From: Vermamoeba vermiformis
Taxonomy: Eukaryota
Reading direction: 5' to 3'
Length of the DNA: 64,000 nt
Assembly (NCBI GenBank): GCA_045837725.1
Contig: JBEWZL010000106.1
Location: 1-64,000 of the forward strand
In this document: positions 1 to 64,000 of the stretch, one piece after another
Layout: every line of letters starts with the position of its first letter
Position numbering within the stretch: position 1 is the stretch's first letter
The notes under the pieces: model-generated
The model's input: only the letters and a program-made list of their open reading frames with translations
The model's database searches: none
Told to the model about the DNA's origin: nothing
Position numbers and translations under genes: made by a program

Positions 1-116
1 AGTAAAGCACACCTTTTCTTCAACGAACTTAAAAACCCGGATCTTGATCTTGACAAAATTATTTTATTCTTATTTTACATTAAAGTACACAAAATGGCAT
101 CTTATTACGCACGTCT

Positions 117-1727
117 TCATAATTGTATGGAGCTACAATAATATATTAGCAAGCTTAAAAAATACGTTTGACACTTACGTCGTGGCTCAATATGATGCAA
201 TTGCGATAACACAGTGAATTTATGGTCCCACGGAACAATATCACTGCAATCATATATCAACAGCGTTCGTAAATTATTAAGAGAAGCGAGACGTGAAATG
301 AAGTCTTCGTACTGATCCACATTTTGCAACGTTAAGCTTCGTAGCGAAGTCCAAGTTGATATCTGGTCTGTTATTTCTTTCGAACACATTTCTACTGTCA
401 AATGCGTAATTTGTGCGTGATCGTGCTCGTACGAAAGCGACTCAACATTTTGGTGGAGCACCTGCAAATTCGTTAAACCGTGAATATTAACAACGCTTGA
501 GTTAATTCCTAATGATGTGAGATAAGTGAGTGAACCCAAGCCTTCTATATGTGAGGCAGATACGGATAAATTTTCCAATTTGTCAAGAACTGGAAGCTGG
601 ATGTGTGCCTGCGCCGAAGATGATTCTGAATAACAGGTAAGCGTTTTTAAATACTGCAAAGCTGTTAATGGTGTTAAATCGACATAATTTGCAGATCTCT
701 TGATTTGGATTTGCAGCTCTGTCAAATTTCCAAATTTGGTCACATCCAACACATGCTTTGCAAAAGTAATTTGTAGACTCCTGATCGATTCGACGTTCAA
801 TATAGGTAATGCATTAGCACTATCTCCATAAGATCTGAAGTCAACTGATGTCAGTTTGGACAACGGATGTAGATCCAATTCTTCTTTCAGCGGCCAACCG
901 AGGAACGATAGTGTTTCCAAATTTGTTAATAGTGATATGTCCTTCATATTATTGTTTTCGGGAATACTATGAGTAACGCATAAACTCGTAAGTTTTTGCA
1001 ATCCGCTCCAATTTTCAATATAAACATCATATATTTTTAACATTTCCAAATTTGGTAAATTAATACCTAAGTGGATATTGTGACCCCATGAAGCTATAAG
1101 TTCAAGCGCTTTTAAGTTCTGATAAGTCGCGAAATAATTTTCTGTCGGAATTGTCGAGAAGGCTTTTAGCACCAACCGGGTCAGTTTTGGGCTTTTTGGG
1201 AATGAAGGAGGGACATTTACGTTCGTTAAATAAGCCGATTCCAAATTTGGTAATGTCAGATCGTACTCGCACTTTCCGTTGAAAGAAGAGGTGCCAATTG
1301 CATTAACTTGTGCTTTTAAATGTCGTAATTTTGTTAATGGCTCTATAGTGTAATTTGATAGTAATCCGATCGTTAATTGTTGTAAATTCGTCAATGCTGA
1401 AATGAATCTTGGATCTTCTTCGTAATTTGGTCTTTCCGAAAACGTGAGAGACGACAAATTTGTTAACTTCGATATTGGTTGTATATGTGTTGTTGATATA
1501 TAGTCCATTGAACTTTTAGTGAAGTGTAAGCCCAGCAGATTCGTGCATTTGGAAAACGTATCCACAATCTTCTCCAAGTCTGAAGTTAAATAATATCCAA
1601 TTGAAAAATCCCATAAGTTGAGGTATTTTATCCATTGTTTGCAAACCAAGCGTAATTGGTATCGGTATTTATAGCCGTTAAGAAATGAAAAAATTAAAAG
1701 CAGCACGTCCGAAGGAATATCCATCAA
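117..1727 (-). CDS. F-box/leucine-rich-repeat protein, single exon
   Basis: 536-aa ORF. N-terminal F-box (DIPSDVLLLIFSFL...LRLVCKQW) followed by many LxxLxxLxL repeats. Confidence 0.85.
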   Translation of the reverse strand: MMDIPSDVLLLIFSFLNGYKYRYQLRLVCKQWIKYLNLWDFSIGYYLTSDLEKIVDTFSKCTNLLGLHFTKSSMDYISTTHIQPISKLTNLSSLTFSERPNYEEDPRFISALTNLQQLTIGLLSNYTIEPLTKLRHLKAQVNAIGTSSFNGKCEYDLTLPNLESAYLTNVNVPPSFPKSPKLTRLVLKAFSTIPTENYFATYQNLKALELIASWGHNIHLGINLPNLEMLKIYDVYIENWSGLQKLTSLCVTHSIPENNNMKDISLLTNLETLSFLGWPLKEELDLHPLSKLTSVDFRSYGDSANALPILNVESIRSLQITFAKHVLDVTKFGNLTELQIQIKRSANYVDLTPLTALQYLKTLTCYSESSSAQAHIQLPVLDKLENLSVSASHIEGLGSLTYLTSLGINSSVVNIHGLTNLQVLHQNVESLSYEHDHAQITHLTVEMCSKEITDQISTWTSLRSLTLQNVDQYEDFISRLASLNNLRTLLIYDCSDIVPWDHKFTVLSQLHHIEPRRKCQTYFLSLLIYYCSSIQL

Positions 1728-2024
1728 ATTAATAGCACCCTATAGTTCAAATAATTAATAATAATTTTTGTATAATAATTAAATTTACGCTGGAAGAAAG
1801 AAAAATGAGAAAAGTACCAGATCGAGTTGGATCGGCTGTTCAATGCTTAACCGATCAACCTGACAGCTTCGCTCCATATTTAATTAATGTTTTGATGCGG
1901 CGGACATCTTGGGTTAACACGTAGCAATTTCGTAAAAAAAGTAAAGGACCAAACCAACGAAAAAATTTCGCATTTTGCTATGAGCCAACTGAAATCTTTG
2001 ATTAGGCAATATATACATATTATT

Positions 2025-4213
2025 TATTATCGAAGTCAATAGGACGCCATTTTCGCTTCTTTAACTGCTCTTTCACGAGAACAACATCACCGCAGATCTC
2101 CGTAATTTTTTGTACTTCGGTTGGTCTGCTTGTGTTGGTCCCATCAGTGAACCTAATAACCATAAATAATATAAGACACTATAGTATAGTAATGAAAGTA
2201 TTCTTACTCTACGGGCAGCAGTTCCAAGTTCACATTTGGAACCCATTCGCGCAAATAATCATGCGGTTCGTTCACTGATTTTTTCTTAGAATTGCTATTA
2301 TTTGCAAATATAATAGTTAAGCTACAATAATATAACGTTAGTGAATATATTGAATTAGTAGTAATTCTATGACCGTACATTTGATCGCCAGTTTTAAATT
2401 TGGATCGCACGCCTATTGCCATTAACTCCGAAGGCAGCGCTGATAATTTTTTGCAAGCAAATGCAGTTATATCTCCGAACTCAACGGATTCAGCTGCCGA
2501 CTCTTCTCTTCCTCGCTTCTTAGTATCAACTCGGTTTGTGTGTACCAGGATCCGTTTTGAAATTTGGCTGGACTCAAAATCGAAAATTCTCGTATTAAAT
2601 CGCTGGCAATATACAAATTTTCCCGTTCCAATCTAAAAAGGCAGAATTAATTAATTTGGGGGTTTTTTTGTTTGAAATTTTCGTACCGTGAAAATTTGAT
2701 GGTACGCGAACTCTGGAGGCCAGTTTCCTAATAAGGAAACTCTCGTAAGAACTTCTCCGTTATCTGCGTCGAAGAAATGTAATTGAGATTGATGCGCTAT
2801 TGCAATTATTCCGTCGTTGAGTTTTGCCAGGACATTTTGACTTGACGACGTGCCCGATTTTTCTTCAAGGTTGTACTGGCTGATGACTTTTTCGGTTCTA
2901 AAATCAACTAATTTCCATTTTAGGCCTTTTTGGTGCGTTACCGAAGCCAATAAAACCTATCAGATTTAAATTTTAGTTAAAAAATTTCGAATTTTTTTTG
3001 GATCTGATCCGCCGAAACGAAAGAACCTACTTTTTCATCGTCTATACTCCATATATTAAACTCGCCCGATCTCTCAGTAAAACAAATTCGTCCAGTTTCC
3101 GTATCAACGACTTCCAACCGAAATTTCTCTGAGGTGACGTTGGGATCCAACTCAGTGCTCGAATAGGCAAGGTATTTTCCACAAAGTTGAAATTTCATTT
3201 TGTAGATGAAGTCCTGGTAGCCAAAAGCAGCGCTCATTGGAAAAGTTTTGCAACTGCCGTCTTGCAGATCCACAACGAAAAACTTGGTATTACTAAAAAA
3301 GGAAATATTTCATTAAGATGGCTCCCTTAAGTTATATGTTATGAACGTACGATGAAATAGCTACGGTATTATAGTCTTTTTTGTCGTTAACTTGCATAAA
3401 TCCGAACTTATTGGCAGCTGAAAAAATGTACGATTAAATTTCTGATTATTTTATATTCAATGCCCTTACGATAGTCTTTTAATTCTACTTCGCGGTTTTC
3501 ATTAGTTTTTCTATCAATAATTTGCAATCGATTTTTGCAGTAAACAACGCCCGAAGTAAAATTTTCAGCCTAGGCGAACAAAATCAGATCTGGATCACTT
3601 GAGCTAATAAAAATACTTACAAAACCAGTGACTATATATGAACTTGTTAATAATGCACCCTCTTCTCCAATAGTAATGTCTTTTCTTTCGCCAGTAACGA
3701 GATCTACAATCTCATGCTTTTGAAACAAGGATCTCGGACTCATTAAGCTTTGATGAACCATCGTTAGTCTGTATTATTATACTATAGTCTATTAATTACT
3801 TTGGGAAGTCGATCCAAGCTATTAAAGCCTCATTGCCGGCAACAGAGCAGCAATGCGTTCGGTTCGATCCGCCTTCGGTGTTTTGCATTGACGAAGCGAC
3901 AACTTTAGCAATGCATCTTAATACAATATTAATAAGAGTGCATAATATATGAAATTGTCCTCTTTGAATACTTACAAGCGTCGTTTCATATTTTCTTTAA
4001 TTTTTGCCAGATTTGTACTGCGACGAGATTGTTCCGCTTGAGATCGTTCTGCTTTGCCTTTGTCATCGATATTCTATTAAATAAGAGTTAGATTTTGACA
4101 GTGGATTTTGTTGTTATTCATAAAAAAAGCTGAAATTATTCGTTACATCCCGAAACAATTTTGTAAAAATTCAGATTGGCTTTTTATGGCAAAAATAATT
4201 AATAATACCGCCA
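2025..4213 (-). CDS. Multi-exon protein of unknown function, possibly beta-propeller-like (ends approximate)
   Basis: Collinear minus-strand ORF fragments (2204-2422, 2651-2950, 2977-3273, 3570-3761) separated by GT-AG introns. Beta-rich segments such as LEVVDTETG and LHFFDADNG. Confidence 0.5.
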
Positions 4214-4594
4214 TTCTAGTATTTTCTAATGCGAGTAAATTGTGAATAAATTCACTTGGCCGAGATCAAACCCTTTCGTACCAGTGGCTGTACCTTGTTG
4301 ATTCTCTTTCGCCTTGCAAGCCGCTCTAATATTATCATCACTATTATTAGAATAATCGCCGCTATTATATCGACATAAGACATTCTGGATGTGGTGTTTT
4401 TAATTTTTCGCCTTTCCACAGAGCTCTAAAGCCTTCTAATAGCGATACCTATCGTCTATATTTATGTCACTATTTAATATGTGTTGCTATTCATTATGAA
4501 TCAAACTTGTGAAATGGTCTTCGGCGGATTTCGCATCAGCTAACTACGTCAGATTTTTTTTTATGAACATAAACGCACTGAATAACACAATAGA

Positions 4595-6345
4595 ATGGTG
4601 CATGATACGGATTATCGCGAAATATTAGGCACACAAGCTCCAACTAGGACTTCCAGCGTCGGCATCCCGTTGAAGAAACCCGCGTGCCAGTACTGCAAGA
4701 AGAGAAAAGTCAGATGTGATCATAAATTACCGTGCAATCAGTGCAAGAAGAGGAAAATAACATGTGAATATGATGCACAGCCTAATACTCAAGAAGACAT
4801 CGTTTCAAAGCTGATCTCGGAGGTCGATCAACTCAAATCCGAATTACACGCACAGAGGCAAATTTCAGAATATTGGCGTAATTTATATCAAGAAAAATCA
4901 CGTATTGATAATCCTATCGTGCTTAATATAACCCGCCGACCTCTGTTTTCTGAATCAACAATTAAATTCAGCCACAACGTCATCAGCGCAGTAGAAAAAT
5001 CAAATAGGGCATTTTTGGAATTAATTTCACCTTTAATGCCTAATACGGCAAGTGAATATCGCCAAGAATATTCAGCTCTGGGATGGAACAGATTGGTTGA
5101 CAGTTTGCCCGAAGATCTCGTCGCCAATATACGTTCTATGAATATAGAATTTATGACACAGATGCTTTATCAATCGTCTATATTTGCACTAGGTAAATAA
5201 CAGAAAATATGCGAATCCAACCAAATTTCAGTTTTCCAACCCAGATCCTCCTCATTTTTGACCGTACGCATCGTGTTTATTGACTTTTCCTAATTAGGAA
5301 CCACTTTATTACAAGAAATAGAGCTTTCAAAGCACTTCAGCAAAATATCAATGTTGCTCTTGGACACGCACGAAATCCATTACGCGAGAACTCAACCAGA
5401 GACAGCGAAACAAGTGATGCTAGCGTATATCTATAGTTTATATTATCTTATGACAAATAGAGAATTTGATTCCATTTCTCCACTTTGGCGCAAAGCCGCA
5501 GACTTTTTTTCGTTCACTGAAAAATATTTTACCCCATCCACGCAAGAAGAGTACGTAATAATTATGCTATAATACTAGTATAACATTAATATTTTATAAT
5601 ATTTTAGAGTGGTTTACTCCCTGACACTCATAGATCCAGCTGAAGCTAGCGCGAGATCCGATTTTTGGATGAGACGATTGGAAACACCCGTCGTTTCGAT
5701 TAACTACAATAAGGTACTATTATAATATAGGTATATTATAGAATATTATTAACAAGTAATTGGCCTTAGCACGTCATCCAGTTGCTAAAAAACATTGCCC
5801 GAGCGATCATCTTAGTACCAAGATCCGCACAATTTTTTGCCACTCAGCCACAATACCTTAAGTAAGTTATAAATATCATATATACTCGACGGCTAAATAA
5901 CCTTTCACTGCTTAGGCATACGTTAGACAACCTGCATTTTGATTGGTTGTTGCAACAAGTCCGATACTCACCATGCTACAATTTCTACGAAATTTTGGTC
6001 CGCAGCGTGCAAAAATTAATTAATTCGTTCATGAACGATAGTTTGATCGAAGAAATTAATCAAGATGAACGAAAAATAGCGGATCTAATGAAGTCGCTGA
6101 ACAGATCACAACAAGCGTATATTTTACGAGGATATGAATATTTTCATTATGTAATTGAAAATTTGCAACGAGTTAGCGACGACTGCACGACAGATCTGAT
6201 TTTAGATCAGCTTGAAATTTTTATCAGCGCGTGTTCCTCTGAAGACTCTGAAAGCGATAATAGCGACTACACTTTTAATAGCAATGATATGTCCGAGGAT
6301 TTGTACCATTTTGTAACCTCTAATACGACTTTAAATGTCTTGTAA
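4595..6345 (+). CDS. Zn(II)2Cys6 (GAL4-like) binuclear-cluster transcription factor, multi-exon
   Basis: ACQYCKKRKVRCDHKLPCNQCKKRKITCEY matches the six-Cys cluster and is followed by a coiled coil. Downstream exons near 5297-5550, 5609-5713, 5770-5861 and 5916-6345. Confidence 0.85.
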
Positions 6346-6492
6346 ATGATGTAACATAAAAGTTAGGCAAGTCACGTGACTTTTCCTAATTTGGTAAGTG
6401 TCGATCACTTCTGCTATCAGAACGTGTTTTTTTACCAATTAATTGCTTCTGCCTGAAAATAAGCACCAGAGGTTCGTTTTGAATTGCTTGTT

Positions 6493-9400
6493 TTACTTTT
6501 GCATGGCTTCGAGTTGAAGCACAATTTTATCAATTGAAATTCGCTTGTCAGGTGCCATATGCCAGCACTCTTTCATCAGCTGTGCAAGCTCTGAAGGACA
6601 CGAGGATGGAATGCTTGGTGTGAGTCCATTATCGCGAATCAGTCTACCAACCTCGATTGGATCTGCTTCTGCATGTGGCTCTGATTGTGCGATGACTTCG
6701 TACATTAGCACACCAAACGACCAGATATCTGCAAACAGAATATTAGTATCTCAATGCAGAAGTTCAATAATATTTGCAGCACATACCAGACTTATTGGAG
6801 TACTCTTTGTTTCTGAGTGACTCAGGCGACATCCATCGAATAGGTCCGAGTTCTGACTTCGTTGTGCCTCGCTGTTTGTCTGAATCGATCAATCGTGACA
6901 TGCCAAAGTCTGTGATCTTGGGCTCGTTCTGATGCAACAACACATTTCTCGCAGCAATGTCACGGTGCACAATGTTGTTCGCATGCAAGTGCTCGAGACC
7001 TTTGGCCATTCCGACGAGCCACGAGAGCTTTTGTTGCACTGAGAGAGGCTGCTTGGCTTCAAAAAGAGCGTCGTCCAAAGAGCCTCCGTTGCAGTACTCG
7101 ATGACCAAGATGATGCTGTCGGTCTCAGGATGCACGCTGAACCCGAACAACTGAATCACATTGGGATGCGGTCGAAGTTGCATCATCAGTTCGAGTTCAC
7201 CAATCACCGTTGAGTTAGCTTGTGTCATGCTGACTTTGAGTGCCACTGTCGTGCTGTTCCACGTGCCTTTGAACACTTGTCCGCTTGCTCCTTGACCGAG
7301 CTGATCACCGAACTTGATGCTCTCGAAGGGAATGAACCATTGGCCGTACTTGCCTGCGAGACCAATCATCTTATCAGAGCCGCCTTGTCTTCTCCTTCGC
7401 TTATTTCTTCGAACTAAAAAGAACACAAGGAGTGCCGTGGCAATGAGTGCCGCACCGATGGGCACAACAATCACGACAATGAATTCTGCCTGAGTGAGAC
7501 CTGAGGGAGAAGTTGATGGTGTCTCGGGGTAGGTGTCATTATTGGAGACAGGTGGGCTAATCGTGATTGCGTTGTGCGGAATGATCATGATTCTGTCGAC
7601 ATACGCGTTGAAGGCTGAAATGCCACCAGCAATGATAGTGACATTAGCACTCGTCTCGAGCACAACTGCCGGACTGAAAGTGAAGTCCAGCTGCTGCTCG
7701 TCAAGGCCACCATTCTCTAAGTCTCGATAGCTCAATATTCCTTCGTTCATCGACAACAAAAAGTTGCCAGCGAGAGCTATCGTCGGGACCGATGAAAGCG
7801 CGTTGGGCAGCTGTTCGTACTGCCACGTGCCAGTGCGCACGTCGTAGATGTAAAGCGAGTTGAATCGATCTGGATTGCCAGTGGTACCCAGAGCACGGCT
7901 AGTGATGTAGAGCCGACCGTCGTTGTGCACTAACATCTGTTGAAACACGTACTTGAAGATGTCCTCCATAATAGGCGCAGGTGCAGTCGAGTTCCACGAC
8001 GGCAACGAATCAGCTGAAAACACGTCCAACGTGTTGTTATTGGTGCGCATGAAAGCCATGCCTTGACTCGTGGGGACTGGGAGGTGCAAGAAGGACGAGG
8101 ACTCGTTGTTGACTACTGGCTGCGTGTAGTTCGTGTACGTCGTCCAATTGCCTGTCACAGGATCATAGACAGCCATCACAGTGTCCATCCACACGACGAG
8201 TTTGTTGTCTAGTGCTGCTGCTGAGTAAAACCAACGCACTACGAAGCCGTTGTTAATCAACTCTGCTGGCATGTCCGTTGAGTTCCACTCGTTCGTCACG
8301 TAGTTGTAAATATCCACGCGGTTGTAATTCACTTTGTCTGCATTCGGGTCCAACAAACTAGCAATAACAAATCGCTCGTTGTCAAAGTCATAGAGTTTCC
8401 CTCCGGACAGCGTCAAGTTGTGATTCGTGACTTGCAACCAGTTGTTCGAGTTCATCACTTGACCGTCGGCCGTAATAAAATCAGAGCCAATGCGTACTTG
8501 TGGTATTATCGCAACTGGTTGTTGTTTGATAGTATTCGCAGCACCGCCGCTAAAAAACGTCGTTTTGGTGACTTTTTGATCAACTTCGAAGATGTAAACT
8601 GCGTCAAGGTCTTCAGCTGGTATCATGCTAACTATAGTGCTAAACCCTGGTATCTCCGAATCAGTTACTCCATACAGCATGTCCAGTGCTAGATCGTAGC
8701 CGTAAATATTTTTGTTTGTCGTAGCGAAGACTTGGTAAAGCGCGAGACTGACGCTGAATGTTACTTCTATTGTCGGTTTAGGCGCTGTTGCGATCCAAAT
8801 ATCCCTCTCGGCATTGTAAATGTTGAATTGCATTGCGGCGCCATCCGAGTACTTGGTCATATAGATCACGGTGTTGTTCAACATGAACGCGTGTTTGAAG
8901 ACAATTGTTTGGTAGATAGGCTGATTGTCAGTGCTATTCCAATATAAAGTGACTAGCTGCGTGTCGTTGAAGAGAAATGTCACGCCAGGCATTGACAGGA
9001 CGTTGCGTAACTTTTCAAGTGAAACAATTGTTTTCCAAGAACGGCGGGCCACGTGGTACAGCAGAACCGTGTCACCGGCGTTTGCTGTGCCAATTCGAAG
9101 TGCTACCACGCCATTGGCTGCAATCGAAGCAATGACGTTCTGTGTCATGAAAGGAGCAGTCACCAGGTCAGGGTACTCTTGCAAGTCGCCACTCGTCATG
9201 TCGTACACCCACACTGAGCTCGAGTAGACATTTGTCGCGACATTGACGCCTCCAAGCACTACCACGACTCCTTCTTCGCTAAAAATAGCGCATGAGGCCA
9301 TGCCTGACAGCAACTTCCGCAGTGGCACCGGATCTGTCCAATTACCACTTTGCACGTCAAGAATATCGACGCCATTGCTGCCAATTACTGCTAGAAAAGT

Positions 9401-9808
9401 GTTGTAAAGAGCTATTCTCTGAGTATTCACGACAGTAGGTCCAGTGCCATAGTTGATGAATTCATGCTGGATCGGATCGTATATGTAGGTCGGATTTACG
9501 TAATGAACTCCACCAACAATATAAATATTTGGGTCTATGACTACTGGAGTTGCAAATGCACGAGGAGAGCTTAGTTGAATTGATGACGTGTTCTGTGAGA
9601 TCAAGTCGTAAACTTCGATCGTGCGTGTTGCTGTCAGATCTCCGTGTTCGAAGCCACCAATAAAATAGACTTTAGAGTCTGCTTCAATAGCTGAAAAGCC
9701 TACTCTCGGCGTGGATAGGGTAGACGTGTTGAAAGCCACTCCAGCAAAACTGATCTGGACCGTAAAAACTAGCGCAACAAATATAAGTTGCCAAATATTG
9801 CACGTCAT
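6493..9808 (-). CDS. Receptor tyrosine-kinase-type protein with Kelch-like extracellular domain
   Basis: Signal peptide, Kelch-like GG motifs (VYFIGG, IYIVGG, VVLGG), a TM helix followed by RRNKRRR, and kinase motifs GQGASG, VALK, HRDIAARN, DFG, PIRWMSPE. One intron at about 6729-6786 joins to DIWSFGV. Confidence 0.9.
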
Positions 9809-10628
9809 GTTTGTGAGCAATCTGATGATTAATTAGGGTTAGTCATTGGCCAGTTATTTAAAAAAAGATATCGACATCCAATTCACAAGTAACCCAGCAG
9901 AACACAATCGCTTCGATTAATGATATCAAAGGAGAAGTTGATTATTATAAAAAAAAATTCGATTGCTTGAATCCAATTTAAAATGCTGGCGCGAAAAGAA
10001 ACCGCGGGAGACAGCTGTCAGCAGATCTGGTTCTTACCTCCGTGTTACCAGGTTAATGTTTGGTCAATTTAGTTGTGGTGCTTCATGTTCGAGTTCAGTA
10101 ACATATAACCGCATAAAGTTGTTCATTCGTCACGTTGTTCATTTCACAGTACCATGTGGACTTCCGTACCAAATGCTGTCTAAACGTTTTGGACTTATAA
10201 AGAATTAAAGATCATATTAAGTCATATTATATTACCAATGCGCTGTATCAACCAATTGAATTTTGTGGTTCGTTTTTTTGCTGATGTGATCGATTGTTTT
10301 CGAATCTGCAACTAACTGTTAGTGGTTAGTAGCAATACCCTAATTTTTTACGATATTTTGAGACCCAACAAACTAATAATAGTTTTTTTGTAATTTTCAT
10401 GTTTGTAAACAGGATCACTAATCCACTAACTAGAATGGTAACTTACACGTGCACGATATATAAGGTCGCACTCATTGTTATATTATGTTGCTTTGTGCTC
10501 CTTTGATCATTCATGTTGGACTGAGCTGGTTTATCGAACGCAAAAAAGTCCACGCACGTACGAGGTTGCAAAACGTTCTTTTAATGAGTTAGACTATCAA
10601 AAAGATATCAGATAGGTTAATAACATAA

Positions 10629-11718
10629 TTAAAAGAAAGTGCTGCGAAGAGCACGGTTGAATTGTTGAGAATCGGATCTGGGCTTAGCAGCAAGGTTGCG
10701 ACGGCAAAAAGAGGGCAATTCAAAAGCGCTGGATGAAACGGAGGGCTGGAAGTTCATGACAATGGCATTGACTACAATATCAGTGTCAAAGAAGGCAAAC
10801 TTGACGTTGTAGCGAAGAGGAATATCGCCGACAAAGCATGCACCAACGTAATCTGAAAAAAAGAAATAAGTTAGTTTATTTCTGGGCGTAGGCGATAAAA
10901 AAAAATGCTTATATATAGAAATCGCTAGGTTACTATATTCGCATAGTAAAGGATTTGCATTTTAAGTTGAATAAATGTGATCCAGATCACAAAACCGGAT
11001 TCGCGAAAGAAACCAATGCCGTTGGTTCAATAAAAATAGTTCGTACCATTTCCGGTGTAAGTAATCCAAGAGTTGCACTTTTGGCCGGTGGGAAGTGTCC
11101 GGGTACCATTGTAAACGGCGCTTGCCATAAACGCCCAAATATCTTGAGCGGGTTTAGCGGGCGATGAAATGCAAGATGACTTGGTAGTGTTGATCTCGTA
11201 TTCCTTGCCCTATTAAACGATAATGAGAGATTTTCACGCCGTTGATAATAAATCCAAAAAAATTCTTGAAATCCACAATCACAACACATTTAAAGCTTAC
11301 GGCAAATTATTATTAAATAATAATTATGAATAAAAATGCTAGATATTCTGTTAATTGGTAAAGTGTCAAAACGTTGGACATCTGAAAAGATAATTACCAA
11401 ATCATTACGAACAATCACCAAAGCTTCTTCTTCACCGAATTGGTTGAATTGTTGGCTCTTGAACCTAAATTGATCGATCATAACATTAGTATGACGTTCT
11501 ACTGAAGATCCAACTACGATCCTTTGGAAAATCGCTGCTTACTTTCCGTCGGGGAAGTTATACCACACTTGCATGCTCATTTGAGTGTCACCATTAGCGT
11601 CAACAAAGACGACCTTTGAAGTGAATCTGGGAGGCGGATTTGGCTTGCGAGGCGACTGAGCGGCAGTGAGAACTGCAAGAACGAAGAGAATAGCGACAAT
11701 AATAACGCGCGATAACAT
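10629..11718 (-). CDS. Secreted ependymin-related (EPDR-like) protein, 4 exons
   Basis: Signal peptide and PNPPPRF start. Spliced exons give KEYEINTTKSSC...CNSW and a C-terminal FQPSVSSSAFELPSFC typical of ependymin-like proteins. Confidence 0.6.
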
Positions 11719-11941
11719 TTTAGGTGCTGTTGTATTCTTAGGTGCTAAAAAACAACAATTGAAACACAAACCAAACTTTTAGGGATTTTCTGACAACTTG
11801 ACAGCTCGCAAGATCCAGCCTTCGTATGGAAGAACGAGAACGTATGCTAATAGTCATGCTTAAATATCTACGTCATTGATCCAATAAGGCGAAGGCGGTT
11901 TTTGTTACAATTATTTTATTTTTATTAACAAGTTTTGAATA

Positions 11942-13639
11942 CTATTACACGTTGCTGCTTTTTACTATTAAAAATAAAATATTAGTAATTATTTTAACGA
12001 CAGAAAACCGATCCAGATCGCGCAACTTACCTTTTCGTTTGGTTTCAACGAATTATTGAATAACAGCCGCCTTAGATTAGTGTACTTCGATAACTGTTTG
12101 AAATCAACGACGCATTCTTCAGCAATAAAATTCAATTCTTCCAGCCAAGTCATGGGCTCAAGACACTTCAGTCGTTCCATGTTGATCTGTTGTTCGACTC
12201 CGTTTGCTTCTAGCTTCAAATTCTTCAGCTTAGTGAACAGTGTAACGCGCGAGAAGTCTTCTATAGAAATCTCATGGCAGTACGAGTAATCCAAGCCTAA
12301 AACAAGATCCGATCAGAAAATAATTTCTTTCGCGATCCGAACTTAGAACGCAAATTCAAACGTAAACTAATTATTATATGCATATAATACGTAATTAAGG
12401 GTTGAATAAAATTATTGCCGGCTTACCAAGTGACCTCAGATTATCAAAGCAAGTAAAGTAGCCAACGTTTTGGTCGTTCCATAACAACGATATTGATAGC
12501 TGTCGTAACGAGCTTAGCCCCGATAATTGACAGACAAATTTCGGAGAAAATGATACGTCTTCGAGGAACAGCGTTTGTAAGTTCGTTAAGTGCGTCAAAT
12601 TGCCCAAATGCTCTCCATTTGCTATCTTTTGGTTATCGCTTATATTCAATTGCCTAACATTAACTAGGTGCCTATTATATAAATTATTAATACCACATTT
12701 TTTGCACGAGCGCAAACTTCAAAAAATTGACCGGATCTGGTACACTCGCACGGGTACATTATTCATCTTAGTTTAACAATGACTTACGTTAGAGCTTGTA
12801 AATCCGTGTCTGCTAAATTAGTGCCACGTATCCTAAGCCATTGCAATTGTGTCAAAGGTTTGAAATCTTCGACGGAGACGTTGCCACATCCGTCGAGTTG
12901 TAGATCTTGTAACTTCGTCAATGTGCTTATTAATGATAACCCAGGGTGTAATGATTGCTCCTCTCCTTGAGCTGTCAATAGCAGCGTATGCAAATTTGTA
13001 AAGTAACGGATGTCGTCCGTGATCTTGTGCGAGAGAACTAATCGTCGCAACGTTGAAATGTGCGTTAGTGATTGCAAGCCTTCTATTTGCAAATTGGCGC
13101 ATTTGTTAATATTCAATGACTGCAAGTTTGTTGCGTATTTTGCTAAGACTATAAGTGCATGTGATGATATTGACGGACAATCGTAAAAGTTGACCCTGGA
13201 TGTAGGCAAAAGAAAACATTAGCAATTAACGTTCTATAATTATGATATGTGTATATATAATCTATATATGCGAATGCACGATATGACTCGTGAGTAAACC
13301 CGCGCAATTTTTTAAAATAAATTTCGCGATCGGATCTGAAATTATTCTAACGGCATACCTTAATAAATTCTGAACTTTTGATAAAATTGGTTCTAAATGC
13401 TTGTCTGTGAGCTCTTTGTTAATTAGCCTGAAGTCCAATAAAGTCTGAAACCTCCAACACCAAATCTGCCATCTCTTCGCGACCAACTGAAGTCGGAAAA
13501 GCTCGAGTATATTGAAGTATTTGAATATAACGCCTAATATATCAATAGGCAAGTCGTCGAATGTAACCGACGGTGTCTCCCGCACGCGTTTTTGTTTTTT
13601 AACGTTCGGTTCCTCGTCATCTTCGTCTGACAAGCCCAT
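11942..13639 (-). CDS. F-box/LRR protein, multi-exon (3' end approximate)
   Basis: FDDLPIDILGVIFKYF...LQLVAKRW F-box. Cys-containing LRRs in the following exons (LQSLNINKC, LQDLQLDGC). Confidence 0.85.
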
Positions 13640-14967
13640 CTGCTTCAGGCCGCATTAATTTTGCTATTTAAATATAGTGCACGAGATAATTATATTCATA
13701 CCGTACTGCGGTGTCGCTTAAGAGGCTTTGTGTATGGAACTTCGTCGGATTTCAGTTCTACCGGCAGATTTGCTATTTTATGCGCCAGTTCCGTGGTATC
13801 TTCTTGGTCTGCCATAATAACATTGCGCGGTGAATACGAGCCATCGTTAGTTGCGCTCATTGTGCTTGTGATTAATCTAGATCTTGAAATAACCCTACGA
13901 TGAATTAAATTAATGTTAAAATTGCTTCCATTAATAAAACAAGTAATAAAAATATTAATATGGTGGGTATTATATTCTACGGCTTATTAAATTGTTGCCG
14001 TACAGAAATTAAAATTGCCTGGATGTTGCCCAAACGATTTATTTCGGAGATGAATAATAATTCATAGGCCCGTTAGGTAATTAATAATATTACTGTACTA
14101 TGATATTTTTGGAATTAAATTGAATTGCAAAATTGCGATAAATAAAGTGCAATCCGTCTGCTTCACGAAGTGGTCCTTACTTTAAAGCCTGTAGTCTCCA
14201 ATAATATAATAAATTGTTCACGAATAAATACCTTTGTGTCGTGCTTATGGCCCTGCAACGACTTGTAAGCTAAACAATTTTGAATTAAATTTCCTTTCCG
14301 TTACTTGGTCAAACTCGGTCAAAATAATGCCGGCAAGGTTTATTTCCATAATAATAGATGAAGACCACCGCAATTAATAATAATGCTTCTCTTACCTATT
14401 ATAGATGCAGAATAGCTATTTTGTTGGAACTCTGACCGAGTGGTCAAGAACAAAACTCATCGAGCTTGTTTTTACGCACCCCTTCCTTGAGCAGGTACTA
14501 TTATCTCAAATTAATTAATTGGTTTATCGAGTTTACCTGACCTTACCTTCTCTTTGCGAGCTACATGTTGCGACGGCTAGATTTGTTCAACAAAATATTT
14601 TACTTTTCTACTGGCCTTATAATTTCTGTCTCCCACAATATTAATTATTTTACATTCGATTTATTATTATTTATTCTTTTTATCAGCTTCCTCAAATTGT
14701 TTTTTGACTTTTTACGGATGCAATCGTTTTTTGCCGTATTATCGCTTGGGTTTTATTCACACGAACTATACAACAACCTTTACCAATATATTAATTGAAT
14801 ATTTAACATCGCGCAAATTAGCCAAAATAGCTATTTAGCTCCATTTTACTCTAAATTCAATGAAAATGGTCCCAATTCACACGGCAAGATATTTTAAGGA
14901 ACGAGCCCGTTAAAAAAAACCTGTTAAATCATTCGTAGTAACAATACATCAACAACAAAACAGCATA

Positions 14968-16403
14968 ATGGGCAACCAATTACCTTCAACTGCTTCGCGA
15001 GCGGATGTCGTTAAATTCTACGACTCGTTGCAAAACTGGATTCCAGAAGCTAATCGCATCGATCGCGTGGAGAAGATTACTGGAGAAGAATTTATGGAAA
15101 AATATTATAAGCCTCAAAAGCCAGTCATTTTAACGAACATGATGGAAGATTGGCCTGCTTTTCAAGTAAGAGTCCTCAGATTTCAAACAATAATTTCATC
15201 CATTGGCTCTAAAATTTGCACATATCGTTACTATAGTAATGACTTAATATTCAGAATTCGCATTTTATAAATTGATAACTTTTTATTTGAATTGAATCCG
15301 AAATTTACCTATTTTCAGGATCTGATTTGAATTTAATCGTCTCATAATAATTGTATTATAGAAATGGACTACAGAGTACATCAAGTCACAAATTGGTGCA
15401 GCCGATCACACGTTTTGGTACGAAGGCAAATCAATGAAAATGAAGATCAACGATTACTTCGAATTGGCTGAGAAATACATCGCTGAGTATCGTAAAGATA
15501 ATAATATAGACCCTCAAGCTATTGGATTTCCACAATTACCTTCTCAATGGGAGAAGATCCCGTACGTTAGGTAAGCCTTTAAAAAGATCTCCTTAAAAAC
15601 GTCTCTATGCAATTGCTTATTAATTTTACACCAATAGTCTAGTTATATTAATGACATATTATTATAGACACTTTGGTCCGTTAAAGAACAAAGCGAAGCA
15701 ACTTGAAGCGGATTTGAAAGCTGATTGCATGTTCCCGAACGGGCATGACGTTAAAATGACTAACTTCTTATTCGTTGGATTACCTGGAACTAAAGTAAGT
15801 CCTATTATACAATAACAGTAACGGCACTAAGGTTGCTAATTCTTTGTTCGATCAGACCGAAATTCACTACGATGGAACCCACAACTTTGTGTCTATAGTT
15901 AAGGGCCAGAAACATATCGCTTTATTGCCTCCAGGTGACCACTCGACGATGTTCCAAGGTAAAATACAATTATTTTTTATTATTTTCAGATGCACAAGAT
16001 CAGATTCTCAGAGCGCCGAACTCGTTTTGAGAAATTTATCAAAAAGTGCTCCTAGCTATTTTGACTACCATATTAACTTCATTTTATAGGCGCTACTCCT
16101 GAGCAAATGAACGTATGGCACACCAAGACTGTTTTTCCGATGGCGGATCCACCCGAGTTGTGCTTAAACTTGGCAAAATTAGCGTCGGATCTGAAACTCA
16201 ACGAAGTGACGCCTGAAACGAAGGTGCCGGATACAGTGAAACTTATGCATCAGCACCCTATTCTAGAGCGTACTATAGGACTACAATATTCGCCAGTGCA
16301 CGAGGGCGAGATCGTGTTTTTCCCTGCTTACTGGTTCCATTACATTCATAATACTGACTTCTCGTATAGTATTACTACTCAAACATTTACGACTGATTTT
16401 TAA
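14968..16403 (+). CDS. JmjC-domain (cupin-like) 2-oxoglutarate/Fe(II) oxygenase, multi-exon
   Basis: EEFMEKYYKPQKPVILTNMMEDWPA...KWT N-terminal motif. Facial triad HYD...WFHYI and GEIVFFPAYWFH. Confidence 0.9.
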
Positions 16404-16543
16404 ATAATGAATTTGAACCAATTGTAAATATAAAAAATTCTTTAGCGTCAAATCCGCTCTATCCGGATCTTAGCCTTAGTCTGCCTTGAGCCTGAGTGAG
16501 GTGCTCTAATGCTAGCGTGAACGGATGACACTCGTATTCATCT

Positions 16544-16647
16544 TCAGACTCAAGTTCTGAAGGCCCGGTTTCGATTACCGGCGAGGGCAAAAAACGGATC
16601 TAAACGAATGATTTTGATCCGGCTCTTGTGGTGTAGTGGTAGCACAT
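16544..16647 (+). tRNA. Putative circularly permuted tRNA gene, anticodon CAA (3' part 16544-16589, 5' part 16622 to about 16647)
   Basis: 3' part reads TCAGA CTCAAGT TCTGA AGGC CCGGT TTCGATT ACCGG CGAGGGC A. Downstream 5' part reads GCTCTTG TG GTGT AGTGGTA GCAC A. GCTCTTG pairs 7/7 with CGAGGGC (two G-U pairs). T8 run at 16733-16740. Confidence 0.75.
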
Positions 16648-16732
16648 CTGGTGAATCCGAAATATTATGGGAGCCTTCTTGCCTAGATTGGCGCTCATAA
16701 TACCCATCCGTTTGTGGCTCAATCACCTTGCA

Positions 16733-16740
16733 TTTTTTTT
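16733..16740 (+). terminator. Oligo-T RNA polymerase III terminator candidate
   Basis: TTTTTTTT one nucleotide after the terminal helix of the permuted tRNA trailer. Confidence 0.55.
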
Positions 16741-16822
16741 ACGTACCTCGATCCGCAAAATAGCTTGAATTTCTGTTTTTTATTTGTTTTGTGTATTAAT
16801 TATGACTGATTGTATTAATTAT

Positions 16823-19800
16823 TTACATAGCAGATTCAGAGGCAGAAGTAGAGCTCGTAAAATCTGTATTTGATTCGTCGTCTTCGTCGGTGCTAGAATC
16901 GTTCTTGAATAACTTGCCCAAGACTGCCTTCATAACATCACGAGGCTTAGGACGGTCGCTATTAAATTTAGCAATTAGTTTCAAATTCATTGAAAAAATA
17001 ATCATTGAAATACTTACAACGCGCCGTAACCGTTGCTCGCCTTAGGAGAAGATTTCCAGAAGTATATACATTTGCCAGCACTAGTAAAGCCCAAAATACC
17101 AGGCTGGGCCATACCGTTGACATAACCATTACGTCTGAAAATATTTTTTGTTAGATCCAGATCCGTTGTCAGATGCGATGTTTCGAGGTACTTACTGAGT
17201 AATGTTGAGCATGTACTCGTCAGCAATAGTGTTCTCCGGCTCGCCAAAGACGGGGAAACTTAATCCCCAGCTCTTAGTTTGCTTAGTAATGATGCGTTGG
17301 TCTTCTGAAGTTAACGCAACCAGCATGCCTCCGCGTTCAATAATCTTCGAGAAATATTTGTTCCAACTCTTCATGTAACGCTAGAAAAACATCATTAGCA
17401 TCACATTATTATATACTATATTATGTTATACTTACTGAACAGAAACCGCACCAAGATCCACGGAACACGACCACCAAAAAGAACTTGTGGTTTGGAATTT
17501 CAGCGCGCAACCAATCAACGAGTCGCTCATAATTGGCGGGATTCTTCGTTAAAAACGCTGCATTTTGGACTAATATAGAACTCGAGCTCGTGCTCGGTCT
17601 GACACCGACTTCTGAGTCAGATCTGTCACGTGCCGATGCCTGCGCACTTTCAGACTCGTGTTCGCTCATTGACGCCATGGAGTTGCCTCGTGCAACTGCA
17701 CTTTGGATCTCGTCCACGGGAACAAACTCCGCGGCATCTTCTGCGTCACCAACGCACACTCGGCACATTTCACGGGTCTCAGGCTGTTCGGCCTTTTGTG
17801 CGAACCTAAGGCATAGTGATTAGACGCCTGCGCAAATTGAGAAAAATGGCAATTTTTTTCACGTACTTCTTGAGAATGGGAATGAACGGAGCGTTCTTGT
17901 CCTTAATGTGCTCAATGATCTGAGCGGATTTAAAGATGATAAATCCACCAATCAAGAAGAAGTCCTTGTCGATCATCACGTGATCAGGGTTTAAAGCTCT
18001 AGCTACTTCTCTTTTCTGCGCAGACTTGGTGAAATGTTGCACGTGTCCGTGGAGAGGTTGCACGTGAATGAATTGATTGGCATTTGCTTTCTAAATGTCA
18101 AAAAGATAAGAATCAGTTGACACGTGTCATATTATTTTGCCACTTACGGTGACGCCTTCGTAGAAGTGGAGGATTCTGGCTTGAGATTCCGTGACAAATG
18201 CTTTCAGTGAATCTTCTTCTACTTGTTTGCCTTGGGCAATAGCGTCAAACATTGCGGCCAATCTGTTCAAGTTGTAACGGGCAGCATCGGAAATTTGCTC
18301 TAAAGTCACGCATTAGCACACATTTTTTTAAATCGTTGTCAACCATACCATTGGTCAAGTTGTAGACGTCAGGAGCAGCGATAATTCGGCACAAGAACTT
18401 ATCGTGCATAATGACGGCCATACCCTTTCTATAATAACAAGAGATTAGTGTCATGTAGGCTTTACTATATTTGGAAAAAGTACCTGTAACGTCGCTCCTC
18501 GGACAACTGTGGGAAGTATTTTTTCATGTTATTGTCGACTCTTTGAAGCACAGAGAGCAACATTGGAGGAACAGCAGCCTTGTGCTTCATTAGAGTGGAG
18601 GTCAGAGTCGTCGCGAACTTGATCAACTTCTTGGAATTCTTCGCATTTAGTTTCTCTTCTTGCGTTCGCTTCTTCCTATTGCTGATCATCGTAGAGATCT
18701 GCAAAGATGATGATCGTTAGTACGATGACGTTTGACACGTGTCAAAGTGTCATTCGTGAACTCACCTCCAATGGCTTCGGGTACTTCAAGATATCGACAA
18801 AAACGTCCGACAACAATTTTTGCATGTATTCACCGCAAACCAACACGATGAACCGCAAAATGATCTGAGTAGTGATTCTGTTATCGTTGAACAACAAATC
18901 ATAGCTTTGAACATCTTCACCGGGCGTCAAAACCGAGTAAAGTTTGTCGAACTGTTGCTTTGTCGACTCTGGTGTATTATTAGTAATGATCGGTATATGA
19001 AGATATTTATAGGAGACTTACCCAACGACTCGAACTCTGCATCTACAGCCCAGTTTAATAAATCGAGTAATTTGCCTTCGCTGTGGGCCACTCGCAAGAA
19101 CGCATCCACAACGGTTGTGTCGACACGAGATCCCATTCCGGAGTTCAAGAACAACGCATTGACGAATCCAGGCTCGGACATCAATTTAATTAAGACTTCA
19201 CGACCAATAATTGACTCGGTCATTTGCTTGTACTTCGTACTCTAAGAAAAAAAATAATCAAATTTAGTTTTTTCGTTCACTGAAAAAAATAACATTTGCG
19301 ACGAACCTTTTTAACGCGTTTAGCTCTTCTTTCGTAGTACTTGACATTAGGCTTCCAATTATATACATCAATTTGGTCATGAGCTCGTTCTTTTTCGACG
19401 TTAACATGAGCGATGAAAATTTGACCGTCCTCGCTTAATAAGAACTTGTGTTTTTTGCCTCTAAAACTCTTCTTTTTCAACGGAGTAAATCTCTCGTCCA
19501 ATGTAACATCCCAAATGTTCATTTCTATAAAAGGAAATTTTAATCAGTACACGATCTCGAGCGGCGCCGGTTGCCGAGAAAACAATTCTGAAATATTGCG
19601 GATAATGCTTAAATAAATACTTACTATCTTGAACTAATACGAATAAATATTCTCCGACCATTCCGAGCCAGTTGACACGTGTTTCAATCAGATCTTGGAT
19701 GCTCTTTCTGTGGGAACCAACAGAGGAAATATTATGGAACGGTTGGCTCTTAGTCTTCTTAGTCATATCATATACATCGACTAGACCTCTAATACTGCCA

Positions 19801-20929
19801 GTAAAGCATTTGTTATCGTGCAAATAAATTGACGAGATCGCGTATTCGGTTGGAACTTCAAATTCGAGGTCTATTTGAATAAAATATTAATATAATATGC
19901 GTCAAATTATCGACGATATACTTTAACACAAAATTAATTAACGGTTTCGAAAGTTGTTCGATTTTCCTAAAAAGGAAGATCGCGCCGCCGAACACCTACC
20001 AGGATTAGTGATATGCCAGAAGAACAATTTCTCGGAGTTTGATGCTGCAATATATTCGCCATCTGTTTCGACAATAACGAGTTTGAATTGATTGGGCACA
20101 TGTCGCTTAGCAATTAATTTGCCGGATTTGGTGTCAAAGACGAAAACTGAAAGGCCGTCTGTTAATATCAATCTATGTCGCTTTAATGACGATAGATTAT
20201 GGTCGAATAAGTCCAAGTTTGCTGCTTCTTCGAGTTTGATCGGCTTGGATTTGGCAGCAACAAAACCTAAAAACACGTAGACGCGTCAAAACCGTGACAT
20301 TTCTGCAACATTAGTTCAATATTAAGTAACTTACACTTTGTTATATCTTCGACGGAGCTAGCGCTAATTCCAGCAACTATTTAGATGAAGATCCAACGGT
20401 TAGTAAGGTAAATCCGGTGTGTTAAATTGTAAAATATTCAATTTTATGCAATCGAGTTGTCAAATTATTTTAATTAATTATAATATAATAGGGTATTGAA
20501 GTGTGACTTACCTTGCCACTTGATATTTAACAAAAGCCCGCCTTTTAAAACGACGCACAAGTACTTTTCGGTTGCAATAATGACTGATATTTTCATTTGC
20601 TTATCTTGAGCTAAACTAGAGAATTTTTGTTGCGATTCGACGTTGTAAATCTGCAGCTCGTCAAATCCATCCTTCGTTTCGTGCACGGATGTGATGAAAG
20701 GATAGGAGAACTCGAACGATTTCGTGTGGTTATCATTCTTGACTACGGAGGTATGCTTACTATAGATATTGGTGAATGAATAGTTTCCGGTGTTGTTGTA
20801 AGCGGTGAGCACGTAAATCTTCTCATCTGCAGCTTTCTTAGAGCCAAATAGACCAAAAGCTTGTCGAGAATGGAACTTTTCTTTTAAGTAAGCAGGGCTT
20901 ACGTCGGTGGCTTGAATACTAACCGACAT
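16823..20929 (-). CDS. Multidomain RasGAP protein with C-terminal peroxiredoxin-like (AhpC/TSA-type) CxxC domain, multi-exon
   Basis: RasGAP-like segments (LLFNDNRITTQI, VPPMLLSVLQ, KFLCRIIAAPDVYNL, LEQISD). In-frame splice PILKK|FAQKAEQ leads to VVVFRGSWCGFCS|RYMK...FPVFGEPENTIA...AQPG. Confidence 0.75.
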
Positions 20930-21591
20930 CTGGTTATGCTTGAGAAGAATGTTCGAGATTTGCTTCAAGTAGAGGATTTTTAGCTTCTAGATATGGAAGC
21001 TTCTATGGTATTCTATACAACGGTTCAGAAAAATAAACAAAAAATGAGTTCTCAGAGACTTTTTGTTCCAAACCTCCGCTCCGTGGGTGGAAAATCGAAA
21101 TACAGAAAATAACACGACACCGTTTCTCCGTGCACACGTCGCATACTTTATTACGCGTACTTAATTTTATTCTAAGAGTATCGGTGGCGGGTTAGGATCA
21201 GCAGCAAGAGAATTAAATTCTCACCACCTGATTCGTTCGAAATCTAAAAAGCTCCTCAGATCGTGAGTACAATTCGATTGTCGCTGGCTCAACTAAACAA
21301 TGTAGAAAGTCATTTCAATATAAGTGCGATATTAGCCGGTTCGCAAACTATTTCCGTTAAAACATCCGGCTCAGGTTCCGTTTCTTGTTCCGGAACACTC
21401 GTGAACTCACTTATCCCGAGTTTTATCACTTAGAAGTGTCTTGATAGCGCATAATCTGTGGTAAGTGTTTGCAAGAGTTCTATAAATTACTTCTTTTGTT
21501 TATCCTTCGAGATCGCTGACGAATAATTAATTGCCATTCGGCGCCAGTATGGCCCAATTATAGCTAATCGTCTAAATACATCAAAAGGGCT

Positions 21592-21705
21592 ATTAATATG
21601 TAGATTTCGGAGCGCGAAGGATTAATCAAAAACTCATCCAACTCCTTCCGCCGGGTGGCACATTAATTAATTTAACTTTCGCTCCGAAGAAATCTACAGT
21701 TTAAT
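21592..21705. repeat. Imperfect inverted repeat (arms of about 35-40 bp), intergenic
   Basis: ATTAATATGTAGATTTCGGAGCGCGAAG versus the reverse complement of CTTTCGCTCCGAAGAAATCTACAGTTTAAT. Confidence 0.55.
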
Positions 21706-21816
21706 TATGCACAAAATTGAGGGTTAATAAATAAATCACTAATCTAACACTTGAAGAGACCGAGCAAAAATGTTTCGAAAACTAACCACATCCAGCTCGA
21801 TCCATTACTTCATCTT

Positions 21817-24800
21817 CTACTTCATAGTAATGCGTTGACGCTTAACACTCGATGAAGGCACGAGATCAATATCGTCATCCAGCTTTCGCTTTGATCCAAC
21901 AGCTGCACTACTTGTCGTAGATGTCGATCCAGATCCGCCGTTGCGAACTTGCAGTGCTCGTTCAGCGAGCGTCAAGCGCTTGTTGGTGGTTGGTGCAACT
22001 GGCTTAGATTTCACTTGAACACGTGGAGTATTGGCGACTTCGTTGTGTTTCAGCGTTTGCAGTGGCTTGCGAACTGAATTCGCGACTTTAGAAACAGACT
22101 GCAGCGATGGCTTTGTGACTGTTGGTGGCGGCATCAACATTGCAGGTGTCATCTTCGGAGACTCCTCCGAAGTGTCATTAAGTGTCAACATGGTTTGGTT
22201 CAGATCTTCATAGGCTGAATCATCTGTAGGCGCGCAACTCGATGAAGATAATGGTGCGCTAATAGTATTCGTGCTGGTCTTCAATGAGTTGCCCGAATTT
22301 GACAGCAGTGAGTTCACATCCAGTTGGCCAGATCTGTACTTAAACAACTCCAAGCCCATATTATACATCGCTGTTACTATCAACTTATGCTCTCGTTGAA
22401 GAATCTCGTGCTCTTCTTTAGCTTGCATAGCTTCTTGTTGCAATTTGGAAAACTCGTCGTTATTTACAGCGTTCTCGAGTTCTTCCTCCAACTTTGCTAT
22501 TTTTTCTTTCAAATTGTTAATTTCAATTTCAAGGCATCCAATTTTGTTCTATAATACAACGCCATTAATACAGATCCTATTATAACACCTATTGTTCACG
22601 TACCGTCTTTTCTTGCAACTGTTGGTTCAATTCTTCTTGTTCCTCTTTCAATTTTTCCGCTTCTCTTTGTGCCTGTCGCTTTTGAACTTCATTTTCAGCA
22701 GCCTCGCCTATTAAATAATTAGTATGATACTCACTGAATAGTGTCCTTTATGTACGTACTTGTGGAAGTCTTCAACTTCAATGCAAAGTCCTGTAACTTC
22801 GTCTTGAATTGTTCTTGCACGGACTGCAATGAATTCTCCGTCTTTTTCAACTTCTCTTCGACTTTGCTGTACTTGATCTTTGCTTCGGTCAACTCGCTTT
22901 GCAACTCATAGATCTACGTATACAAGCGTTAACATCAAGCTGCCTTAATGAACAATCGTTAATATATGATCGTACCTTGGCTTGGCTCTCGTGCAAGTTA
23001 GCGTTCAACTGCTTCGTTGAATCTTCAAAATCTTTCACGCGCTTGTTGAGCAAGTTGTTTTCCTATTAAACAGTTATTATTAACACGATCCTTTATATTA
23101 TATCACTATTGCGTACTTGTTGATACTTCTGGTTCAACAACATCGTCGTGTCAAGTTTGTCCTCGAGAGCGTTGACTTGAGCGGTCTGATCCACAGTCAT
23201 GCCACGAGTGGACGGTGATTTGAACATGTCATGCTTCACTACTCGTTCCTTACTACAATAACATTGGTTAGAATTAACTGCTTTAGCAGAACGATGTAAG
23301 TTTGACATGTCAAAAGTGACACGTGTAAAATGGTAAATTGTCGTGTCAAAAATTACGTACGTCGTGGGTGTCATAAGAGCACGACTCAATATCTCAGGAG
23401 AAGGTGTCGGTGCAACAGTTGTGATGATACTAACGGTGCTCTTTTGTGGCGTGGTCGCGAGCTGTGCCTTCGCCGAGAGCAATGCGATCTGTTCTTGTTG
23501 TTGCGAATTTTCTTCTTTCAAAATTTCCAATTGTTCCTACAAGTAACAATGTTAATATTTGTACCATATAGATAGCTATTGAAAACATTATATAACCTCG
23601 CGTCCAAAAAACAAGATCCGTTACAATACCTTAAGTTGAGTAATCTCCAAGTCCTTTTCGTTTGTAGCCAGTTCCAGTTTGCTCGATTTTTCGGATACTT
23701 CCAAGAATTGTTGCTTATAATTTTCAACTTTTGATTCTAAGCGGGCAATTGTACGCTTTGAATTCTCTTCGATATCAACTTTCTGTTGGATCAGCTTGGT
23801 GTTTTGTTCTTCGAGGGATTTCGATTGATTTTTCATGTCTTGGAATAACTCTAGCTTAATGTTGACTTTTTTCAACTGTTCTTCCAGCAGATCCGCCTTG
23901 CGAGCTTTTTCTTGTAAGATCTCCATCTCATCGCGCATTTCTCTTGATTTAAATACAAACTTCGATAACTCATCCACCTGATAACCATTATGTTAGCTTG
24001 CGCGTCTTCAAAAGGTATTGGTGCGTTAGATCCGCTGCTACTGACCTCTCGTTTCAATTTCAAAATATTTCGTTCTTTCTCCAATAATTTTGCTCGAAGC
24101 TCTTCATTTTCTTCAGATATCCTAACAAAATAATATTAATGATCAAATAGCCCAAAAAGCTAACAATTGGTTCGTACAAGATCCGTTACAAAAAAAACGA
24201 AATCAATTAAAAATCGGCAATAGGCATTACAGGCAGAGTTCTTTGCCACTGTAGTATTTAATGACTAAAAGCAAAAAAGAAAAGAGCACAACACCGCCGA
24301 TTCCCAGGTAGTCTCCTACCCCAGTACTAAGAAGGCCTGAACAAGCTTAACTTCGCTGATCGGACGGGAAGCGGTGCATTCTTGTTAGTGTGGTCGTGCC
24401 CGAGACGCTTCGCAACATCGTGTTCGGGTCACTACTTGCGTAACAAAAAAAAACAACCCACATCCATATCTCGAAGCGAATAATTTGGAAATCGGTTCAA
24501 TAAGCCAAAATATCTGCTAATTTCAATCAATAGGGATAAATCGACTCACCTAGAGTTATTAAGGTTGATTGGGCTTTGAACAATCTCTTTTTGTTTGAGC
24601 ATCTGTTCGAGAGTCGCGATCCGTTCTAATAATGCTGATTCACGAGCACTAGCATCTTCAATCTTTTGTTCCATCTGTTGAAAGGCTTCTAAAGCAAGGT
24701 CTTTCTGGACTTCCAAGCGCGAAGTGTAATCAGCGAATGAATCTACAATATCGCTCTTCAACTCGCTATTCTCTCGCCTTAATTCTTCAATTCTATCGTC

Positions 24801-25729
24801 TAATGCGGCACTATTGCTTCTGTAGTATATATTAATCACTATGCAATGGTATTTACTGCTAATTTCTTACTCGTCTGGAATTTCAACGGATTCATTTTCC
24901 TCTACACGAGCGGATCTTGCTGACTTTTTCGGAGATTTATCTGCTACTACGCCAATCTTCTCGATCATCTGCATAATACAATATTAGAACTATCAATAAA
25001 GCAGATCTACGATTGGAGTTAATTTGGACGTACCTTTTTGATTGTAAACATCAGATCTGTTTGCTCTCGTGTGGTTAGTTGCATAAGATTCATAATATGG
25101 TCCTCTTTTTTGCTACAGTGCACTGTTGCATGCAGAACTATTTCGAGAAGTTGCAGCATCTGATCTTCAAAAGCCTCGATCGGCTCATGACGAGCCAATA
25201 ACTCCAAATCAAGCTATAAAACGTATATTGGTATGCTGTTGAATAATACTACGATATTTTGGTGGACTTACGTGCTCAAGAAACGGATCTATTTCCGTGT
25301 CCAATTCGTTGCGATAAAATTCTTTCAATCGCTGAATTATGATTTGCAAATTACTCTTCCGTAATATCCAATTAGATGTTAGCTCATCTAAATTATCTTC
25401 TATTCCTTCGATAGGGAACTCCAAACTAAAAGAGATTTTTGATCAAAAAAACTGATCTGATTAAATCATTCCGTAACAATTCCATTACTTCTAATATCAA
25501 ATATAGCCATAAGTATAGAAAAAATATATGATACTTACCCAGTTGTAATTATTTTATGCAAAGCAAGTCCGTTCGAAAGGTTCGATAATTTAGATTCGGG
25601 TTTGACATCGAAAGTATTGATCTATAATAATTATAATTAATATATTAATTATAACTGATTTATACTCGCAAAGAATCTGTTAACGCATCCAGATCAAAAA
25701 CCTACCCAAGCAAGAAAACTAAGATCCAT
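21817..25729 (-). CDS. HOOK-family microtubule-binding coiled-coil protein, multi-exon
   Basis: N-terminal HOOK domain (FLAWINTF, LSNGLAL, NWILRKSNL, LLEIVLHATVHCSKKEDHI), long coiled coils, and C-terminal EHKLIVTAMYNMG resembling the Hook signature. Confidence 0.85.
24283..24401 (-). rRNA. 5S rRNA gene (119 nt) within a HOOK-gene intron
   Basis: Minus strand reads GGGCACGACCACAC...CCCGTCCGATCAGCGAAGTTAAGC...TTAGTACTGGGGTAGGAGACTACCTGGGAA...GTTGTGCTCT. Termini pair, and a T-rich terminator follows. Confidence 0.95.
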
Positions 25730-26095
25730 TTTTTTCGTGTCGTTGCGGAGCTTACAATGATACTAAAGGACGCTAAATATCGTCCCCTTAAGCTGCAGTA
25801 GTGTATAGACCAAAAAGAACGCGTAATTCAAACTGTAGATTTAAAAATTTCAAACAGCAATTTTTGGCGGGAGTTTATTATTGTTCTTTGTAACGCCATT
25901 GAGAACAACACCAGTAATCTAAACCTTAGTCTTGTATAAGAGACGTGTCTAGAGCACAATCAGATTTAAAAGTTGGAATAGTTTTTGTTGTAAACAGATT
26001 TAAGCTCGGCGAAGCTGGAAACGGTCAATACCTATTATGGCGATATTACTCCTATTTTAGAATTTAAATCTATAAATAATAGAAAACAAGAATAT

Positions 26096-26296
26096 GTCTG
26101 CCTAACGGTACGGTTGCTGCGCGGTGATCAAGCAGAACCAGCTCATCTCCGACAACTAAATAGCGGTTTAGCTTTTACGCTTATTATCGCGGAGTGTGGT
26201 GCTCTAATGGAAGCTTCTCCGGAGTTTTAGCCACATCCGAACTCCGTCGTGGAATTTTCTACGGCATTCTATTAGCACGTGGCTCGAGTGTTACAC
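26096..26296 (+). ncRNA. Putative structured ncRNA/element related to the scaffold around the permuted tRNA
   Basis: Shares GTCTGCCT, a 20/23-nt block and GTGGCTC, in the same order, with 16479-16731. Equivalent terminal helix and two internal hairpins. Confidence 0.4.
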
Positions 26297-26435
26297 AAAA
26301 AAGCCCGAGTTTATTGTTTCTAGTTATTTTTCAATGCTAAGAAGGCTAACACAACAAACTACAACAGTTTTTGCTCGATCCAAGCCCGCAAACAAGCCCG
26401 TCACTTTATTTTTATTTAAACGAAACAAATCCACA

Positions 26436-27110
26436 ATGTCTGTCTCCCAAACTGTTCAAACTTTGATTAACGATAACCCCGTTATGGTTTTCTCCAAGAG
26501 CTATTGCCCGTAAGTTAATGCAAGAGATCTGCTGACAATTTTTCTAACTTTAAATTATTTTCTAGTTACTGCACTAAGGTAAAGAATTTGTTCAAGTCCC
26601 TCGGTGTTTCATATAAGGTCGTTGAGTTGGATGAAGAAGGTAATTTAATTTTAAAAATTATTTTTAATATTTTTTTCGCTGGATCTGACATTTTCATACA
26701 GCCAACGGCTCTGCTATTCAAGACGAATTGAAAAAATTGACTCATCAATCTACTGTTCCTAATGTCTTCATTGGTAAGCCTTATTCGATTAATATAAGAC
26801 CTCGCGTGACTTCGAAGTTTGTTAAAAACACGTAATTTTTATCATGCAAAGTCTTAAATTGGCCGTAATCATAGTTAGCAATATCATATTAATTATAAAT
26901 ATCTATTCGTGCCATTATTTTTATTTGCTAACATAATTTTTTTTGCGATCAGGTAAAAATCACGTTGGTGGATGTGATGGTAAGTCTCAAATTCTCGTTA
27001 AGACTAGATCATAGTATATTAATTATTGATTTATAGATACTCACGCTGCTAAGGCCAATGGCAAACTTAAGACTTTGTTGGATCAAGCTGGTGTCAAGTC
27101 TAACCTCTAA
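26436..27110 (+). CDS. Dithiol glutaredoxin (CPYC), 5 exons
   Basis: Spliced product MSVSQTVQTLINDNPVMVFSKSYCP|YCTKVK...TVPNVFI|GKNHVGGCD|D...VKSNL*. Confidence 0.95.
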
Positions 27111-27724
27111 ATCAGTCCTAATACCAATCGTATAGCTAAGCTTTATATATAGACTAGCTTCTTGTAATTAAACTCATAAATAACCATTAATACAATATTG
27201 GATCTGACAACGACTTTACTGGAGTTATCGGAGCTCGATTTGATAACCATCATGGCCCTTTTCATAGGCGATATCGCCTTTGCTTTCGCGAGAATCACTT
27301 AGCGCTTCGGCTGCAGCTATTAGAGCGTCACTGTTCTGCGCTATACAGGTCATATTGATAATAAGTTAGATCTGTGTCTCCTGCAGGCCAAACTGCATCG
27401 TTGCCTTAATATGAAAGAGTTGCATAGTACGATCTGTGATGATTGTTAGGCATCAATAATTTTGAATTCTAATCGACTAACGGAGTAAGTTAGGCACATC
27501 CGGATTTTGAACGTCGTTCAGTGTTCCTCTAATCTGTAATTCGCAGCTTAATCATGTTCTAGAACTGCGATATTAAACGAATTGAAGTACGATTGAAATC
27601 TAGAGCGTTGCTGGAATTGCAGAAATAATTTTTTTGGGTTCGTAACGAAACGGTTTGGACAGCCATAAAAACCGCACGTGCTGCTGTCAATTTATATTGC
27701 TTATACTTTGCTGTCAACTACAAC

Positions 27725-27986
27725 ATGGCTGATAATAATAATATTCCCGTGGCCAACGGTAAGTAACGAATTTAATGTTTAACGGCCGTGGGATGCGCAA
27801 AAAAATAATAGAACGGTTTGTCTAATGATTATTATCGTAGTGCTTATTCCGCCTCCAGCTCGTATGTTAAATCCTACGAGCGGCAAAGATGGATTTGATG
27901 TCCTAGAACCGCCTCAAGTAATTCCACAAAAGGTTGAAAACTCACCGCCACCACCCCCTCCTCCACAACAAAAGAATAAGAAATAA
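27725..27986 (+). CDS. Small (about 59 aa) proline-rich protein, 2 exons
   Basis: ATG in CAAC context, canonical gtaagt...ctaat...tag intron. Reads MADNNNIPVANVLIPPPARML...SPPPPPPPQQKNKK*. Confidence 0.55.
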
Positions 27987-28515
27987 TGTACTAATTTATC
28001 ATAATTATAGTAGTGTATTTTATCGGGCCGTTTGGAACTAATAAATTAATTAATTAAATTTCCAATTTTTTTTTCTGCAGATTGAGGACCGATTTAAGCG
28101 TATTATATTAATACGCTATTATATTGTAAATATGCTGATATATTAACGTACTTTTAGCATTGATTGTTGTCGAAGAGCGGACTTGTAGGTAACTCACTGA
28201 CGGATCATTAACTTGGAGTTAACGAACGCTCTCCTCTGCCTTAGCTAATATATATACTCTTCTTGTTAATAGCATTTCATAATCACGTAATGGTGTTGCG
28301 CAGGTTCCTTTCGCAAACCATTATTTCTAGCGGACAAAAAAAAACGGAATGGCAACGTAGGTATCCTACGTAGAAAAAAAACGAAGAGTAAAACGAGTTA
28401 GTATTTAATATTATCTTAACAATAGAAGGCCACAAAAGCAACAAAAAAATGCCGAAACAACAAACAAGAAGTACGACGTTATTAATCGCGTCAATTTCAG
28501 CGCTTTGTTTGACCG

Positions 28516-28971
28516 GTGCTGGCCGTGGTGACGATTAGTCCCCTTATGTTAGAAGTCTTCTTAAATATAGTCTTACCTCATGGCGGTCATTCGCCCACAT
28601 CAGAATGGACAACTTTCGCCTTTGGAGTCAGTTTCGTATGGGCCTTCGGATTGTACATCGTCCCATATAACATCTTTATCTCTATACTTGGAGCTGCCGC
28701 TATTCTCGGTATCATTGGATCACGCGGCAACAATCCTAAAGTCCTACAGGCAGCCGCTGTTTTGAGCGGATTTGGATTCACGATCTGCTGCTTCGACACT
28801 TACTTGAACTTGGCTGGCTTATTCTTCTACGGCAGTGGTAGTATTGGCTATTATTGTGCTTGTATCGTTGTTGTTGCTCGCGCACTGCTATTTAGTGCTG
28901 TCATGGTCCTGTCACTACAACGAAGACAATCGTTGAACGGAACTCATCAAAACTTAATAAAACTGGCCTGA
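28516..28971 (+). CDS. Small multi-pass membrane protein (5' end unresolved)
   Basis: ORF with 4-5 hydrophobic segments. Possible upstream exons near 28349-28470 could not be joined in frame. Confidence 0.5.
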   Translation: MLAVVTISPLMLEVFLNIVLPHGGHSPTSEWTTFAFGVSFVWAFGLYIVPYNIFISILGAAAILGIIGSRGNNPKVLQAAAVLSGFGFTICCFDTYLNLAGLFFYGSGSIGYYCACIVVVARALLFSAVMVLSLQRRQSLNGTHQNLIKLA

Positions 28972-29475
28972 ATACGATCGACCCTTGTAAAGTACCTGCA
29001 ATTAGGTATTAGATCCTATTAAAATAAGCTATATTTACGTACTTTTCTCTTCGACAATAAGATCGGGATCCCTCAACAAATGCAATGAATTTCAACTTCA
29101 TTCTCCTTGTTTATCGCTAATAACAGATTCTTTGTCTGTTTATTATTATATTCGAATATTACATGAACGTTTTGTTTGCTGTGTTCGAAGGCTCCGTTGT
29201 TTTTTGTTGGTATTATTTGACCGCATCTTTTTGTGCAGCAAATAATTATTGATTATTATTATTGATCGTACTAATATTGCTATATTATATACGATTACTG
29301 CTCACTATAAGCGTATTCTTACATACCAAAAAGTGAGTACGTTTTTTTGTTCGTTATTATTATTGAGTTTGTTTTCTATCCGCTGAGTTTGTTATTGTTG
29401 TTTTTTTGAGTTGATTTTGATTAAATTTACAGTGCAAAAATAAATAAATAAATTTTAAAATCGAGAATTCTTCGT

Positions 29476-32400
29476 CAGTCATTCGCGGTCCTATAAAAAT
29501 AATTCAGTTAGCACGATCAGCGTTTAAATTAATATTTGCATGATATATGATACGTATAATACGATTATAATTAAGATATTATTTGCGTTTGCGGAGCAGA
29601 TCTAGCGACGTACCTGAAAAAATCAAGATTCCTCGAAACAACGAATGTATCTCGCTGTATTTTAATGTACAATGCCGTGCATTGCCCCAAAGCAGTATCC
29701 GCCCATGAGAACGTCACGTCGGCCATTTCAGACCTCTCTGCGTTATCGGGATCCGGCAGAGTTATTGTCGCTTTTGCAGTTCGATCCACCATTAACTTGC
29801 TAACACAAACTACTTCTTGGTACATCAACATCATGTCTGGTTGATGTGGCCTATCGAGTGTAATGCTATAAAATGTAACTTCGTCTTTTCCTTCTTCAAA
29901 TTTCATCGCTATAAGGTTCCACGTGTCTTTAACGCCCATAAAACCAAGCGAGTTCCATTTAATATCGGAATAGAATAGGCCTATTAAATGATATTAGCAT
30001 GATTGTATATAGTGCCTATTAAATTTGACAAGAAGTAATTCAATAGTAATTTCAAAAAATTTGATTCATGACAGTTGTTCGAATCCGATCCATTCATGGA
30101 AAACTAATAGATAAACAATTATCTCTCTTATTTGATAGGAATCACTATTCAATAGTTCTATTGAATTGTTTGCCAAATCTTGAAGATTATACTCGCGCTT
30201 GTGAGTTTTAGATCAGATCAATAAAAATCTTTTTAGATAGCCGACCAATCAATTCATATTAATATAACTACGCTTACCTTTAGGTGTCGGACGCACTGCC
30301 AAGAATCCCGGACTTTCTTTGACAACCGCCACGCTTTGCGGCTGTTGTTCCAACAACGCGACCAGACCTTGGATCCCGTAATACCTGCGTTATTAAGAGC
30401 AGTGTTAGTAACGATATTGCTATACTTGCAAAAGTATATGTGTCCCGAATTGAATCACATCCCTTTGATTCTGTTTCTAATCGGAAGTAGATCGCGCTTC
30501 AGGCGGATCTTTGTGCAACCGGCGGAGTATTACAAAAGCGTATTTAAGCCCGAAACATACCTTGCTTCCTGAGCCAACTCCATGCGGTCCTGTAGTGAGG
30601 AGGGCAGGACTAGTGCACCCTCACGTAAGTAATTCAAAATGTACCGAAAGTGAGTTGGATCTCGGTCAAAAAAGTATCGGCCGTCAGCGTCCCTAAACAC
30701 GTTTCAATATTAATAATATGATTCACATCCGTGTAAATGCTTGGGAAATTGCGCGAAACAAATTACGTGATTCGTTAGCAAGGTCTCAAAAAAAAACAAG
30801 TGATTCCAATTAAGATTTTCAGTGAACGAGGCCGATTGAATAATTACTTTTCATTTGCATTGAAATTACGTTCAAGTTAATTAAGCCTATTTAATTAAAT
30901 CCCTCGTTCAACTGTTTCCGTAGAATTAAAATAATAAACCATTTCAAATGCCCGAAATTCGCTGGCAGGTGTTAACTATTCTTTTTAAGGAAATGTCATA
31001 CACACGCCAGCGGTACTCGAAGAGTTTTCGGGGCTTGAATTGCGTGTGAGAAAAGTAAGATGTTAAACCTCCGATTAATTAACGCTATAATTGGCCTCGG
31101 AAGGGTAATTTGATCTGGATCTTATTCATTTCAAAATTGAATTAATGACTTTGATGCATTACCTTGCTGCGCCAGGTTGTATCGTTAGCAAAGTGACCTC
31201 TCTTGCCAAAGTTAAAGTCGTCGTAGTAAAGATCTGAATTAAATTGAATAATACCAAATTAGTAAAATTCAAACTGGAATCTTGTACATAATAATATGAG
31301 CTCTCTGGTCATCATATAATGCTCATACTAACGCGTCGTCATCACTGACGGATAAATACGATTTTAACAATAAAACTACGTTGCGAATCGCCGCTGATTT
31401 ACGAGTTTGATAGCTTTTGTGTGGGTGATTCAAAAAGCATAAAAAATGCCTTAAAAGGCCTAATCGACATTACTTAAGCCGATATCGGCTCATTAGCCCG
31501 CTTACCTTGCCACCAATGTTTAGTTCAACGATTGACGGATCCGCTACTTGCCCAAGAGATTTTCGCAAGTTGTTGGTTCGTTTTTTCTTAGTAGGACCAT
31601 TAGTCATCTCCATACCATCATATTGTTTTCGTTTAGGCGTTCCATTGATCAATTGAGACTCGCCACTGCTCGGCGAAGAAACCGGCGTCGGATTCAGACC
31701 AGGAGGAGAACTAAAAACGGAAACAAAGCGTTAATTCATGTGCTGAATATGCTATATGCGCCACTAGCCCGCACGCGTTAAATTAGTAACTCATACGCAT
31801 GAGATTACGCCATAGATTTTCGTTGTGTAACGAGGCAAAATAAAAAAAATCTACGGAGAAAAAGAAAATAAAAAAGGAATCGGCAGAAGTACAAGTATGG
31901 TACTTTAAGGCATGGTCTCTAAGGCAATACGATCGCTCGCATGAAAGAGACCTTTGGGTCCAATAGCTGTATCTCGAAATCGAGATTTTAGAAATTTTCC
32001 CAAAATAGCCTTAGCTTTAGTACCATACCCGAAAATAAGCCGAATAGCGAGGGGACCTAACTATAGAACTCTATAATACGGTTTCTTACCTCGCTGGATT
32101 CATTAGAATTTGGCTAGAACTCAATTCGAGTCCGATCGCTGGTTCTTGCGAATTCTCGTCGCCTTCTTCGCCGCGCTTTTCTCTTTTAGCTTGGTTGTTT
32201 ATATTAGAGCTGCATTGATAACACACGCCCCTAAGATTGCAAAAATAAATTAGTTTGAATTACTTGATCGCTTTGGATCGTGTTATGGATGATTAAAAAT
32301 TATTTGGACGCGTTCTATGGACCTGCAATAAGCTATCCCATTGTCTTTCGCGTAGTACATATAAGAAAAGATAAATATGAAACCGAATCACAGCGTCAAT

Positions 32401-32674
32401 AGGCCAAACAACGAAAAATAAGTCTATTGTTAGTGAATCTCCCACTAAATTCAAATTTAGAAGAATTATGGCCTTGCATTATTAATACTCATTCGAGTAT
32501 ATTGCATATTTTAGTATTAAATAATAGCTATTGGCAGGGAGAGTAAAATTATTGGATTTTACTTAAAACTGTTTTTGCTTACCTCTCGTGTTCAACTCTA
32601 TCTATATGAGGGCAATCATGAGGTCTGGGGTGTTTAATAGGCCTTCCACGCTGTCTTAACGAAGTACCTGACAT
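29476..32674 (-). CDS. AT-hook + Cys/His zinc-finger-like + KCTD-type BTB (T1) domain protein, multi-exon
   Basis: Spliced product MSGTSLRQRGRPIKH..DCPHIDRVEHER|GVCYQC...IVELNIGGK|IFTTTTLTL...|DADGRYFFDRDPTHFRYILNYLR...ELAQEAR|YYGIQGLV. Confidence 0.8.
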
Positions 32675-33649
32675 CAATCATTTCTGTTCAGAAAAGGATT
32701 AGCTTTCAAATCCACAAAAATCCGTGATTATCTTTCATAAAATTTATCCGAATCGAATCCACATTATTTAGCATCATTATTAACATTATGAGACCAATTA
32801 TTTTTGTTATTTTAATAGATTTGGTTGTACACGATCCACCATAACACAAATAATTTGCATCCATACCTAATAAGAGGACCCGCGGGTGGTCAAATAGTTA
32901 AGGTGTGGTAGCAAACGCTTGGAACTGATACGAAATGAACCAATTAAATTGTTCCGAAACAGTCGGGGACAAAACGTCATAGAGCACACTAAAATTTCAT
33001 TTCACGTGGTTAGGGACGACGTATGACAGTTACCAATTAGAATTGCACGCTCCCGACAAGATTCTATTCAATTAAATCACTGTTATGGAAAGAAGAAGAA
33101 TAGTATATTCACGAGAAGGGACGGGATCGGTCATATAACGGGATCCGTTTAGTGCATTCAATGAAATTCAATTCATCCATGGTCTGTTGCATGCACAGTA
33201 GTTTGTACAAGATATACAGAAGCTGTTTACTGAGTTTTCGGCAACTACTTGCCAAATTTAGTAACGTAAGTGCATTCGATACGCACGGAAGAACCAGATC
33301 ACCGGATAACCTCCTCAAACTGCGGAAATAAATTAATGATACTACCGCGGTCACTCGGTAGTATTAAATTACGATTATGTAATCTCTAATCTCTTTCAGC
33401 AGTGTCGCGCGGGTTGCCAGATAAATCTCGCATTATCTGCCGAAATAATTGATGGGCCCCAGATATTTATCTCCTTTGTGATCTCTACGGCACTCTTTTA
33501 AGACCACCATACTCGAGATTTTGTTCGGGAAACGAAACAAATTTAATTTTTAATGTACACACGCTCAGCTTGCTTCGCCAACAAGACAAAAAGTACGAAG
33601 AACGGCCGACACGCAAAAAAATTCTCGCAAAAAGTATGGTGATGATATA

Positions 33650-36600
33650 TTACTGGTGCACTTCTCTCGTGCTTCGATTTGATTTGTTCTTTGAGCTGCT
33701 CGATCCAGCGGAATCCATAGAAACTTTGGAACCGGATGCTTTCGAATGACGGCTGGAGCGTGAATCTTCGCTCGGAGTACCACTATGCGAGCCAGAGCCC
33801 TCTCGTGCAGAATCTCTCTTAGTGGAAGATCGTTTCTTACGCTGCTAAAAAGTTTATGAGTAAAAGTTTATCCGACAGACTAGTTCACAATGTTTATCCG
33901 AAATAAGGCACTATATAGTGATGTATTTGTGATAAAGTTATTACGGGATTTCTAGCGAGGATCAAATAAATGAAAAAACTTTTGGATCCAGATCTGGATG
34001 TGCACGAAGCTTACCTTAGGACTACGGTCTCGTTCGCTCGAGCCACTCTTAGCACTAACACTGCTTGCGCTCTTCTTTACGACATCCACTTGTGACTCTT
34101 TTTTGTGCATTTCGTGAGCAGATTGAGAGACCTTAACAGGCGTGTTCACCTTGCCGTTGCTATCATGGTCGTTGCTCGACTTCAACTCGTTGTCGTGTTT
34201 CAACTCATCCAGCGAATCATTGTGATATCCAGAGCTCGAATTATAGCTATTCGTGCTATCTGAAGTCATTTGGTTCGTGGTTGAGGAGTTCGTGGTCGAA
34301 TCGGTCGTTGAGGATTGGATCTTGCGTTCTTTGATCTCGCGGAAGATATTCAATATTTCCTCATCACCAATAGTGGTCTGTTGCAATAAAACGATTAAAG
34401 ATTGTCCGTGATACTGGCATAATGTAGATCACGTAGATCTCACAAAATTAATACTTGGATTGAAACTATGTCTGATATCATGTTAATATCGCAACTATAC
34501 GTACCTTAGCGTTAACTATGAATGGGTGTTCTAATAAATTACGAGCGGTTGGACGTTCTTTTGGATCCATTTTCAGACAGCATGAAACAAAGTCGTTGAA
34601 CTCCTTGCTGAATCGACCAGGATTGCTTAATGTCGGTACCTTGCCCTATAATCAAACTCATTAATACAACTTATAAATCGTTAGCATTGCAAGATATCAC
34701 ACCACGGGCATTTAATTGAAAAAAAGATTCGATCTGCTCCGCATTAAAAGATGAAAATAATACAGAAATTAAGAATGGCTATATAAGGTTATTTGACGCA
34801 CCTGGCTAATGCCTAACATGATTGCATAGGGATTAGTGTCCTTGAATGGAGTAGACTTTTCGGCCAATTCAATAGCGGTGATTCCGAGGGACCAAATATC
34901 CGCCTTTTGGTTATAGCCCTCCTCTTTGAATATTTCTGGCGCCATCCAGCTAAAAATAGAAACGTAAATTTGATGATTCAGCAGAAAACTCCGGATAACA
35001 TAAAAAACCAATCAACGGAACATTAAGATTGTCTTATATGTCTATTATAGTCACGTTACTTACCTAGGAGTACCAACAATCGTATTTTTCAATTTATCTT
35101 CGATGAGTTTGCTGGCAATGCTGAAATCGGCTATAATTAAAGTTTAGTATTGTGTACTTTGACCAGTAAATTGCAACGTACCAATCTTAATTTTAGCATA
35201 TGACGTTAACAATAAGTTGGCCGCTTTGACGTCACGATGGATCTTGCCGTTTTCGTGGATGTATGCTAAACCGGACAAAACTTGAATCAAGATAGTAGCA
35301 AGTGCGTTCTCGGATAACATCTTATTCGTCTTCTTTAAGAACGAGTCAATAGCACCTCCCTTGCAATACTCCATTACAATCTGAAATCACGCAGTTAGCA
35401 AAAGAACGGAGCTGCATTTAACCAAATAAGGTAAAATTTCGCGTTTACACCCCCAATAAAAACATTTGCAAAGCATGCTTAAAGAAATGAAACGGTTAGT
35501 ATAACACATACCCAGTGCGTATTCTCGTGCTGGTAACATCCATAATATTGGATCACGTTTGGATGTGCCATTGCTTTCAATAGCTCGACTTCGTTTACCA
35601 AGCCATCAAATGAAGAATGAAGGATCTTAACAGCAACAAGGTGGTTATTAGCCTTGAATCGTGCCTTATGTACGCGTCCATAAGCCCTACAAATAGATTT
35701 TTAATAAATCTAAAAATAGCCCGTAAAATTCTCTCGATCTAATGAAAACCGCCATGGCGGAAGAATACGTACCCTGTTCCAAGGAGCCTTCCTAATATGA
35801 ACAACTTGGTTGGGTTTGCTGAGAATACCAAAGCTCCTTTTCTATTTTTAGTAAAGAATATGGTTAGCAATTTTATATTCACTGAACGTGGCACAGATCC
35901 ACGGGCAATTGTTCGTTTTCCGATAAGCTCCGCGTGTTCCAATTACTTAACGTTATAGCAACAATACTTACAGGTCAAGCTCGCCACGTAATAACTTGTT
36001 CTCAGTTTCCAACATCCGCAATCGTTCTTTCAGCTGCGTAATATCTTCATCACCTACATCCGAGCTCGAACCTTCTATCTGCTGTCGAGGTTATAAATAA
36101 GAAGAGTTGAATAATTAATCTATTGGAGTTCAAAAAAGAATTTCGGATCTTTTTCAAAAAAGCAATCGGAGATTTGTAAGATCTCTTAGTTGATCTTATT
36201 CAGCTTTCAAATGCATATATTCGTATTAAAGAGTATTTGTCCGATCGTTGGTACCTTTTTTTGTTGTCTAAAAGTGGCGATAAAGGTCGTTTGGCCTTCT
36301 TTGTTAAGCTCTCCCAACGAGATCTCGACTAATTAATAAATTCATCGTTAGTATTGCACAGAATAGTACGTTTACGATGAATAATCTTTTTAGTATGCGA
36401 AAATCGACACATTCAGTGAACAATATCTTCCAGATCCGATCAGATCAAAAATTATTTTGAACTTACCATCCAGAGGATTGCCATCTTTGTGCTTTCCTCG
36501 GACTATACGCCTAATACCAATAAGCCTACGCTCGCCAGTTCGATGGTAGTTGTCGATCCAACGGTCATGCCTACAATTTGCAAGGATTAGAATAAAAGTT

Positions 36601-37457
36601 AAAAATTGTGTTTAGCACATCCGCAGAAAATTTGGCAACAAAATCAAGTGCCAAACTAATCGTTGTAATTATGATAATACTATCGTGCTTACTTTCTCGC
36701 TAAATCATCAACCATTAGCTCTTTTACGTTTTGACCCACCATCTCGCTCTTTTTGTAACTAGTAAATACGCATTAATTCCGTTACCGTTGATTACGGGCT
36801 ATTTATGCAACATATAAACGCTATTTATCGTGCTTACCCGAAGAGTTGTTCAGCTGCCGCGTTGAATCCAATAATCGTTCCTTCGCGATTACTCATAACA
36901 ACCGCATCATTAATGTTCTCGAGCGTATCTTCGATAGAAAGGCTTTGCGTGCACCCAGCAGTCTATAATATTCGCAAGTTAATATAATTTTGAGATTGAT
37001 TATCAGATCCGAACCAGAAAAGTAAAAATAAGAATTACGCAAATAAGACTAGATCTGAAGCGCTAATCATGACTGAATTGTAAAATTATATATTTAGCTT
37101 TAAATAAAGCAAATAAGGTTAATAATAGGCCGTGAAATCAACCCCGGCCCCGATAAATTAATATTTAATTCTCGTTCTTACTTGAATAGTCCGGATCCAT
37201 CGCTCAACCTCCTCTTTGCTTTTGCATTGGAAGAATATAAACTGCTTAGATTTGCCGAATATACCAAAGCTGTACTGTTTTTTGGTCAATCTCTCGGCAT
37301 CTTGCACTACCGTATCATTGAGCGTGATAGTTTGCTTAGGCTTGCGTGCGTCGTGTCGTGAATATATTTTGAGCTCATGTCCTTCCAATCTGACGTAGAC
37401 TGTCTTCCATTTGCCCCAGACACCTTTTTTCTCTAGATATCCTTCCAGTTTCTCCAT
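33650..37457 (-). CDS. PH + FixL-like PAS + STE20-family Ser/Thr kinase, multi-exon
   Basis: PH domain (EGYLEKKG..WK..ERWIRTI). PAS domain (DAVVMSNREGTIIGFNAAAEQLFGY..VGQNVKELM..HDRWIDNY). Kinase motifs HRDVKAANLL, VGTPSWMAPE, DIWSLGITAIELAE. Ser-rich tail. Confidence 0.9.
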
Positions 37458-38433
37458 CTGGCTCTAACAAGGCTTCAACTATATTACTACAAATATATTA
37501 TATGTACATAAACTATAAAATGGTGTGAAGCCTGTTGTGGTCGTCGAAGAAGGGCAAAAATAGTATACCGAGTGGAGAAAATTTTGTGCCGCTTGCCCGA
37601 GGATAGAAATTCACCACGTGGCTCGGATCACGTACGCCGCAGGACGGCGCTGAATGGACAGACTCGTGAAATATAAACCAAATGTCAAGGTAGAATGTGT
37701 GCGTCAGATTCGAGAGTAGCAAATGTAAGATGAGCGAGCTTCAGGGCAGAACTATTGGACCAAACAAATCTTGACTAGTAATTTGAGACTACTTGCTAGT
37801 AATTTCTATCGTGAAATTGCAAAATAAGCTGCTGTAACAGCATTATAATCAATTTTTCGGTATTATTCGATGCGTAAATCCTAAAAACTCGTTCGCGCGA
37901 CTTAAATTCCATTTCCTTTAGCCTAAACAAGCCGTGGCAATGTATAATTACGTAGGTATGCTTCATATTGAATTCCGCGCCTCCGTGCTCATCTCAAATG
38001 CAACGGCTGGCTGCATCGGGACCCTTCTTACTGGGCTCGTGTTTGTGGCCATAAATCTAAATTAGGCAATCGGATGGTGTCTTATGTAATGTGCGCGGTC
38101 TGGTGTTTGTCTCCAAGCTCGTGATAATTAGCCCAAACAAGGCAACAAACCTAAATTGTCTTGAAACGGTCGTTTTTGTTATTACTCGCACAGATCACCA
38201 GCAAACACATAACGTGCTCGTGTATTTATAGCACGTATTTAATATACAACAGATTAGTTAGGCCCTTAGAAACAGCTAGTCCGTTACGAATCAAAAAAAA
38301 CCGCCAAGCGATTCAGATTCGATAGTATCAAGCTCAATACGGATTACTATAGACGATTGGATTGATATATATTTGCATTTGGATGATTTAGTGCAATCAC
38401 TATTATAAAACAACGCAGACAGAATAAGATAAA

Positions 38434-41198
38434 ATGGGCTGTGTAAAATCTAAAGAGACAGTTGCTTTGGATCCAGTTCATGGTAATATATTATAGACGT
38501 ATATATGCATTTAATGGGACATTGTTGCCAGCTTAATAATAGTTTGCATACGAGAAAATTTAATTTAGTTTTGTATTTTAGTGGATGGCCACGCGATTTT
38601 TAACGGCTAATTTGATTCATATTGTAATTATAATATTATAAAATACCCATAATAATTCACAAAAAACTCATAATGCTGGCCAATCAATGGAAATTCAAAA
38701 TTAAATTTTTCATTGATGCGTTAATTTGACACTAACGTCCTTATTAAATATTAGTAACGCTCGATCATTTCGAAAAGCTACGAGTCGTTGGCAAAGGAGC
38801 GTTCGGCAAGGTAAGCAATCTCATCTTCCCTATCTTTAATGGCGAATCTGCTTTTAGCCCGGCTAATGACATTTGACGTCTATAAAAAATTATATTCATA
38901 GGCCCGAAAATGCTATAATCTCAAATCCTTATTTCTATCTCGTTAGGAGTACCTCCAGGCCTAAAAATTACTGCATTTTTCCTTTGCACTAATTTTATCT
39001 TTAATTAACGCCGTTTTGAAATTTCTAAATGCTGAATCTGCTCATCTAGGTCCACGCCGTTCAACGACGCGATAAGAAAGTGTTATATGCTATGAAAGTG
39101 CTCGATAAACAAGAGCTGATTAATAAGAAGATGGTTTCAAGCGTTTTACGTGAACGAGAATTTTTGGCCCGAATCTCGTACCCGCTCATCGTTAACTTGT
39201 GCTATGCTTTCCAAACAGGTACGTACCGACATAATTATAGCCGTGTATCTCATTAACGCTTCATTTTGCGCAGAGGCGGAGTTGCTAATGATTGTCGATC
39301 TGATGCTCGGCGGTGCACTTCGTTATCATTTAAACCACGACAAACACTTCAGTGAGGATAGGTGCAGGTTCTACGTGGCCCAGACGGCACTCTCATTACA
39401 CTACTTGCATCGTAGAGGATTAGTGCACCGAGATATAAAACCAGACAATTTGCTTTTGGATGCGGAAGGTAAGCAAAAAAAAATTAAAAATAATATAAGA
39501 CGGTAGATCTGTGGCGAATAATTGCTGCGGAACTATACGTACTATTAGATCGTTTTATTTTCGAAGTCGTTCAAATGTTCGCTTGCCTAAAGTAGCAATT
39601 TTATGGGTCTGAAATTTTCTTATGCCTAAAGCGGATCTGATTAATTAAGAACGAGCTAGTTACTGAGATAATAATACTGTCTTATATTGCGATCGTATTT
39701 AATAATATTTTTTTATAACGGCTAGCTCGGATATGATATTCAGGCCAGATCAAGCCTTTTAAAATTATTATTGATTCAATTTAATTATATTTTCGAATCG
39801 GAAGGACTCGCTACGCTTCTTATGAATATATGACGCATTATAATAATTGTTTTGTATTAATAGGTAATTGCCACGTTACCGATTTCAACCTTTCAATCGA
39901 AGTGCCTAAAGGAGGTCTACGAGGGACTGCAGGAACAAGAAATTATATTGGTACGTGCAATATACATATATGTGGCATATATAGCCATTTGGAATAGTAA
40001 ACAAGACTAACAGTTCGTTTTTTTGTCGATCAGCTCCCGAGATCCTGAACCGCAAGCCTTATGGTTTCTCAGTTGATTGGTTCTCGCTGGGCGTGTTATT
40101 ATATGAAATGTTTACAGGACGGGTAAGTATTAGATACCTGTATATAAGCATATTCACACGCGCTACATTCATTTCGAAAACTTGGCTCGTGCAAATCTGC
40201 TCCGTTACGAAATTATTTCGCTGAAAATGCCGTACTATATGATGATAGTACTAATATTATGTTATTTAGTTGCCATTTAGCCAAAGAAAGGATGAAAAAG
40301 AGTTCAAATTCGATACAGATGAGTTGTACTTGCCGAGCTCCACTTCAAAGGGCTTGAAACAAGTATTGTTTGGCGTAAGTTAATATAAATATCCATGATA
40401 TATATTCAATGCTTATATAATATTATTACAGTTATTGGAGCAAGATCCGGCTAAGCGGTTCAATTTTGAAACTTTAAAACAACAAGAATGGTTTGAAGGA
40501 CTCAATTGGGAGGACCTAGAGAATAAGAGAATTAAGCCGCCATTCCAACCCGATCAAGTAAGCACTTTTTTTACTGATTTTTCGTTTTGAAACGGATCCA
40601 GTACGCGCTGGGCATAAATTTAATTATTAATTTATTTTCTTTGAAATTATAATCGGGATGGCATCGCAAGTATTATTGGCGATTTTTAGAAATTATTTGA
40701 AATATTTTTACGCATTACTAAGCGAATTTTGTCGTGGATCCGCGTACCGTACTTTGAGTCCCTAATTCTTATTTGTTAATTCAGAAACACGCCAACTTTG
40801 ACGGTACATTTGACTTGGACGAGCAGTTCGAGACTAAGAAGAAGAAGGTAGCTGTAACAGCTGAGCTGGACGAGCAATTCAAGGGCTGGGACTACAACCC
40901 TGAAGTCGACGGCAAGAAGACTCCCAGACCATTGCTTACCTCTGAGAATAGCACCGATGACATCATCAACGCACCTACAGTAGGCAATTTCGATATGAGC
41001 AATCCTGGTACAGTTCAGTGGCCGGAAACGGATGCGGAAGATGCGCAGATGACGAGCGAATCTGAAGGAAAAAAGAAAGCTAATGGCCAGAATGGTAAAG
41101 CCCAAGCCAATGGAAATGGAAACTCGCAGAGTTCAGTCAGCGAGAGCTCCTCCTCTGGATCTGACTCTGGCTCCGAATCTCCTGTCGAAAACAAATAG
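38434..41198 (+). CDS. AGC kinase, STK32/YANK-like, probably N-myristoylated, multi-exon
   Basis: MGCVKSK start, [52 protein letters not shown], and an AGC C-tail KPPFQP...HANFD. Confidence 0.9.
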
Positions 41199-42348
41199 AA
41201 GATAGAAAGACAAAAACCCAAGTGGCGAGGCTTCATCACTTCGTCATAATGTAATTGAATTAACTTATTTATAAGTAAGTAGCTAATCATAATAACAAGA
41301 TCTTGCCTTCAAAAGTTAGAAATTTAATTGTTAACTCCGTTACACAAATCTGCATTAAATACCAAATCAAATCTCGTTAATATATTTAATTAAATACGAT
41401 TAATTAATGCCTTCCCAAGCCAAACAGTTTCAGTTATTAACGGATTTGTTTATCGTAGATTCGCGAATATCGTCAAGAAAGAAAAAAAATCAATAACTAG
41501 AGCTCTAGTAATATCTGATAATGCATGTATTATACGTTAGAATAAAAACCCTTTATTTATGATTTAAGGGAGTGCATAACGACTAAGAGAACGATCCAGA
41601 TCCTTACAAATACAATAGTTCCGTTGGTACGATATCGGAGTGATTTGTGCTATTATTGTATCATTGTATTACGGCAGAAGCTGCATCGTGTTGGTGAATA
41701 CGTAAAATTTGAATACAACGAGCAAATTTGGCAAGTCTTTCACCACGATGGTGTTTTGAACTTGAAATTTCTGGTTATTCTCTGTGGCCTGTTGGTGATG
41801 CACAGAAGTGGAATATCTTGGGGTACTTTGCGTCGCTCAGCCTTGATTAGTTCCAGAGTGACTGGTGTGCTTCTATGTAATGTAGTGCTCGTAGTGGGTG
41901 TGAAGATGGTAGGGGGAAAGTTTTGGGGGTTTTTTTTCTTTTTTTTTTGGGTTTACCAGGTTTGCCAGTGTGTTTCACTTGAATGGCCAAAGGAATTGAC
42001 TTACTAGTGTAGATGGCAACATCCCACGAAGGCTTTATCACCGTTTCTTAGAACGGCATGCGATTTAGGCTGTAACGAATTACACAGGTGAAACTTACGT
42101 AATTTTTACACACCCGTGTACAGAGTAATGTATTGCACGTGCACGGCAGAGCACCACCGTGTAATTAGAAATAGACCTTAGTTTATTTCGAATAGGCATA
42201 CGGACAGGCGCTCAAACATTCTCAATCACCAATGCTATTGCTTGGTATCAATCTGGACAGACTAGAGAAGTTTTTGGCTTGTGCCGTACAAAAAAACAGT
42301 CCGCTTACTAGTTACAAATGCACACGTTTTATTTACTCGGAGCTTCTT

Positions 42349-45300
42349 CTAGTTCGAGCCCTGAGAGACAGGACGGAAAGGCTTGGTCCATTCACCGACT
42401 GGTTTCTCAGTGGTGTACTGACCTTCTTTGTAAATCAATTGACCGCGCAACCAAGTCTGTTTAACCACGCCGCGCAGCTTCTCGTTGACGTACGGGCTGA
42501 CTTTGTTTTTGAACTGCAAATCTGTTGGTGCCACAGTCCATTCCTCCTCGGGGTCCCAAATCACGAAATCCGCGTCTTTGCCGATAGAGATACTTCCTAA
42601 TTAGGAAATAACGTCAGAAAGGTGCTCACTAACACCAACAAAAATTTCACGTGCAAAAATTTCCAAGTCAAAATATGGTTAGGGTGACACTTTGACGACA
42701 CGCCGGTCTGATCTATTGCCAAATATGGTAATAAATTACCTTTTGTTTGATCAAGTTTGACGAGCTCAGCAGTTTGTAGTGACATCCATCGTGCCAGTTG
42801 ATTAATAGAGCAGCCTCGTTCGCTTGCACGAGTCCACACAGCAGGCAAGCCGAGTTGCAACGAAGCAATGCCACCCCACGCAGACATCAAATCACCGCTG
42901 TCTAACTTCTTCAACTCAGGCACGCAAGGTGAGTGGTCTGAAATAACTTGAGTGATGACACCTGTCAAACAATATGTTAGAATAGTTGAACAATTGCGGT
43001 CCGATCCGGATCTAGCCGAAAAAATTGACACGTGTCATTTGCGCTGAATAATTGATGCATCGTAGTGCGAATAGACCTTTCGGATTACGAGCCGATAATA
43101 CGATTTGAATGCAGGCATGTAATTGTGATGCCAGATCTAAGTGCCTTTCATGAATTACCTTCTTTAAGTGCGTTCCACAACTTTTCTCTGTTTTCCTTTT
43201 CACGAATAGGAGGACAGCATTTGAAGACTGGCGCACTGTCAGGGATCTGTAAAATAAGTATTAGAATCAAAGCGCGATCTGGTATCGGAAAGATTTCATG
43301 AAATTTTGATTCGGTTCGTGAAACAAAGTATCTAGCTAATTTTAGCGCGGTCTTCAGAAAAATCTTGATTGTTCCGCGGATACTGTCGTTCGGAAAATCG
43401 CTCCGATGACCCGATAATCTTCAAGTCATTCCAAATATAGCTATTTCCAAACACAGTAATTGCAATAATAGTGCGGATGATGACTTACGGTTTCAGAAGC
43501 AAAATACAAGTAATGGAAAGTAGTCTCAGCAGTGATATTAACACCAGTAGCCTTAGCACGACGAATCATGTGCACGGCGTCAGATGAAGACAAGTGCACG
43601 ATGTGGCAGTGTTGACCGTACTCTTTGCTCACGTCAATCACGGTCTTGATCGCTTCATTCTCGAACTCGCGCGGTCTGCTGTTCAAGAAGGTCGAGTACT
43701 TTGTGGGCTCCTTAAAATCAATTAATTAGCATAAAAATCGATAGTAGGTCCCGGGAACTATAGTCTATATTAATATCATTGTTCTAAAATTAAATACAAT
43801 CGTAAAATTTCCGCGTCAACAAGACGGATCAGATCCATCAAATTTTCCATATAATTTTGTGCGAGCAATAAAATATAATACAATAATTTTAACTATTTAG
43901 TACTATGTAATTATACTATTAATAATATTGGTATTAAATTGGACTTACCTCGTGAGCGTGAGGTTTGGCCGAGTGACAGGTGTCAACTTCAGCGTGGAAC
44001 ATGTACACGACTGCAAATAAGACAAGGTTAATATACGCTCGAATAGTATCTAGCCGAGGGCTGGGAGATATTATGATGAAATTTACCTGAACGACCGGTC
44101 TTGGCTTCGTGCTCCTTCAACGTCTTGCACGCGAGTTTGATTTGATCTGTTGTCACGTGTGGGAACTCATCCAAGCCACTATAGCACAATAAAAACAACA
44201 TCAATACCGAAAATAACATAGTAGTGCATATATAAGTCGTTCATCGGCAAAGCAGATCTTGATCGGATCCGCTCCGAAAAAATTTAAGGTGGTTCATATT
44301 ACATACAATATTATAGTAGTGTAATTAACTAGCAATGGGGGATAAGCGGAATTAAATTTTTAGGGGCTAGAATTGAGCTGCAAATGAAAATTTTCAGTGA
44401 AGCGCAACACGTACCTGTGAATCATAAAGCACTTGAAGCCGACGACTCCGAGATCGATCATTGGTCCCAATTCTTTTTCGTTGCCGGGCACAATGCCACC
44501 CAACAGTCCGACATCGACCCACAGCTTGTCACGTGTCGAATCGACTTTGATTTTGAGCGCATCCACGGTGGTGGTCACTGGGATGCTGTTCAACGGCATG
44601 TCAACAATAGTAGTGACACCTCCTATATTAGGCAAGTTTAGTTAGTACGGTGACGCTTTTGAGTAATAAAATTTCCTTTTTAGGAAGTCAGATCTAATAA
44701 TTTGCTCACGTAAAAAATTTAACGAGTAAAAAATCCGTAGTTTTGTTATGAGTGTCATTTCATGAATGATAGTTCGTAGTGAGTGTTTGCAAGAATTTAT
44801 GCAAAGATTCGTACCTGCAGCAGCAGCACGTGTTGCGGTTTCAAAGCCTTCCCAAGCAGCTACACAAAAATAATTTTCGTTAGAACTCGTTCCACGCAAT
44901 AAAAATGGTTCATTTGCAATTGACTTCCATATTTAGTATTCGAAGAATAGTTGCAAAGTTTAGTGCTAACGAATTTTTGCAAAGTATTGTTCTTCGATGT
45001 TAAAAAACGTACTGTTGCCAGGCTCGTTGATGTGCACGTGATTATCGACCAATCCGGGCATGACCACGTGATTTCCAGCGTCAATGATGTGTGCATTAGC
45101 GAATTGAGCTCGAAGTGCATCGCCACTAATATCGGTGACTACATCCATTATGACTCCGCCACTAAAAAGGTAATGTAAAGTTTAGAATAATGGCGTCATA
45201 GTTAATAATGATAATAGTGTGCGTATATGTATTACGAGAAATTTACTTTGAATAATTTCTGTGTGGGGTAATATAAAATTGAACTTTATTTGGTAAATCC

Positions 45301-45951
45301 GTCAAAAAATGATGTGCAACCGATTCTATATGAGTAGTTTAAGTTCTATATAATACTTGTGATCGTATTATATTAATAGTATCGAATGACAAATGCTTTA
45401 GAATGATTTTCTGTGGTTAAATCGACAGAGAAATTGTCTCTACGAAAACTCGATAAAAAAATAACGTACAAAGGGGTGGATATCGAAAATGAATAGGAAA
45501 TATGTTATATATATTTTTAGTATTTTATATTATATTTTGTTTGTTTAAGAGGATTATTTTGAAGCGGATCAAAAATAATTACCTGACCGAGACAGCAGCG
45601 GGACCGAGATAATCACCAATTACGACCCGGTCTCCAATGAGAACGAAATCCTAATAAAAAATATGTTAGTAAAAGAATTTGCAGAATTCAGCGATGCATT
45701 AAAAAGCAGATCTCGTAAAAATTATTAAATTTCAATAATTTAGTCTCGGAGAATACCAAAGCGTCATAATACGCAAATCAGCAATTAATATTATGCAGAT
45801 ACTATAAAAATTATAGGGACGCAAATTGGCAACTTGTCGTTGCAGATGTCGGTTGGTTAAACATCCGTATTGAAACACAACGAGTTGAAAATTACAAATA
45901 ATGACAGCCTATATAAATAAATATGCCACTTACGTTGCTAGCAGCGCTCAT
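42349..45951 (-). CDS. Allantoinase (amidohydrolase superfamily), multi-exon
   Basis: [76 protein letters not shown]. Confidence 0.95.
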
Positions 45952-46451
45952 TCGTGACTTGTTGCGTACGTGTTAATTTCACACGAAAATAATAAAACAG
46001 AATCGTTTTTCATTTTTAACGGAACAGATAAAGCACGCGATAATTATATCTTTGTTGGCTTATTAGGTTTTGGTATTTGTGGATGGAGAGCATGCCTTTA
46101 GCGATCTTCAGCTGTAGGAACACATCGAACTCCGGGAGCGTGCACCAAGGCGATGCCGTGCCAAATTAGACGAGAGGCTTAAATAGTTAAAATTGAGAAG
46201 CGAATGCTCTTTGAGGCTCTAACTAATAGTGAGGCTTCCAGGTAAGCATCCGAATTTTTTTTTTTGTTGATGCGAGTTAAACTTTTCTTCACTGAGGTAG
46301 AAATTCCTTTAAACTGCAATAAAATTATAGTAAAACAGTTTTGCGTATTTTCAGGTGTTCGAAGTCCCAAAATATCTTGGTAACGGACATATTTTTTCAC
46401 AGATCAGATCCAGCGAGCCGGAGTCAGACCGATCGAGACCGGCAAGCAAAA

Positions 46452-46547
46452 GACAACATGGCCGAGTGGTCTAAGGCGGCAGACTTGAAAGACCTTCGAG
46501 TTATCTGCTGGGGTCTCCCCGCGCAGGTTCAAACCCTGCTGTTGTCG
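46452..46547 (+). tRNA. tRNA-Ser(UGA) with 13-nt canonical intron (46490-46502)
   Basis: GACAACA/TGTTGTC acceptor stem, GCAGA/TCTGC anticodon stem, TGA at 46486-46488, long variable arm GGGG TCT CCCC, T loop TTCAAAC, G73. Confidence 0.95.
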
Positions 46548-46633
46548 ATACCTTTTTGCCTTCCCCCCCCCCTGGCGCCCCGCACACGAGGGACCGGGGG
46601 CCGGACACCGCTGTTGTCCATACCTTTTTGCCT
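46538..46633 (+). repeat. 24-bp direct repeat of the tRNA 3' end flanking a 48-bp GC-rich insert
   Basis: GCTGTTGTCGATACCTTTTTGCCT (46538-46561) versus GCTGTTGTCCATACCTTTTTGCCT (46610-46633). Confidence 0.85.
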
Positions 46634-47002
46634 CTGGTAGTACCTTCTTGTCCTTTGGACCACATCATGTCCTTGGCTGCATCCACGCACGCGCGTTAAC
46701 CATGTAGAGTCTTTTGCACAACGTTATAATGCTGCAGATAACAGCGATGTAGAATTGGTTGCAGATGCAGATCCGCTTGTAACGTCATGATGGTTTCTGC
46801 CATCATATTCTGGCAATCAGAAGTACTAATGCAAAGAATAGGCGCGCATAATCGTCTGTTGAAATTAATTCTTGTAGAATCCGAGTACGGACAGATCTTC
46901 AAGAAATTTCACAAAAGAATTGGCCCTCAGCAACGATAAAAGCAAAACCGGTTTCGTCGATACTATTCACTCAAAACCTTACCTACGAACACAACTCAAG
47001 TC

Positions 47003-47272
47003 ATGGCTTGTCCCGCAGGCGGAGATCACGATTGGACTTTGCAAACCTACACCGAAGAATACTACCCTCCTCATTCTGGCGAGTGGGGCGGTGTTCAATT
47101 CGGTCATCAATGTTGTCATCAATGCGCTGGCCAAGTCAACCTCGGATTCATCAAGGTTGGCGATGGCAGATGTCATGGCGCATGCGGTGGAGTTTGCAAC
47201 TTCACCAAGAAGAGAACAGCTACTAGGGCCTTATGCAAGAAGTGTGGTACTCTCGGCGCTAAAGCCACTTAA
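47003..47272 (+). CDS. Small Cys/His/Gly-rich protein (89 aa), single exon
   Basis: Clean GC-elevated ORF with 9 Cys (CPAGGDHDW, CCHQC, CHGACGGVC, CKKC), followed by AATAAA. Confidence 0.6.
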   Translation: MACPAGGDHDWTLQTYTEEYYPPHSGEWGGVQFGHQCCHQCAGQVNLGFIKVGDGRCHGACGGVCNFTKKRTATRALCKKCGTLGAKAT

Positions 47273-47522
47273 TATTGTAAATAAAGTCGCTCGTTGAGGC
47301 GAATCCAATAAAACTCGATTTGATGTAATCTGTAGAATCTAGCGAAGATAGTTCTAGACTCGTGATAAGATATTCGGGTAATTCTGTTAATTAGAACTTT
47401 CTGGCTGCCGTTTTGACATTTTTCTTGACAGGCGAAAAGTCGGATGGAAAGTTGCGACAAAAAGTAGTTTATTTTCCGGAACACATTTAAAGCTAAGGCC
47501 ACAGCTCATTGTTTGTATAGCA

Positions 47523-50090
47523 ATGGTCGCTATAATACCCACGTTAGTTGGCCTCGTGGTCGTTTTGATCCTCGCCTTTGTGGTCAAGATGCAGTTGGCC
47601 TTGCGAGGATTCAAGGGCCTCTCACTTATCGGCTGGATGAGGAACAAAAGTAATCCCGTTGATCTTTTTAGCACTATGGTACGCGAGGACCCTGAAGTAA
47701 AGTTCTTGAAGCTGATCTTGCCCGGATTTCCGAGTCTCGTCGCTGTGCACCCCGAATCCGCTAAGGTTAGTCGCATAAAAATATTACCAAATTATTGTGC
47801 ATATTACTGTAGATTTTAATGTTAATATGATCGATTATTTTGCAATTCTGATTTTTTAGCAATTTACTTGTCATCAATCAATGGATTGCCATTCTCATTT
47901 ACCGTTTTTTTATCAATCTATTGCTAATTATTATTATTTAATTTAGTGGGTGCTTTCTCAACCGGATCTATTCGTTAAAAATCAAGTATCGATCAATCCA
48001 AAATTTGACTCGTTGTTTTTACACAATGTAGTCAACGCAAACGGCGAAGAATGGAGGTAATAACAACATATATTATTATCAACCATACTATAGATAATCT
48101 ATCCTTATGTTCGAATATCCAATGAGATTCAAAATCAGATCAGAATTTAACGCGATGAAATCTAAAAGCGTATAATATTTATAATATTGTTAGTTTACTT
48201 ATATATTAATCAGCATATCTATATATTAAATTCGTATTTGCGACCATTTTACCAGGTCACGTAACGCTGTTGTAAAAATCCTGATCATTTTTTCCTAATA
48301 TAGAAAGTTCCGAACGCCGTTAACCCCGCCATTCGCCTTCGATATGGTTAAGGGCTGGGTCGATGACTTTGCATTCTACGCGAAGAGATTGATGAACTAC
48401 TGGCACGAGAAAGTTCGCGAAGGACATCCAACGGTGGATCTGCTCTTTTGGTTGCCTGTGTTTACTTTGGATGTGCTTGGCCACACCGCATTTAGTTATG
48501 ATTTTAAAGCTATTAACTCCGAAAAAGACGAGAACTTAAAGGCACTTCAATATGTCTTGCACGCGTTCGAGGACAAAGTTCAAATGATGATCTTAGTGGT
48601 ACGTGAGCAAATAATTCGTAATTTGATACAGTTTCATGAAATTTATTCCGTATATAGTAATTTAATTACCAACGAAAGTCTCGCAAACTAAGCAAAGAGA
48701 AATTTAAATAATATTTTAAAGATGATCAGATCTAACTATTAGACTAGCTTTATTAATCATAATCGTTATTATAGCTCGAAATGGTCACGAAGATATCATT
48801 AAGCAAGAAATTTGCAAAAGAATGTTTGCGGCTTCAAAATTTCATCGGCAAGATTATCGAGCAGAAGAAAAATGGCGCTGAAAAACCAGATAACTCGCGA
48901 TTGGATATTGTGGATACTATGATTAAGTCTGGATTTACTAACGATGAGGTAAATATAGATTTATATTAACTACTGATTAATTCAACAAAATAGGAAATTT
49001 ACATTTTTGTCAGATCTTACTGTCAAATTCATCTGTGTGACAACAAATGATGTTAATAATAATTATTATATAGATTACTTCGAACGCATTCGTTTTATTC
49101 GTCGCTGGTCATGAAACGACTTCTACGGCTTTGACTTGGATGTTTTATCATCTGGGAACTCATCCTGAAATGCTTCAGCGAGCCATTGACGAAGTTAAAA
49201 CCAATTTGAACGGCAATACTGTCACATACGAAAGCTTTAAACAGGTAAGAAACAATTTGGTCTAAATTTGGATGCATCCGCAAAATCATCCAAAATTGAA
49301 TTTGTTTCTTTTATGAAATTCGCGCTGAATTACCTTCGGAAAAATTGTACCCATTATAGCAACGTTATTAACAATATTTTAGCTGCCGTACATTCAGATG
49401 TTGATTAAAGAAAACATGCGATTGCAACCACCTGCTTCTATGCTTGTTTCGCGCGTGGCTAAAGAAGACACTGAATATGAAGGTCATCGTATTCCTAAAG
49501 GCGTAAGTTATTAACGAACGTTAATGATTCAAATTCATAATCCTATTTTGGATGCGATCCAGTACGCGAACTTGATCAAGTAATTTTAAACTAGAGGTTA
49601 ATAATGACTTCATATATTCCTTACAGACTATGGTCGGTCTTGGAATTAAAGCAATCCATCACCATCCTGGCTTTTACGAGAATCCTGAAGAGTTTAATCC
49701 TGAGCGCTTTGATCCTGCCAAGAAACAACCACATCCGTTCGCCTACTTGCCTTTCTCATTGAAGTCTCGCGCTTGGTATGCATCACTTTTGATTTTAGTT
49801 GCGCTTCATGAATAGTATCTCGTATTTAAAATCTCCTGGGCTCAAAGGAATAATTGCTCAAATTTATCGTCCATTTTTAGCGAATCTTCGGGCAGCATTA
49901 ATTCTTCCTCATGCATCCGCTAACGGTTAAAATTTAGTTTGGGCAATCAATTCTCGTTAGTTGAGCAAACTGTATTCGTTGCAACGTTGTTACAACACTT
50001 CAAGTGGTCGATCGGCGAGTACAAATTACGCGAAGGAATGACTGCGTTGAACGGACCTGCTGTAGCTACTATTAAGTTAGAAGAGCTTAA
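47523..50090 (+). CDS. Cytochrome P450, multi-exon
   Basis: N-terminal anchor, I-helix FVAGHETTS, K-helix KENMR, NPERF, and spliced heme motif FSLKSRAC|LG. Confidence 0.95.
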
Positions 50091-50272
50091 TAATACTAAA
50101 TAAAAAGATTTTTGGTGTTTTAATGAAGCGAATCTGGTTGCGCAAAATTACATCGCAAAATAAATTTGTGTCATCCAGATCCTAGCACGATCTAGTACCT
50201 CCAACAACATCAATATGAGCACTTAACATTATATTTATCTTATTTATTACCAAAACACGAAGTTCAAGGCAG

Positions 50273-53200
50273 ATGACAGAAGCGAAGCAAATCCCTAGTC
50301 TTGTGAAGGCTTGCCTGTCGACAATATCGAAAAATTTAGATTTTTTCGACAATAAAGATGAGAATAAAACGAATTATATTCGTAGAAGGAAATCTACAAC
50401 CGATCCAGAACAAGTTTCAGATGACATAAAGTATCTCATAGTGACGCATCTCAAAGGTATTAATTATATTTTTAATATTCACCATATGATAGACCTATAT
50501 GAAATTTATCACAATCGACCATATACTTCTCAATACAATAAAAATCAAAATTAATAGATTTTTTCTATTTTATTTAGTAAATTCAAATAATGAGATCTTT
50601 GCTTCATATTGTTATTATTGACACATTGGATGATTACAGATACCGGACAGATCACTGATGACGTAATCTCGTCGTTTTTGCCTGGATCGAAACAATTCGT
50701 GGTATTTCAAGAGTGCTTTCATTTCACCGATCGATCTCTATTTACGATCGCATCGCGAGTAGGCCCAAATTTGGTATCATTATTAATCCCCGAATGCGCA
50801 AAGATTACAGGTACAATAGGATCACAGTAATAATTTCGAGGTTGCTAAAATTTCCAAAAATAGACATTGGCATGTGCACTATCGCAAAGGCATGCCCAAA
50901 TTTGGCAAATTTAGACCTAAAAGGTATGTGAAAAATAAAATTCGTTCGTTTTACTGATTTTTCAGGCTGTGGCATGATCACTCATTTTACGGTCCAACAT
51001 TTGGCGCATTACTGCAATTCACTGAAAGAATTAGATCTGACTGATTGCATCGGCATTGATGACGTGGCATTTTGTCACTTGTCACGCATTCCTAACCTCA
51101 GCATATTGAACCTCTCTGAGTGCCAAAGAATTTCATTCAAATTTAACGACATCGAAGAATACAATACGTAAGTTTGTTACTTTCTTTTATTGCCTAATTT
51201 AGAAATATTTACATTTGCAGAGTATTTTCACCGAATGTTAACTTGAAGTCGCTTTGTTTGCGCGGTATTCAACGAGTCAGCGACGAGGCCGTTGAACGAA
51301 TTGTCAATCTGTTCCCTGACATCCGAATATTAGATTTAAGGTATATATAATTAATAGGACTATAGTAGTATTAACTCTACGGTAGCTTTTGTGGCGGACT
51401 TACGGACAGTGCGCTGGTCAGCATCGCAAACTCGCCTCTCGCAAAATTGATTTTTTCACTGAACGTCTGGGGCTCATCGGCCATTACTGACGAAGGTATT
51501 GCCGCACTAACGAAGTAAGTTCATATAGCACTAATGATGATTCTTTGGCTGTCCTGCGGATCCACCAATTTTTCTTAATTCCTAAAATGGAATTTTTTTT
51601 TCAGACCGCACACATCCAAACTCAATTTCAACGTGTTATTCGTCAATAATATATCATGGTAGTATTAATATGATATTAATATTTCATGTAGTGCCTGTCC
51701 TGAGCTCAAAACGTTGTCCATATGTGATTGTCCGAAAGTTACAGAGTCGTCTATCATTCAATTAATAGCGCAATCAAAAAAGTTGAAAACTTTTAATATG
51801 TGGGGGTGCTCGGGAATAAGTAAGGCACAAATAGGATGTGATTACACAATGTTAAATTTTTGAGTTTACCATTTTTTTGATGTTTATTAAACATGTTTAT
51901 ATTATAGGTGGTGTATCAATACAATTGCTACTGCGATATTTTAAAAATTTTGCGGGCCTCGGATTGTCTCACTGTGCACAGATCCAAGATTTTTCACTGA
52001 AGGGCCTCGAGATCAGCACCGAGCTTAGGGTACGTCGGAGACAATAGTAGTCATAATTAATAATAACACTATCATGGTAGTCTATTGAATTAGAAAACTG
52101 TATTGATATTACTAACGCTGGAATCGCCGCGCTGGGCGGAAGTCACTTGCACAGTTTGAACGTGAAGAATTGCAAAAAGTAAGCTCATTTGAGTCATATT
52201 AATCATATTATAATGTCCGACTATTGTATATAGTATTGTGCTTTATATTTGAGTTGATTAATTTATTTATCGTCTAGGTTGACATTTGAAGGCTTGACGA
52301 CGGTTTTGTCGCGCAGCTCAAATATTCGCGCATTGAATATTGGTTCGACGAATTTAAGCGCGGAGGATATTCCGAGCTTAGTATTATATTGCCCGTTCGT
52401 AACCCGCTTGACGCTTTCAGGTAGATCCCGCGTGAAAAAAATTAATTTTTTTTTCGTCGGATGTCTAACGCGATATCATTTCAGGCTTATTAAATTTGAC
52501 CGATGACGGGCTCATTCGAATCATCGATTCGCTGCATCAAAATCTTACGTTGCTAAAGATAGATTATTGTGCCAAGATCACGGACAAATCTTTGAACGCA
52601 ATTTGGACCAAATGCAAAAAATTGACCGAACTTTCAGCCATGTTTTTGGACGATGTCTCAGACCAGGGGTTCGAGGCACTGCAAATGAGCGGAGAAAATA
52701 GCGCCGTACAGCAGCACGAGTATGTGAAACCCTGACACGCGATCTTTGCAAAAATTTTCATTTGACACTTGCCGTTTATGGTAAATTTGATATTGTGCGC
52801 ACTAACGCAATCCAATAGATTTCTAGAACTGGAGACACTATATTTGGGCGCGTGTTTGAAGCTAACCGATGCAGTCTTATTCAAAATCGCCTATTATTGT
52901 CCGAAACTCAAATTGCTGTCGGTACCGTGCTTAAAGGTAATAAAAATCATCCGAAAATTGAAAAGTTTTCCAATATTTAATCGTTTATCATTAATTATTG
53001 CATATATACGATCATCGATTGCTTTAATTTGACTTTTTTCTGTCGTTTACGGACCTTTTTTTATAAACCGGAGTTTTAACCTGGTGGATCTGATAGGAAA
53101 TATCGGATATCAGCTTGTTAAGAATAGCAAAGGACTGTCCTAAGCTACAACACCTAAATATCGCCTATTGTTCGAAAATATCACCAGCAGGTGTAAAGTA

Positions 53201-53728
53201 TATCGTATCGAATTGCGTAAAGTTGAAACATTTGGATCTGGGTGGAGTTGAGGTAATTATTTTTTGTGATCTATTTATAGGAGAATTCATTTGAATATTA
53301 ACGCGTTAATTAATGGTGTACTATTTTAGAATATGACCGATTTATCATTGAATTACATCGGTACACACTGCTATTATTTGAAGGTACGTCTATATCATCA
53401 TAATAATATTACTATTATTTGTCATATCTAACGATTCCTATCGATATTGACCTTAAAATTCTATTTTTAATTCGAATTTTTTTTGGATCCGATCAGACCC
53501 TTGATATTTCGCTGGCGCTTTATTACTCGGAAGATGCGATCATAGATATGGTTCAGAAGTGCATATACTTGTGCATATTAAAGATACGGTACGTTGCGGC
53601 GCTTCCGGTGATTCGTTTTAATGAGTTTTCTTGCCAGGGCAAAAGAAGACCGGTATCGGCTTAGTGAAACGTTTTTTGCGAGATTAAAAGAGATAAGACC
53701 GTATCTCACTATCGAAAAGAATTACTAA
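50273..53728 (+). CDS. Cysteine-containing LRR protein (FBXL/AMN1-like), many exons
   Basis: Repeated LxxLxLxxCxxITD units (PECAKITD, YCAKITD, ACLKLTD). Confidence 0.85.
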
Positions 53729-54000
53729 TTAGTTCTGTTGAATTGTATATTAATCAGCTGCCAATAATAAAACAAATCGACAAATTAATTAATTCTTGTT
53801 CGGAGATCTCCTAGGTACAAACTTCTGCAACGCTTAGTGCCAGTCTCCTATACTTACCGCGTAGGCATGGTTCGTTACGTATGACTTTCTCGATGTGTGT
53901 CGCACGTGGGGTCTTAATTTTTCTATATTTGGAAATCAACAAAATTACTGCAATATTTTGAGAACGCAGGGTGTTTCATTGAAACTAAATTTTCAACACG

Positions 54001-56845
54001 ATGAAGAGACGAAAGGGATCGTCGACGAACGATCTAATAGACAAAGATGGCTATATTGACAAGGAAAATCGATCTGACGACTCTGACGAGGATTTACGAC
54101 CGGCGAAGAAACAAAAAACGGCCACAAATCATTTTGATAGCCTGCCAGCAGAATTATTAATACATATTTTCAATCTTGCGGATATGGAGCTCAGCGGGTA
54201 AGCAATTTAATAACTATTTTCAGGTCATCTAGAATTTTTTTCATTAATTAAAATATACCGAAAAGAATCAATAATAGTTGTTGTCAATTCAGTCCCTATA
54301 ATACATTTTAAATGTTGGATGCGATAAAATCGCGACAAAAACGACTGTCGTGATCCAGATGGCAAGTTTTACGCGCCAATTTTTATTATCATAGGAGAAG
54401 CCATTCATATAATTTATTCAAGATTGGTAAATATATCACAAACTTGATTTATATACAAGAAGGAAATATACTCTGCTCAGATGTGTTTCGAAAAAGATTT
54501 TCCGAGGCATTTAACCCCTTTGCCAGTCACATCGCTCCAAAAATCAAATTTGTCTATACGAATTCTAACATATGATAATTTACGAGCTTTTAATAGCATC
54601 CAATGAAACTAAATCTTTTTTGTGAACCCAGCGAATACATCCGCTCACATAGGATCCAGCTCGTTTTCCATAATTAGCAATTATTAATTTATGCGCGTAA
54701 TATCTCGCGTGTTACCCTCGGAGAAGAATTAAATACGATTGATTTAAATTCTCCAGTTAAATTAAAGCGTTTTGGCAGATCCAATAATTTTATCCTTTTC
54801 AGGCAAATTTTAAATCATTTGATCAGCAGTAAATCGTGTGTAATTTACTAATAATACAATAATATATTAGATTGGTCATATTAGAACGAGTATGTCAACG
54901 GTGGCGCCAAGAATGTTGGAAAGCAGTTGAAAATTTGACCGTCGTTTCAAAAAGATCCGCGAGTCTATTAACAAAATGCAAACGACTCAAATATTTGCAG
55001 CTTATTAACGTACCAGTAGACACATTAGAAGCAGTTACACAATTAACCCAGTTGATCCAACTATACGTCAAGCAAGGATTTAACAGCCGATTATTGCACA
55101 ATTTAATTCATTTAAAACACTTGCGCGCGCTCTCATTGGTCAAATGCGACGATTTAACGCCCTACAGACTCGCACGTGACATTTCTGCTTTCGTCCACGT
55201 GACTTCGCTAAATTTGGCTCACACGCCAGTAACCAACCACGTGATCGAGAGTATTGGATTATTAACCAGACTGCGCCAGTTAAGTTTCGGATTCAGATCC
55301 GGAATTTTAAATTTTTCACCGGGCACGGAATTAGCGGCCCTAAGTAACTTGACAAACTTAAAGTTACTGTACTGCCACTCCATAGAATTTCAGCAAAGCT
55401 TGGTCTACCTGACAGCACTCCGATCGATCGAAAATTTGTTATTAAAGGCCTGTTCTAGTCTCAATTTTGACGCGACAACGATTGGCCTCAATTGCACGCG
55501 ATTAACGCACATTCAATTCAAGTATTGTACGCAAGGTAAGCACTCTATATTATAGTATTATATACATATATACTACGAGATAAGTATACAGTGTATCGTT
55601 TGTTTATTGGCATTGCAAAGCAACGCGAAATTTTATTTTTATTTTTAAAATTCGAAACATAAACCGGATCTCCTTCACTTCTAGTTAAAATTGTATAAAT
55701 AACACAAGATATATATTAATGGCGTATTAGATAACTATGGTTATCGCTTATAATGACGGATCCGATAAGGAAACTTTTCTTTGTTTAGTTAAATTTGCCC
55801 GGGCTTAACGACGACTTAAAATCCATGAATTAAATCATATTTATTTTATAATTAATTAATGTATAGTTGGTGGCACTCTGCTATTAGCACGAGATTTTCT
55901 TTGCGTTTGCGAAAATTTTTTCTTGATATTGTTTGCCATTATTTTATTGTTTCATGAAAAGCAATCTATCGGAGGTGCTTCGATAACTTAAAACACAGCA
56001 CTATTTTTTATCCCCCCGAATGTCCGATGTCATGAATCAGATCCGATTTAACGCTTTTTTCCATTTTAGGAAGTGCAGCGCTGTCGATCACCACGCTGAG
56101 CTGTCTCAAAGCGATCGAATTGGAAATGTTTCACGGCAACATCGTCGAATTGACACCACTTGTCAATCTGAAGTCTTTGCGAGTATTGGGATCTGGATCA
56201 ACTGTCCGAGCATTGACAAATTTGGAAAAGTTGACAGCACTCCACGCACTGTTTTTAGACACGCCTGGATGCGATTTCCACGGAGTATCGCGTTTGACAG
56301 GTTTGACATATTTGACACTTCGACCTGTCATCTCAGCACCCAACTACTTGCGCGATTTAACCTTATTAGGCGAACTCAACTTTGTTGGTTCCAAAAATAG
56401 CAACCCAAATCACGCTATTCCAAATTTGGTCGATTATTTCACGCACCTCAAAAATCTCCGGTTAATCTCGCTATGGAACTTTCACCCCTTTCCTTTGCAA
56501 CCATTCGCGCGGCTGAGTTCACTGATCGGCTTAGCGCTCGGCGATATCGATCAATTGCCTAAAGAGGAAATAGCGGAAATACTCAAGAACTCGACTCAAA
56601 TTCGCGCCATAAAAATCACGCGGTGTAAAGGCCTGCCAGAAATGACGGCAACGACACGTGGTCTAGTTGACAGCTATTTGACTAATTTGGACAATTTGGA
56701 GGTGTACACTGGCGCTAATAATAACAATAACAATCCTACTGGACCGAATAACGTCGGTGGTGCCAATAACAACAATAACACGGATGTAGCGGAGAACGAA
56801 GCGAACGACAACGAAAACGAGATCAACAATCATCTAATAAACTGA
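54001..56845 (+). CDS. F-box/LRR protein with Asn-rich tail, multi-exon
   Basis: FDSLPAELLIHIF...LERVCQRW F-box split by an intron, followed by LRRs. Confidence 0.85.
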
Positions 56846-57261
56846 TGGCAGACAAAAGCAAAAAAAAACATCTTTGCAGCGAATCATTGTACTCAGATCT
56901 GACTCTAGCACATTCATTTTGGTCCCTTTCCCGAACGCTCATTCATCGCAAACACCTTGACCACAAAAAAGCTTTGCTAACTAAGCTAGCGCGCTGTCGT
57001 AAGTGTATTTGCATAGGTTCAGATACTCTTAGCAGTCATGTCAGTGCGGCTATTGAAATTCGCAAGATCCTCACAACAAGAAGGTTGACTACAGGTTCTC
57101 CCATAAAACTTCATAGGTCCTTGAATTGTTTTATGGCAGTTAAACTTTGTTTCTTTTTGTTGTTCGTAACAGCAACTGAGAAGGACTTCGAAAAATTTGA
57201 TTGTTTTATTTACAAAAAAGCGCTGTAATTACATTTAAATTAAATATTATTCGCATGAATC

Positions 57262-59727
57262 TTAGAACTTGGTCTTGAAATAGGCCTGGAACTGTTCGTA
57301 GATCCAGTCCACTCTGCGCGTCACTCTGGGACACGGAGCAGGGCACGGGACCCATTCACCTTGCGAACTCATTTGTGCCTGTGCCACACTCAAGTCATAT
57401 GCGATCTTGTTCAATTGCTGTTGTTGCTCGCACTGGTCACTCGGTGTGTTCGACAGTGTTTGCAACTCTTCGCACGTCACGTTGAATGACACGCTGTTGG
57501 CAGACGACAGCACTAATAACGGCAAAGTGCCCAAGACACCAGCATCTAAAAATAGACATGTTAGTATTTGGCATTACCAGATAAGGAAAAGTTATGTTTT
57601 GAAAGAAGTCTACGTGGTTCAGTGAACGAATGGTTCAGTGAAAAGTAAATTACGTACCTAATGATTCAAATCGATCAGTGCTCTCTGAATTCCAATTGTC
57701 CATGCGAGCCTTGTGGTCCCAATAAATGCTGTTCCAGTACTTGTTTTGAACAAAGTTCCATTTGGCAATGCCTCGGAACGGGATCGGGTACTCTTGTTCG
57801 ACAACATCGTTGAAAATCCATCTATATATTCCGCCGATTAGTATCATAAGATTAAGAAACCGGATCCGTAAAATTGCAGAAATTTAATTTTTGGATCAGG
57901 AATTTAGTTGTTACGTACCGTGAGAACCCAGTCACTTCAAAAGCACGAGCGACATCGTAAGTACGAATATTATCGTACTGGCGTTGATAGGCGTCATAAC
58001 CCAACACTTGGCCTTCCAATTCTTGTTCAGTTTTGAACGGATAGCTGTCAATGAGCACGAGGCCAGCGGTCAAAGTAGGCGAGATCATTGCGGCAGCTTT
58101 GGCGAGTTGTCCTCCCTCCTCGCGGCCTACAAAGATGTATGGGCCAGGGACTTGTCTTCGTTCAAGTAACTGGTACAACTCCGCGACAATTTGCCTGTTC
58201 GCAACAAATTAGTGCCAGATCCAACAAGTTACAAATTCGTATCGCTCAATATTACATTAATTTCATAAATCATACTGCCGTACGATGCACATATACGATA
58301 GTATATTAAATATGTTATTGTGTTTGATGGCAAAAAGTTTGACTAAAGTGTCAAGAGTGTCAAAAGTGTCAAATAAAATGTCGTTTGCAGGTCATTACGC
58401 GACTTACTCAGTGGTGCGCGGAACAATGCCCGACGTCGAGAATCCATAGCCAGCACGGTCATATACACACGTGTAATACGACTGTAAAAAAACATCTTGC
58501 AAAGGTAACATCGCCGCTGAACTGTTGCCGAATCCGGACTCCATGATGATCGTGGGGAAGGCTGAATTATATGTGCCCAAGCAGTTCATATTTAGAGTAG
58601 CATTAGAACTCGCGGGGTAACCTCCGACGTCAATTCGCGTGTTTGAATAGGCCCCACCAGCTGGTTGAAAATTCTCGAGACTTGTAGCGATGGCTTGATA
58701 CGACATAAAGACTAGCAAAATAAAGAATATCGTTGATATCAAGTAGTTGAAGAATGAGAATGCAGTCACGCAGCCATCAGGGTGGTTCGGTCTTAAAGTC
58801 GGATCCGCTTTTGCGCGGCGAAGTGGATCTGCTTCTGGCAACAGCGTGACTTTTTCTGGGCGAATCTGATTGGTCGGAATCAAATTCAGCGTCGTTACTA
58901 AATAAGGAAAGGTTAACACAAATTTTGGTAAGTAAATTAATAGGTGTTTATCGTAATAAAAGTTAATTCGCGGATGCAGTCAAAATTTACAATGTAATTG
59001 CAGTCACGCGACCACCATATTAATTAACAATAGTATAACATAAATAAAGTTGAATTAGATAAAATGAGATAGTTATTAAAAAAAATTATTTTTTCTGTTT
59101 GGGGGGTTTTTTTTTTGGAAAAAAAAATAAATAATATTACTTACGTGTTGCAGCGACGATTGCAGAGCCTAACACGGCCCATAAAGACGGCGATATTTCT
59201 CCGCGTCTATAAAATACGTTTGCTTGCAGCATATAGCACGTAAATATAATAAAAAATGCGCTGCAAATTAATCCGAAGAAAATATTCTTCGTGACCAAGA
59301 TCGGTACATTCTGACAGAAGATGTAGCCTTGCCAAAGCCAATAAGTCAATTGCAAACTGAAGAAAAATGTGGCCAAGCTAAGCCACACTGAATTCCATAA
59401 AGAACTCGGTGTATAATAGCCTTCTTTGTAAGCTAAGACGATGTAGACGATGAATCCGGCCAAAGATCCAATTGTCGATACCGCGGCGGGTATTAAAAAC
59501 ACCGTGCGATCATTGTTGATCCTCTTTTTAAATATCTAAACGTGAACGATTAGTATTTATAATAATTTAATTAAAATTTTCTGGAATATCGCAGGATCTT
59601 CTCTCCGTCGTCAGAAAAAATACTTCTGAATCAATAGAAATCGATAGATATATTCACTAAAATATTAAATAAACATATTCCGTCCATTCCTTGCGTCATA
59701 TGAATGTACCTTTTTGAAACTCGGCAT
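57262..59727 (-). CDS. Multi-pass membrane protein with alpha/beta-hydrolase-fold domain, multi-exon
   Basis: N-terminal TM helices, then PTIIMESGFG, CVYDRAGYGFS, GPYIFVGREEGG and AGLVLIDS. Confidence 0.8.
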
Positions 59728-60023
59728 CTTAAAACGTTCTTGAAAAGCTGGATGTGCCAAACTATCGCTGTGTTGCGATCATTCAATGTTAAATAAATAA
59801 ATATGTTGTGGTGACTCGTTGCGGTCTTCAAATTTAATAAAATCTAACAAGTCTCAAGTTACTTGCGGTGTTTCCCGCAAAACCCGCAGAAATTTGACCA
59901 TTTCCTTTTATGGAAATCCCGATCATGTTCCGCAACGAAAAAACGTTACAGTATCGCAAAATAATGGGTATTATGGTAAAATCAGCCGTTACAACCGGGA
60001 TCTTGTATTTATTTTACATGCAT

Positions 60024-61699
60024 CTAAAACCCATCCGTGCTCCAAAACACGTGTTTGCTCGACTGAACTTGCCTTTGGTTTTCATGCTTAATAAAGGTAT
60101 TTATGGCTTCTTTTTGGTGCTGATCGAGTTTCTCTTCATTAATTATTTTGAACATCGTACCTAAAATTTCAAAATTTCAATTCCTTGATCTACGAAAGAA
60201 AATAAATGCGATAATTTCGTCTATCCATAACAATAGTAATAGTTGCTATATTTACCTTCGTCTTCTTGAATTTCAACGCTGATCCCGTCAAAAAATTGTC
60301 CCAAAGGAGCAGGGTATAATAATTTGACAGTATTATCATCGCTCGCGAATCCTACGCATAAATTCATTAATTTTACTGGAAATTAAATGATTTATATCCT
60401 TACCGCTAATATCGACGCCCTTCTGTCGCTTCTTATTAATTTTTTCAACGACCGCTTGCGCGATCAGAGTTTCAAAGTAATATTTAGTCTCATTAATCTT
60501 ATAGTTCGATAATAAGAACTCTTTGACTTCCACAAAAGACGTCTTTTTCTTCGTAACTTTAAACCGGATCGATAAAAACCTAAAATAAATGTTTAGTCAA
60601 ATCCACCGCAACCATTGACAAAATTTATCTTCTATGACCACATTTAATGTTAGTAATATAGTATAATGATCATAATGCAACTTACGCTTCTAATTTGTTC
60701 TCGTTGTTAGTCCAGATCCAATTGTTCGTCGCTTCAGTTTTGACCCACGTGTTCCAATACTCGTCTGATCGTACTGCAAATCCATTAAATCTTTGCGAAT
60801 ATGCATTATATAATTCTTTTAATTGCGTCATGTGTTCTGCGCTCATTTGACTGATTTTCATTTTCGAGATCTTCTCGGTGGGTTTTAACTGTGGTAGTTT
60901 CAGTGGTACGTATTGCAAATAGTGGTATCGATATATTGACTCATATCCACTTTTTCTAAGAATAAAATAATACATTAGTACTGGATCTAACAAAATTTTT
61001 GCGATCCAAAAAAAGTTGCCGGATCTTATTTTCGAACGTAAGCAAGATTTTGTTATTATAGGTACCTATATAATGGCGCTTGAGCACCAGTATGCAGTGA
61101 AGACAAATTAAATCCATTTTCTTTCATATATTCGGCTGCTTTCTAAATAGAAAAAAAATATTTAATTTTCGATCCGCCCAAACTTTGCAATATGAAATGT
61201 GATCGCTATCATATGTACTTACTGATAATAGTGTAGTAGCTAGTCCCTTGCCTCTATATTCTTCTTTTGTTGATACTTCGCCGATACCGCCCATTTTAAA
61301 GACACATCCGTTGATCCATAATTCTCTATGAAAGACTCGGACTGTCGCGGCTAAAATAATTATCAAATATTAAAGTAGCTTCCTTAGAATGATATTATAC
61401 CATTACTAACCAATTTTGGTGACATCCATAGCTACAAAAATTCCTGCAAGATTTTTATGCGGATCATTTCTCCTGAAGTAAATTTTACATTAATAAATTA
61501 TTCCAAATAATACTCGGATAATTAATACAATTTTTGCGCGGGTGATTGTAGCGTTAAGTGAATTTCAGCCAGATCGATTTTCTTACCAATGGTTTACAAA
61601 GTACTGCCGCGGCGTAGTTGTAAATACTGTCGCGCAATGATCGAACCATAACTCGAGCTCATTTTCACGCAAGGTTCGAAACTCTAATTGTGTCGTCAT
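60024..61699 (-). CDS. GNAT acetyltransferase (Eis-like), multi-exon
   Basis: MGGIGEVSTKEEYRGKGLATTLL acetyl-CoA motif, LYRKSGY, RSDEYW, and C-terminal WSTDGF*. Confidence 0.85.
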
Positions 61700-61957
61700 T
61701 CTGCCTGGCTAAAAAATAATCAAATTGTCAATCTCAACAAGTAAGCACCCTGAATTAATGACGCAATGTCCATTGTATATTAAAGAAGAAACCACTGCAT
61801 CTTTGTAGAAGTAGCCTCGATTGGATATCGCAGTACCTTTGGCCTTTCTGGATGTTAACCCTTCCGCTTTTTTTTTCAGAACGTTGCCACTCAATGAATT
61901 TGTGTCCGTGTTATTTCTATTGATATTAACGTATCTATGGTGAATAATACATATTTA

Positions 61958-63464
61958 TTAGACTAGAGGTTTAAACAGTTCAACGCGAGGCGTTCTGTTT
62001 CTCCTGTATCTGTTGTACAACAAGATACCAACAACTCCGAGCGATAAAAATAATATCATGCTCATATAATTAAAGTTGGCATTGGGCTTCTTCTCATGCA
62101 AGCTCGTAGAATTCTGATCCCGATCGAGATTCGGATTTCTGTTCTTGCAGTCAAGAGACCACGCCTGCTTAGGAGCTGATAATAATAGTGATCCATTAGT
62201 GCCTTTTGATGATTTTTGAATCAGATCCGGTCTTAAAATGTATCTGCAATCTTTTCGAGCATAAGGAAAAGTCTGCGGGACACCTCTTGGCCTATCTCTT
62301 CCTTCAATGACGTATAGCGGAATTTTGCAATGTTCCGCTTGAAACAAATTAATTGGCCAATCAGGACGCAGGCCAAAAGTAATTTCGTCTTGGCGCCAAG
62401 GTTTGATACATCCGCCAGCGCCAACCGTTGATGAAACTGTATCGACGTATAAATTGCCGGGCACGGACATAGAAGAGGCTACTTCTTCTTCTATATACCA
62501 TCCTCCTTTATAATACCACGCTGCGACTGGTGCCTCATCCGTTGGAACAAAAACGCAAGTTGCATTTTCGTTCGGTGGTTGAGAATAGCAATTCGGCGCT
62601 ACGATAAGTATTGTATGAGTATAGTTTACTAATATTATTTAATATATATATGCTTACTGTTCTTCCAGCAATCGAATTCTTCCGTGCTTGGCTTGAACAA
62701 AATAATTTCAGGTCCAATCGCCTTATTTACTGGACCAAATCTATAATAAATAAGTATTTTGTCTGGCTATTATATATATTTGTTTCGTACCTTATTCCTT
62801 CAATCATGGCTCGTTGTTCTGGCTTTGTAGAGGTTGGATCGCGCGTACAAGTTAGAGCCAACCGAAATTGGGTTCTAAAACAGAATTAAATATTTAAATA
62901 ATATTACCGAAAATTGTGTTATACTTACGGAGAGTTAGCGTCCAAAATAAATCGTCTAGTGTACAGTTTTTTGTGGGCGTACGCGCCAAGGTGCTATTGA
63001 AATCGTTAGAAAAATCTCAATTAATATAAAATATTATTGATATTATTGTTTACCTCATAAGGAGTATTTAGAATGCCGTTTTGATCGATCATCATCCAAT
63101 CCGGGTCCTTGACGTCATCCGGAACCAAATCTACAATGCAGAGAGATTTCTCGTCGTCCCACACAATTGAATATTCGAAAAAATAGTCTTCATTTGGATA
63201 TTGCTTTCGTATGTGCGAGCCGCCAGTTTGCTGATCTGAAAATACAAGGCTGACCGTTTTCTTTTCTTTTACTCCACAATTATCGGGCAACACGGCATTA
63301 ACTTCCACGATAAATGGCGAGGAAATAAAAAATATGCCTGATTTTGGACAGGACTTCTCGACTGTACTTTTTAAATAATAAAATGGATCGCAATGATCTT
63401 GTTTCGCTGAGGCGCCGGTAATGGCTAATACTATTATAAATAAACTAATATAATACAGTTGCAT
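61958..63464 (-). CDS. Type I membrane protein of unknown function, multi-exon
   Basis: ORF 63021-63464 has a signal peptide and a GT donor. Small exons at about 62925-62988, 62790-62875 and 62657-62720 lead to an ORF ending in a TM helix plus a basic tail at 61958. Confidence 0.6.
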
Positions 63465-63629
63465 GTTTGTTTAATGCATTTACTTCAAAAAGATTTACTG
63501 TTGCAACAAACGAATTAATTTAATTTTCTTGACACGTGTCAGACAGTATTATTCCGTGAAGATTTACTCAGTACAGAAGAACAATTGGGTATTGTTATTA
63601 TTAATTATGTTATTTTACGCTTTATAGGT

Positions 63630-64000
63630 TTATTTTTGTTGGCAGGAGCACTTGACAAGCTTTTTGGAGTGGATGTAGTCTAGACAAACCGGATCTGCAT
63701 CCTCGCATATGTCATTATCAATCGGACATCCATTCTCCACTGCATATATCAGGCACTCAATCTTGCCTTCTCTAGCTGCTTTGAACGCTGTGTTCGAGTC
63801 CCACGGCACACCGTTCTCATGCGCGTACTTCAGGCCACTGAGGAACCCAGTCATTGCCGCTGTCGAGCAAACTATTGGTCCTGCAGGGCAGTGCTTGTCG
63901 ACTACATACTTCAAACACGCGAAATCTCCGCTAGACGCTGCGCCTTGTGACGTGTTAGAGTCCCAATCACACCCGTTCTCACGGGCGTATACCAAGCACT
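63630..64000 (-). CDS. Ankyrin-repeat protein ('LKYAHENGCxWD' type), truncated at window edge
   Basis: Tandem units YARENGCDWD, LKYAHENGVPWD and LIYAVENGCPID. Confidence 0.85.
   Translation of the reverse strand, partial: CLVYARENGCDWDSNTSQGAASSGDFACLKYVVDKHCPAGPIVCSTAAMTGFLSGLKYAHENGVPWDSNTAFKAAREGKIECLIYAVENGCPIDNDICEDADPVCLDYIHSKKLVKCSCQQK

What the first reader, a model, noticed from the sequence alone, without database searches (positions are those of the whole stretch)
16470..16740. Extensively base-paired leader/trailer scaffold around the permuted tRNA
Seen: the flanks pair far beyond a simple splice motif. The helices are 16532-16542 with 16650-16660, 16516-16527 with 16705-16716 (12 bp), and terminal 16496-16503 with 16724-16731 just before T8. 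There is a side hairpin TATTATG/CATAATA (16663-16702), and TTGAGCC in the leader can pair with GGCTCAA in the trailer as a pseudoknot. Inference: this could be a split structured intron, a ribozyme-like processing module, or a larger ncRNA displaying a permuted tRNA module. The last would be loosely analogous to bacterial YrlA or two-piece tmRNA, although their hallmark motifs are absent.
Basis: partly seen in the sequence, partly recalled or inferred. Interest (0 to 1): 0.8.

Follow-up and report, generated by a model that had tools for sequence, protein, structure and literature searches.

The report
Conserved RNA rod around permuted tRNA
A gene of about 270 bases in an unidentified eukaryote encodes a back-to-front tRNA-shaped core clamped by a long base-paired stalk that is conserved in a distant relative, so the stalk is functional, though whether it is cut away to free a tRNA or kept as part of a larger RNA is still open.

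Summary
On the + strand, 16464-16732 folds as one unit. It starts 25 nt after a TATA-like box and ends at a T8. Its parts are a 5' hairpin, four leader-trailer helices (T1, T2, T3, R1), a 40-nt side hairpin, and a circularly permuted class-I tRNA-like cloverleaf (3' part, 32-nt spacer, 5' part).

Leader-trailer pairing is far beyond chance (z -5.6, 0 of 200 shuffles). The one full homologue found (L001, a metagenome contig) folds the same way on its own (z -5.2). It keeps 95% of the cells of the 33 scaffold pairs paired, with 6 pairs changed on both sides.

The proposed pseudoknot is not conserved. Rfam gives no ribozyme, Y RNA, tmRNA or other family match.

The stalk leaves the cloverleaf between nt 26 and 27, a junction not among those listed for known permuted tRNA genes. 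No canonical bulge-helix-bulge exists there.

The tRNA module is also atypical:
- a short variable loop with a CAA anticodon
- U53-A61
- a non-conserved discriminator base and a fast-changing acceptor stem

My best reading (about 0.4) is a processing clamp of an unusual permuted pre-tRNA. A stable tRNA-mimic RNA (about 0.33) is nearly as likely. I rate it a new variant of a known kind.

The parts
16431..16439 (+). TATA-like box (TATAAAAAA), 25 nt upstream of the first conserved base.
   Evidence: Sequence. In a roughly 96%-identical aquifer-metagenome contig (X4) the likeness starts exactly at 16464, with 10 unlike letters before it. Use as a promoter is inferred.
16464..16495 (+). Inferred 5' end and 5' hairpin (16470-73/16492-95 and 16475-79/16486-90).
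   Evidence: MFE. The X4 variant G16494A turns a U.G pair into U-A. L001 has a longer 5' hairpin at the same place.
16496..16503 (+). T1, 5' strand of the terminal helix. Pairs with 16724-16731.
   Evidence: The inner 5 bp are kept in L001, with one pair changed on both sides (16499/16728, A-U to G-C). The 2 pairs next to the outermost are broken in L001.
16504..16510 (+). Leader side of the T1/T2 internal loop (CUCUAAU). The trailer side is 16719-16723 (UCAAU). Both sides are largely conserved in sequence.
   Evidence: Alignment. Function unknown.
16511..16514 (+). T2, a 4-bp helix with 16715-16718, followed by the 3-nt bulge 16515-16517.
   Evidence: 16512/16717 changes from C-G to U-A, and 16513/16716 from U.G to C-G.
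16518..16527 (+). T3, 5' strand of the 10-bp long-range helix with 16705-16714.
   Evidence: 3 pairs changed on both sides (16522/16710, 16525/16707, 16526/16706) and 1 gap in L001.
16532..16542 (+). R1, leader strand of the helix that abuts the cloverleaf. Pairs with 16650-16660.
   Evidence: It is a perfect 11 bp in L001. 16532/16660 changes from U-A to G-C, and the window's U.C mismatch is G-C in L001. Seven of the inner 8 bp are identical in sequence in both RNAs, and the eighth (16541/16651) changes from U.G to U-A.
16544..16589 (+). 3' part of the tRNA-like module:
- anticodon arm 16544-16560 (loop CUCAAGU)
- variable loop 16561-64
- T arm 16565-81
- acceptor 3' strand 16582-88
- position 73 at 16589
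   Evidence: ARAGORN on the halves joined by coordinates in a script. The same result was obtained for L001. 16544-16586 is identical to L001 except at 16545.
16590..16621 (+). Spacer closing the acceptor stem (A-rich, with own hairpin 16595-600/16616-21 and one T4).
   Evidence: The spacer is only 11 nt in L001 and A-rich with different letters in the X21 relative. So length and sequence are not conserved.
16622..16646 (+). 5' part of the tRNA-like module: acceptor 5' strand 16622-28, U8 G9, D arm 16631-45, and A26.
   Evidence: The acceptor stem covaries (16587/16623, G-C to A-U). 16628-16650 is identical in L001.
16647..16649 (+). UCU bulge between A26 and helix R1, the point where the stalk leaves the cloverleaf.
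   Evidence: MFE. Identical in L001.
16650..16660 (+). R1, trailer strand.
   Evidence: As for 16532-16542. The variants G16651A and loss of C16657 are seen in both X4 and X21.
16663..16702 (+). Side hairpin of about 40 nt at the three-way junction with T3 and R1.
   Evidence: In the X21 relative, U16665C together with A16700G keeps the pair, and G16670A turns G.U into A-U. L001 has an unalignable hairpin of the same size at the same place.
16705..16731 (+). Trailer strands of T3 (16705-14), T2 (16715-18) and T1 (16724-31), plus the conserved loop 16719-23.
16733..16740 (+). T8, a terminator of the RNA polymerase III type directly after T1.
   Evidence: L001 also has a T8 directly after its T1. 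In X21, 4 reads carry an A-run after 16732.

Best explanation
The locus encodes one structured transcript of about 270 nt. It runs from a TATA-like box at about -25 to a T8, which is the layout of an RNA polymerase III gene with an upstream promoter.

At its centre is a complete but circularly permuted tRNA-shaped module. The anticodon arm, T arm and 3' acceptor strand come first. Next comes a spacer that closes the acceptor stem. The 5' acceptor strand and D arm follow.

The 5' leader and 3' trailer zip together into a conserved stalk (R1, T3, T2, T1 and a side hairpin). The stalk leaves the cloverleaf between nt 26 and 27.

I take the stalk to be a built-in clamp. It plays the role an intron helix or the complementary leaders of split tRNAs play. 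It holds the two transcript ends in register so that the stalk can be excised and nt 26 ligated to nt 27, giving a circular intermediate. RNase P and tRNase Z then open the acceptor stem at 16622 and 16589, giving a 74-nt tRNA with anticodon CAA.

Shown:
- the architecture
- its statistical excess over chance
- its conservation with compensatory changes
- the tRNA consensus nucleotides
- the conserved T8

Inferred:
- the polymerase
- every cleavage and ligation step
- aminoacylation
For: - The gene layout matches published permuted tRNA genes: the 3' half lies upstream of the 5' half, with a TATA-like box upstream and a T stretch downstream (review PMC3978253, sections 4-5 read; window sequence).
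- ARAGORN accepts the halves joined by coordinates as a 74-nt tRNA in both the window and L001.
- The module has the consensus elements the review lists for such exons: U8, G15:C48, G18G19, U33 and U54U55C56. It also has a 7-bp acceptor stem followed by one unpaired base in both homologues.
- The 7-nt loop CUCAAGU (Y32, U33, R37) and its stem are identical in two RNAs whose scaffolds differ at about a third of positions.
- R1's inner 8 bp next to the putative junction are identical in sequence at 7 pairs (one changes U.G to U-A), while the outer stalk only covaries. That is what a recognition site for a processing enzyme would look like.
- The clamp is real: interaction z -5.6 and -4.1 with 0 of 200 shuffles each; 33 pairs with 95.4% of cells paired; 6 pairs changed on both sides, against 0-1 in six slid controls.
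Against: - There is no canonical bulge-helix-bulge at any of the 3 junctions that would restore the cloverleaf (3-5 of 12 pairs). The best of 896 placements scanned scores 9 of 12.
- The only half-motif (5-bp helix, 3-nt bulge 16541-43, 4-bp helix) would give an anticodon loop without U33.
- Junction 26/27 is not among the types listed for the 34 known genes: 15/16, 20/21, 37/38, 50/51, 59/60.
- The body has a 4-nt variable loop, yet the anticodon CAA is a leucine anticodon. Leucine tRNAs are class II with a long variable arm.
- Pair 53-61 is U-A, not G-C. The near-invariance of G53-C61 is recalled, not taken from a call.
- Position 73 is A in the window and C in L001.
- The 5' hairpin, the side hairpin and a sequence-conserved internal loop are more than a clamp needs.
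- No read joins 16646 to 16544 in X21 (no joints reported among 41 laid reads). Poly(A) RNA-seq would not capture a mature tRNA, so this is weak.
Confidence: 0.4

Rival explanations
1. A stable non-coding RNA of about 270 nt that is not matured into a tRNA. The closed, permuted tRNA-shaped module is a mimic displayed on the conserved stalk, as in bacterial YrlA. The stalk, its conserved internal loop and the hairpins bind protein partners. The tRNA elbow and anticodon-like arm recruit a tRNA-binding factor.
For: - No splice motif exists at the stalk base.
- The stalk, 5' hairpin and side hairpin are conserved in structure. The T1/T2 internal loop is conserved in sequence.
- The acceptor stem and its closing loop vary freely: spacer 32 nt against 11 nt, stem changed in all three homologues, and position 73 A against C. 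The D and T arms are invariant. This matches the pattern reported for YrlA (passages of 10.1101/312249).
- The tRNA is atypical for translation (class I body with CAA, U53-A61).
- Transcripts colinear with the genome, including spacer and trailer, are seen in a relative's RNA-seq. Part of the 41 laid reads span 16571-16740.
- A 151-nt contig from a wastewater library covers 16568-16716, while the flanks have no depth.
Against: - The anticodon loop is perfectly canonical and invariant, and the acceptor stem is exactly 7 bp with one unpaired base. A mimic need not keep these, and YrlA lacks an anticodon loop.
- No Rfam Y RNA, YrlA or other family matched.
- The tool itself flags the wastewater library as probably DNA, and its contig may be one amplified fragment.
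- Poly(A) RNA-seq would show precursors in either case.
Confidence: 0.33
2. A two-piece tRNA-like RNA. RNase P and tRNase Z remove only the spacer. The leader plus 3' part (with CCA added) and the 5' part plus trailer stay held together by the acceptor stem and the stalk, as in two-piece tmRNA.
For: - The 7-bp acceptor stem with an unpaired base and an A-rich, unconserved spacer is a plausible RNase P/Z substrate in both homologues.
- About 33 stalk pairs would keep the two pieces together.
- No ligation motif is needed. M. smegmatis YrlA is opened this way (passage).
Against: - ARAGORN, which searches for tmRNA, reports none.
- There is no G3.U70: the window has U3.G70 and L001 has C3-G70.
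- I looked for no tag reading frame.
- Reads in X21 run through the spacer, though these may be precursors.
Confidence: 0.15
3. A self-processing element: the flanks form a ribozyme or a split self-splicing intron that frees the tRNA.
For: A large conserved structure surrounds the module. The window alone allows a 7-bp pseudoknot.
Against: - cmscan against all 4227 Rfam families found only two chance-level hits in 16300-16900: 15.1 bits against a cut-off of 44, and 13.2 against 65.
- The pseudoknot is not conserved (238 of 500 shuffles as good in L001).
- The stalk is a simple rod with few conserved unpaired bases.
Confidence: 0.04
4. A decaying rearranged tRNA pseudogene or a chance fold with no function.
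For: The window's whole-molecule z-score is only -2.0 to -2.3. It is a single copy in the window.
Against: - A homologue with a different spacer, different flanks and a scaffold differing at about a third of positions keeps every helix, with 6 stalk pairs and 1 acceptor pair changed on both sides.
- Likeness in X4 begins sharply at 16464.
- T8 is kept at the same place.
Confidence: 0.03

Closest known systems
Circularly permuted tRNA genes of Cyanidioschyzon merolae, prasinophyte green algae, the Bigelowiella natans nucleomorph and Thermofilum pendens (Soma 2014 review, PMC3978253; sections 4, 5 and 8 read).
   Same: - The 3' half lies upstream of the 5' half.
- An intervening sequence closes the acceptor stem. 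Its length (32 and 11 nt) is within the published 1-74 nt.
- There is a TATA-like box upstream and a T stretch downstream.
- Leader and trailer pair with each other.
- The exons carry the tRNA consensus nucleotides.
   Different: - The junction is at 26/27, not at 15/16, 20/21, 37/38, 50/51 or 59/60.
- No canonical or usable relaxed BHB is present.
- Leader and trailer are about 80 and 86 nt long. They form four covarying helices plus two hairpins.
- The tRNA is class I with a leucine anticodon and has U53-A61.
- The host shows no sign of being an alga in this window, but its taxon is unresolved.
YrlA, the bacterial Y-RNA-like tRNA mimic (10.1101/312249 and PMC4201824; passages of the first read, listing only for the second).
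   Same: - It is a permuted tRNA-like module with the acceptor stem closed by a loop.
- The 5' and 3' ends form the stem that leaves the module.
- The D and T arms are conserved while the acceptor stem varies.
   Different: - This is a eukaryotic RNA.
- A full anticodon arm is present in addition to the exit stem.
- There is no Rfam Y RNA or YrlA match.
- No recognisable Ro-binding helix was identified, and Ro60 could not be looked for because no genome is held.
Two-piece (permuted) tmRNA.
   Same: The gene is circularly permuted around the acceptor stem, and the two parts could stay paired after the spacer is removed.
   Different: - ARAGORN finds no tmRNA.
- There is no G3.U70, no tag frame was sought or seen, and no pseudoknots are conserved.
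- The module has a D stem and an anticodon arm, which tmRNA lacks (the tmRNA features are recalled).
Split tRNAs of Nanoarchaeum equitans, whose halves are joined after pairing of complementary flanks. The review mentions their BHB-dependent joining. The complementary-flank detail is recalled.
   Same: A long helix between sequences flanking the two tRNA parts brings them into register.
   Different: Here both parts lie on one transcript in permuted order. The stalk has branches and conserved loops, and no BHB adjoins it.

Membership tests
Circularly permuted tRNA gene | The 3' half is encoded upstream of the 5' half, joined through an intervening sequence at the acceptor ends. | tested here: met
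   The same holds in L001.
Circularly permuted tRNA gene | An upstream TATA-like box, a downstream T stretch, and no terminator in the spacer. | tested here: met
   TATAAAAAA lies at 16431-39 and T8 at 16733-40. L001 also has a T8. The window's spacer has one T4 (16610-13), which is absent from L001 and from the X21 relative.
Circularly permuted tRNA gene | Leader and trailer form a BHB motif (strict or relaxed) at the junction. | tested here: not met
   the junctions that restore the cloverleaf score 3-5 of 12 pairs, and the best of 896 placements scores 9 of 12. The one half-motif would yield a loop without U33.
Circularly permuted tRNA gene | The junction is at one of the described positions (15/16, 20/21, 37/38, 50/51, 59/60). 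| tested here: not met
   The stalk leaves between 26 and 27.
Circularly permuted tRNA gene | A circular intermediate and a mature aminoacylated tRNA. | not testable with these tools
   No joints were reported among 41 laid reads of a poly(A) RNA-seq run from a diverged relative. That library would not capture tRNA.
Canonical cytosolic elongator tRNA | Consensus nucleotides U8, R15:Y48, G18G19, U33 and U54U55C56, plus G53-C61 and a class that fits the anticodon. | tested here: inconclusive
   The first five are present (list). Pair 53-61 is U-A. The variable loop has 4 nt with a CAA (leucine) anticodon, although leucine tRNAs are class II. Position 73 is A in the window and C in L001.
Y RNA / YrlA | A match to the family model and a Ro60-binding helix. 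| tested here: not met
   cmscan at E up to 10 over 16300-16900 gives no Y RNA or YrlA hit. The presence of Ro60 is untestable because no genome is held.
tmRNA (one- or two-piece) | A tRNA-Ala-like acceptor with G3.U70, a tag reading frame, and detection by ARAGORN or Rfam. | tested here: not met
   ARAGORN reports 0 genes. Rfam gives none. Pair 3-70 is U.G in the window and C-G in L001.
Self-cleaving ribozymes / group I introns | A match to a curated covariance model. | tested here: not met

The most novel reading that the evidence does not exclude
The RNA is not a tRNA precursor. It is a stable eukaryotic ribonucleoprotein RNA of a class not yet described. A complete, circularly permuted tRNA mimic, either closed or opened into two paired pieces, is displayed on a conserved branched stalk. 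It would be a eukaryotic counterpart of bacterial YrlA or two-piece tmRNA, and its invariant leucine-type anticodon arm and tRNA elbow would recruit a tRNA-binding factor.
Probability: 0.45. Interest if true: 0.85.

Novelty: new variant of a known kind. Interest (0 to 1): 0.7.

Why it matters
According to the 2014 review (34 genes) and the passages I read of a 2025 preprint and a 2026 review, permuted tRNA genes are known only from a few algae and one archaeon. In all of them a bulge-helix-bulge at a handful of positions explains how the ends are joined.

This locus shows a conserved permuted tRNA module whose ends are held by a long, branched, covarying stalk at a new position and without that motif.

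- If it matures into a tRNA, an unknown recognition mode of the splicing machinery, or another enzyme, is implied. A short-armed tRNA with a leucine anticodon would also need explaining.
- If it does not mature, it is a new kind of eukaryotic tRNA-mimic RNA.

A northern blot and tRNA-seq would decide between the two.

Tried and rejected
**Alternative registers**
- I tried placing the junction at 37/38. Here 16647-51 pairs with 16544-48 as the anticodon stem, 16541-43 is a 3-nt bulge and 16652-55/16537-40 is a 4-bp helix. This looks like the canonical eukaryotic intron geometry, but it gives the loop UGAAUCU without U33 and a poor variable arm. Rejected.
- I tried R1 as the anticodon stem, with the loop drawn from 16655-60. 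The loop bases are fully paired in L001, position 37 would be C there, and C16657 is missing in X4 and X21. Rejected.

**More homologues**
- One metagenome scan found 1 locus.
- Two patterns scanned in the viral contigs and in the prokaryote genome contigs found 0.
- Earlier notes of this scan held nothing for this genome or sequence. A word search returned four unrelated notes.
- No second copy lies in the window. None of 13 other B-box-like sites has a full T stem.

**Taxon**
- No genome is held.
- Pfam shows Kelch-kinase, F-box/LRR, JmjC and a Zn2Cys6 domain.
- The atlas and homologue look-ups gave no usable taxon.

X5 and X7-X20 hold small shares of the sampled words.

**A possible relaxed BHB inside the stalk**
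T3, the 3-nt bulge 16515-17, the 4-bp T2 and the internal loop could be read this way. The second bulge is not clean and not conserved. I kept it only as a note.

Full report
**What is there**

The window is eukaryotic:
- No prokaryote genome is held for it.
- ORFs carry Kelch-kinase, F-box/LRR, JmjC and Zn2Cys6 domains.
- GC content is about 38%.
- A lone 5S rRNA gene and an ordinary class II tRNA-Ser(UGA) with a 37/38 intron lie elsewhere in the window.
- I could not place the organism further.

Around the finding, the + strand reads as follows:
- A TATA-like box at 16431-39.
- A unit that starts near 16464.
- A T8 at 16733-40.

ARAGORN and Rfam see no tRNA here. When 16622-16646 and 16544-16589 are joined by coordinates in a script, ARAGORN accepts them as a 74-nt cloverleaf with anticodon CAA. 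The gene is therefore circularly permuted. The order is: anticodon arm, variable loop, T arm and 3' acceptor strand; then a 32-nt spacer; then the 5' acceptor strand and D arm.

**The observation**

I name them:
- T1: 16496-503/16724-31
- T2: 16511-14/16715-18
- T3: 16518-27/16705-14
- R1: 16532-42/16650-60
- the side hairpin: 16663-702

There is also a 5' hairpin at 16470-95.

The statistics are as follows:
- The whole-molecule z-score is modest: -2.29 with 3 of 200 shuffles as good, and -2.00 with 4 of 200.
- The minus strand is at chance level: -0.99 with 29 of 200.
- The test that addresses the claim directly is co-folding the leader with the trailer. It gains -20.6 kcal/mol against -5.4 +/- 2.7 for shuffles (z -5.6, 0 of 200).

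**Conservation**

One pattern scan of the metagenome contigs found a single locus, L001. It has the same order of parts but differs in several ways:
- an 11-nt spacer
- a different 5' hairpin
- an unalignable side hairpin of the same size
- a T8 at the same place
- different neighbouring genes

L001 folds independently into the same architecture (z -5.22, 0 of 200).

On the alignment, the 33 stalk pairs behave as follows:
- 95.4% of cells are paired.
- 6 pairs are changed on both sides (1 in T1, 1 in T2, 3 in T3, 1 in R1).
- Six slid controls give 0, 0, 0, 0, 1 and 1 such pairs and 34-45% of cells paired.
- 10 of 500 column shuffles reach 6.
- Against the structure, two T1 pairs next to the outermost pair are broken in L001, and one T3 position is a gap there.

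The acceptor stem also covaries. Pair 2-71 changes from C-G to U-A, and two pairs change from G.U to G-C.

Laid reads add partial homologues:
- An aquifer-metagenome contig (X4) covers 16464-16707 with 8 differences and 2 gaps. Its likeness begins exactly at 16464.
- Poly(A) RNA-seq reads of a diverged relative (X21) were laid. There were 41 reads and none was 99% alike.
- In X21, U16665C together with A16700G keeps a side-hairpin pair.
- In X21, G16670A turns G.U into A-U.
- In X21, two acceptor-stem changes keep pairing.

In the window it scores -11.6 kcal/mol, with 20 of 500 shuffles as good. In L001 it is no better than shuffles (238 of 500).

**What kind of thing it is**

The layout matches published permuted tRNA genes in three respects (PMC3978253, sections 4, 5 and 8): the order of the halves, the TATA-like box and the T stretch.

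Three things set it apart.

1. The exit point. The stalk leaves the cloverleaf between nt 26 and 27. The 34 listed genes have junctions at 15/16, 20/21, 37/38, 50/51 or 59/60.
2. The missing splice motif. A scan of 896 placements found no canonical bulge-helix-bulge. The best scored 9 of 12 pairs. The three junctions that would restore the cloverleaf scored 3-5 of 12. The one half-motif sits in an alternative register and would give a loop without U33.
3. The unusual tRNA.
   - It has all the consensus nucleotides that the review lists.
   - It also has an invariant canonical loop, CUCAAGU.
   - Its body is short-armed (class I) although the anticodon is a leucine one.
   - Pair 53-61 is U-A.
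   - Position 73 is A in the window and C in L001.
   - The acceptor stem differs in each of the three homologues.

The near-invariance of G53-C61 and the role of A73 in leucine identity are recalled, not taken from a call.

**Mechanism**

I commit, at about 0.4, to a processing clamp. In this reading:
- The stalk holds the transcript's two ends in register at the 26/27 hinge.
- The stalk is excised and the ends are ligated.
- RNase P and tRNase Z then open the 7-bp acceptor stem.

The points in favour are:
- the canonical, invariant anticodon loop
- the exact 7-bp acceptor stem with one unpaired base in both homologues
- the near-invariant inner 8 bp of R1 next to the putative cut sites
- precedent from known permuted tRNA genes

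None of the cleavage, ligation or charging steps is shown.

Nearly as likely (about 0.33) is a stable tRNA-mimic RNA. Its variable closed acceptor stem, conserved D and T arms and exit stem formed by the two ends parallel what is reported for YrlA (passages of 10.1101/312249). The conserved hairpins and the internal loop are more than a clamp needs.

A two-piece form, opened only at the spacer, gets about 0.15. A ribozyme and a pseudogene are disfavoured.

Expression data do not decide:
- X21 reads are colinear with the genome from about 16565 to 16740.
- Four X21 reads carry an A-run after 16732.
- No joints were reported.
- The leader had no laid reads. It may simply be too diverged to lay.
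- A 151-nt contig from a wastewater library covers 16568-16716, but the tool flags that library as probably DNA.

**Literature**

I ran four searches:
- permuted tRNA, circular, BHB
- permuted tRNA with amoeba or protist terms
- permuted tRNA with fungi or non-canonical intron terms
- tRNA-like domain, circularly permuted, YrlA

None listed a paper describing a 26/27 junction or a long conserved leader-trailer stalk.

What I read of each paper:
- Sections 4, 5 and 8 of the 2014 review.
- Passages of the 2026 EMBO J review.
- Passages of the Auxenochlorella preprint.
- Passages of the YrlA structure preprint.
- Soma 2007 and Maruyama 2010 were not read.
- Supplements were closed.

**Verdict**

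The scaffold is real and conserved. The pseudoknot and ribozyme ideas fall. What remains is either an unusual permuted pre-tRNA or a new tRNA-mimic RNA. I rate it a new variant of a known kind, with interest 0.7.

Noticed in passing
window 46452-46547 (+): An ordinary class II tRNA-Ser(UGA) gene with a roughly 13-nt intron at 37/38 and a T-rich tail. This organism's other tRNA gene in the window is conventional.
   Followed up: partly
window 24283-24401 (-): A lone 5S rRNA gene (103 bits) followed by T runs. It is not part of an rDNA unit.
   Followed up: no
window 16511-16517 with 16715-16723: Inside the stalk, the 4-bp helix T2 is flanked by a 3-nt bulge (16515-17) on one strand. On the other side lies an internal loop that is largely conserved in sequence and roughly symmetric, with a CUC..AAU-type motif on both strands. 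It loosely recalls a relaxed bulge-helix-loop. Cutting there would circularise a 204-nt piece rather than a tRNA.
   Followed up: partly
window 16541-16543 and 16647-16649: The same AUCU occurs at the end of the leader and at the start of the trailer. As a result the UCU bulge can sit on either strand, giving two competing registers at the stalk base. Both registers are kept in L001.
   Followed up: partly
window 16732/16733, reads of run X21: Four reads of a relative's poly(A) RNA-seq continue after 16732 with an A-run (median loose length 104). So some transcripts are polyadenylated exactly where the T8 begins. Five reads show an A-run of at least 12 within the spacer of that relative.
   Followed up: no
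window 14914-16403 (+): A JmjC/cupin-8 gene in several short exons ends 60 nt upstream of the RNA unit. A gene on the minus strand ends about 80 nt downstream (16823-17041). The RNA therefore sits in a short intergenic gap.
   Followed up: no
L001 2-1240 (+): In the homologous contig, the RNA is convergent with an ABC-F type ATPase gene. This differs from the window's neighbours, so the RNA is conserved without conserved synteny.
   Followed up: no
window 4586-5197 (+): An ORF with a fungal-type Zn2Cys6 binuclear cluster domain (E 2.6e-08). It is a weak hint about the host lineage.
   Followed up: no

Follow-up and report, generated by a model that had tools for sequence, protein, structure and literature searches.

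A tRNA-shaped unit whose halves lie in swapped order is embedded, on the + strand of the nuclear genome of Vermamoeba vermiformis, in a longer element that folds as a structured RNA and is conserved in a homolog on a metagenome contig (L009). The window, i.e. the whole stretch of DNA that was analysed, is 64,000 nt long (positions 1 to 64,000 of contig JBEWZL010000106.1, assembly GCA_045837725.1). The reading that we favour, and to which we give about an even chance, is that the locus encodes an RNA of about 240 nt, of RNA polymerase III type, that displays a capped, permuted tRNA domain in a YrlA-like topology. Because the unit sits inside this longer, conserved and folded RNA, an undescribed tRNA look-alike is more likely than a working tRNA gene. 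The features of the locus are the following.

16427..16438, + strand: TATA-like and AT-rich; assignment uncertain, as it may instead be part of the upstream mRNA's 3′ end (sequence)
16496..16503, + strand: 5′ strand of the terminal stem P1, pairing with 16724-16731 (MFE, RNAalifold)
16511..16514, + strand: 5′ strand of P2, pairing with 16715-16718 (four pairs)
16520..16527, + strand: 5′ strand of P3, AACGGATG, pairing with 16705-16712, CATCCGTT (8-nt perfect inverted repeat)
16532..16542, + strand: leader strand of P4, the helix enclosing the tRNA-like domain, pairing with 16650-16660 (folds, covariation)
16544..16560, + strand: anticodon-type arm, 5-bp stem and loop CTCAAGT with CAA at 34-36 (ARAGORN)
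16561..16581, + strand: variable stretch AGGC and T arm (CCGGT / TTCGATT / ACCGG, U53-A61; ARAGORN)
16582..16589, + strand: acceptor 3′ strand (66-72) and position 73 (A); seven pairs with 16622-16628
16590..16621, + strand: spacer (or acceptor-stem cap), an A-run followed by hairpin 16595-16600/16616-16621 (sequence, MFE fold)
16622..16646, + strand: acceptor 5′ strand, U8 G9, D arm (GTGT / AGTGGTA / GCAC), A26 (ARAGORN)
16647..16660, + strand: 3-nt linker TCT and P4 trailer strand, 12 of 14 nt identical in L009
16664..16701, + strand: 3′ hairpin, arms 16664-16675 / 16690-16701 (MFE, inverted-repeat search)
16705..16731, + strand: 3′ strands of P3, P2 and P1 (RNAalifold, curated pairs)
16733..16740, + strand: T8 run, likely a Pol III terminator (sequence; T8 at the homologous place in L009)

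The permuted unit and its conservation

The first-pass annotation had placed the back part of a tRNA (16544-16589, + strand) upstream of its front part (16622-16646, + strand), and its coordinates, its letters and the swapped order of the halves were confirmed on the sequence. The upstream part begins with a 5-bp stem and its 7-nt loop CTCAAGT and continues through a variable stretch of 4 nt and a T arm to the 7 nt of the acceptor 3′ strand and A73; the downstream part holds the acceptor 5′ strand, a D arm and A26. The full cloverleaf that had been predicted after swapping is accepted by ARAGORN, which reads the rejoined sequence (16622-16646 + 16544-16589) as a 71-nt cloverleaf with anticodon CAA. 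U8, A14, G18, G19, A21, U33, G37, T54, U55, C56 and A58 are all present, and U53-A61 in place of G53-C61 is the sole oddity among the invariant positions of the rejoined unit. Since all nucleotides for tRNA tertiary contacts are present and invariant, the domain very likely folds into the tRNA L-shape. The annotated 32-nt spacer with its CGGATC/GATCCG hairpin is likewise there, the hairpin also appearing in the MFE fold; the spacer contains in addition a T4 run (16612-16615), which is absent from the relatives.

When the 46/32/25 geometry was applied at 127,796 offsets on both strands, ARAGORN made eight calls, all of them at offsets 16539-16546, and the permuted cloverleaf is therefore not a product of chance. 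A pattern search of the window yielded 11 T-arm-like hairpins with 16 downstream 7-mer complements, and a D arm was found for one of the 16, which is this locus. In the unpermuted DNA, ARAGORN calls nothing at the locus, nor does the Rfam tRNA model (RF00005) match it as encoded, at the gathering threshold or at E≤10. The locus is single-copy: blastn within the 64-kb window returned no second copy, only the self match and 22 matches of at most 25 nt, and in X4 the contig carrying the element has a depth of 2.7, as compared with 3.9 and 3.65 for the flanking single-copy pieces.

A metagenome scan gave 27 loci. Of these, 26 proved to be either canonical tRNA genes or matches by chance, and one is a homolog. 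Core-pattern scans of prokaryote genome contigs and of viral contigs returned no matches. The homolog, on contig L009, has the same swapped arrangement among different neighbouring genes, and its rejoined sequence also passes ARAGORN. The tRNA halves are identical at 65 of 71 positions. No change is found in the anticodon-type loop, and its stem differs by a single one (C28 to T) that keeps a wobble pair; the variable stretch and the T arm are identical, and a 20-mer of this segment recurs in canonical tRNA-Gly genes scoring 60-67 bits on the Rfam tRNA model. In the front part, 22 of 25 nt are shared and all three changes lie in the acceptor strand. Within the acceptor stem, pair 2:71 is compensatory and two pairs change from G-U to G-C, and pair 3:70, for which the window has U3-G70, is C3-G70 in L009. 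At position 73, the window has A where L009 has C. The spacer, 32 nt in the window, is 11 nt of unrelated sequence in the homolog. In L009 the arrangement is retained, the acceptor stem has a compensatory change and the spacer varies freely, which indicates at the level of sequence that the permuted order is real and under selection.

The homology with L009 spans from about 16496 to the T8 run, that is, about 45-48 nt before the unit and 86 nt after it. Outside the tRNA halves and the P4 trailer strand, identity amounts to 30/48 in the leader, 17/29 in the 3′ strands of P3-P1, 11/43 in the hairpin, 5/32 in the spacer, and 19/64 and 7/20 in the outer flanks. This comparison covers two full sequences (the window and L009) and partial data from three relatives. 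In one of these, organism B, the leader 16499-16543 is without a listed change, and five of the eight listed changes fall in the spacer (four of the seven listed substitutions and a 1-nt deletion), four of these five being in the hairpin loop; 16583 G>T in the same organism breaks one acceptor pair with no compensation. A further change, 16651 G>A, is found in L009, X4, X10 and the RNA reads and converts a G-U pair of P4 into A-U. The RNA reads of a relative also combine 16665 T>C with 16700 A>G, i.e. both sides of one pair of the 3′ hairpin.

The enclosing RNA and its probable transcription

In both sequences, the flanks of the tRNA-shaped unit pair into four helices and a hairpin, followed by a T8 run. 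Three of the eight pairs of P1 are changed on both sides between the window and L009, and one is unpaired in L009; P2 has one compensatory pair (C-G to T-A) and one one-sided change, and three of the eight pairs of P3 are compensatory. P4 has 11 positions, of which 10 pair in the window and 11 in L009, with one compensatory pair (T-A to G-C). At the place of the window's 3′ hairpin, L009 has a hairpin of other sequence. Separate MFE folds of the two sequences give the same architecture (z = -3.5 for the window and -4.7 for L009), and 0 of 200 shuffles were as good. RNAalifold, run on both, predicts 58 pairs, 11 of which are kept through both-sided changes. In a curated set of 52 pairs in eight helices, 98.1% of the 104 cells pair and nine pairs are changed on both sides, seven in the rod P1-P3, one in P4 and one in the acceptor stem; slid alignments, used as controls, gave 0-1 both-sided changes, and 1 of 500 shuffles reached the observed value. 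The G-U pairs, seven in the window and three in L009, identify the + strand as the RNA strand. The presence of T8 at the homologous end in both sequences, while the neighbouring genes differ, further supports an RNA of about 240 nt. In Rfam, neither window positions 16300-16900 nor L009 matched Y_RNA (RF00019), YrlA (RF02553) or any other family at E≤10 beyond noise, which was confined to the window (snoR138, E 2.9; mir-345, E 9.8), L009 giving nothing. As a separate observation, an inverted-repeat search found that 10 of the 11 nt at 16485-16495 (+ strand) are complementary to the anticodon-type stem and loop; this complementarity persists only in part in L009, and 16494 G>A weakens it in X4.

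Transcription by RNA polymerase III is probable. The TATA-like stretch precedes the 3′ half by about 106 nt, and the T8 run follows the 5′ half at a distance of 86 nt; the RNA depth of the upstream gene fades at about 16440. At the locus, box B precedes box A. The leader contains an A-box-like motif (about 16513-16524), which is weak and has a better match in L009, and one might guess from the sequence that this motif and the B box of the T arm could form a promoter in normal order. The RNA runs come from poly(A)-type libraries made from a relative 90-95% alike. In both runs of this kind and origin, the depth over 16443-16604, including the 3′ half, is zero, and none of the 23 + 22 reads placed from these poly(A)-type libraries of the relative joined 26 to 27. 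The reads that did map (16605-16739) represent a 5′-truncated copy in the relative, which is flanked by A-runs and ends exactly at 16732; the relative also has a second, more diverged copy. We infer that the transcribed copy arose as a retro-copy from a stable RNA which included the trailer and a portion of the spacer. The region is flanked on both sides by a direct repeat, a weak one (11/12).

The 26/27 junction and the rival explanations

A canonical BHB, defined as a 4-bp central helix with both flanking helices of at least 2 bp (eukaryotic recognition may be more relaxed), was found at or near the 26/27 junction in 0 of 306 site pairs in the window and in 0 of 306 in L009. The proposed cut 26|27 has only two of the four central pairs. 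The tRNA-Ser intron of the window, taken as positive control, gave four of four central pairs with flanks of 2 and 7 bp, at 1 of 240 site pairs. The pairing drawn in the first-pass annotation (TCTG/CAGA and GTGAAT/ATTCAT, with a CTT bulge) can indeed be formed on paper, but the bulge lies 5′ of the 4-bp helix, on the side where a BHB does not have it, and in the MFE fold as in the consensus fold the anticodon-type hairpin and the 11-bp flanking helix are preferred to TCTG/CAGA. Two relaxed matches on the BHB grid (16652/16550 and 16655/16544) were rejected, the joined products not being tRNAs.

Cytosolic tRNA-Leu is a class II tRNA, and we know of no cytosolic tRNA identity in which a class I body carries the Leu anticodon CAA; this combination would leave no plausible synthetase identity. 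The circularly permuted tRNA gene claimed in the annotation holds as regards the permuted order, which is real and conserved, but its maturation via a BHB and a circle is not supported: no canonical BHB occurs at or near the junction in either sequence, the unit is embedded in a conserved RNA of about 240 nt with covarying flanks, position 73 differs, the class I body with CAA fits no cytosolic identity known to us, and no read spans the junction, the last point being a weak one with poly(A)-type libraries of a relative 90-95% alike.

A true circularly permuted tRNA gene, in which the transcript of about 240 nt would be a precursor and the product a 71-nt tRNA reading UUG, is thus unlikely. 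Leader and trailer helices would bring 26 and 27 together, an endonuclease and a ligase would produce a circle, RNase P and RNase Z would remove the spacer, and CCA would be added. Several observations agree with this: ARAGORN accepts the rejoined sequence of either species; the two do not differ in the anticodon loop, D arm, T arm or variable stretch, and the acceptor stem covaries; the T arm works in canonical tRNA-Gly genes; and a T run lies downstream. According to the available excerpt of the Soma 2014 review (PMC3978253), permuted tRNA genes are known from Cyanidioschyzon merolae, prasinophyte green algae, the nucleomorph of Bigelowiella natans and Thermofilum pendens. The locus shares with them, as excerpted there, the 3′ part upstream of the 5′ part on the same strand, the full cloverleaf once rejoined, the downstream T run and a short intervening sequence free in length and letters (32 and 11 nt here; 1-74 nt in the known genes). 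However, the junctions reported in that excerpt are 20/21, 37/38, 50/51 and 59/60, as opposed to 26/27 here, and the leaders and trailers it describes are short, whereas those of the present locus (about 48 and 86 nt) are long and conserved, with seven covarying pairs in P1-P3 that would be unexpected in discarded parts. Nor does the locus follow the C. merolae pattern given in the same excerpt, in which a TATA-like element is found no more than about 50 bp upstream of the 3′ half and the 5′ half is closely followed by a T stretch: its TATA-like stretch lies beyond 50 nt and its T run 86 nt past the 5′ half. The missing BHB, the mismatch between body type and anticodon and the non-conserved position 73 set it apart as well.

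Alternatively, the element might be a functionless relic or a mobile element, either the remaining central part of an old tandem duplication of a tRNA or a SINE-like retroposon of tRNA origin, whose copies are alike through recent spread and not through selection; this we regard as quite unlikely. Tandem duplication with loss of the outer parts is the accepted route to permuted tRNA genes (PMC3978253, in excerpt), the neighbours of L009 differ, one or more partial copies with A-runs on both sides are transcribed in the relative, which has the second, diverged copy as well, and short direct repeats link the region with its surroundings. However, nine compensatory pairs and 98% pairing are found although the rod is only about 60% identical, and identity is concentrated in the tRNA-like head while loops, cap and hairpin vary freely. 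Depth in X4 is that of a single copy, the 64-kb window holds one copy and only the weak direct repeat, and the homologous end is T8 in both sequences, with no A tail. With box B before box A, moreover, the head could not, to our knowledge, drive its own Pol III transcription as a SINE head does. As for tRNA-like structures that act mainly as processing signals, these are familiar from MALAT1/mascRNA and from tRNA-snoRNA transcripts. Here, RNase P and RNase Z would release two functional RNAs, of about 97 nt from the 5′ side and about 115 nt from the 3′ side, which seems very improbable. A 7-bp acceptor stacked on a T arm is a known substrate of the two enzymes, the cap is variable, and such a stem is cut in M. 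smegmatis YrlA (available excerpt of PMC4201824); but the anticodon-type arm would be superfluous, and about 31 covarying base pairs in P1-P4, together with the acceptor stem, hold the two would-be products together, so that they look like one particle. SRP RNA, RNase P/MRP RNA and vault RNA gave no match by eye, against motifs known to us, or in Rfam, and telomerase RNA was dropped because no telomere-template-like repeat was found. The two-piece tmRNA from permuted ssrA shares the acceptor 3′ strand preceding the 5′ strand and an intervening piece that may be excised while the pieces stay paired (PMC3978253, as excerpted); it was nevertheless dropped because of identity features, tmRNA being bacterial or organellar, without an anticodon arm, and carrying the G3-U70 alanine identity and a tag reading frame, none of which applies here.

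A proposed tRNA mimic on a rod and its possible meaning

The tRNA look-alike that we favour would be produced from a single-copy gene for a structured RNA (about 16496-16737, + strand). Both RNA ends would pair into the rod P1-P3, which would open into a junction with the hairpin and, on the 11-bp helix P4, the complete permuted tRNA-shaped domain, in the order anticodon-type arm, T arm, 7-bp acceptor stem with variable cap, and D arm. The whole RNA would probably be stable and would present a tRNA mimic on a protein-binding rod, recruiting or occupying tRNA-binding factors without decoding. A point against a mimic is that the anticodon-type loop of 7 nt is perfectly conserved and the class I variable stretch is intact, as would be expected of a real tRNA; a mimic has no obvious need of either.

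A close parallel to this mimic is YrlA, described in the available excerpt of Chen et al. [quoted passage not shown] The module order stem - V - T - AS - D - stem is present in our curated structure, and, by that excerpted description, the two share a long stem of distant segments, an extra hairpin, a T arm, a loop-closed acceptor-like stem and a D arm. They differ in that YrlA is bacterial whereas the window RNA is eukaryotic, ends in a Pol III-type T run and is without an Rfam match at E≤10; the extra hairpin, furthermore, takes here the form of a full anticodon-type arm, its loop being of 7 nt, and a class I variable stretch comes after it. The Ro-binding motif given for YrlA in the excerpt of PMC4201824, GNCGAAN0-1G, was not found by eye in the rod P1-P3. 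By analogy with M. smegmatis YrlA, the cap may be cut open by RNase P and RNase Z, at 16621/16622 and 3′ of 16589, which would leave an RNA in two pieces. Pressed further, the analogy would make the RNA a eukaryotic counterpart of cleaved YrlA, or a wholly new kind of tRNA, two-piece and possibly aminoacylatable, with a live CAA anticodon and clamped to a rod of about 30 bp with its protein partner; this we consider distinctly improbable. On such a reading, the two enzymes would open the capped acceptor stem and CCA would be added, and the particle could deliver, sense or compete for a tRNA-handling activity (a synthetase, a modification enzyme or the ribosome) at UUG codons.

Y-type RNAs that mimic tRNAs have been reported from bacteria and phages. 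Among the papers searched, by title and abstract, there is no report of such RNAs or of permuted tRNA genes from amoebae or fungi. In the present locus, which is nuclear, a permuted tRNA body that is complete and strongly conserved is enclosed by a larger RNA with covariation, and the element is also carried by at least one other species and by two or three closer relatives. If a tRNA is made from it, this would be the first permuted one to have a 26/27 junction and no BHB, and a new route of maturation would be implied. If, on the other hand, the RNA is stable, it would represent a new eukaryotic class of tRNA mimic and offer a direct handle on what such mimics bind.

The swapped-halves tRNA unit and its surroundings

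Inspection of the sequence agreed with the first-pass annotation on the coordinates, letters and spacer hairpin of the permuted unit, which consists of the following parts.

16544-16589 (+): 3' part, comprising a 5-bp stem with loop CTCAAGT, variable stretch AGGC, T arm, 7-nt acceptor 3' strand and A73
16590-16621 (+): spacer of 32 nt, containing a CGGATC/GATCCG hairpin
16622-16646 (+): 5' part, comprising the acceptor 5' strand, U8 and G9, D arm and A26

The further claim that swapping the halves gives a full cloverleaf held as well, since ARAGORN accepts the rejoined sequence as a tRNA of 71 nt with anticodon CAA. On the unpermuted DNA, no tRNA was found at the locus by ARAGORN, nor a tRNA match by Rfam, even at E<=10. 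The nucleotides engaged in tertiary contacts are all canonical in the rejoined unit (U8, A14, G15, G18, G19, A21, A26, A44, G45, G46, C48, T54, U55, C56 and A58), the sole irregularity being U53-A61 in place of G53-C61. This pair is compatible with a working T arm, because the identical 20-nt T-arm stretch sits in three canonical tRNA-Gly genes (L013, L016 and L019; 60-67 bits with the Rfam tRNA model).

The permuted arrangement is not due to chance and is unique within the 64 kb. When the 46/32/25 geometry was applied at 127,796 offsets on both strands of the window, ARAGORN called a tRNA 8 times, each time at one of the offsets 16539-16546. A pattern search of the window, requiring a T arm, a complementary 7-mer no more than 90 nt further on and finally a D arm, returned 11 T-arm-like hairpins with 16 complements, of which one, the permuted locus, came with a D arm. 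Blastn of 16440-16760 against the window yielded the self match and 22 matches of at most 25 nt each. A DNA run of a close relative (X4), whose flanking pieces also map to the window, covers 16464-16707; its depth is 2.7 over the element and 3.9 and 3.65 over the flanks, which speaks for a single copy.

Two protein genes, both named by eye from the reading frame, converge on the locus with their 3' ends. These genes and other features of the window are as follows.

14914-16403 (+): JmjC/cupin-like protein gene, ending in FFPAYWFHYIHN...TTDF*
~17000-18100 (-): thioredoxin/AhpC-like protein gene (...FRGSWCGFC...)
6764-9820 (-): open frame of 1,018 aa in which Pfam identifies Kelch repeats joined to a TKL-type protein kinase domain
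24283-24401 (-): solitary 5S rRNA gene (103 bits), outside any rDNA or tRNA array within the window
46452-46547 (+): tRNA-Ser(UGA) gene (Rfam 50.3 bits; ARAGORN), interrupted at 37/38 by an intron of 13 nt

An 11/12 direct repeat, TTAYGACTGATT, at 16387-16398 and 16800-16811 brackets the intergenic unit that holds the RNA gene, its first copy being the end of the JmjC-like reading frame. It is a weak hint of an insertion scar, about 0.2-0.5 such repeats being expected by chance. A protein search with the Kelch-kinase gave four relatives (97, 64, 54 and 53% identical); an F-box/LRR protein and a Zn(2)Cys6 protein are encoded nearby.

A larger folded RNA common to two species

A metagenome scan with the T-arm 20-mer gave 27 loci. 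One of them, L009 (a contig of 2,032 nt, 45% G+C), has the permuted arrangement; the other 26 were rejected as homologs, being ordinary tRNA genes or chance matches. L009 differs from the window at 3 of 46 positions in the 3' part (28, 71, 73) and at 3 of 25 in the 5' part (2, 3, 6), and its rejoined sequence likewise passes ARAGORN. All 7 acceptor pairs are kept; at 2:71 C-G is replaced by T-A, a two-sided change, and at two others G-C stands in place of G-U. Position 73 is A in the window and C in L009. The L009 spacer, of 11 nt, is unrelated in sequence to that of the window; the neighbour genes differ too, and tblastx between both matches the element alone. Another DNA run (X10), labelled as a different organism, covers 16499-16655 with 7 substitutions and a 1-nt deletion listed. 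None of these falls within 16499-16582; the acceptor 3' strand has two (one breaks a pair, the other makes a wobble pair), the spacer five, four of them in the hairpin loop, and one further change is at 16651.

Homology between the window and L009 exceeds the halves, running from near 16496 to a T8 run that both have at the homologous end.

Table. Identity between the window and L009 by segment
tRNA halves: 65/71
Linker and P4 trailer strand: 12/14
Leader: 30/48
3' strands of P3-P1: 17/29
3' hairpin: 11/43
Spacer: 5/32
Outer flanks: 19/64 and 7/20

Folded independently by minimum free energy (MFE), the two sequences adopt one common shape. The ends pair as a terminal stem, P1, followed by two more leader-trailer helices, P2 and P3; an 11-bp helix, P4, encloses the anticodon-type hairpin, T arm, capped acceptor stem and D arm, and a further hairpin sits between P4 and P3. 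The window folds at -81.7 kcal/mol and L009 at -70.0 kcal/mol (z = -3.5 and -4.7), with none of 200 shuffles as good. RNAalifold reports 58 pairs, 11 of them kept through two-sided changes, 2 of these 11 falling in a hairpin that is out of register in the sequence alignment. In a curated set of 52 pairs in 8 helices (104 cells over the two full sequences), 98.1% of the cells pair, and nine pairs changed on both sides (three in P1, one in P2, three in P3, one in P4 and one in the acceptor stem). Controls with partners slid by 1-3 columns gave 35-47% pairing and 0-1 two-sided changes, and 1 of 500 shuffles equalled the observed pairing values. The covariation thus comprises few events, there being two full sequences, yet it extends over five helices, as in none of the slid controls. 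The RNA strand is the forward one, because the G-U pairs (seven in the window, three in L009) would become A-C mismatches on the other.

Just 5' of P1, 16485-16495 is complementary at 10 of 11 positions to 16544-16554, the 5' strand and loop of the anticodon-type stem. L009 has a 5/6 match to the loop near its own P1, and a change in X4 breaks one pair of the complement. An RNA starting near 16465 could let this stretch clamp the 'anticodon'; the match may also be chance.

The 26/27 junction and the RNA reads

The first-pass annotation had likened the pairing of TCTG with CAGA, a CTT bulge and GTGAAT/ATTCAT to a relaxed bulge-helix-bulge (BHB) splice motif. We defined a BHB as two 3-nt bulges, each 3' of its own strand of a 4-bp helix and cut after the second nucleotide, a geometry checked on the canonical 37/38 case and on the tRNA-Ser(UGA) intron. 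At the intron borders given by ARAGORN, all 4 central pairs form and the flanking helices measure 2 and 7 bp; no other of the 240 site pairs passes. Around the permuted junction, a canonical BHB was found at 0/306 site pairs in the window and 0/306 in L009; two relaxed grid matches were rejected as splice sites, their joined products not being tRNAs. At the proposed cut (after 16646, before 16544), two of four central pairs form. The pairing itself exists in both the window and L009, but it is not a BHB, the bulge lying 5' of the short helix. Moreover, the pairing is in competition with the anticodon-type hairpin, and the latter is favoured in the MFE and the consensus fold alike. Eukaryotic endonucleases can accept relaxed substrates, so the missing BHB lowers the probability of a permuted tRNA gene without reducing it to nothing.

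Two RNA runs (X21 and X23) are labelled with the same species. Their reads have 90-95% likeness to the window, the adjacent coding region included (9 differences in 16281-16415), and therefore come from another strain or species. From ~13 million records per run, 23 and 22 reads matched the locus. The RNA depth of the upstream JmjC-like gene ends near 16440, and in both runs, which are poly(A)-type libraries of this other strain or species, depth is zero at 16443-16604. Among the 23 + 22 reads, none joins the halves, in libraries of a type that would miss tRNA. The reads cover 16605-16739 only, and 21/23 and 21/22 continue into unlike sequence. At least 12 A precede the last 17 nt of the spacer, and immediately 3' of 16732 the reads have 22-30 A in place of the T8 of the window; other letters come after these A in one of the runs. 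The reads probably represent a 5'-truncated retro-copy inside some poly(A) transcript of the relative; an A-run-flanked, truncated form is the usual look of Pol III RNA retro-copies. There would then have been an RNA that reached from within the spacer through the 5' half and the entire trailer to 16732. The reads say nothing on expression of the window's gene; such libraries would miss tRNA and Pol III RNA alike. Within them, 16665 T>C is accompanied by 16700 A>G, its partner in the 3' hairpin, and 16670 G>A turns a G-U of that hairpin into A-U. A loose end before 16658 points to a second, more diverged copy in the relative.

A proposed tRNA mimic on a rod

The reading that we favour, with about an even chance of being right, is that the locus encodes, in a single copy, a structured RNA of ~240 nt, probably a Pol III product, that shows a capped tRNA-shaped domain on a rod. 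Its fold and conservation are observed; transcription, stability and function we infer. Pol III is probable because of the T8 end in both species and the T arm, which carries what we take to be a B box. The leader at ~16513-16524 has a stretch that weakly resembles an A box, with a better match in L009; as a guess, this stretch and the T-arm B box might form the promoter.

A true circularly permuted tRNA gene, as proposed at first, is unlikely. The permuted arrangement is confirmed and conserved in L009, the anticodon loop is perfectly conserved, the variable stretch is of class I, and the acceptor stem covaries while the spacer is free. Maturation through a BHB was not supported, however; the flanks are long and covary, position 73 is not constant, and a class I, tRNA-Gly-like body is mismatched with a Leu anticodon. 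The review by Soma (PMC3978253) counts 34 permuted genes, spread over C. merolae, four green algae, a nucleomorph and T. pendens. Their junctions are at 20/21, 37/38, 50/51 and 59/60 and carry a BHB; the intervening sequence measures 1-74 nt, a TATA-like element lies no more than 50 bp upstream and a T stretch lies downstream, and there is a circular intermediate. Titles and abstract openings of the papers found contain no report of a permuted tRNA from amoebae or, among the matches listed, fungi.

A remnant of tandem duplication, or an element of SINE type, would be consistent with the different neighbours in L009 and with retro-copies in a relative; it is rendered quite improbable by the covariation, the single-copy depth, the T8 end of both species and the reversed box order. 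Least probable is a pure processing signal from which two RNAs are released, since ~31 base pairs hold both pieces together.

For the favoured mimic on a rod, the chain order has a counterpart in bacteria. In YrlA, a tRNA-like type of Y RNA, as in the RNA at this locus, an extra hairpin, a T arm, a capped acceptor stem and a D arm follow one another between the two strands of a stem. RNase P cleaves one YrlA whose acceptor stem measures 7 bp, and CCA is added to it (PMC4201824). Titles and abstract openings report no eukaryotic RNA of YrlA/tRNA-like-domain design, protist vault or Y RNAs included. In the Vermamoeba RNA, the tRNA-shaped domain, complete and closed at its acceptor end, would be presented on the rod, and the cap may be cut out, leaving a two-piece RNA. 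By analogy with YrlA, the head would engage tRNA-binding factors, and a protein would be bound by the rod, whose internal loop (16504-16510 facing 16719-16723) is conserved.

Follow-up and report, generated by a model that had tools for sequence, protein, structure and literature searches.

A candidate second, tRNA-free copy of a Y-shaped RNA shell 5′ of a glutaredoxin gene in Vermamoeba vermiformis

In the 64,000-nucleotide stretch of Vermamoeba vermiformis DNA that we analyzed (contig JBEWZL010000106.1, positions 1 to 64,000; hereafter the window), we found that a short element at 26192–26296 (locus 2) resembles, at its two ends, a structured shell within the unit at 16441–16748 (locus 1), which carries a rearranged tRNA-like sequence. 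With a probability of about one half, we read the locus-2 core as a true, much-diverged second copy of a Y-shaped RNA shell, lying in the mRNA leader of a glutaredoxin gene. This shell would be about 105–130 bases long and would consist of a closing helix, two conserved boxes that face each other just inside the helix, and two hairpins; locus 1 would be the same shell loaded with a rearranged tRNA-like module in the tip of its first hairpin, and locus 2 would be the shell in its unloaded form. As far as the sequences tell, the likeness of the two loci is made up of the two boxes, a helix that is kept as pairing and a common layout. All features of the two loci are on the plus strand.

All that the original prediction stated about the sequence proved correct. 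The prediction started from a 23-base motif, and we found that 26192–26214 (the 5′ box of locus 2) is identical to 16494–16516 (the 5′ box of locus 1, located by motif search) at 20 of 23 positions. When up to three mismatches are allowed, these are the only two sites on both strands of the window, and at least two such sites were present in 0 of 100 shuffles. When the 268-base locus 1 is compared with the rest of the window, the motif is also the local match that scores highest; its score of 18 was reached in 5 of 60 simulated windows, and its blastn-short E-value of 0.12 is the same as that of three AT-rich chance matches. Taken alone, the 23-base motif appears borderline, and these figures count in favor of a reading in which the resemblance arose by chance and locus 2, unrelated to locus 1, is a promoter or 5′ UTR of the usual kind. 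The shorter words that the loci share point the same way. GTCTGCCT, said to precede both motifs, is present at both loci (16479–16486 and 26096–26103, the only two copies in the window); however, the distance from its end to the motif is 7 bases at locus 1 but 88 bases at locus 2, so that the copies do not occupy homologous positions. Two or more copies of this 8-mer occurred in 20 of 100 shuffles. Colinear shared 7-8-mers chain freely, with 197 of 400 control queries chaining as well as locus 1, and the best chain of locus 1 falls elsewhere, near 12800–13100. We therefore dropped GTCTGCCT and the colinear k-mers as evidence of relatedness, because chains that good are expected by chance.

What stands against a chance origin is the 3′ side of the element. 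GTGGCTC, which has seven sites in the window, is found 3′ of both motifs as had been claimed, at 16714–16720 and at 26279–26285 (the 3′ box), and at both loci it is followed by exactly three bases of spacer and then by an 8-base strand for which motif positions 3–10 are the pairing partner. At locus 1, the 3′ box, the spacer AAT and the helix strand CACCTTGC together occupy 16714–16731 and T8 follows at 16733–16740. At locus 2, the 5′ strand of the closing helix (GTGTGGTG, 26194–26201) has a single partner that pairs at all eight positions within 126 bases downstream of the motif, TGTTACAC at 26289–26296, and this partner stands in the same register as at locus 1. To score the 3′ element, we counted the bases identical to the locus-1 box and spacer (10 bases) and, in the 8 bases after them, those able to pair with the locus-2 motif, a statistic that was devised after the data were seen. 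The 3′ element of locus 2 scores 16 of 18. Of 126,394 other window positions, none equals this and 5 have 15; of 60,000 random 125-base segments, none equals it and 262 have 15. In favor of a relation, only 454 of 127,986 8-mers (0.35%) pair with GTGTGGTG in full. On the side of chance, a strand made only of G and U pairs easily: a pairing scan found six partners nearby that match it at 7 of 8 positions.

When we aligned the locus-1 shell, with its module removed, to the locus-2 core over their whole length, 67 of 103 aligned positions were identical, and the score of 46 (as compared to 18 ± 7 in shuffles) was equaled in 0 of 1000 shuffles. The interior alone appears unrelated, since 728 of 1000 shuffles score as well. 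The two loci also have the same layout and, without the module, a similar size. Because the 3′ element score is unmatched at other positions, the two loci are very probably related by sequence, and chance is unlikely even when we allow generously for a post hoc statistic; a chance resemblance to an ordinary leader is, in our judgment, distinctly improbable. The comparisons support the view that the shared parts are both ends of a folded unit.

The terminal helix was predicted to be kept despite its differing sequence, and we found that all eight positions pair at both loci. Six of these pairs are Watson-Crick at locus 1 as compared to four at locus 2, where the other four are G-U, and the energy of the duplex is –9.1 kcal/mol at locus 1 as compared to –4.0 kcal/mol at locus 2. 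The 5′ strand differs between the loci at only one of eight positions, whereas the 3′ strand differs at seven of eight; six of the 3′-strand changes exchange C and U or A and G opposite a G or a U, and the remaining one belongs to the compensated A-U to U-A swap of the original prediction, which is real. The helix would have been maintained, in the mechanism that we propose, by G-U-compatible changes at six of the eight 3′-strand positions and by one two-sided swap. Since G-U pairs exist only in the plus-strand RNA, the constraint on this helix would have acted on plus-strand RNA, and the pattern supports the conclusion that the changes make sense only there. Once the helix closes, the 5′ box (CUCUAAUG..AGC) would form an internal loop with the 3′ box (GUGGCUC), and this two-box loop might be a binding platform, with the interior free to vary or to carry cargo. 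The analysis shows how the sequences are related, with the statistics, the predicted folds and the gene context; transcription of the shell, the binding platform and any function are what we infer from this model.

At locus 1, the unit comprises a leader, the shell, the tRNA-like module and T8, and its extent (16441–16748) was taken from an alignment with the relative L001. The module (16544–16649) sits exactly at the tip of hairpin 1 of the shell and is accompanied by a direct repeat, CATCT, at 16539–16543 and 16645–16649. Its tRNA-like parts are 16544–16589 (tRNA positions 27–73) and 16622–16646 (positions 1–26). Locus 1 was held to carry a permuted tRNA, and the order of its parts agrees with this: the 3′ part lies upstream of the 5′ part, and when 16622–16646 is rejoined to 16544–16589, ARAGORN recognizes a 71-nt cloverleaf with anticodon CAA. 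The variable loop of the rejoined tRNA is 4 bases, which is short and unusual for a leucine anticodon. When we inspected the junction by eye for a bulge-helix-bulge motif, AUUCA/UGAAU, a UCU bulge and UCAGA/UCUGG can form, without a clean second bulge. Removal of the module leaves a 132-nt shell with a predicted folding energy of –44.6 kcal/mol (z –3.53), in which there is an 8-bp closing helix, a two-box internal loop, a stem of 4 + 10 bp and two hairpins; this is the same layout of a closing stem plus two hairpins that is predicted for the locus-2 core.

In the relative L001, the exon neighboring locus 1 has 83% protein identity and the flanks align on both sides, and the whole unit 16441–16748 is missing at the matching intergenic site (L001 1957–1958). 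The contig used for this comparison reaches locus 1 only and is too short for locus 2. Judged from the alignment, the locus-1 unit was either gained here or lost in the L001 lineage, and its absence from L001 means that it is dispensable or mobile. This absence, with aligned flanks, favors the main rival of our reading, namely that both loci are decayed copies of repeated or mobile DNA (SINE-like, tRNA-gene-derived or MITE-like) without a present RNA function, whose shared ends were needed for copying, for example as Pol III A-box-like and B-box-like sites. There are other features that fit a repeat: ATCCGC is present at 16452–16457 and 16751–16756, near both borders of the L001 gap; the CATCT repeat flanks the tRNA-like module; A6 follows the locus-2 helix; and 26264–26278 is an imperfect 15-base inverted copy of the locus-2 box. 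In addition, by our own count, the match of TGCTCTAATGG to the A-box consensus covers 6 of 9 fixed positions and that of GGCTCGAGTGT to the B-box consensus 7 of 10. When the loci are compared with a SINE, what we observe is two copies in 64 kb and none further, a weak A/B box likeness, A6 at locus 2 and short repeats near the locus-1 gap.

Decay of a transposon, however, should be even, and here two boxes have persisted, the helix survives only in its pairing, and the interiors bear no relation to each other. The strand-specific G-U pairs point to RNA, the inverted copy of the box is absent at locus 1, and the border repeats of locus 1 are short and cannot be placed unambiguously. We therefore regard a decaying repeat family as somewhat unlikely; it is still the main rival, and chance is less likely.

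Locus 2 lies within an island that is GC-rich in the composition profile (26096–26300; GC 0.45–0.52 as compared to 0.25 and about 0.32 in the flanks). A TATA box, TATAAATA, which we read from the sequence at 26071–26078, where the GC content is 0.25, precedes the start of the island by 18 bases. An ORF check of the island found no ATG-started open frame of at least 20 amino acids. Ahead of the core there is an upstream hairpin (26120–26191, in which 26120–26133 pairs with 26179–26191 in the centroid fold and by sequence) whose counterpart is absent from locus 1. The core itself (26192–26296, 105 nt) has a folding energy of –34.1 kcal/mol (z –2.59) and falls in the most stable 1.8% of 1108 GC-matched 105-base windows, whereas for the 236-base island as a whole the stability is unremarkable (z –0.49). 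Its predicted layout is a closing stem plus two hairpins, and the two hairpins of the original prediction are both found in the minimum-energy fold: hairpin 1 at 26220–26246 (26220–26227 with 26239–26246) and hairpin 2 at 26248–26263 (26248–26253 with 26258–26263). The closing helix between 26194–26201 and 26289–26296 is omitted from this fold; instead, the 5′ box (26199–26214) pairs with its inverted copy at 26264–26278, a strand that rivals the closing helix and has no such counterpart at locus 1. Enforcing the closing helix gives –31.4 kcal/mol as compared to –34.1 kcal/mol, an extra cost of 2.7 kcal/mol.

The first coding exon of a glutaredoxin gene (26334–26511) begins 38 bases 3′ of the closing helix. 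Its upstream ATG at 26334 is in frame with a second Met at 26437 and adds a 34-residue extension, which is conserved in two transcript-derived proteins of relatives, P0007 and P0009. P0007 (EukProt, Vermamoeba vermiformis) has 92% identity to the glutaredoxin exon over the aligned part. P0009 has 140 residues encoded by a 423-base ORF on a 910-base intron-free contig, and the remaining 487 non-coding bases of this contig are compatible with a long leader. The conserved extension indicates that the glutaredoxin mRNA starts upstream of 26334, and we found no other TATA box between TATAAATA and this ATG. By its composition, the extension looks like a mitochondrial presequence, and the two starts, with an extension that is conserved in two relatives, suggest that the glutaredoxin is made as dual-located isoforms. 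The gene as a whole (26334–27110) has two in-frame starts and four short introns, and a short form of 106 residues is on record (P0008).

These data bear on whether locus 2 would instead be a small RNA gene in its own right, paralogous to the locus-1 RNA within a lineage-specific family, that starts near 26096–26190, ends at or before the first T5 run 3′ of the element (26327–26331) and is built like Y, vault or dictyostelid Class I RNAs. The position of the GC-rich island 18 bases after the TATA box and the strong fold of the core would suit such a gene, as would the T8 in which locus 1 ends right after its helix; moreover, the tRNA-Ser gene of the window ends at T5, so T5 may suffice as an end. 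However, A6 rather than a T-run is directly 3′ of the locus-2 helix, there are three T4 runs within the island (26173–26176, 26225–26228 and 26255–26258), the glutaredoxin mRNA must also begin upstream of 26334 with no other TATA box between, and Rfam gives no match to the element even at E ≤ 10. Because of the A6, the missing T-run after the helix and the T4 runs inside the island, an mRNA leader is favored over a free Pol III gene. Locus 2 is probably transcribed within the mRNA of the dual-start glutaredoxin, in its 5′ leader, and may not be a separate RNA gene, an alternative that we consider unlikely.

Two tiny upstream ORFs are present around locus 2. One is at 26094–26105, in or at the island (ATG TCT GCC TAA), and the other, of 7 codons, is at 26207–26230 and has its ATG inside the conserved 5′ box. 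The 5′ box of locus 1 likewise contains an ATG, which is followed by a 3-codon ORF.

The original prediction spoke of a dispersed family of structured RNAs or elements, of which further copies were to be sought. When we searched the window, L001 and L002 with a sequence model that covers 53 bases at the 5′ end, the two loci were recovered at 42.1 and 41.8 bits and no third copy was found, the next five matches scoring at most 3.9 bits (E 6 to 9). The relatedness of the loci and their common layout are supported; "dispersed", on the other hand, comes down to two copies 10 kb apart, and with two copies a new ncRNA family is a plausible reading of the sequences. A strict form of the motif had 0 matches in metagenome, viral and prokaryote genome contigs, collections in which this lineage is barely represented, and the glutaredoxin exon had no match in the prokaryote genome contigs. 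When locus 2 was translated and sought as spurious ORFs in relatives, there was no candidate. A literature search found no study of the small RNAs of this lineage.

Neither locus matches any of the 4227 models of Rfam 15, which include Y RNA, Vault, SRP, RNase P/MRP, snRNAs, snoRNAs and tRNA, at the gathering threshold or at E ≤ 1; over the whole window, these two settings return only a 5S rRNA and one tRNA. At E ≤ 10, the only match over 25900–26500 is a chance match to U1A_PIE on the other strand and outside the element, and over 16300–16900 there are two chance-level matches. No tRNA part was found at locus 2 by Rfam or ARAGORN.

We also considered a number of known RNAs and elements, most of them by eye against consensus sequences, and set them aside. 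The resemblance to loop 1 of U5 (GCUUUUAC as compared to GCCUUUUAC), to the UGUAAU turn of the SRP Alu domain and to the 5′ end of U12 has no support from Rfam; the GGCAGAC partner that P4 of RNase P/MRP would need is missing; and for box C/D and H/ACA snoRNAs the D box and the H box are missing. A 5S-like three-way junction, compared by eye, likewise has no Rfam support. The loci diverge after GUCUGCCU, unlike what a spliced-leader RNA would require, and the shell is not a degenerate outer tRNA, as neither a D stem nor a T stem forms. For a MITE, terminal inverted repeats are not in both copies (imperfect and 15 bases long at locus 2, none at locus 1). A coding exon at locus 2 would have no open frame with a start, and a 5′-UTR intron ending at 26323 would have no branch site.

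Other features of the window were noted. There is a eukaryote-type 5S rRNA gene on the minus strand at 24283–24401 and an intron-bearing tRNA-Ser at 46452–46547, both found by Rfam. The last ~25 bases of the tRNA-Ser together with T5 (GCTGTTGTC.ATACCTTTTTGCC) recur about 70 bases downstream, within 46548–46632, and between the end of the gene and this recurrence is a very GC-rich stretch with C10 and GGGGGCC. Introns in the window are short, of the form GTAAGT...CTRAC...AG. Long open frames on the minus strand encode a Kelch-repeat and tyrosine-kinase-like protein kinase of 1018 aa (6764–9820) and an F-box/LRR protein of 536 aa (117–1727), and there is a strong AT skew at 22001–24000 (–0.198) as compared to the rest of the window.

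Among known RNAs, the vault RNA and other Pol III RNAs have paired ends, conserved sequences near the ends, a variable center, an upstream TATA box and internal A and B boxes. The loci resemble them in their paired ends, in the conserved sequences near both ends and the variable center, in the TATA-like box upstream and in the T-run terminator at locus 1; they differ in that there is no Rfam Vault match and in that, at locus 2, ~100 bases separate the box from the point where transcription would likely begin downstream of the TATA box. The Class I RNAs of dictyostelids, as described in the relevant sections of PMC7919456, are 42–65 nt long, share an 11-nt motif and have a DUSE ~60 nt upstream, and the same sections report a search for them in other organisms. 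In that description, as in the shell, a short stem that keeps its structure and not its sequence joins the 5′ and 3′ ends, a conserved motif adjoins the 5′ strand of this stem and the remainder varies; many of the genes are followed by T-runs, and the host is an amoebozoan (PMC7919456). Measured against those sections, the shell differs in its length of 105–132 nt, in its motif and in having an extra 3′ box and two hairpins, and by inspection we recognized no DUSE at the shell loci. By size and motif, the shell sequences appear to fall outside Class I.

The portion of PMC4201824 that concerns Y RNAs describes a stem of both RNA ends that carries a variable module, as in the shell. It further describes the bacterial YrlA, which has a tRNA-like domain with a closed acceptor stem, and the simpler YrlB, a pair that parallels locus 1 and locus 2 (PMC4201824). 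In contrast to Y RNAs, the loci have no Rfam Y RNA match and no helix motif for Ro60 binding that we recognized; and in contrast to YrlA as described there, the anticodon arm is complete in the tRNA-like part of locus 1, whose junction with the shell is at 26/27. For permuted tRNAs, the part of the 2014 review that lists them gives algae and archaea as hosts of 34 genes, junctions at 20/21, 37/38, 50/51 and 59/60, and intervening stretches of 1–74 bases (PMC3978253). Locus 1 resembles these genes, as they are listed, in having the 3′ part before the 5′ part, an intervening stretch of 32 bases, a paired leader and trailer and a TATA-like sequence upstream; however, its junction at 26/27 is outside the positions listed (PMC3978253). 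Leader and trailer here also form a large shell that exists alone as well, which sets them apart from the genes in that list, and locus 2 is without any tRNA part. By analogy of architecture, the Class I, Y RNA and, for locus 1 only, permuted tRNA families are the nearest to the shell.

The same analogy allows for a more far-reaching version of the shell reading, which we think very unlikely: in Vermamoeba-like amoebae, the shell would define a family of carrier RNAs, with one protein partner that recognizes the conserved closing stem and the pair of boxes and with hairpins that host modules, a eukaryotic counterpart of the bacterial YrlA and YrlB. One member would host a whole tRNA, circularly rearranged, with anticodon CAA and a short variable loop. 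Because the shell would also be in the mRNA leader of a glutaredoxin isoform that looks mitochondrial, it could be a shared address or handling tag, with mitochondrial delivery or the quality control of RNA as possible uses.

If the loci are instead a decaying repeat, the repeat would account for the origin of the flanks of the tRNA-like locus and would point to a leader with structure and uORFs on a dual-targeted glutaredoxin. Should the shell prove to be a real RNA module, locus 1 would not be a rearranged tRNA gene with incidental flanks; it would be a structured RNA that was there beforehand and received, at the tip of a hairpin, an insert shaped like a tRNA. A tRNA-in-scaffold design would then occur naturally in a eukaryote, and the two boxes with their covarying helix would provide a handle for finding the family and its protein partner.

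Follow-up and report, generated by a model that had tools for sequence, protein, structure and literature searches.

Gene structure and expression

The gene described here lies on the minus strand of contig JBEWZL010000106.1 of Vermamoeba vermiformis, in a window that comprises the whole stretch of DNA analysed (64,000 nucleotides), and occupies positions 33650-37457 with 14 exons that together encode 702 amino acids (Table 1). Its coding sequence runs from the ATG at 37457 to the stop codon at 33652-33650, i.e. exactly the span that a preliminary description, made from the sequence alone, had assigned to a kinase with a FixL-like sensor domain. The four small exons placed there at about 36255-36961 correspond, to within 1 base, to exons 2 to 5, and the spliced peptide read from them is residues 142-186 of the 702-aa product. 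In order, the protein comprises a PH domain (aa 1-92), a FixL/DosP-type PAS domain (aa ~96-215), a coiled coil (aa ~223-251), an STE20/MST-like kinase domain (aa 264-514) and a Ser/Thr/Lys-rich tail. All 13 introns have GT..AG borders after a 1-base shift at three of them, which the read alignment permits, and an alternative acceptor at 36081, 3 bases upstream, adds one codon to exon 6 in one contig (joints 36078>36255 and 36081>36255). In the surroundings of the gene, Pfam matches of ten neighbouring ORFs included F-box/LRR, Zn(2)-Cys(6) and a Kelch-TM-TKL kinase.

Table 1. Exons and other features of the gene on contig JBEWZL010000106.1
Feature	Position	Strand	Content
Exon 1	37182..37457	-	aa 1-92, PH domain; X18 contig spans 37182-37500
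Exon 2	36838..36962	-	aa 93-134, PAS N-terminal cap helix and first strands; Pfam PAS E 3.4e-5
Exon 2 joints	36962>37182 and 36758>36838	-	seen in transcript contigs
Exon 3	36693..36758	-	aa 135-156, PAS helices; V145, L148 and M149 identical to BjFixL V188, L191 and M192
Exon 4	36467..36570	-	aa 156-191, F-alpha helix, FG loop and G-beta strand
Exon 4 key codons	proximal His157 36569-36567; distal Arg177 36509-36507	-	also Asn163 at the BjFixL Arg206 position
Exon 5	36255..36328	-	aa 191-215, H-beta and I-beta; I193, L195 and F206 at BjFixL L236, I238 and F249
Exon 5 end		-	R-Q-Q-K-K where bacterial relatives carry R-D-x-T-E (alignment)
Exon 6	35972..36078	-	aa 216-251, acidic linker and coiled coil; AF2 helix 223-251
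Exon 7	35773..35841	-	aa 251-274, start of kinase domain, Gly-rich loop
Exon 8	35512..35686	-	aa 274-332, kinase N-lobe, VAVK lysine; Pfam Pkinase E 4.8e-7
Exon 9	35182..35380	-	aa 333-399, catalytic loop HRDVKAAN; Pfam Pkinase E 4.3e-17
Exon 10	35064..35130	-	aa 399-421, DFS replacing DFG, activation loop
Exon 11	34802..34949	-	aa 421-470, WMAPE and kinase C-lobe; Pfam Pkinase E 1.3e-10
Exon 12	34505..34645	-	aa 471-517, end of kinase domain; Pfam Pkinase E 1.6e-7
Exon 13	34015..34377	-	aa 518-638, Ser/Thr/Asn/Lys-rich tail without a recognised domain
Exon 14, coding part	33650..33844	-	aa 639-702 and stop codon 33652-33650

The gene is real and expressed, with all of its domains on one spliced mRNA. 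A single public contig of 2199 nt (run X18, depth 11.7) covers 33617-37500 without any of the 13 introns, each of which reads CT..AC on the plus strand, so that the CDS is flanked by transcribed sequence on both sides (5' UTR to at least 37500 and 3' UTR to at least 33617), and run X1 contains 12 of the 13 joints. Further support comes from a relative (90-95% alike), whose raw RNA-seq reads span five junctions, namely 34949>35064 (12 reads in X23), the PAS-to-coiled-coil junction 36078>36255 (6 in X21, 4 in X23), 35380>35512 (3 in X21, 1 in X23), 34644>34801 (3 in X23) and 36759>36841 (5 in X21, 3 in X23). It follows from the intronless contig and the junction-crossing reads that the PH, PAS and kinase exons share one mRNA. 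The exon structure proposed in the preliminary description, for which RNA-seq had been suggested as a check, is thus borne out at 13 of 13 joints in one contig, and one outcome that was to speak against the proposed kinase (PH/PAS and kinase exons on separate transcripts) does not apply, because this one contig carries all three.

The reading frame is under purifying selection: among the differences listed, which leave 65 further ones outside these counts, all 20 between the RNA reads of the relative and the gene are synonymous third-position changes, and 17 of the 20 in the contigs are synonymous, with the other three all located in the tail (two in exon 13 and one in exon 14).

The PAS domain belongs to the FixL/DosP group

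Judged by sequence similarity and predicted fold, the PAS domain is clearly a member of the FixL/DosP group, in agreement with the FixL-like assignment made earlier. Even exon 4 alone (34 aa), when compared with 177,635 PDB sequences, gave only 8 matches at E<=10, of which seven were FixL heme domains (E 5.6e-6 to 2.9e-3) and the remaining one an unrelated protein (E 0.96). Whole-domain tests were run on the ortholog P0001, a 421-aa intron-free ORF on a 1465-nt contig that is 96% identical to the gene product over 420 aa, from PH domain through kinase. Its PAS domain matched seven FixL sequences in the PDB with E 7.8e-26 to 6.1e-18, followed by six DosP/EcDOS sequences (E 5.2e-14 to 3.8e-13), while the next match was at 5.3e-6; LOV and other PAS structures scored 5e-6 or worse. 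The Pfam PAS family (PF00989) is recognised on exon 2 by itself (E 3.4e-5) and on P0001 (E 4.5e-12), and no family was found on exons 3, 4 or 5 searched singly, because such single-exon pieces are too short. In the AF2 model the PAS domain has a pLDDT of 85-98, all top Foldseek matches of this model are FixL or DosP, and its superposition on BjFixLH (2vv6) gives a TM of 0.96 and an rmsd of 1.1 A, with 37% identity over 106 columns. Heme-binding PAS domains of the FixL/DosP type make up 'cluster 3' of PMC10468136.

Among known systems, the closest likeness is therefore to FixL of rhizobia (BjFixL and Sm/RmFixL; 1dp6, 1d06, 2vv6, 8js5), with a PAS TM of 0.96 and 32-37% identity, a coiled coil following the PAS domain and a predicted dimer in which the N-cap helix packs on the beta-sheet. 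The gene product differs from FixL in its eukaryotic Ser/Thr kinase output, its N-terminal PH domain, its introns and an acidic linker, predicted to be disordered, before the coiled coil. FixL proper has HisKA and HATPase_c as its output, whereas Pkinase is found here by Pfam instead, together with R-Q-Q-K in the alignment at the coupling motif; the protein is therefore not a FixL, but only carries a FixL-type sensor domain. The second-closest solved group is E. coli DosP/EcDOS (1v9y, 1s66, 9cdr; E ~5e-14, TM 0.84-0.86), which has the same type of His-ligated heme pocket as is predicted here, but is bacterial and has c-di-GMP phosphodiesterase output. In DosP a distal Met serves as the sixth ligand.

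Residues of the predicted heme pocket

The pocket was compared by ungapped alignment, in which the BjFixL number equals that of the gene product plus 43. The proximal histidine of BjFixL on the F-alpha helix (His200) is matched by His157 and the distal arginine on the G-beta strand (Arg220) by Arg177, which upholds, both in this alignment and in the orthologs, the earlier claim of a FixL-like segment that retains these two residues. Also identical are Y164 (Tyr207), I173 (Ile216), I175 (Ile218), V179 (Val222) and F206 (Phe249), while L172/Ile215, I193/Leu236, L195/Ile238 and V191/Met234 are conservative replacements, so that the hydrophobic distal residues Ile215, Ile216, Leu236 and Ile238 of BjFixL find their counterparts in Leu172, Ile173, Ile193 and Leu195. 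The roles of His200, Ile215/216, Leu236 and Ile238 in the heme pocket of BjFixL are described in PMC10765370. Equivalents of His157, Arg177, Tyr164 and Phe206 are kept in all ten PAS domains of eukaryotic protein-kinase proteins that were examined, three of the ten being from the same lineage as the gene studied.

The positions through which FixL switches and couples to its output are less well kept. Arg206 of BjFixL, named as the switch's 'proximal arginine' in the title of PDB 2cmn and the reference list of PMC10765370, is Asn163 in both the gene product and P0001; elsewhere this position is Arg in P0169 and P0193 and Lys in P0271, while P0252 has Arg/Lys in one of its PAS domains and His in its second. 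BjFixL His214 corresponds to Arg171. At the C-terminus of the PAS domain, where the motif R-D-[VIL]-[TS], which links PAS domains of bacteria with the helix of their output, has its Asp in 59 of 64 and its Thr/Ser in 59 of 64 comparison rows (alignment A1, mostly bacterial), the eukaryotic proteins have R-Q-Q-K (this gene), R-S-V-K (P0169) and R-P-V-K (P0271). Together with DFS in the kinase domain (see below), Asn163 and the lost R-D-x-T weaken a simple reading in which the protein works just like FixL.

PH domain, kinase and predicted dimer

The PH domain is recognised on exon 1 (Pfam PF00169, E 1.6e-14; AF2 pLDDT 86-94), with basic residues around its first two strands, and it may target the protein to a membrane. 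Pfam finds Pkinase on four kinase exons (8, 9, 11 and 12), and for exon 9 the closest matches among solved structures in the PDB are MST1/MST2 (STK4/STK3; E 4e-14), followed by STK24/25, PAK, SLK and TAO, which fits the STE20/MST type proposed in the preliminary description. The VAxK lysine, HRD, the Asn and GTPSWMAPE are present, the last of which we take to be the GTPxWMAPE-type activation segment of STE20-group kinases. DFG, on the other hand, is replaced by DFS, as it is in P0169 and P0271, and this substitution could lower kinase activity. As in the closest solved catalytic core, that of MST1/MST2, activation could involve dimers, given that MST kinases are activated by dimer-driven trans-autophosphorylation; the gene product differs from these kinases in having DFS for DFG and in its C-terminal tail, in which no SARAH domain and no Pfam family below E 0.68 were found. 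We know of no MST kinase with N-terminal PH and PAS domains.

A dimer of the sensor part is predicted. Two copies of the PAS domain and coiled coil (P0001 aa 93-262, heme included) reached a dimer score of 0.67, compared to 0.00 for the best of three controls, with runs agreeing in at least 81% of contacts and a partner pLDDT of at least 80; in the model the coiled coil makes parallel, in-register contacts and the N-cap helix packs against the beta-sheet. The mark applied was reached by 20 of 30 same-chain pairs and 1 of 23 single chains in calibration, and for eukaryotes by 17 of 29 pairs (no more than 1 of the 7 that lacked an older solved relative) and 0 of 30 single chains, in jobs that differ from the present one by its own alignment and the included ligand. 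Since the dimer of the FixL PAS domain has already been solved (8js5), the pass may reflect memory. Between PAS domain and coiled coil, residues 217-227 have an AF2 pLDDT below 50.

Orthologs and related architectures

The same architecture recurs in at least two eukaryotic transcriptomes that are more distant: P0169 and P0271 are 43-45% identical to the gene product and combine PH, PAS and kinase in intron-free ORFs that span all domains. Other combinations were also seen, i.e. PAS-PH-PAS-PH-PAS with a kinase (P0193), TM-PAS-PAS with a TKL kinase (P0252), SAM-PB1 with three PAS domains (P0251, P0253 and P0259) and arrays of 13 PAS repeats, in which the His is kept in 856 of 883 domains.

A word-based search with the PAS region, covering proteins of 231-737 aa, gave 310 proteins at E<=0.001 among 384 candidates. 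Among the 120 matches listed, no protein-kinase family was found in the 119 other than P0001, these being histidine kinases, chemoreceptors, GGDEF proteins or PAS-only fragments; however, this search missed P0169 and therefore provides no evidence of absence. With aa 1-262 of P0169 as the query, P0271 was the only further family member among 17 matches. A quick PAS tree (99 rows, 120 columns) left 48 of its 95 forks unresolved. In a protein atlas the nearest clusters were plant PAS-Raf-like kinases and metazoan PASK (scores 0.93 and 0.92), i.e. generic PAS-kinase clusters only, none of them with a PH domain, and our literature search found no description of a eukaryotic Ser/Thr kinase that carries a heme PAS of the FixL type.

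Among eukaryotes, the most similar known design is that of phototropins (LOV-PAS with an AGC kinase) and PASK (PAS with a CAMK-type kinase), in which Ser/Thr kinases likewise stand under an N-terminal PAS sensor, although their PAS domains hold flavin or no fixed cofactor and their kinases belong to other groups. The FXL proteins of Chlamydomonas have a FixL-like heme-PAS and would be a precedent for a heme- and O2-binding FixL-type PAS domain encoded by a eukaryotic nuclear genome, but they are not known to be PH-PAS-STE20 proteins.

A candidate gas-sensing kinase

The combination of PH domain, FixL-like heme pocket and STE20 kinase marks the protein as a good candidate for direct gas sensing with Ser/Thr phosphorylation as its output. 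We consider it fairly probable that one gene encodes, in one chain of 702 aa, a PH domain, a heme-binding PAS domain, a linker with coiled coil, an STE20 kinase and a disordered tail, and that this chain is a gas-regulated kinase; here we infer heme binding, O2 (as opposed to NO, CO or redox) as the signal, and regulation of the kinase. The PAS domain would bind heme b via His157, and binding of a diatomic gas to the iron would shift the FG loop and beta-sheet, with O2 as the most likely ligand, given that Arg177, the distal residue that stabilises O2, is retained. Gas binding would then alter the geometry of the PAS/coiled-coil homodimer, which in turn would set the trans-autophosphorylation of the activation loops by the two STE20 kinase domains, while the PH domain would put the sensor on a membrane. 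The signal probably does not travel along a continuous signalling helix as in FixL, since R-D-x-T and Arg206 are missing and the acidic linker is modelled with low confidence. More tentatively, the protein may be a direct heme O2 sensor at a eukaryotic membrane and at the same time part of a wider radiation of FixL-type heme-PAS domains wired to eukaryotic signalling domains.

Alternatively, the PAS domain could bind heme and yet respond to NO, CO, the redox state of the iron or heme availability rather than O2, for which the altered switch residues (Asn for Arg206, Arg for His214) and the loss of the FixL coupling motif can be brought forward, as well as the example of DosP and other heme-PAS domains of this group, which react to several different ligands; with the distal Arg kept in 10 of 10 eukaryotic kinase PAS domains and the distal hydrophobic residues conserved, we regard this as rather unlikely. 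The same loss of the output coupling motif, along with the generic PAS-kinase clusters that are its atlas neighbours, would suit a PAS domain without heme that mediates dimerisation or protein contacts, or binds another small ligand, ahead of an STE20 kinase that is constitutive or regulated by other means, as in PASK. Such a domain would hardly explain, however, why orthologs that are only 43-45% identical share an invariant His157, Arg177, Tyr164 and Phe206 and conserved hydrophobic residues in the pocket, and in the sequence comparison FixL and DosP score 8 to 20 orders of magnitude better than any non-heme PAS domain in the PDB, which makes a heme-free PAS somewhat more improbable still.

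An artefact, i.e. neighbouring PH-PAS and kinase genes that were misjoined, or bacterial contamination that contributed the FixL-like part, is very remote. Its sole ground is that, among the matches listed in the word-based search, the nearest PAS relatives come from bacteria, whereas one contig holds all 14 exons, raw reads cross 36078>36255, the PAS domain is itself split by three GT..AG introns and intron-free orthologous ORFs span all domains; both contamination and misjoining were rejected on account of the all-exon contig and the junction reads.

In bacteria, heme-PAS gas sensors drive histidine kinases, cyclases or phosphodiesterases, and oxygen sensing in eukaryotes is thought to proceed mainly via oxygenases. 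A pocket of the FixL type that is joined to an STE20 kinase and a PH domain, and is under purifying selection, now appears in several distant microbial eukaryotes. If the proposed gas-sensing function is true, it would constitute a route of O2 sensing separate from that of the prolyl-hydroxylase type, and a one-protein link between a dissolved gas and a MAP4K-type phosphorylation cascade. Should the mechanism hold, the family would also be a natural example of a sensor module from bacteria that now drives a eukaryotic output through a new coupling, with the motif used in bacteria absent.

Gene structure and transcription

On the minus strand, in a window of 36-41% G+C, three-frame translation gives the PH-PAS-kinase gene as a series of short open stretches parted by GT..AG introns. 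Public sequencing runs were aligned to 33600-37500 for splice evidence. A single 2199-nt contig of run X18 (depth 11.7) spans 33617-37500 minus 13 skipped stretches, all of which are CT..AC on the plus strand (i.e. GT..AG on the minus strand); 12 of these 13 joints are present in run X1, while raw RNA-seq reads (X21 and X23) from a relative 90-95% alike cross five junctions (see table). For three introns the GT..AG reading requires a 1-base shift, which the read alignment permits, and with these shifts applied 14 exons form a 702-codon open frame, from the ATG at 37457 to the stop at 33652-33650. The gene ends in the preliminary description (33650 and 37457) are exactly those of the spliced frame, its peptide corresponds to residues 142-186 of the product, and its "four small exons" are exons 2-5. 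Since every exon lies on the X18 contig, the possibility it raised of separate transcripts for PH/PAS and kinase falls away. Both the architecture and the expression of the gene are established, and the gene model with its single transcript is practically certain.

Splice junctions read in the relative's RNA-seq and neighbouring features (window coordinates)
Feature	Position	Strand	Evidence
Junction	34644>34801		3 reads X23
Junction	34949>35064		12 reads X23
Junction	35380>35512		3 + 1 reads (X21/X23)
Junction	36078>36255		6 reads X21, 4 reads X23
Junction	36759>36841		5 + 3 reads (X21/X23)
F-box/LRR	117-1739	minus	open frame
Zn(2)-Cys(6) binuclear cluster domain	4586-5200	plus	PF00172, E 2.6e-8
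LRR, Asn-rich runs at end	54863-56845	plus	open frame

Splicing of intron 5 uses either of two acceptors that lie 3 bases from each other (36078-36081, minus strand): 36078>36255 occurs in X1, X21 and X23, and 36081>36255 in X18 and one X21 read, the latter form adding one codon (Gln) to the linker between PAS and coiled coil. Two fragments, 97-99% identical to P0001 (a near-identical ortholog), run into introns: P0209 has spliced PAS exons 2-5 followed by a retained intron after exon 5, and in P0230 exon 1 is continued by intron 1. The close relative thus shares these exon borders, and public data include partly spliced forms.

Conservation is established as well. P0001 is a 421-aa ORF that lies without introns on a public contig of 1465 nt; it takes in the PH domain, continues into the kinase domain and is 96% identical to the window product over 420 residues. 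Among the differences listed, all 20 in the relative's RNA reads are synonymous and at third positions; in near-identical contigs 17 of 20 are synonymous, and all three replacements fall in the C-terminal tail; a further 65 differences lie outside these counts. Judged by this substitution pattern, the coding frame is under selection.

Of the neighbouring features, the Zn(2)-Cys(6) domain is a hint, though not a decisive one, of a fungal or amoebozoan source. Two neighbours also appear to encode kinases. The open frame at 6764-9832 (minus strand, 1022 aa) combines Kelch repeats and a TKL-type kinase domain with a hydrophobic segment that is followed by a basic stop-transfer stretch, an arrangement resembling that of a receptor-like kinase. 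The divergent neighbour on the plus strand from 38436, ~980 bases upstream of the PH-PAS-kinase ATG, starts with Met-Gly-Cys, a possible N-myristoylation start, and has, after an intron, a kinase Gly-rich loop at ~38748-38876.

A FixL-type sensor domain on a STE20 kinase

Exon 1 encodes the PH domain (PF00169, E 1.6e-14; pLDDT 86-94) and exons 2-5 a single PAS domain (PF00989, E 4.5e-12 on P0001; pLDDT 85-98 in the AlphaFold model). The proposal that this PAS is specifically FixL-like is borne out by sequence and structure alike, and its membership of this sensor-domain class is established. A search of all PDB sequences with just the 34 aa of exon 4 brings up eight matches, seven of them to FixL heme domains (E 5.6e-6 to 2.9e-3), the eighth being unrelated (E 0.96). 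With the whole PAS of P0001, seven FixL sequences (E 7.8e-26 to 6.1e-18) are followed by six of DosP/EcDOS (E 5.2e-14 to 3.8e-13), LOV and other PAS domains beginning only at E 5.3e-6. The model superposes on BjFixLH with a TM of 0.96 (rmsd 1.1 A, 37% identity), and its top Foldseek matches are without exception FixL or DosP.

In ungapped alignments the BjFixL number is the window number plus 43, an offset anchored by two mutant chains, 2cmn (by title the proximal-arginine switch mutant, with Ala at that position in the exon 4 alignment) and 1y28 (by title R220A). His157 and Arg177 are thus identical to the proximal ligand His200 and the distal Arg220, both of which had been read correctly as retained. 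Tyr164, Ile173, Ile175, Val179, Phe206, Val145, Leu148 and Met149 of the pocket are also identical, and the changes at Leu172 (Ile215), Ile193 (Leu236), Leu195 (Ile238) and Val191 (Met234) are conservative. For comparison, passages of PMC10765370 give His200/His194 as the FixL heme ligand and Ile209/210, Leu230 and Val232 as the distal cover of SmFixL. Heme binding by the PAS domain is quite probable.

There are nevertheless clear departures from FixL. The proximal "switch" Arg206 is replaced by Asn163 and BjFixL His214 by Arg171, and a histidine kinase output is lacking. In 64 mostly bacterial comparison rows (alignment A1) the end of the PAS domain reads R-D-[VIL]-[TS]-E-R-K, leading into the output helix (Asp and Thr/Ser in 59 of 64 rows each), whereas this end is R-Q-Q-K-K in the window lineage, R-S-V-K-R in P0169 and R-P-V-K-G in P0271, the last two being distant orthologs. 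The protein therefore carries a FixL-type sensor domain but is not a FixL, and given these departures the signal is probably not carried along one continuous helix.

In the AlphaFold model, exon 6, which encodes the linker and coiled coil, comprises an acidic low-confidence stretch (217-227, pLDDT <50) and a long helix (223-251). Exons 7-12 encode the protein kinase domain, whose catalytic-core exon finds MST1/MST2 best in the PDB (E 4e-14), then STK24/25, PAK, SLK and TAO, which places it in the STE20 group and agrees with the MST-type assignment made beforehand. The lysine, HRD, Asn and GTPSWMAPE segment are kept, while DFG is replaced by DFS, as in P0169 and P0271. The last 185 residues form a Ser/Thr/Asn/Lys-rich tail with no Pfam family match and no SARAH domain. 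An MST/Hippo ortholog is ruled out because the SARAH domain is absent; the likeness to those kinases is in the catalytic core.

Relatives

An exhaustive phmmer search with P0001 (1.84 billion representatives, E<=0.001) gave 632,709 matches, the best 150 of which are mostly very long proteins in which PAS is repeated up to 13 times. Also among these 150 are P0169 (541 aa), aligned continuously over residues 5-420 with PH, PAS and a complete kinase, P0193 (PAS-PH-PAS-PH-PAS-kinase) and P0252 (TM-PAS-PAS-TKL kinase); a further search added P0271 (550 aa), another PH-PAS-kinase protein. P0169 and P0271, complete ORFs in EukProt transcriptome assemblies, share 43% and 45% identity with the window protein over ~520 residues. 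The His, Arg, Tyr164 and Phe206 are kept in all ten PAS domains of these kinase proteins, three of the ten being from the window's own lineage.

A quick tree was made of 99 PAS domains: nine from eukaryotic kinase proteins, and the best-scoring domain each of 45 word-search proteins and 45 representatives, chosen from the 1093 domains extracted. Those linked to a PH domain (window, P0001, P0169, P0271 and three of P0193) form one group (SH-aLRT 97), and both P0252 domains fall among bacterial rows. With 120 columns, half of it unresolved and a root for drawing only, the tree indicates a family of PH-linked PAS, neither its origin nor its donor.

Other architectures surround this sensor too. 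P0251, P0253 and P0259 are SAM-PB1-PAS x3 proteins with FixL-like PAS, another eukaryote-type arrangement; P0253 is one of the weakly attached neighbours of the PH-linked group, and P0251 and P0259 lie elsewhere. Representatives such as P0121-P0168 (1,000-5,500 aa) carry up to 13 tandem FixL-like PAS repeats; of 883 domains in such long arrays, 856 retain the His and 675 the Arg. Arrays of 10-21 PAS in oomycete histidine kinases appear in a section of PMC3019232.

Predicted dimerisation and proposed mechanism

The PAS and coiled-coil segment of P0001 (aa 93-262) was modelled as a dimer of two copies with heme included, which scored 0.67 vs 0.00 for the best of three controls, with at least 81% shared contacts between runs and partner pLDDT of at least 80. 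Among solved proteins this mark was passed by 20/30 same-chain pairs and 1/23 single chains; for eukaryotes it was passed by 17/29 pairs, yet by only 1 of the 7 pairs that lack an older solved relative, and by 0/30 single chains. The predicted interface combines a parallel, in-register coiled coil, self-contacting at 238, 242 and 245, with the N-cap helix against the partner's beta-sheet. The modelling supports PAS/coiled-coil pairing, but because the FixL PAS dimer has been solved (8js5), the pass may mirror likeness to it and not be independent evidence.

Heme-PAS sensors are already known, as are PAS-controlled Ser/Thr kinases (phototropin, PASK), and the FXL proteins of Chlamydomonas are FixL-like heme proteins of a eukaryote. 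None of the full-text literature searched was seen to describe a eukaryotic Ser/Thr kinase bearing a FixL-type heme PAS, whether PH is present or not, and the supplements of PMC10468136 may list such proteins. Passages of the P. infestans kinome paper (PMC3019232) present, in 2010, a PAS-bearing MAPK as a novelty and do not mention heme.

The reading of the PH-PAS-STE20 protein as a gas sensor is a prediction. Heme b would be bound on His157, with O2 as the most likely ligand, stabilised by Arg177; ligand binding would alter the PAS/coiled-coil dimer, and the altered dimer would control trans-autophosphorylation of the STE20 kinase. Control of the kinase by gas (O2) has, in our judgement, an even chance of being correct. 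The PH domain would place the protein, and with it the putative sensor, at the membrane.
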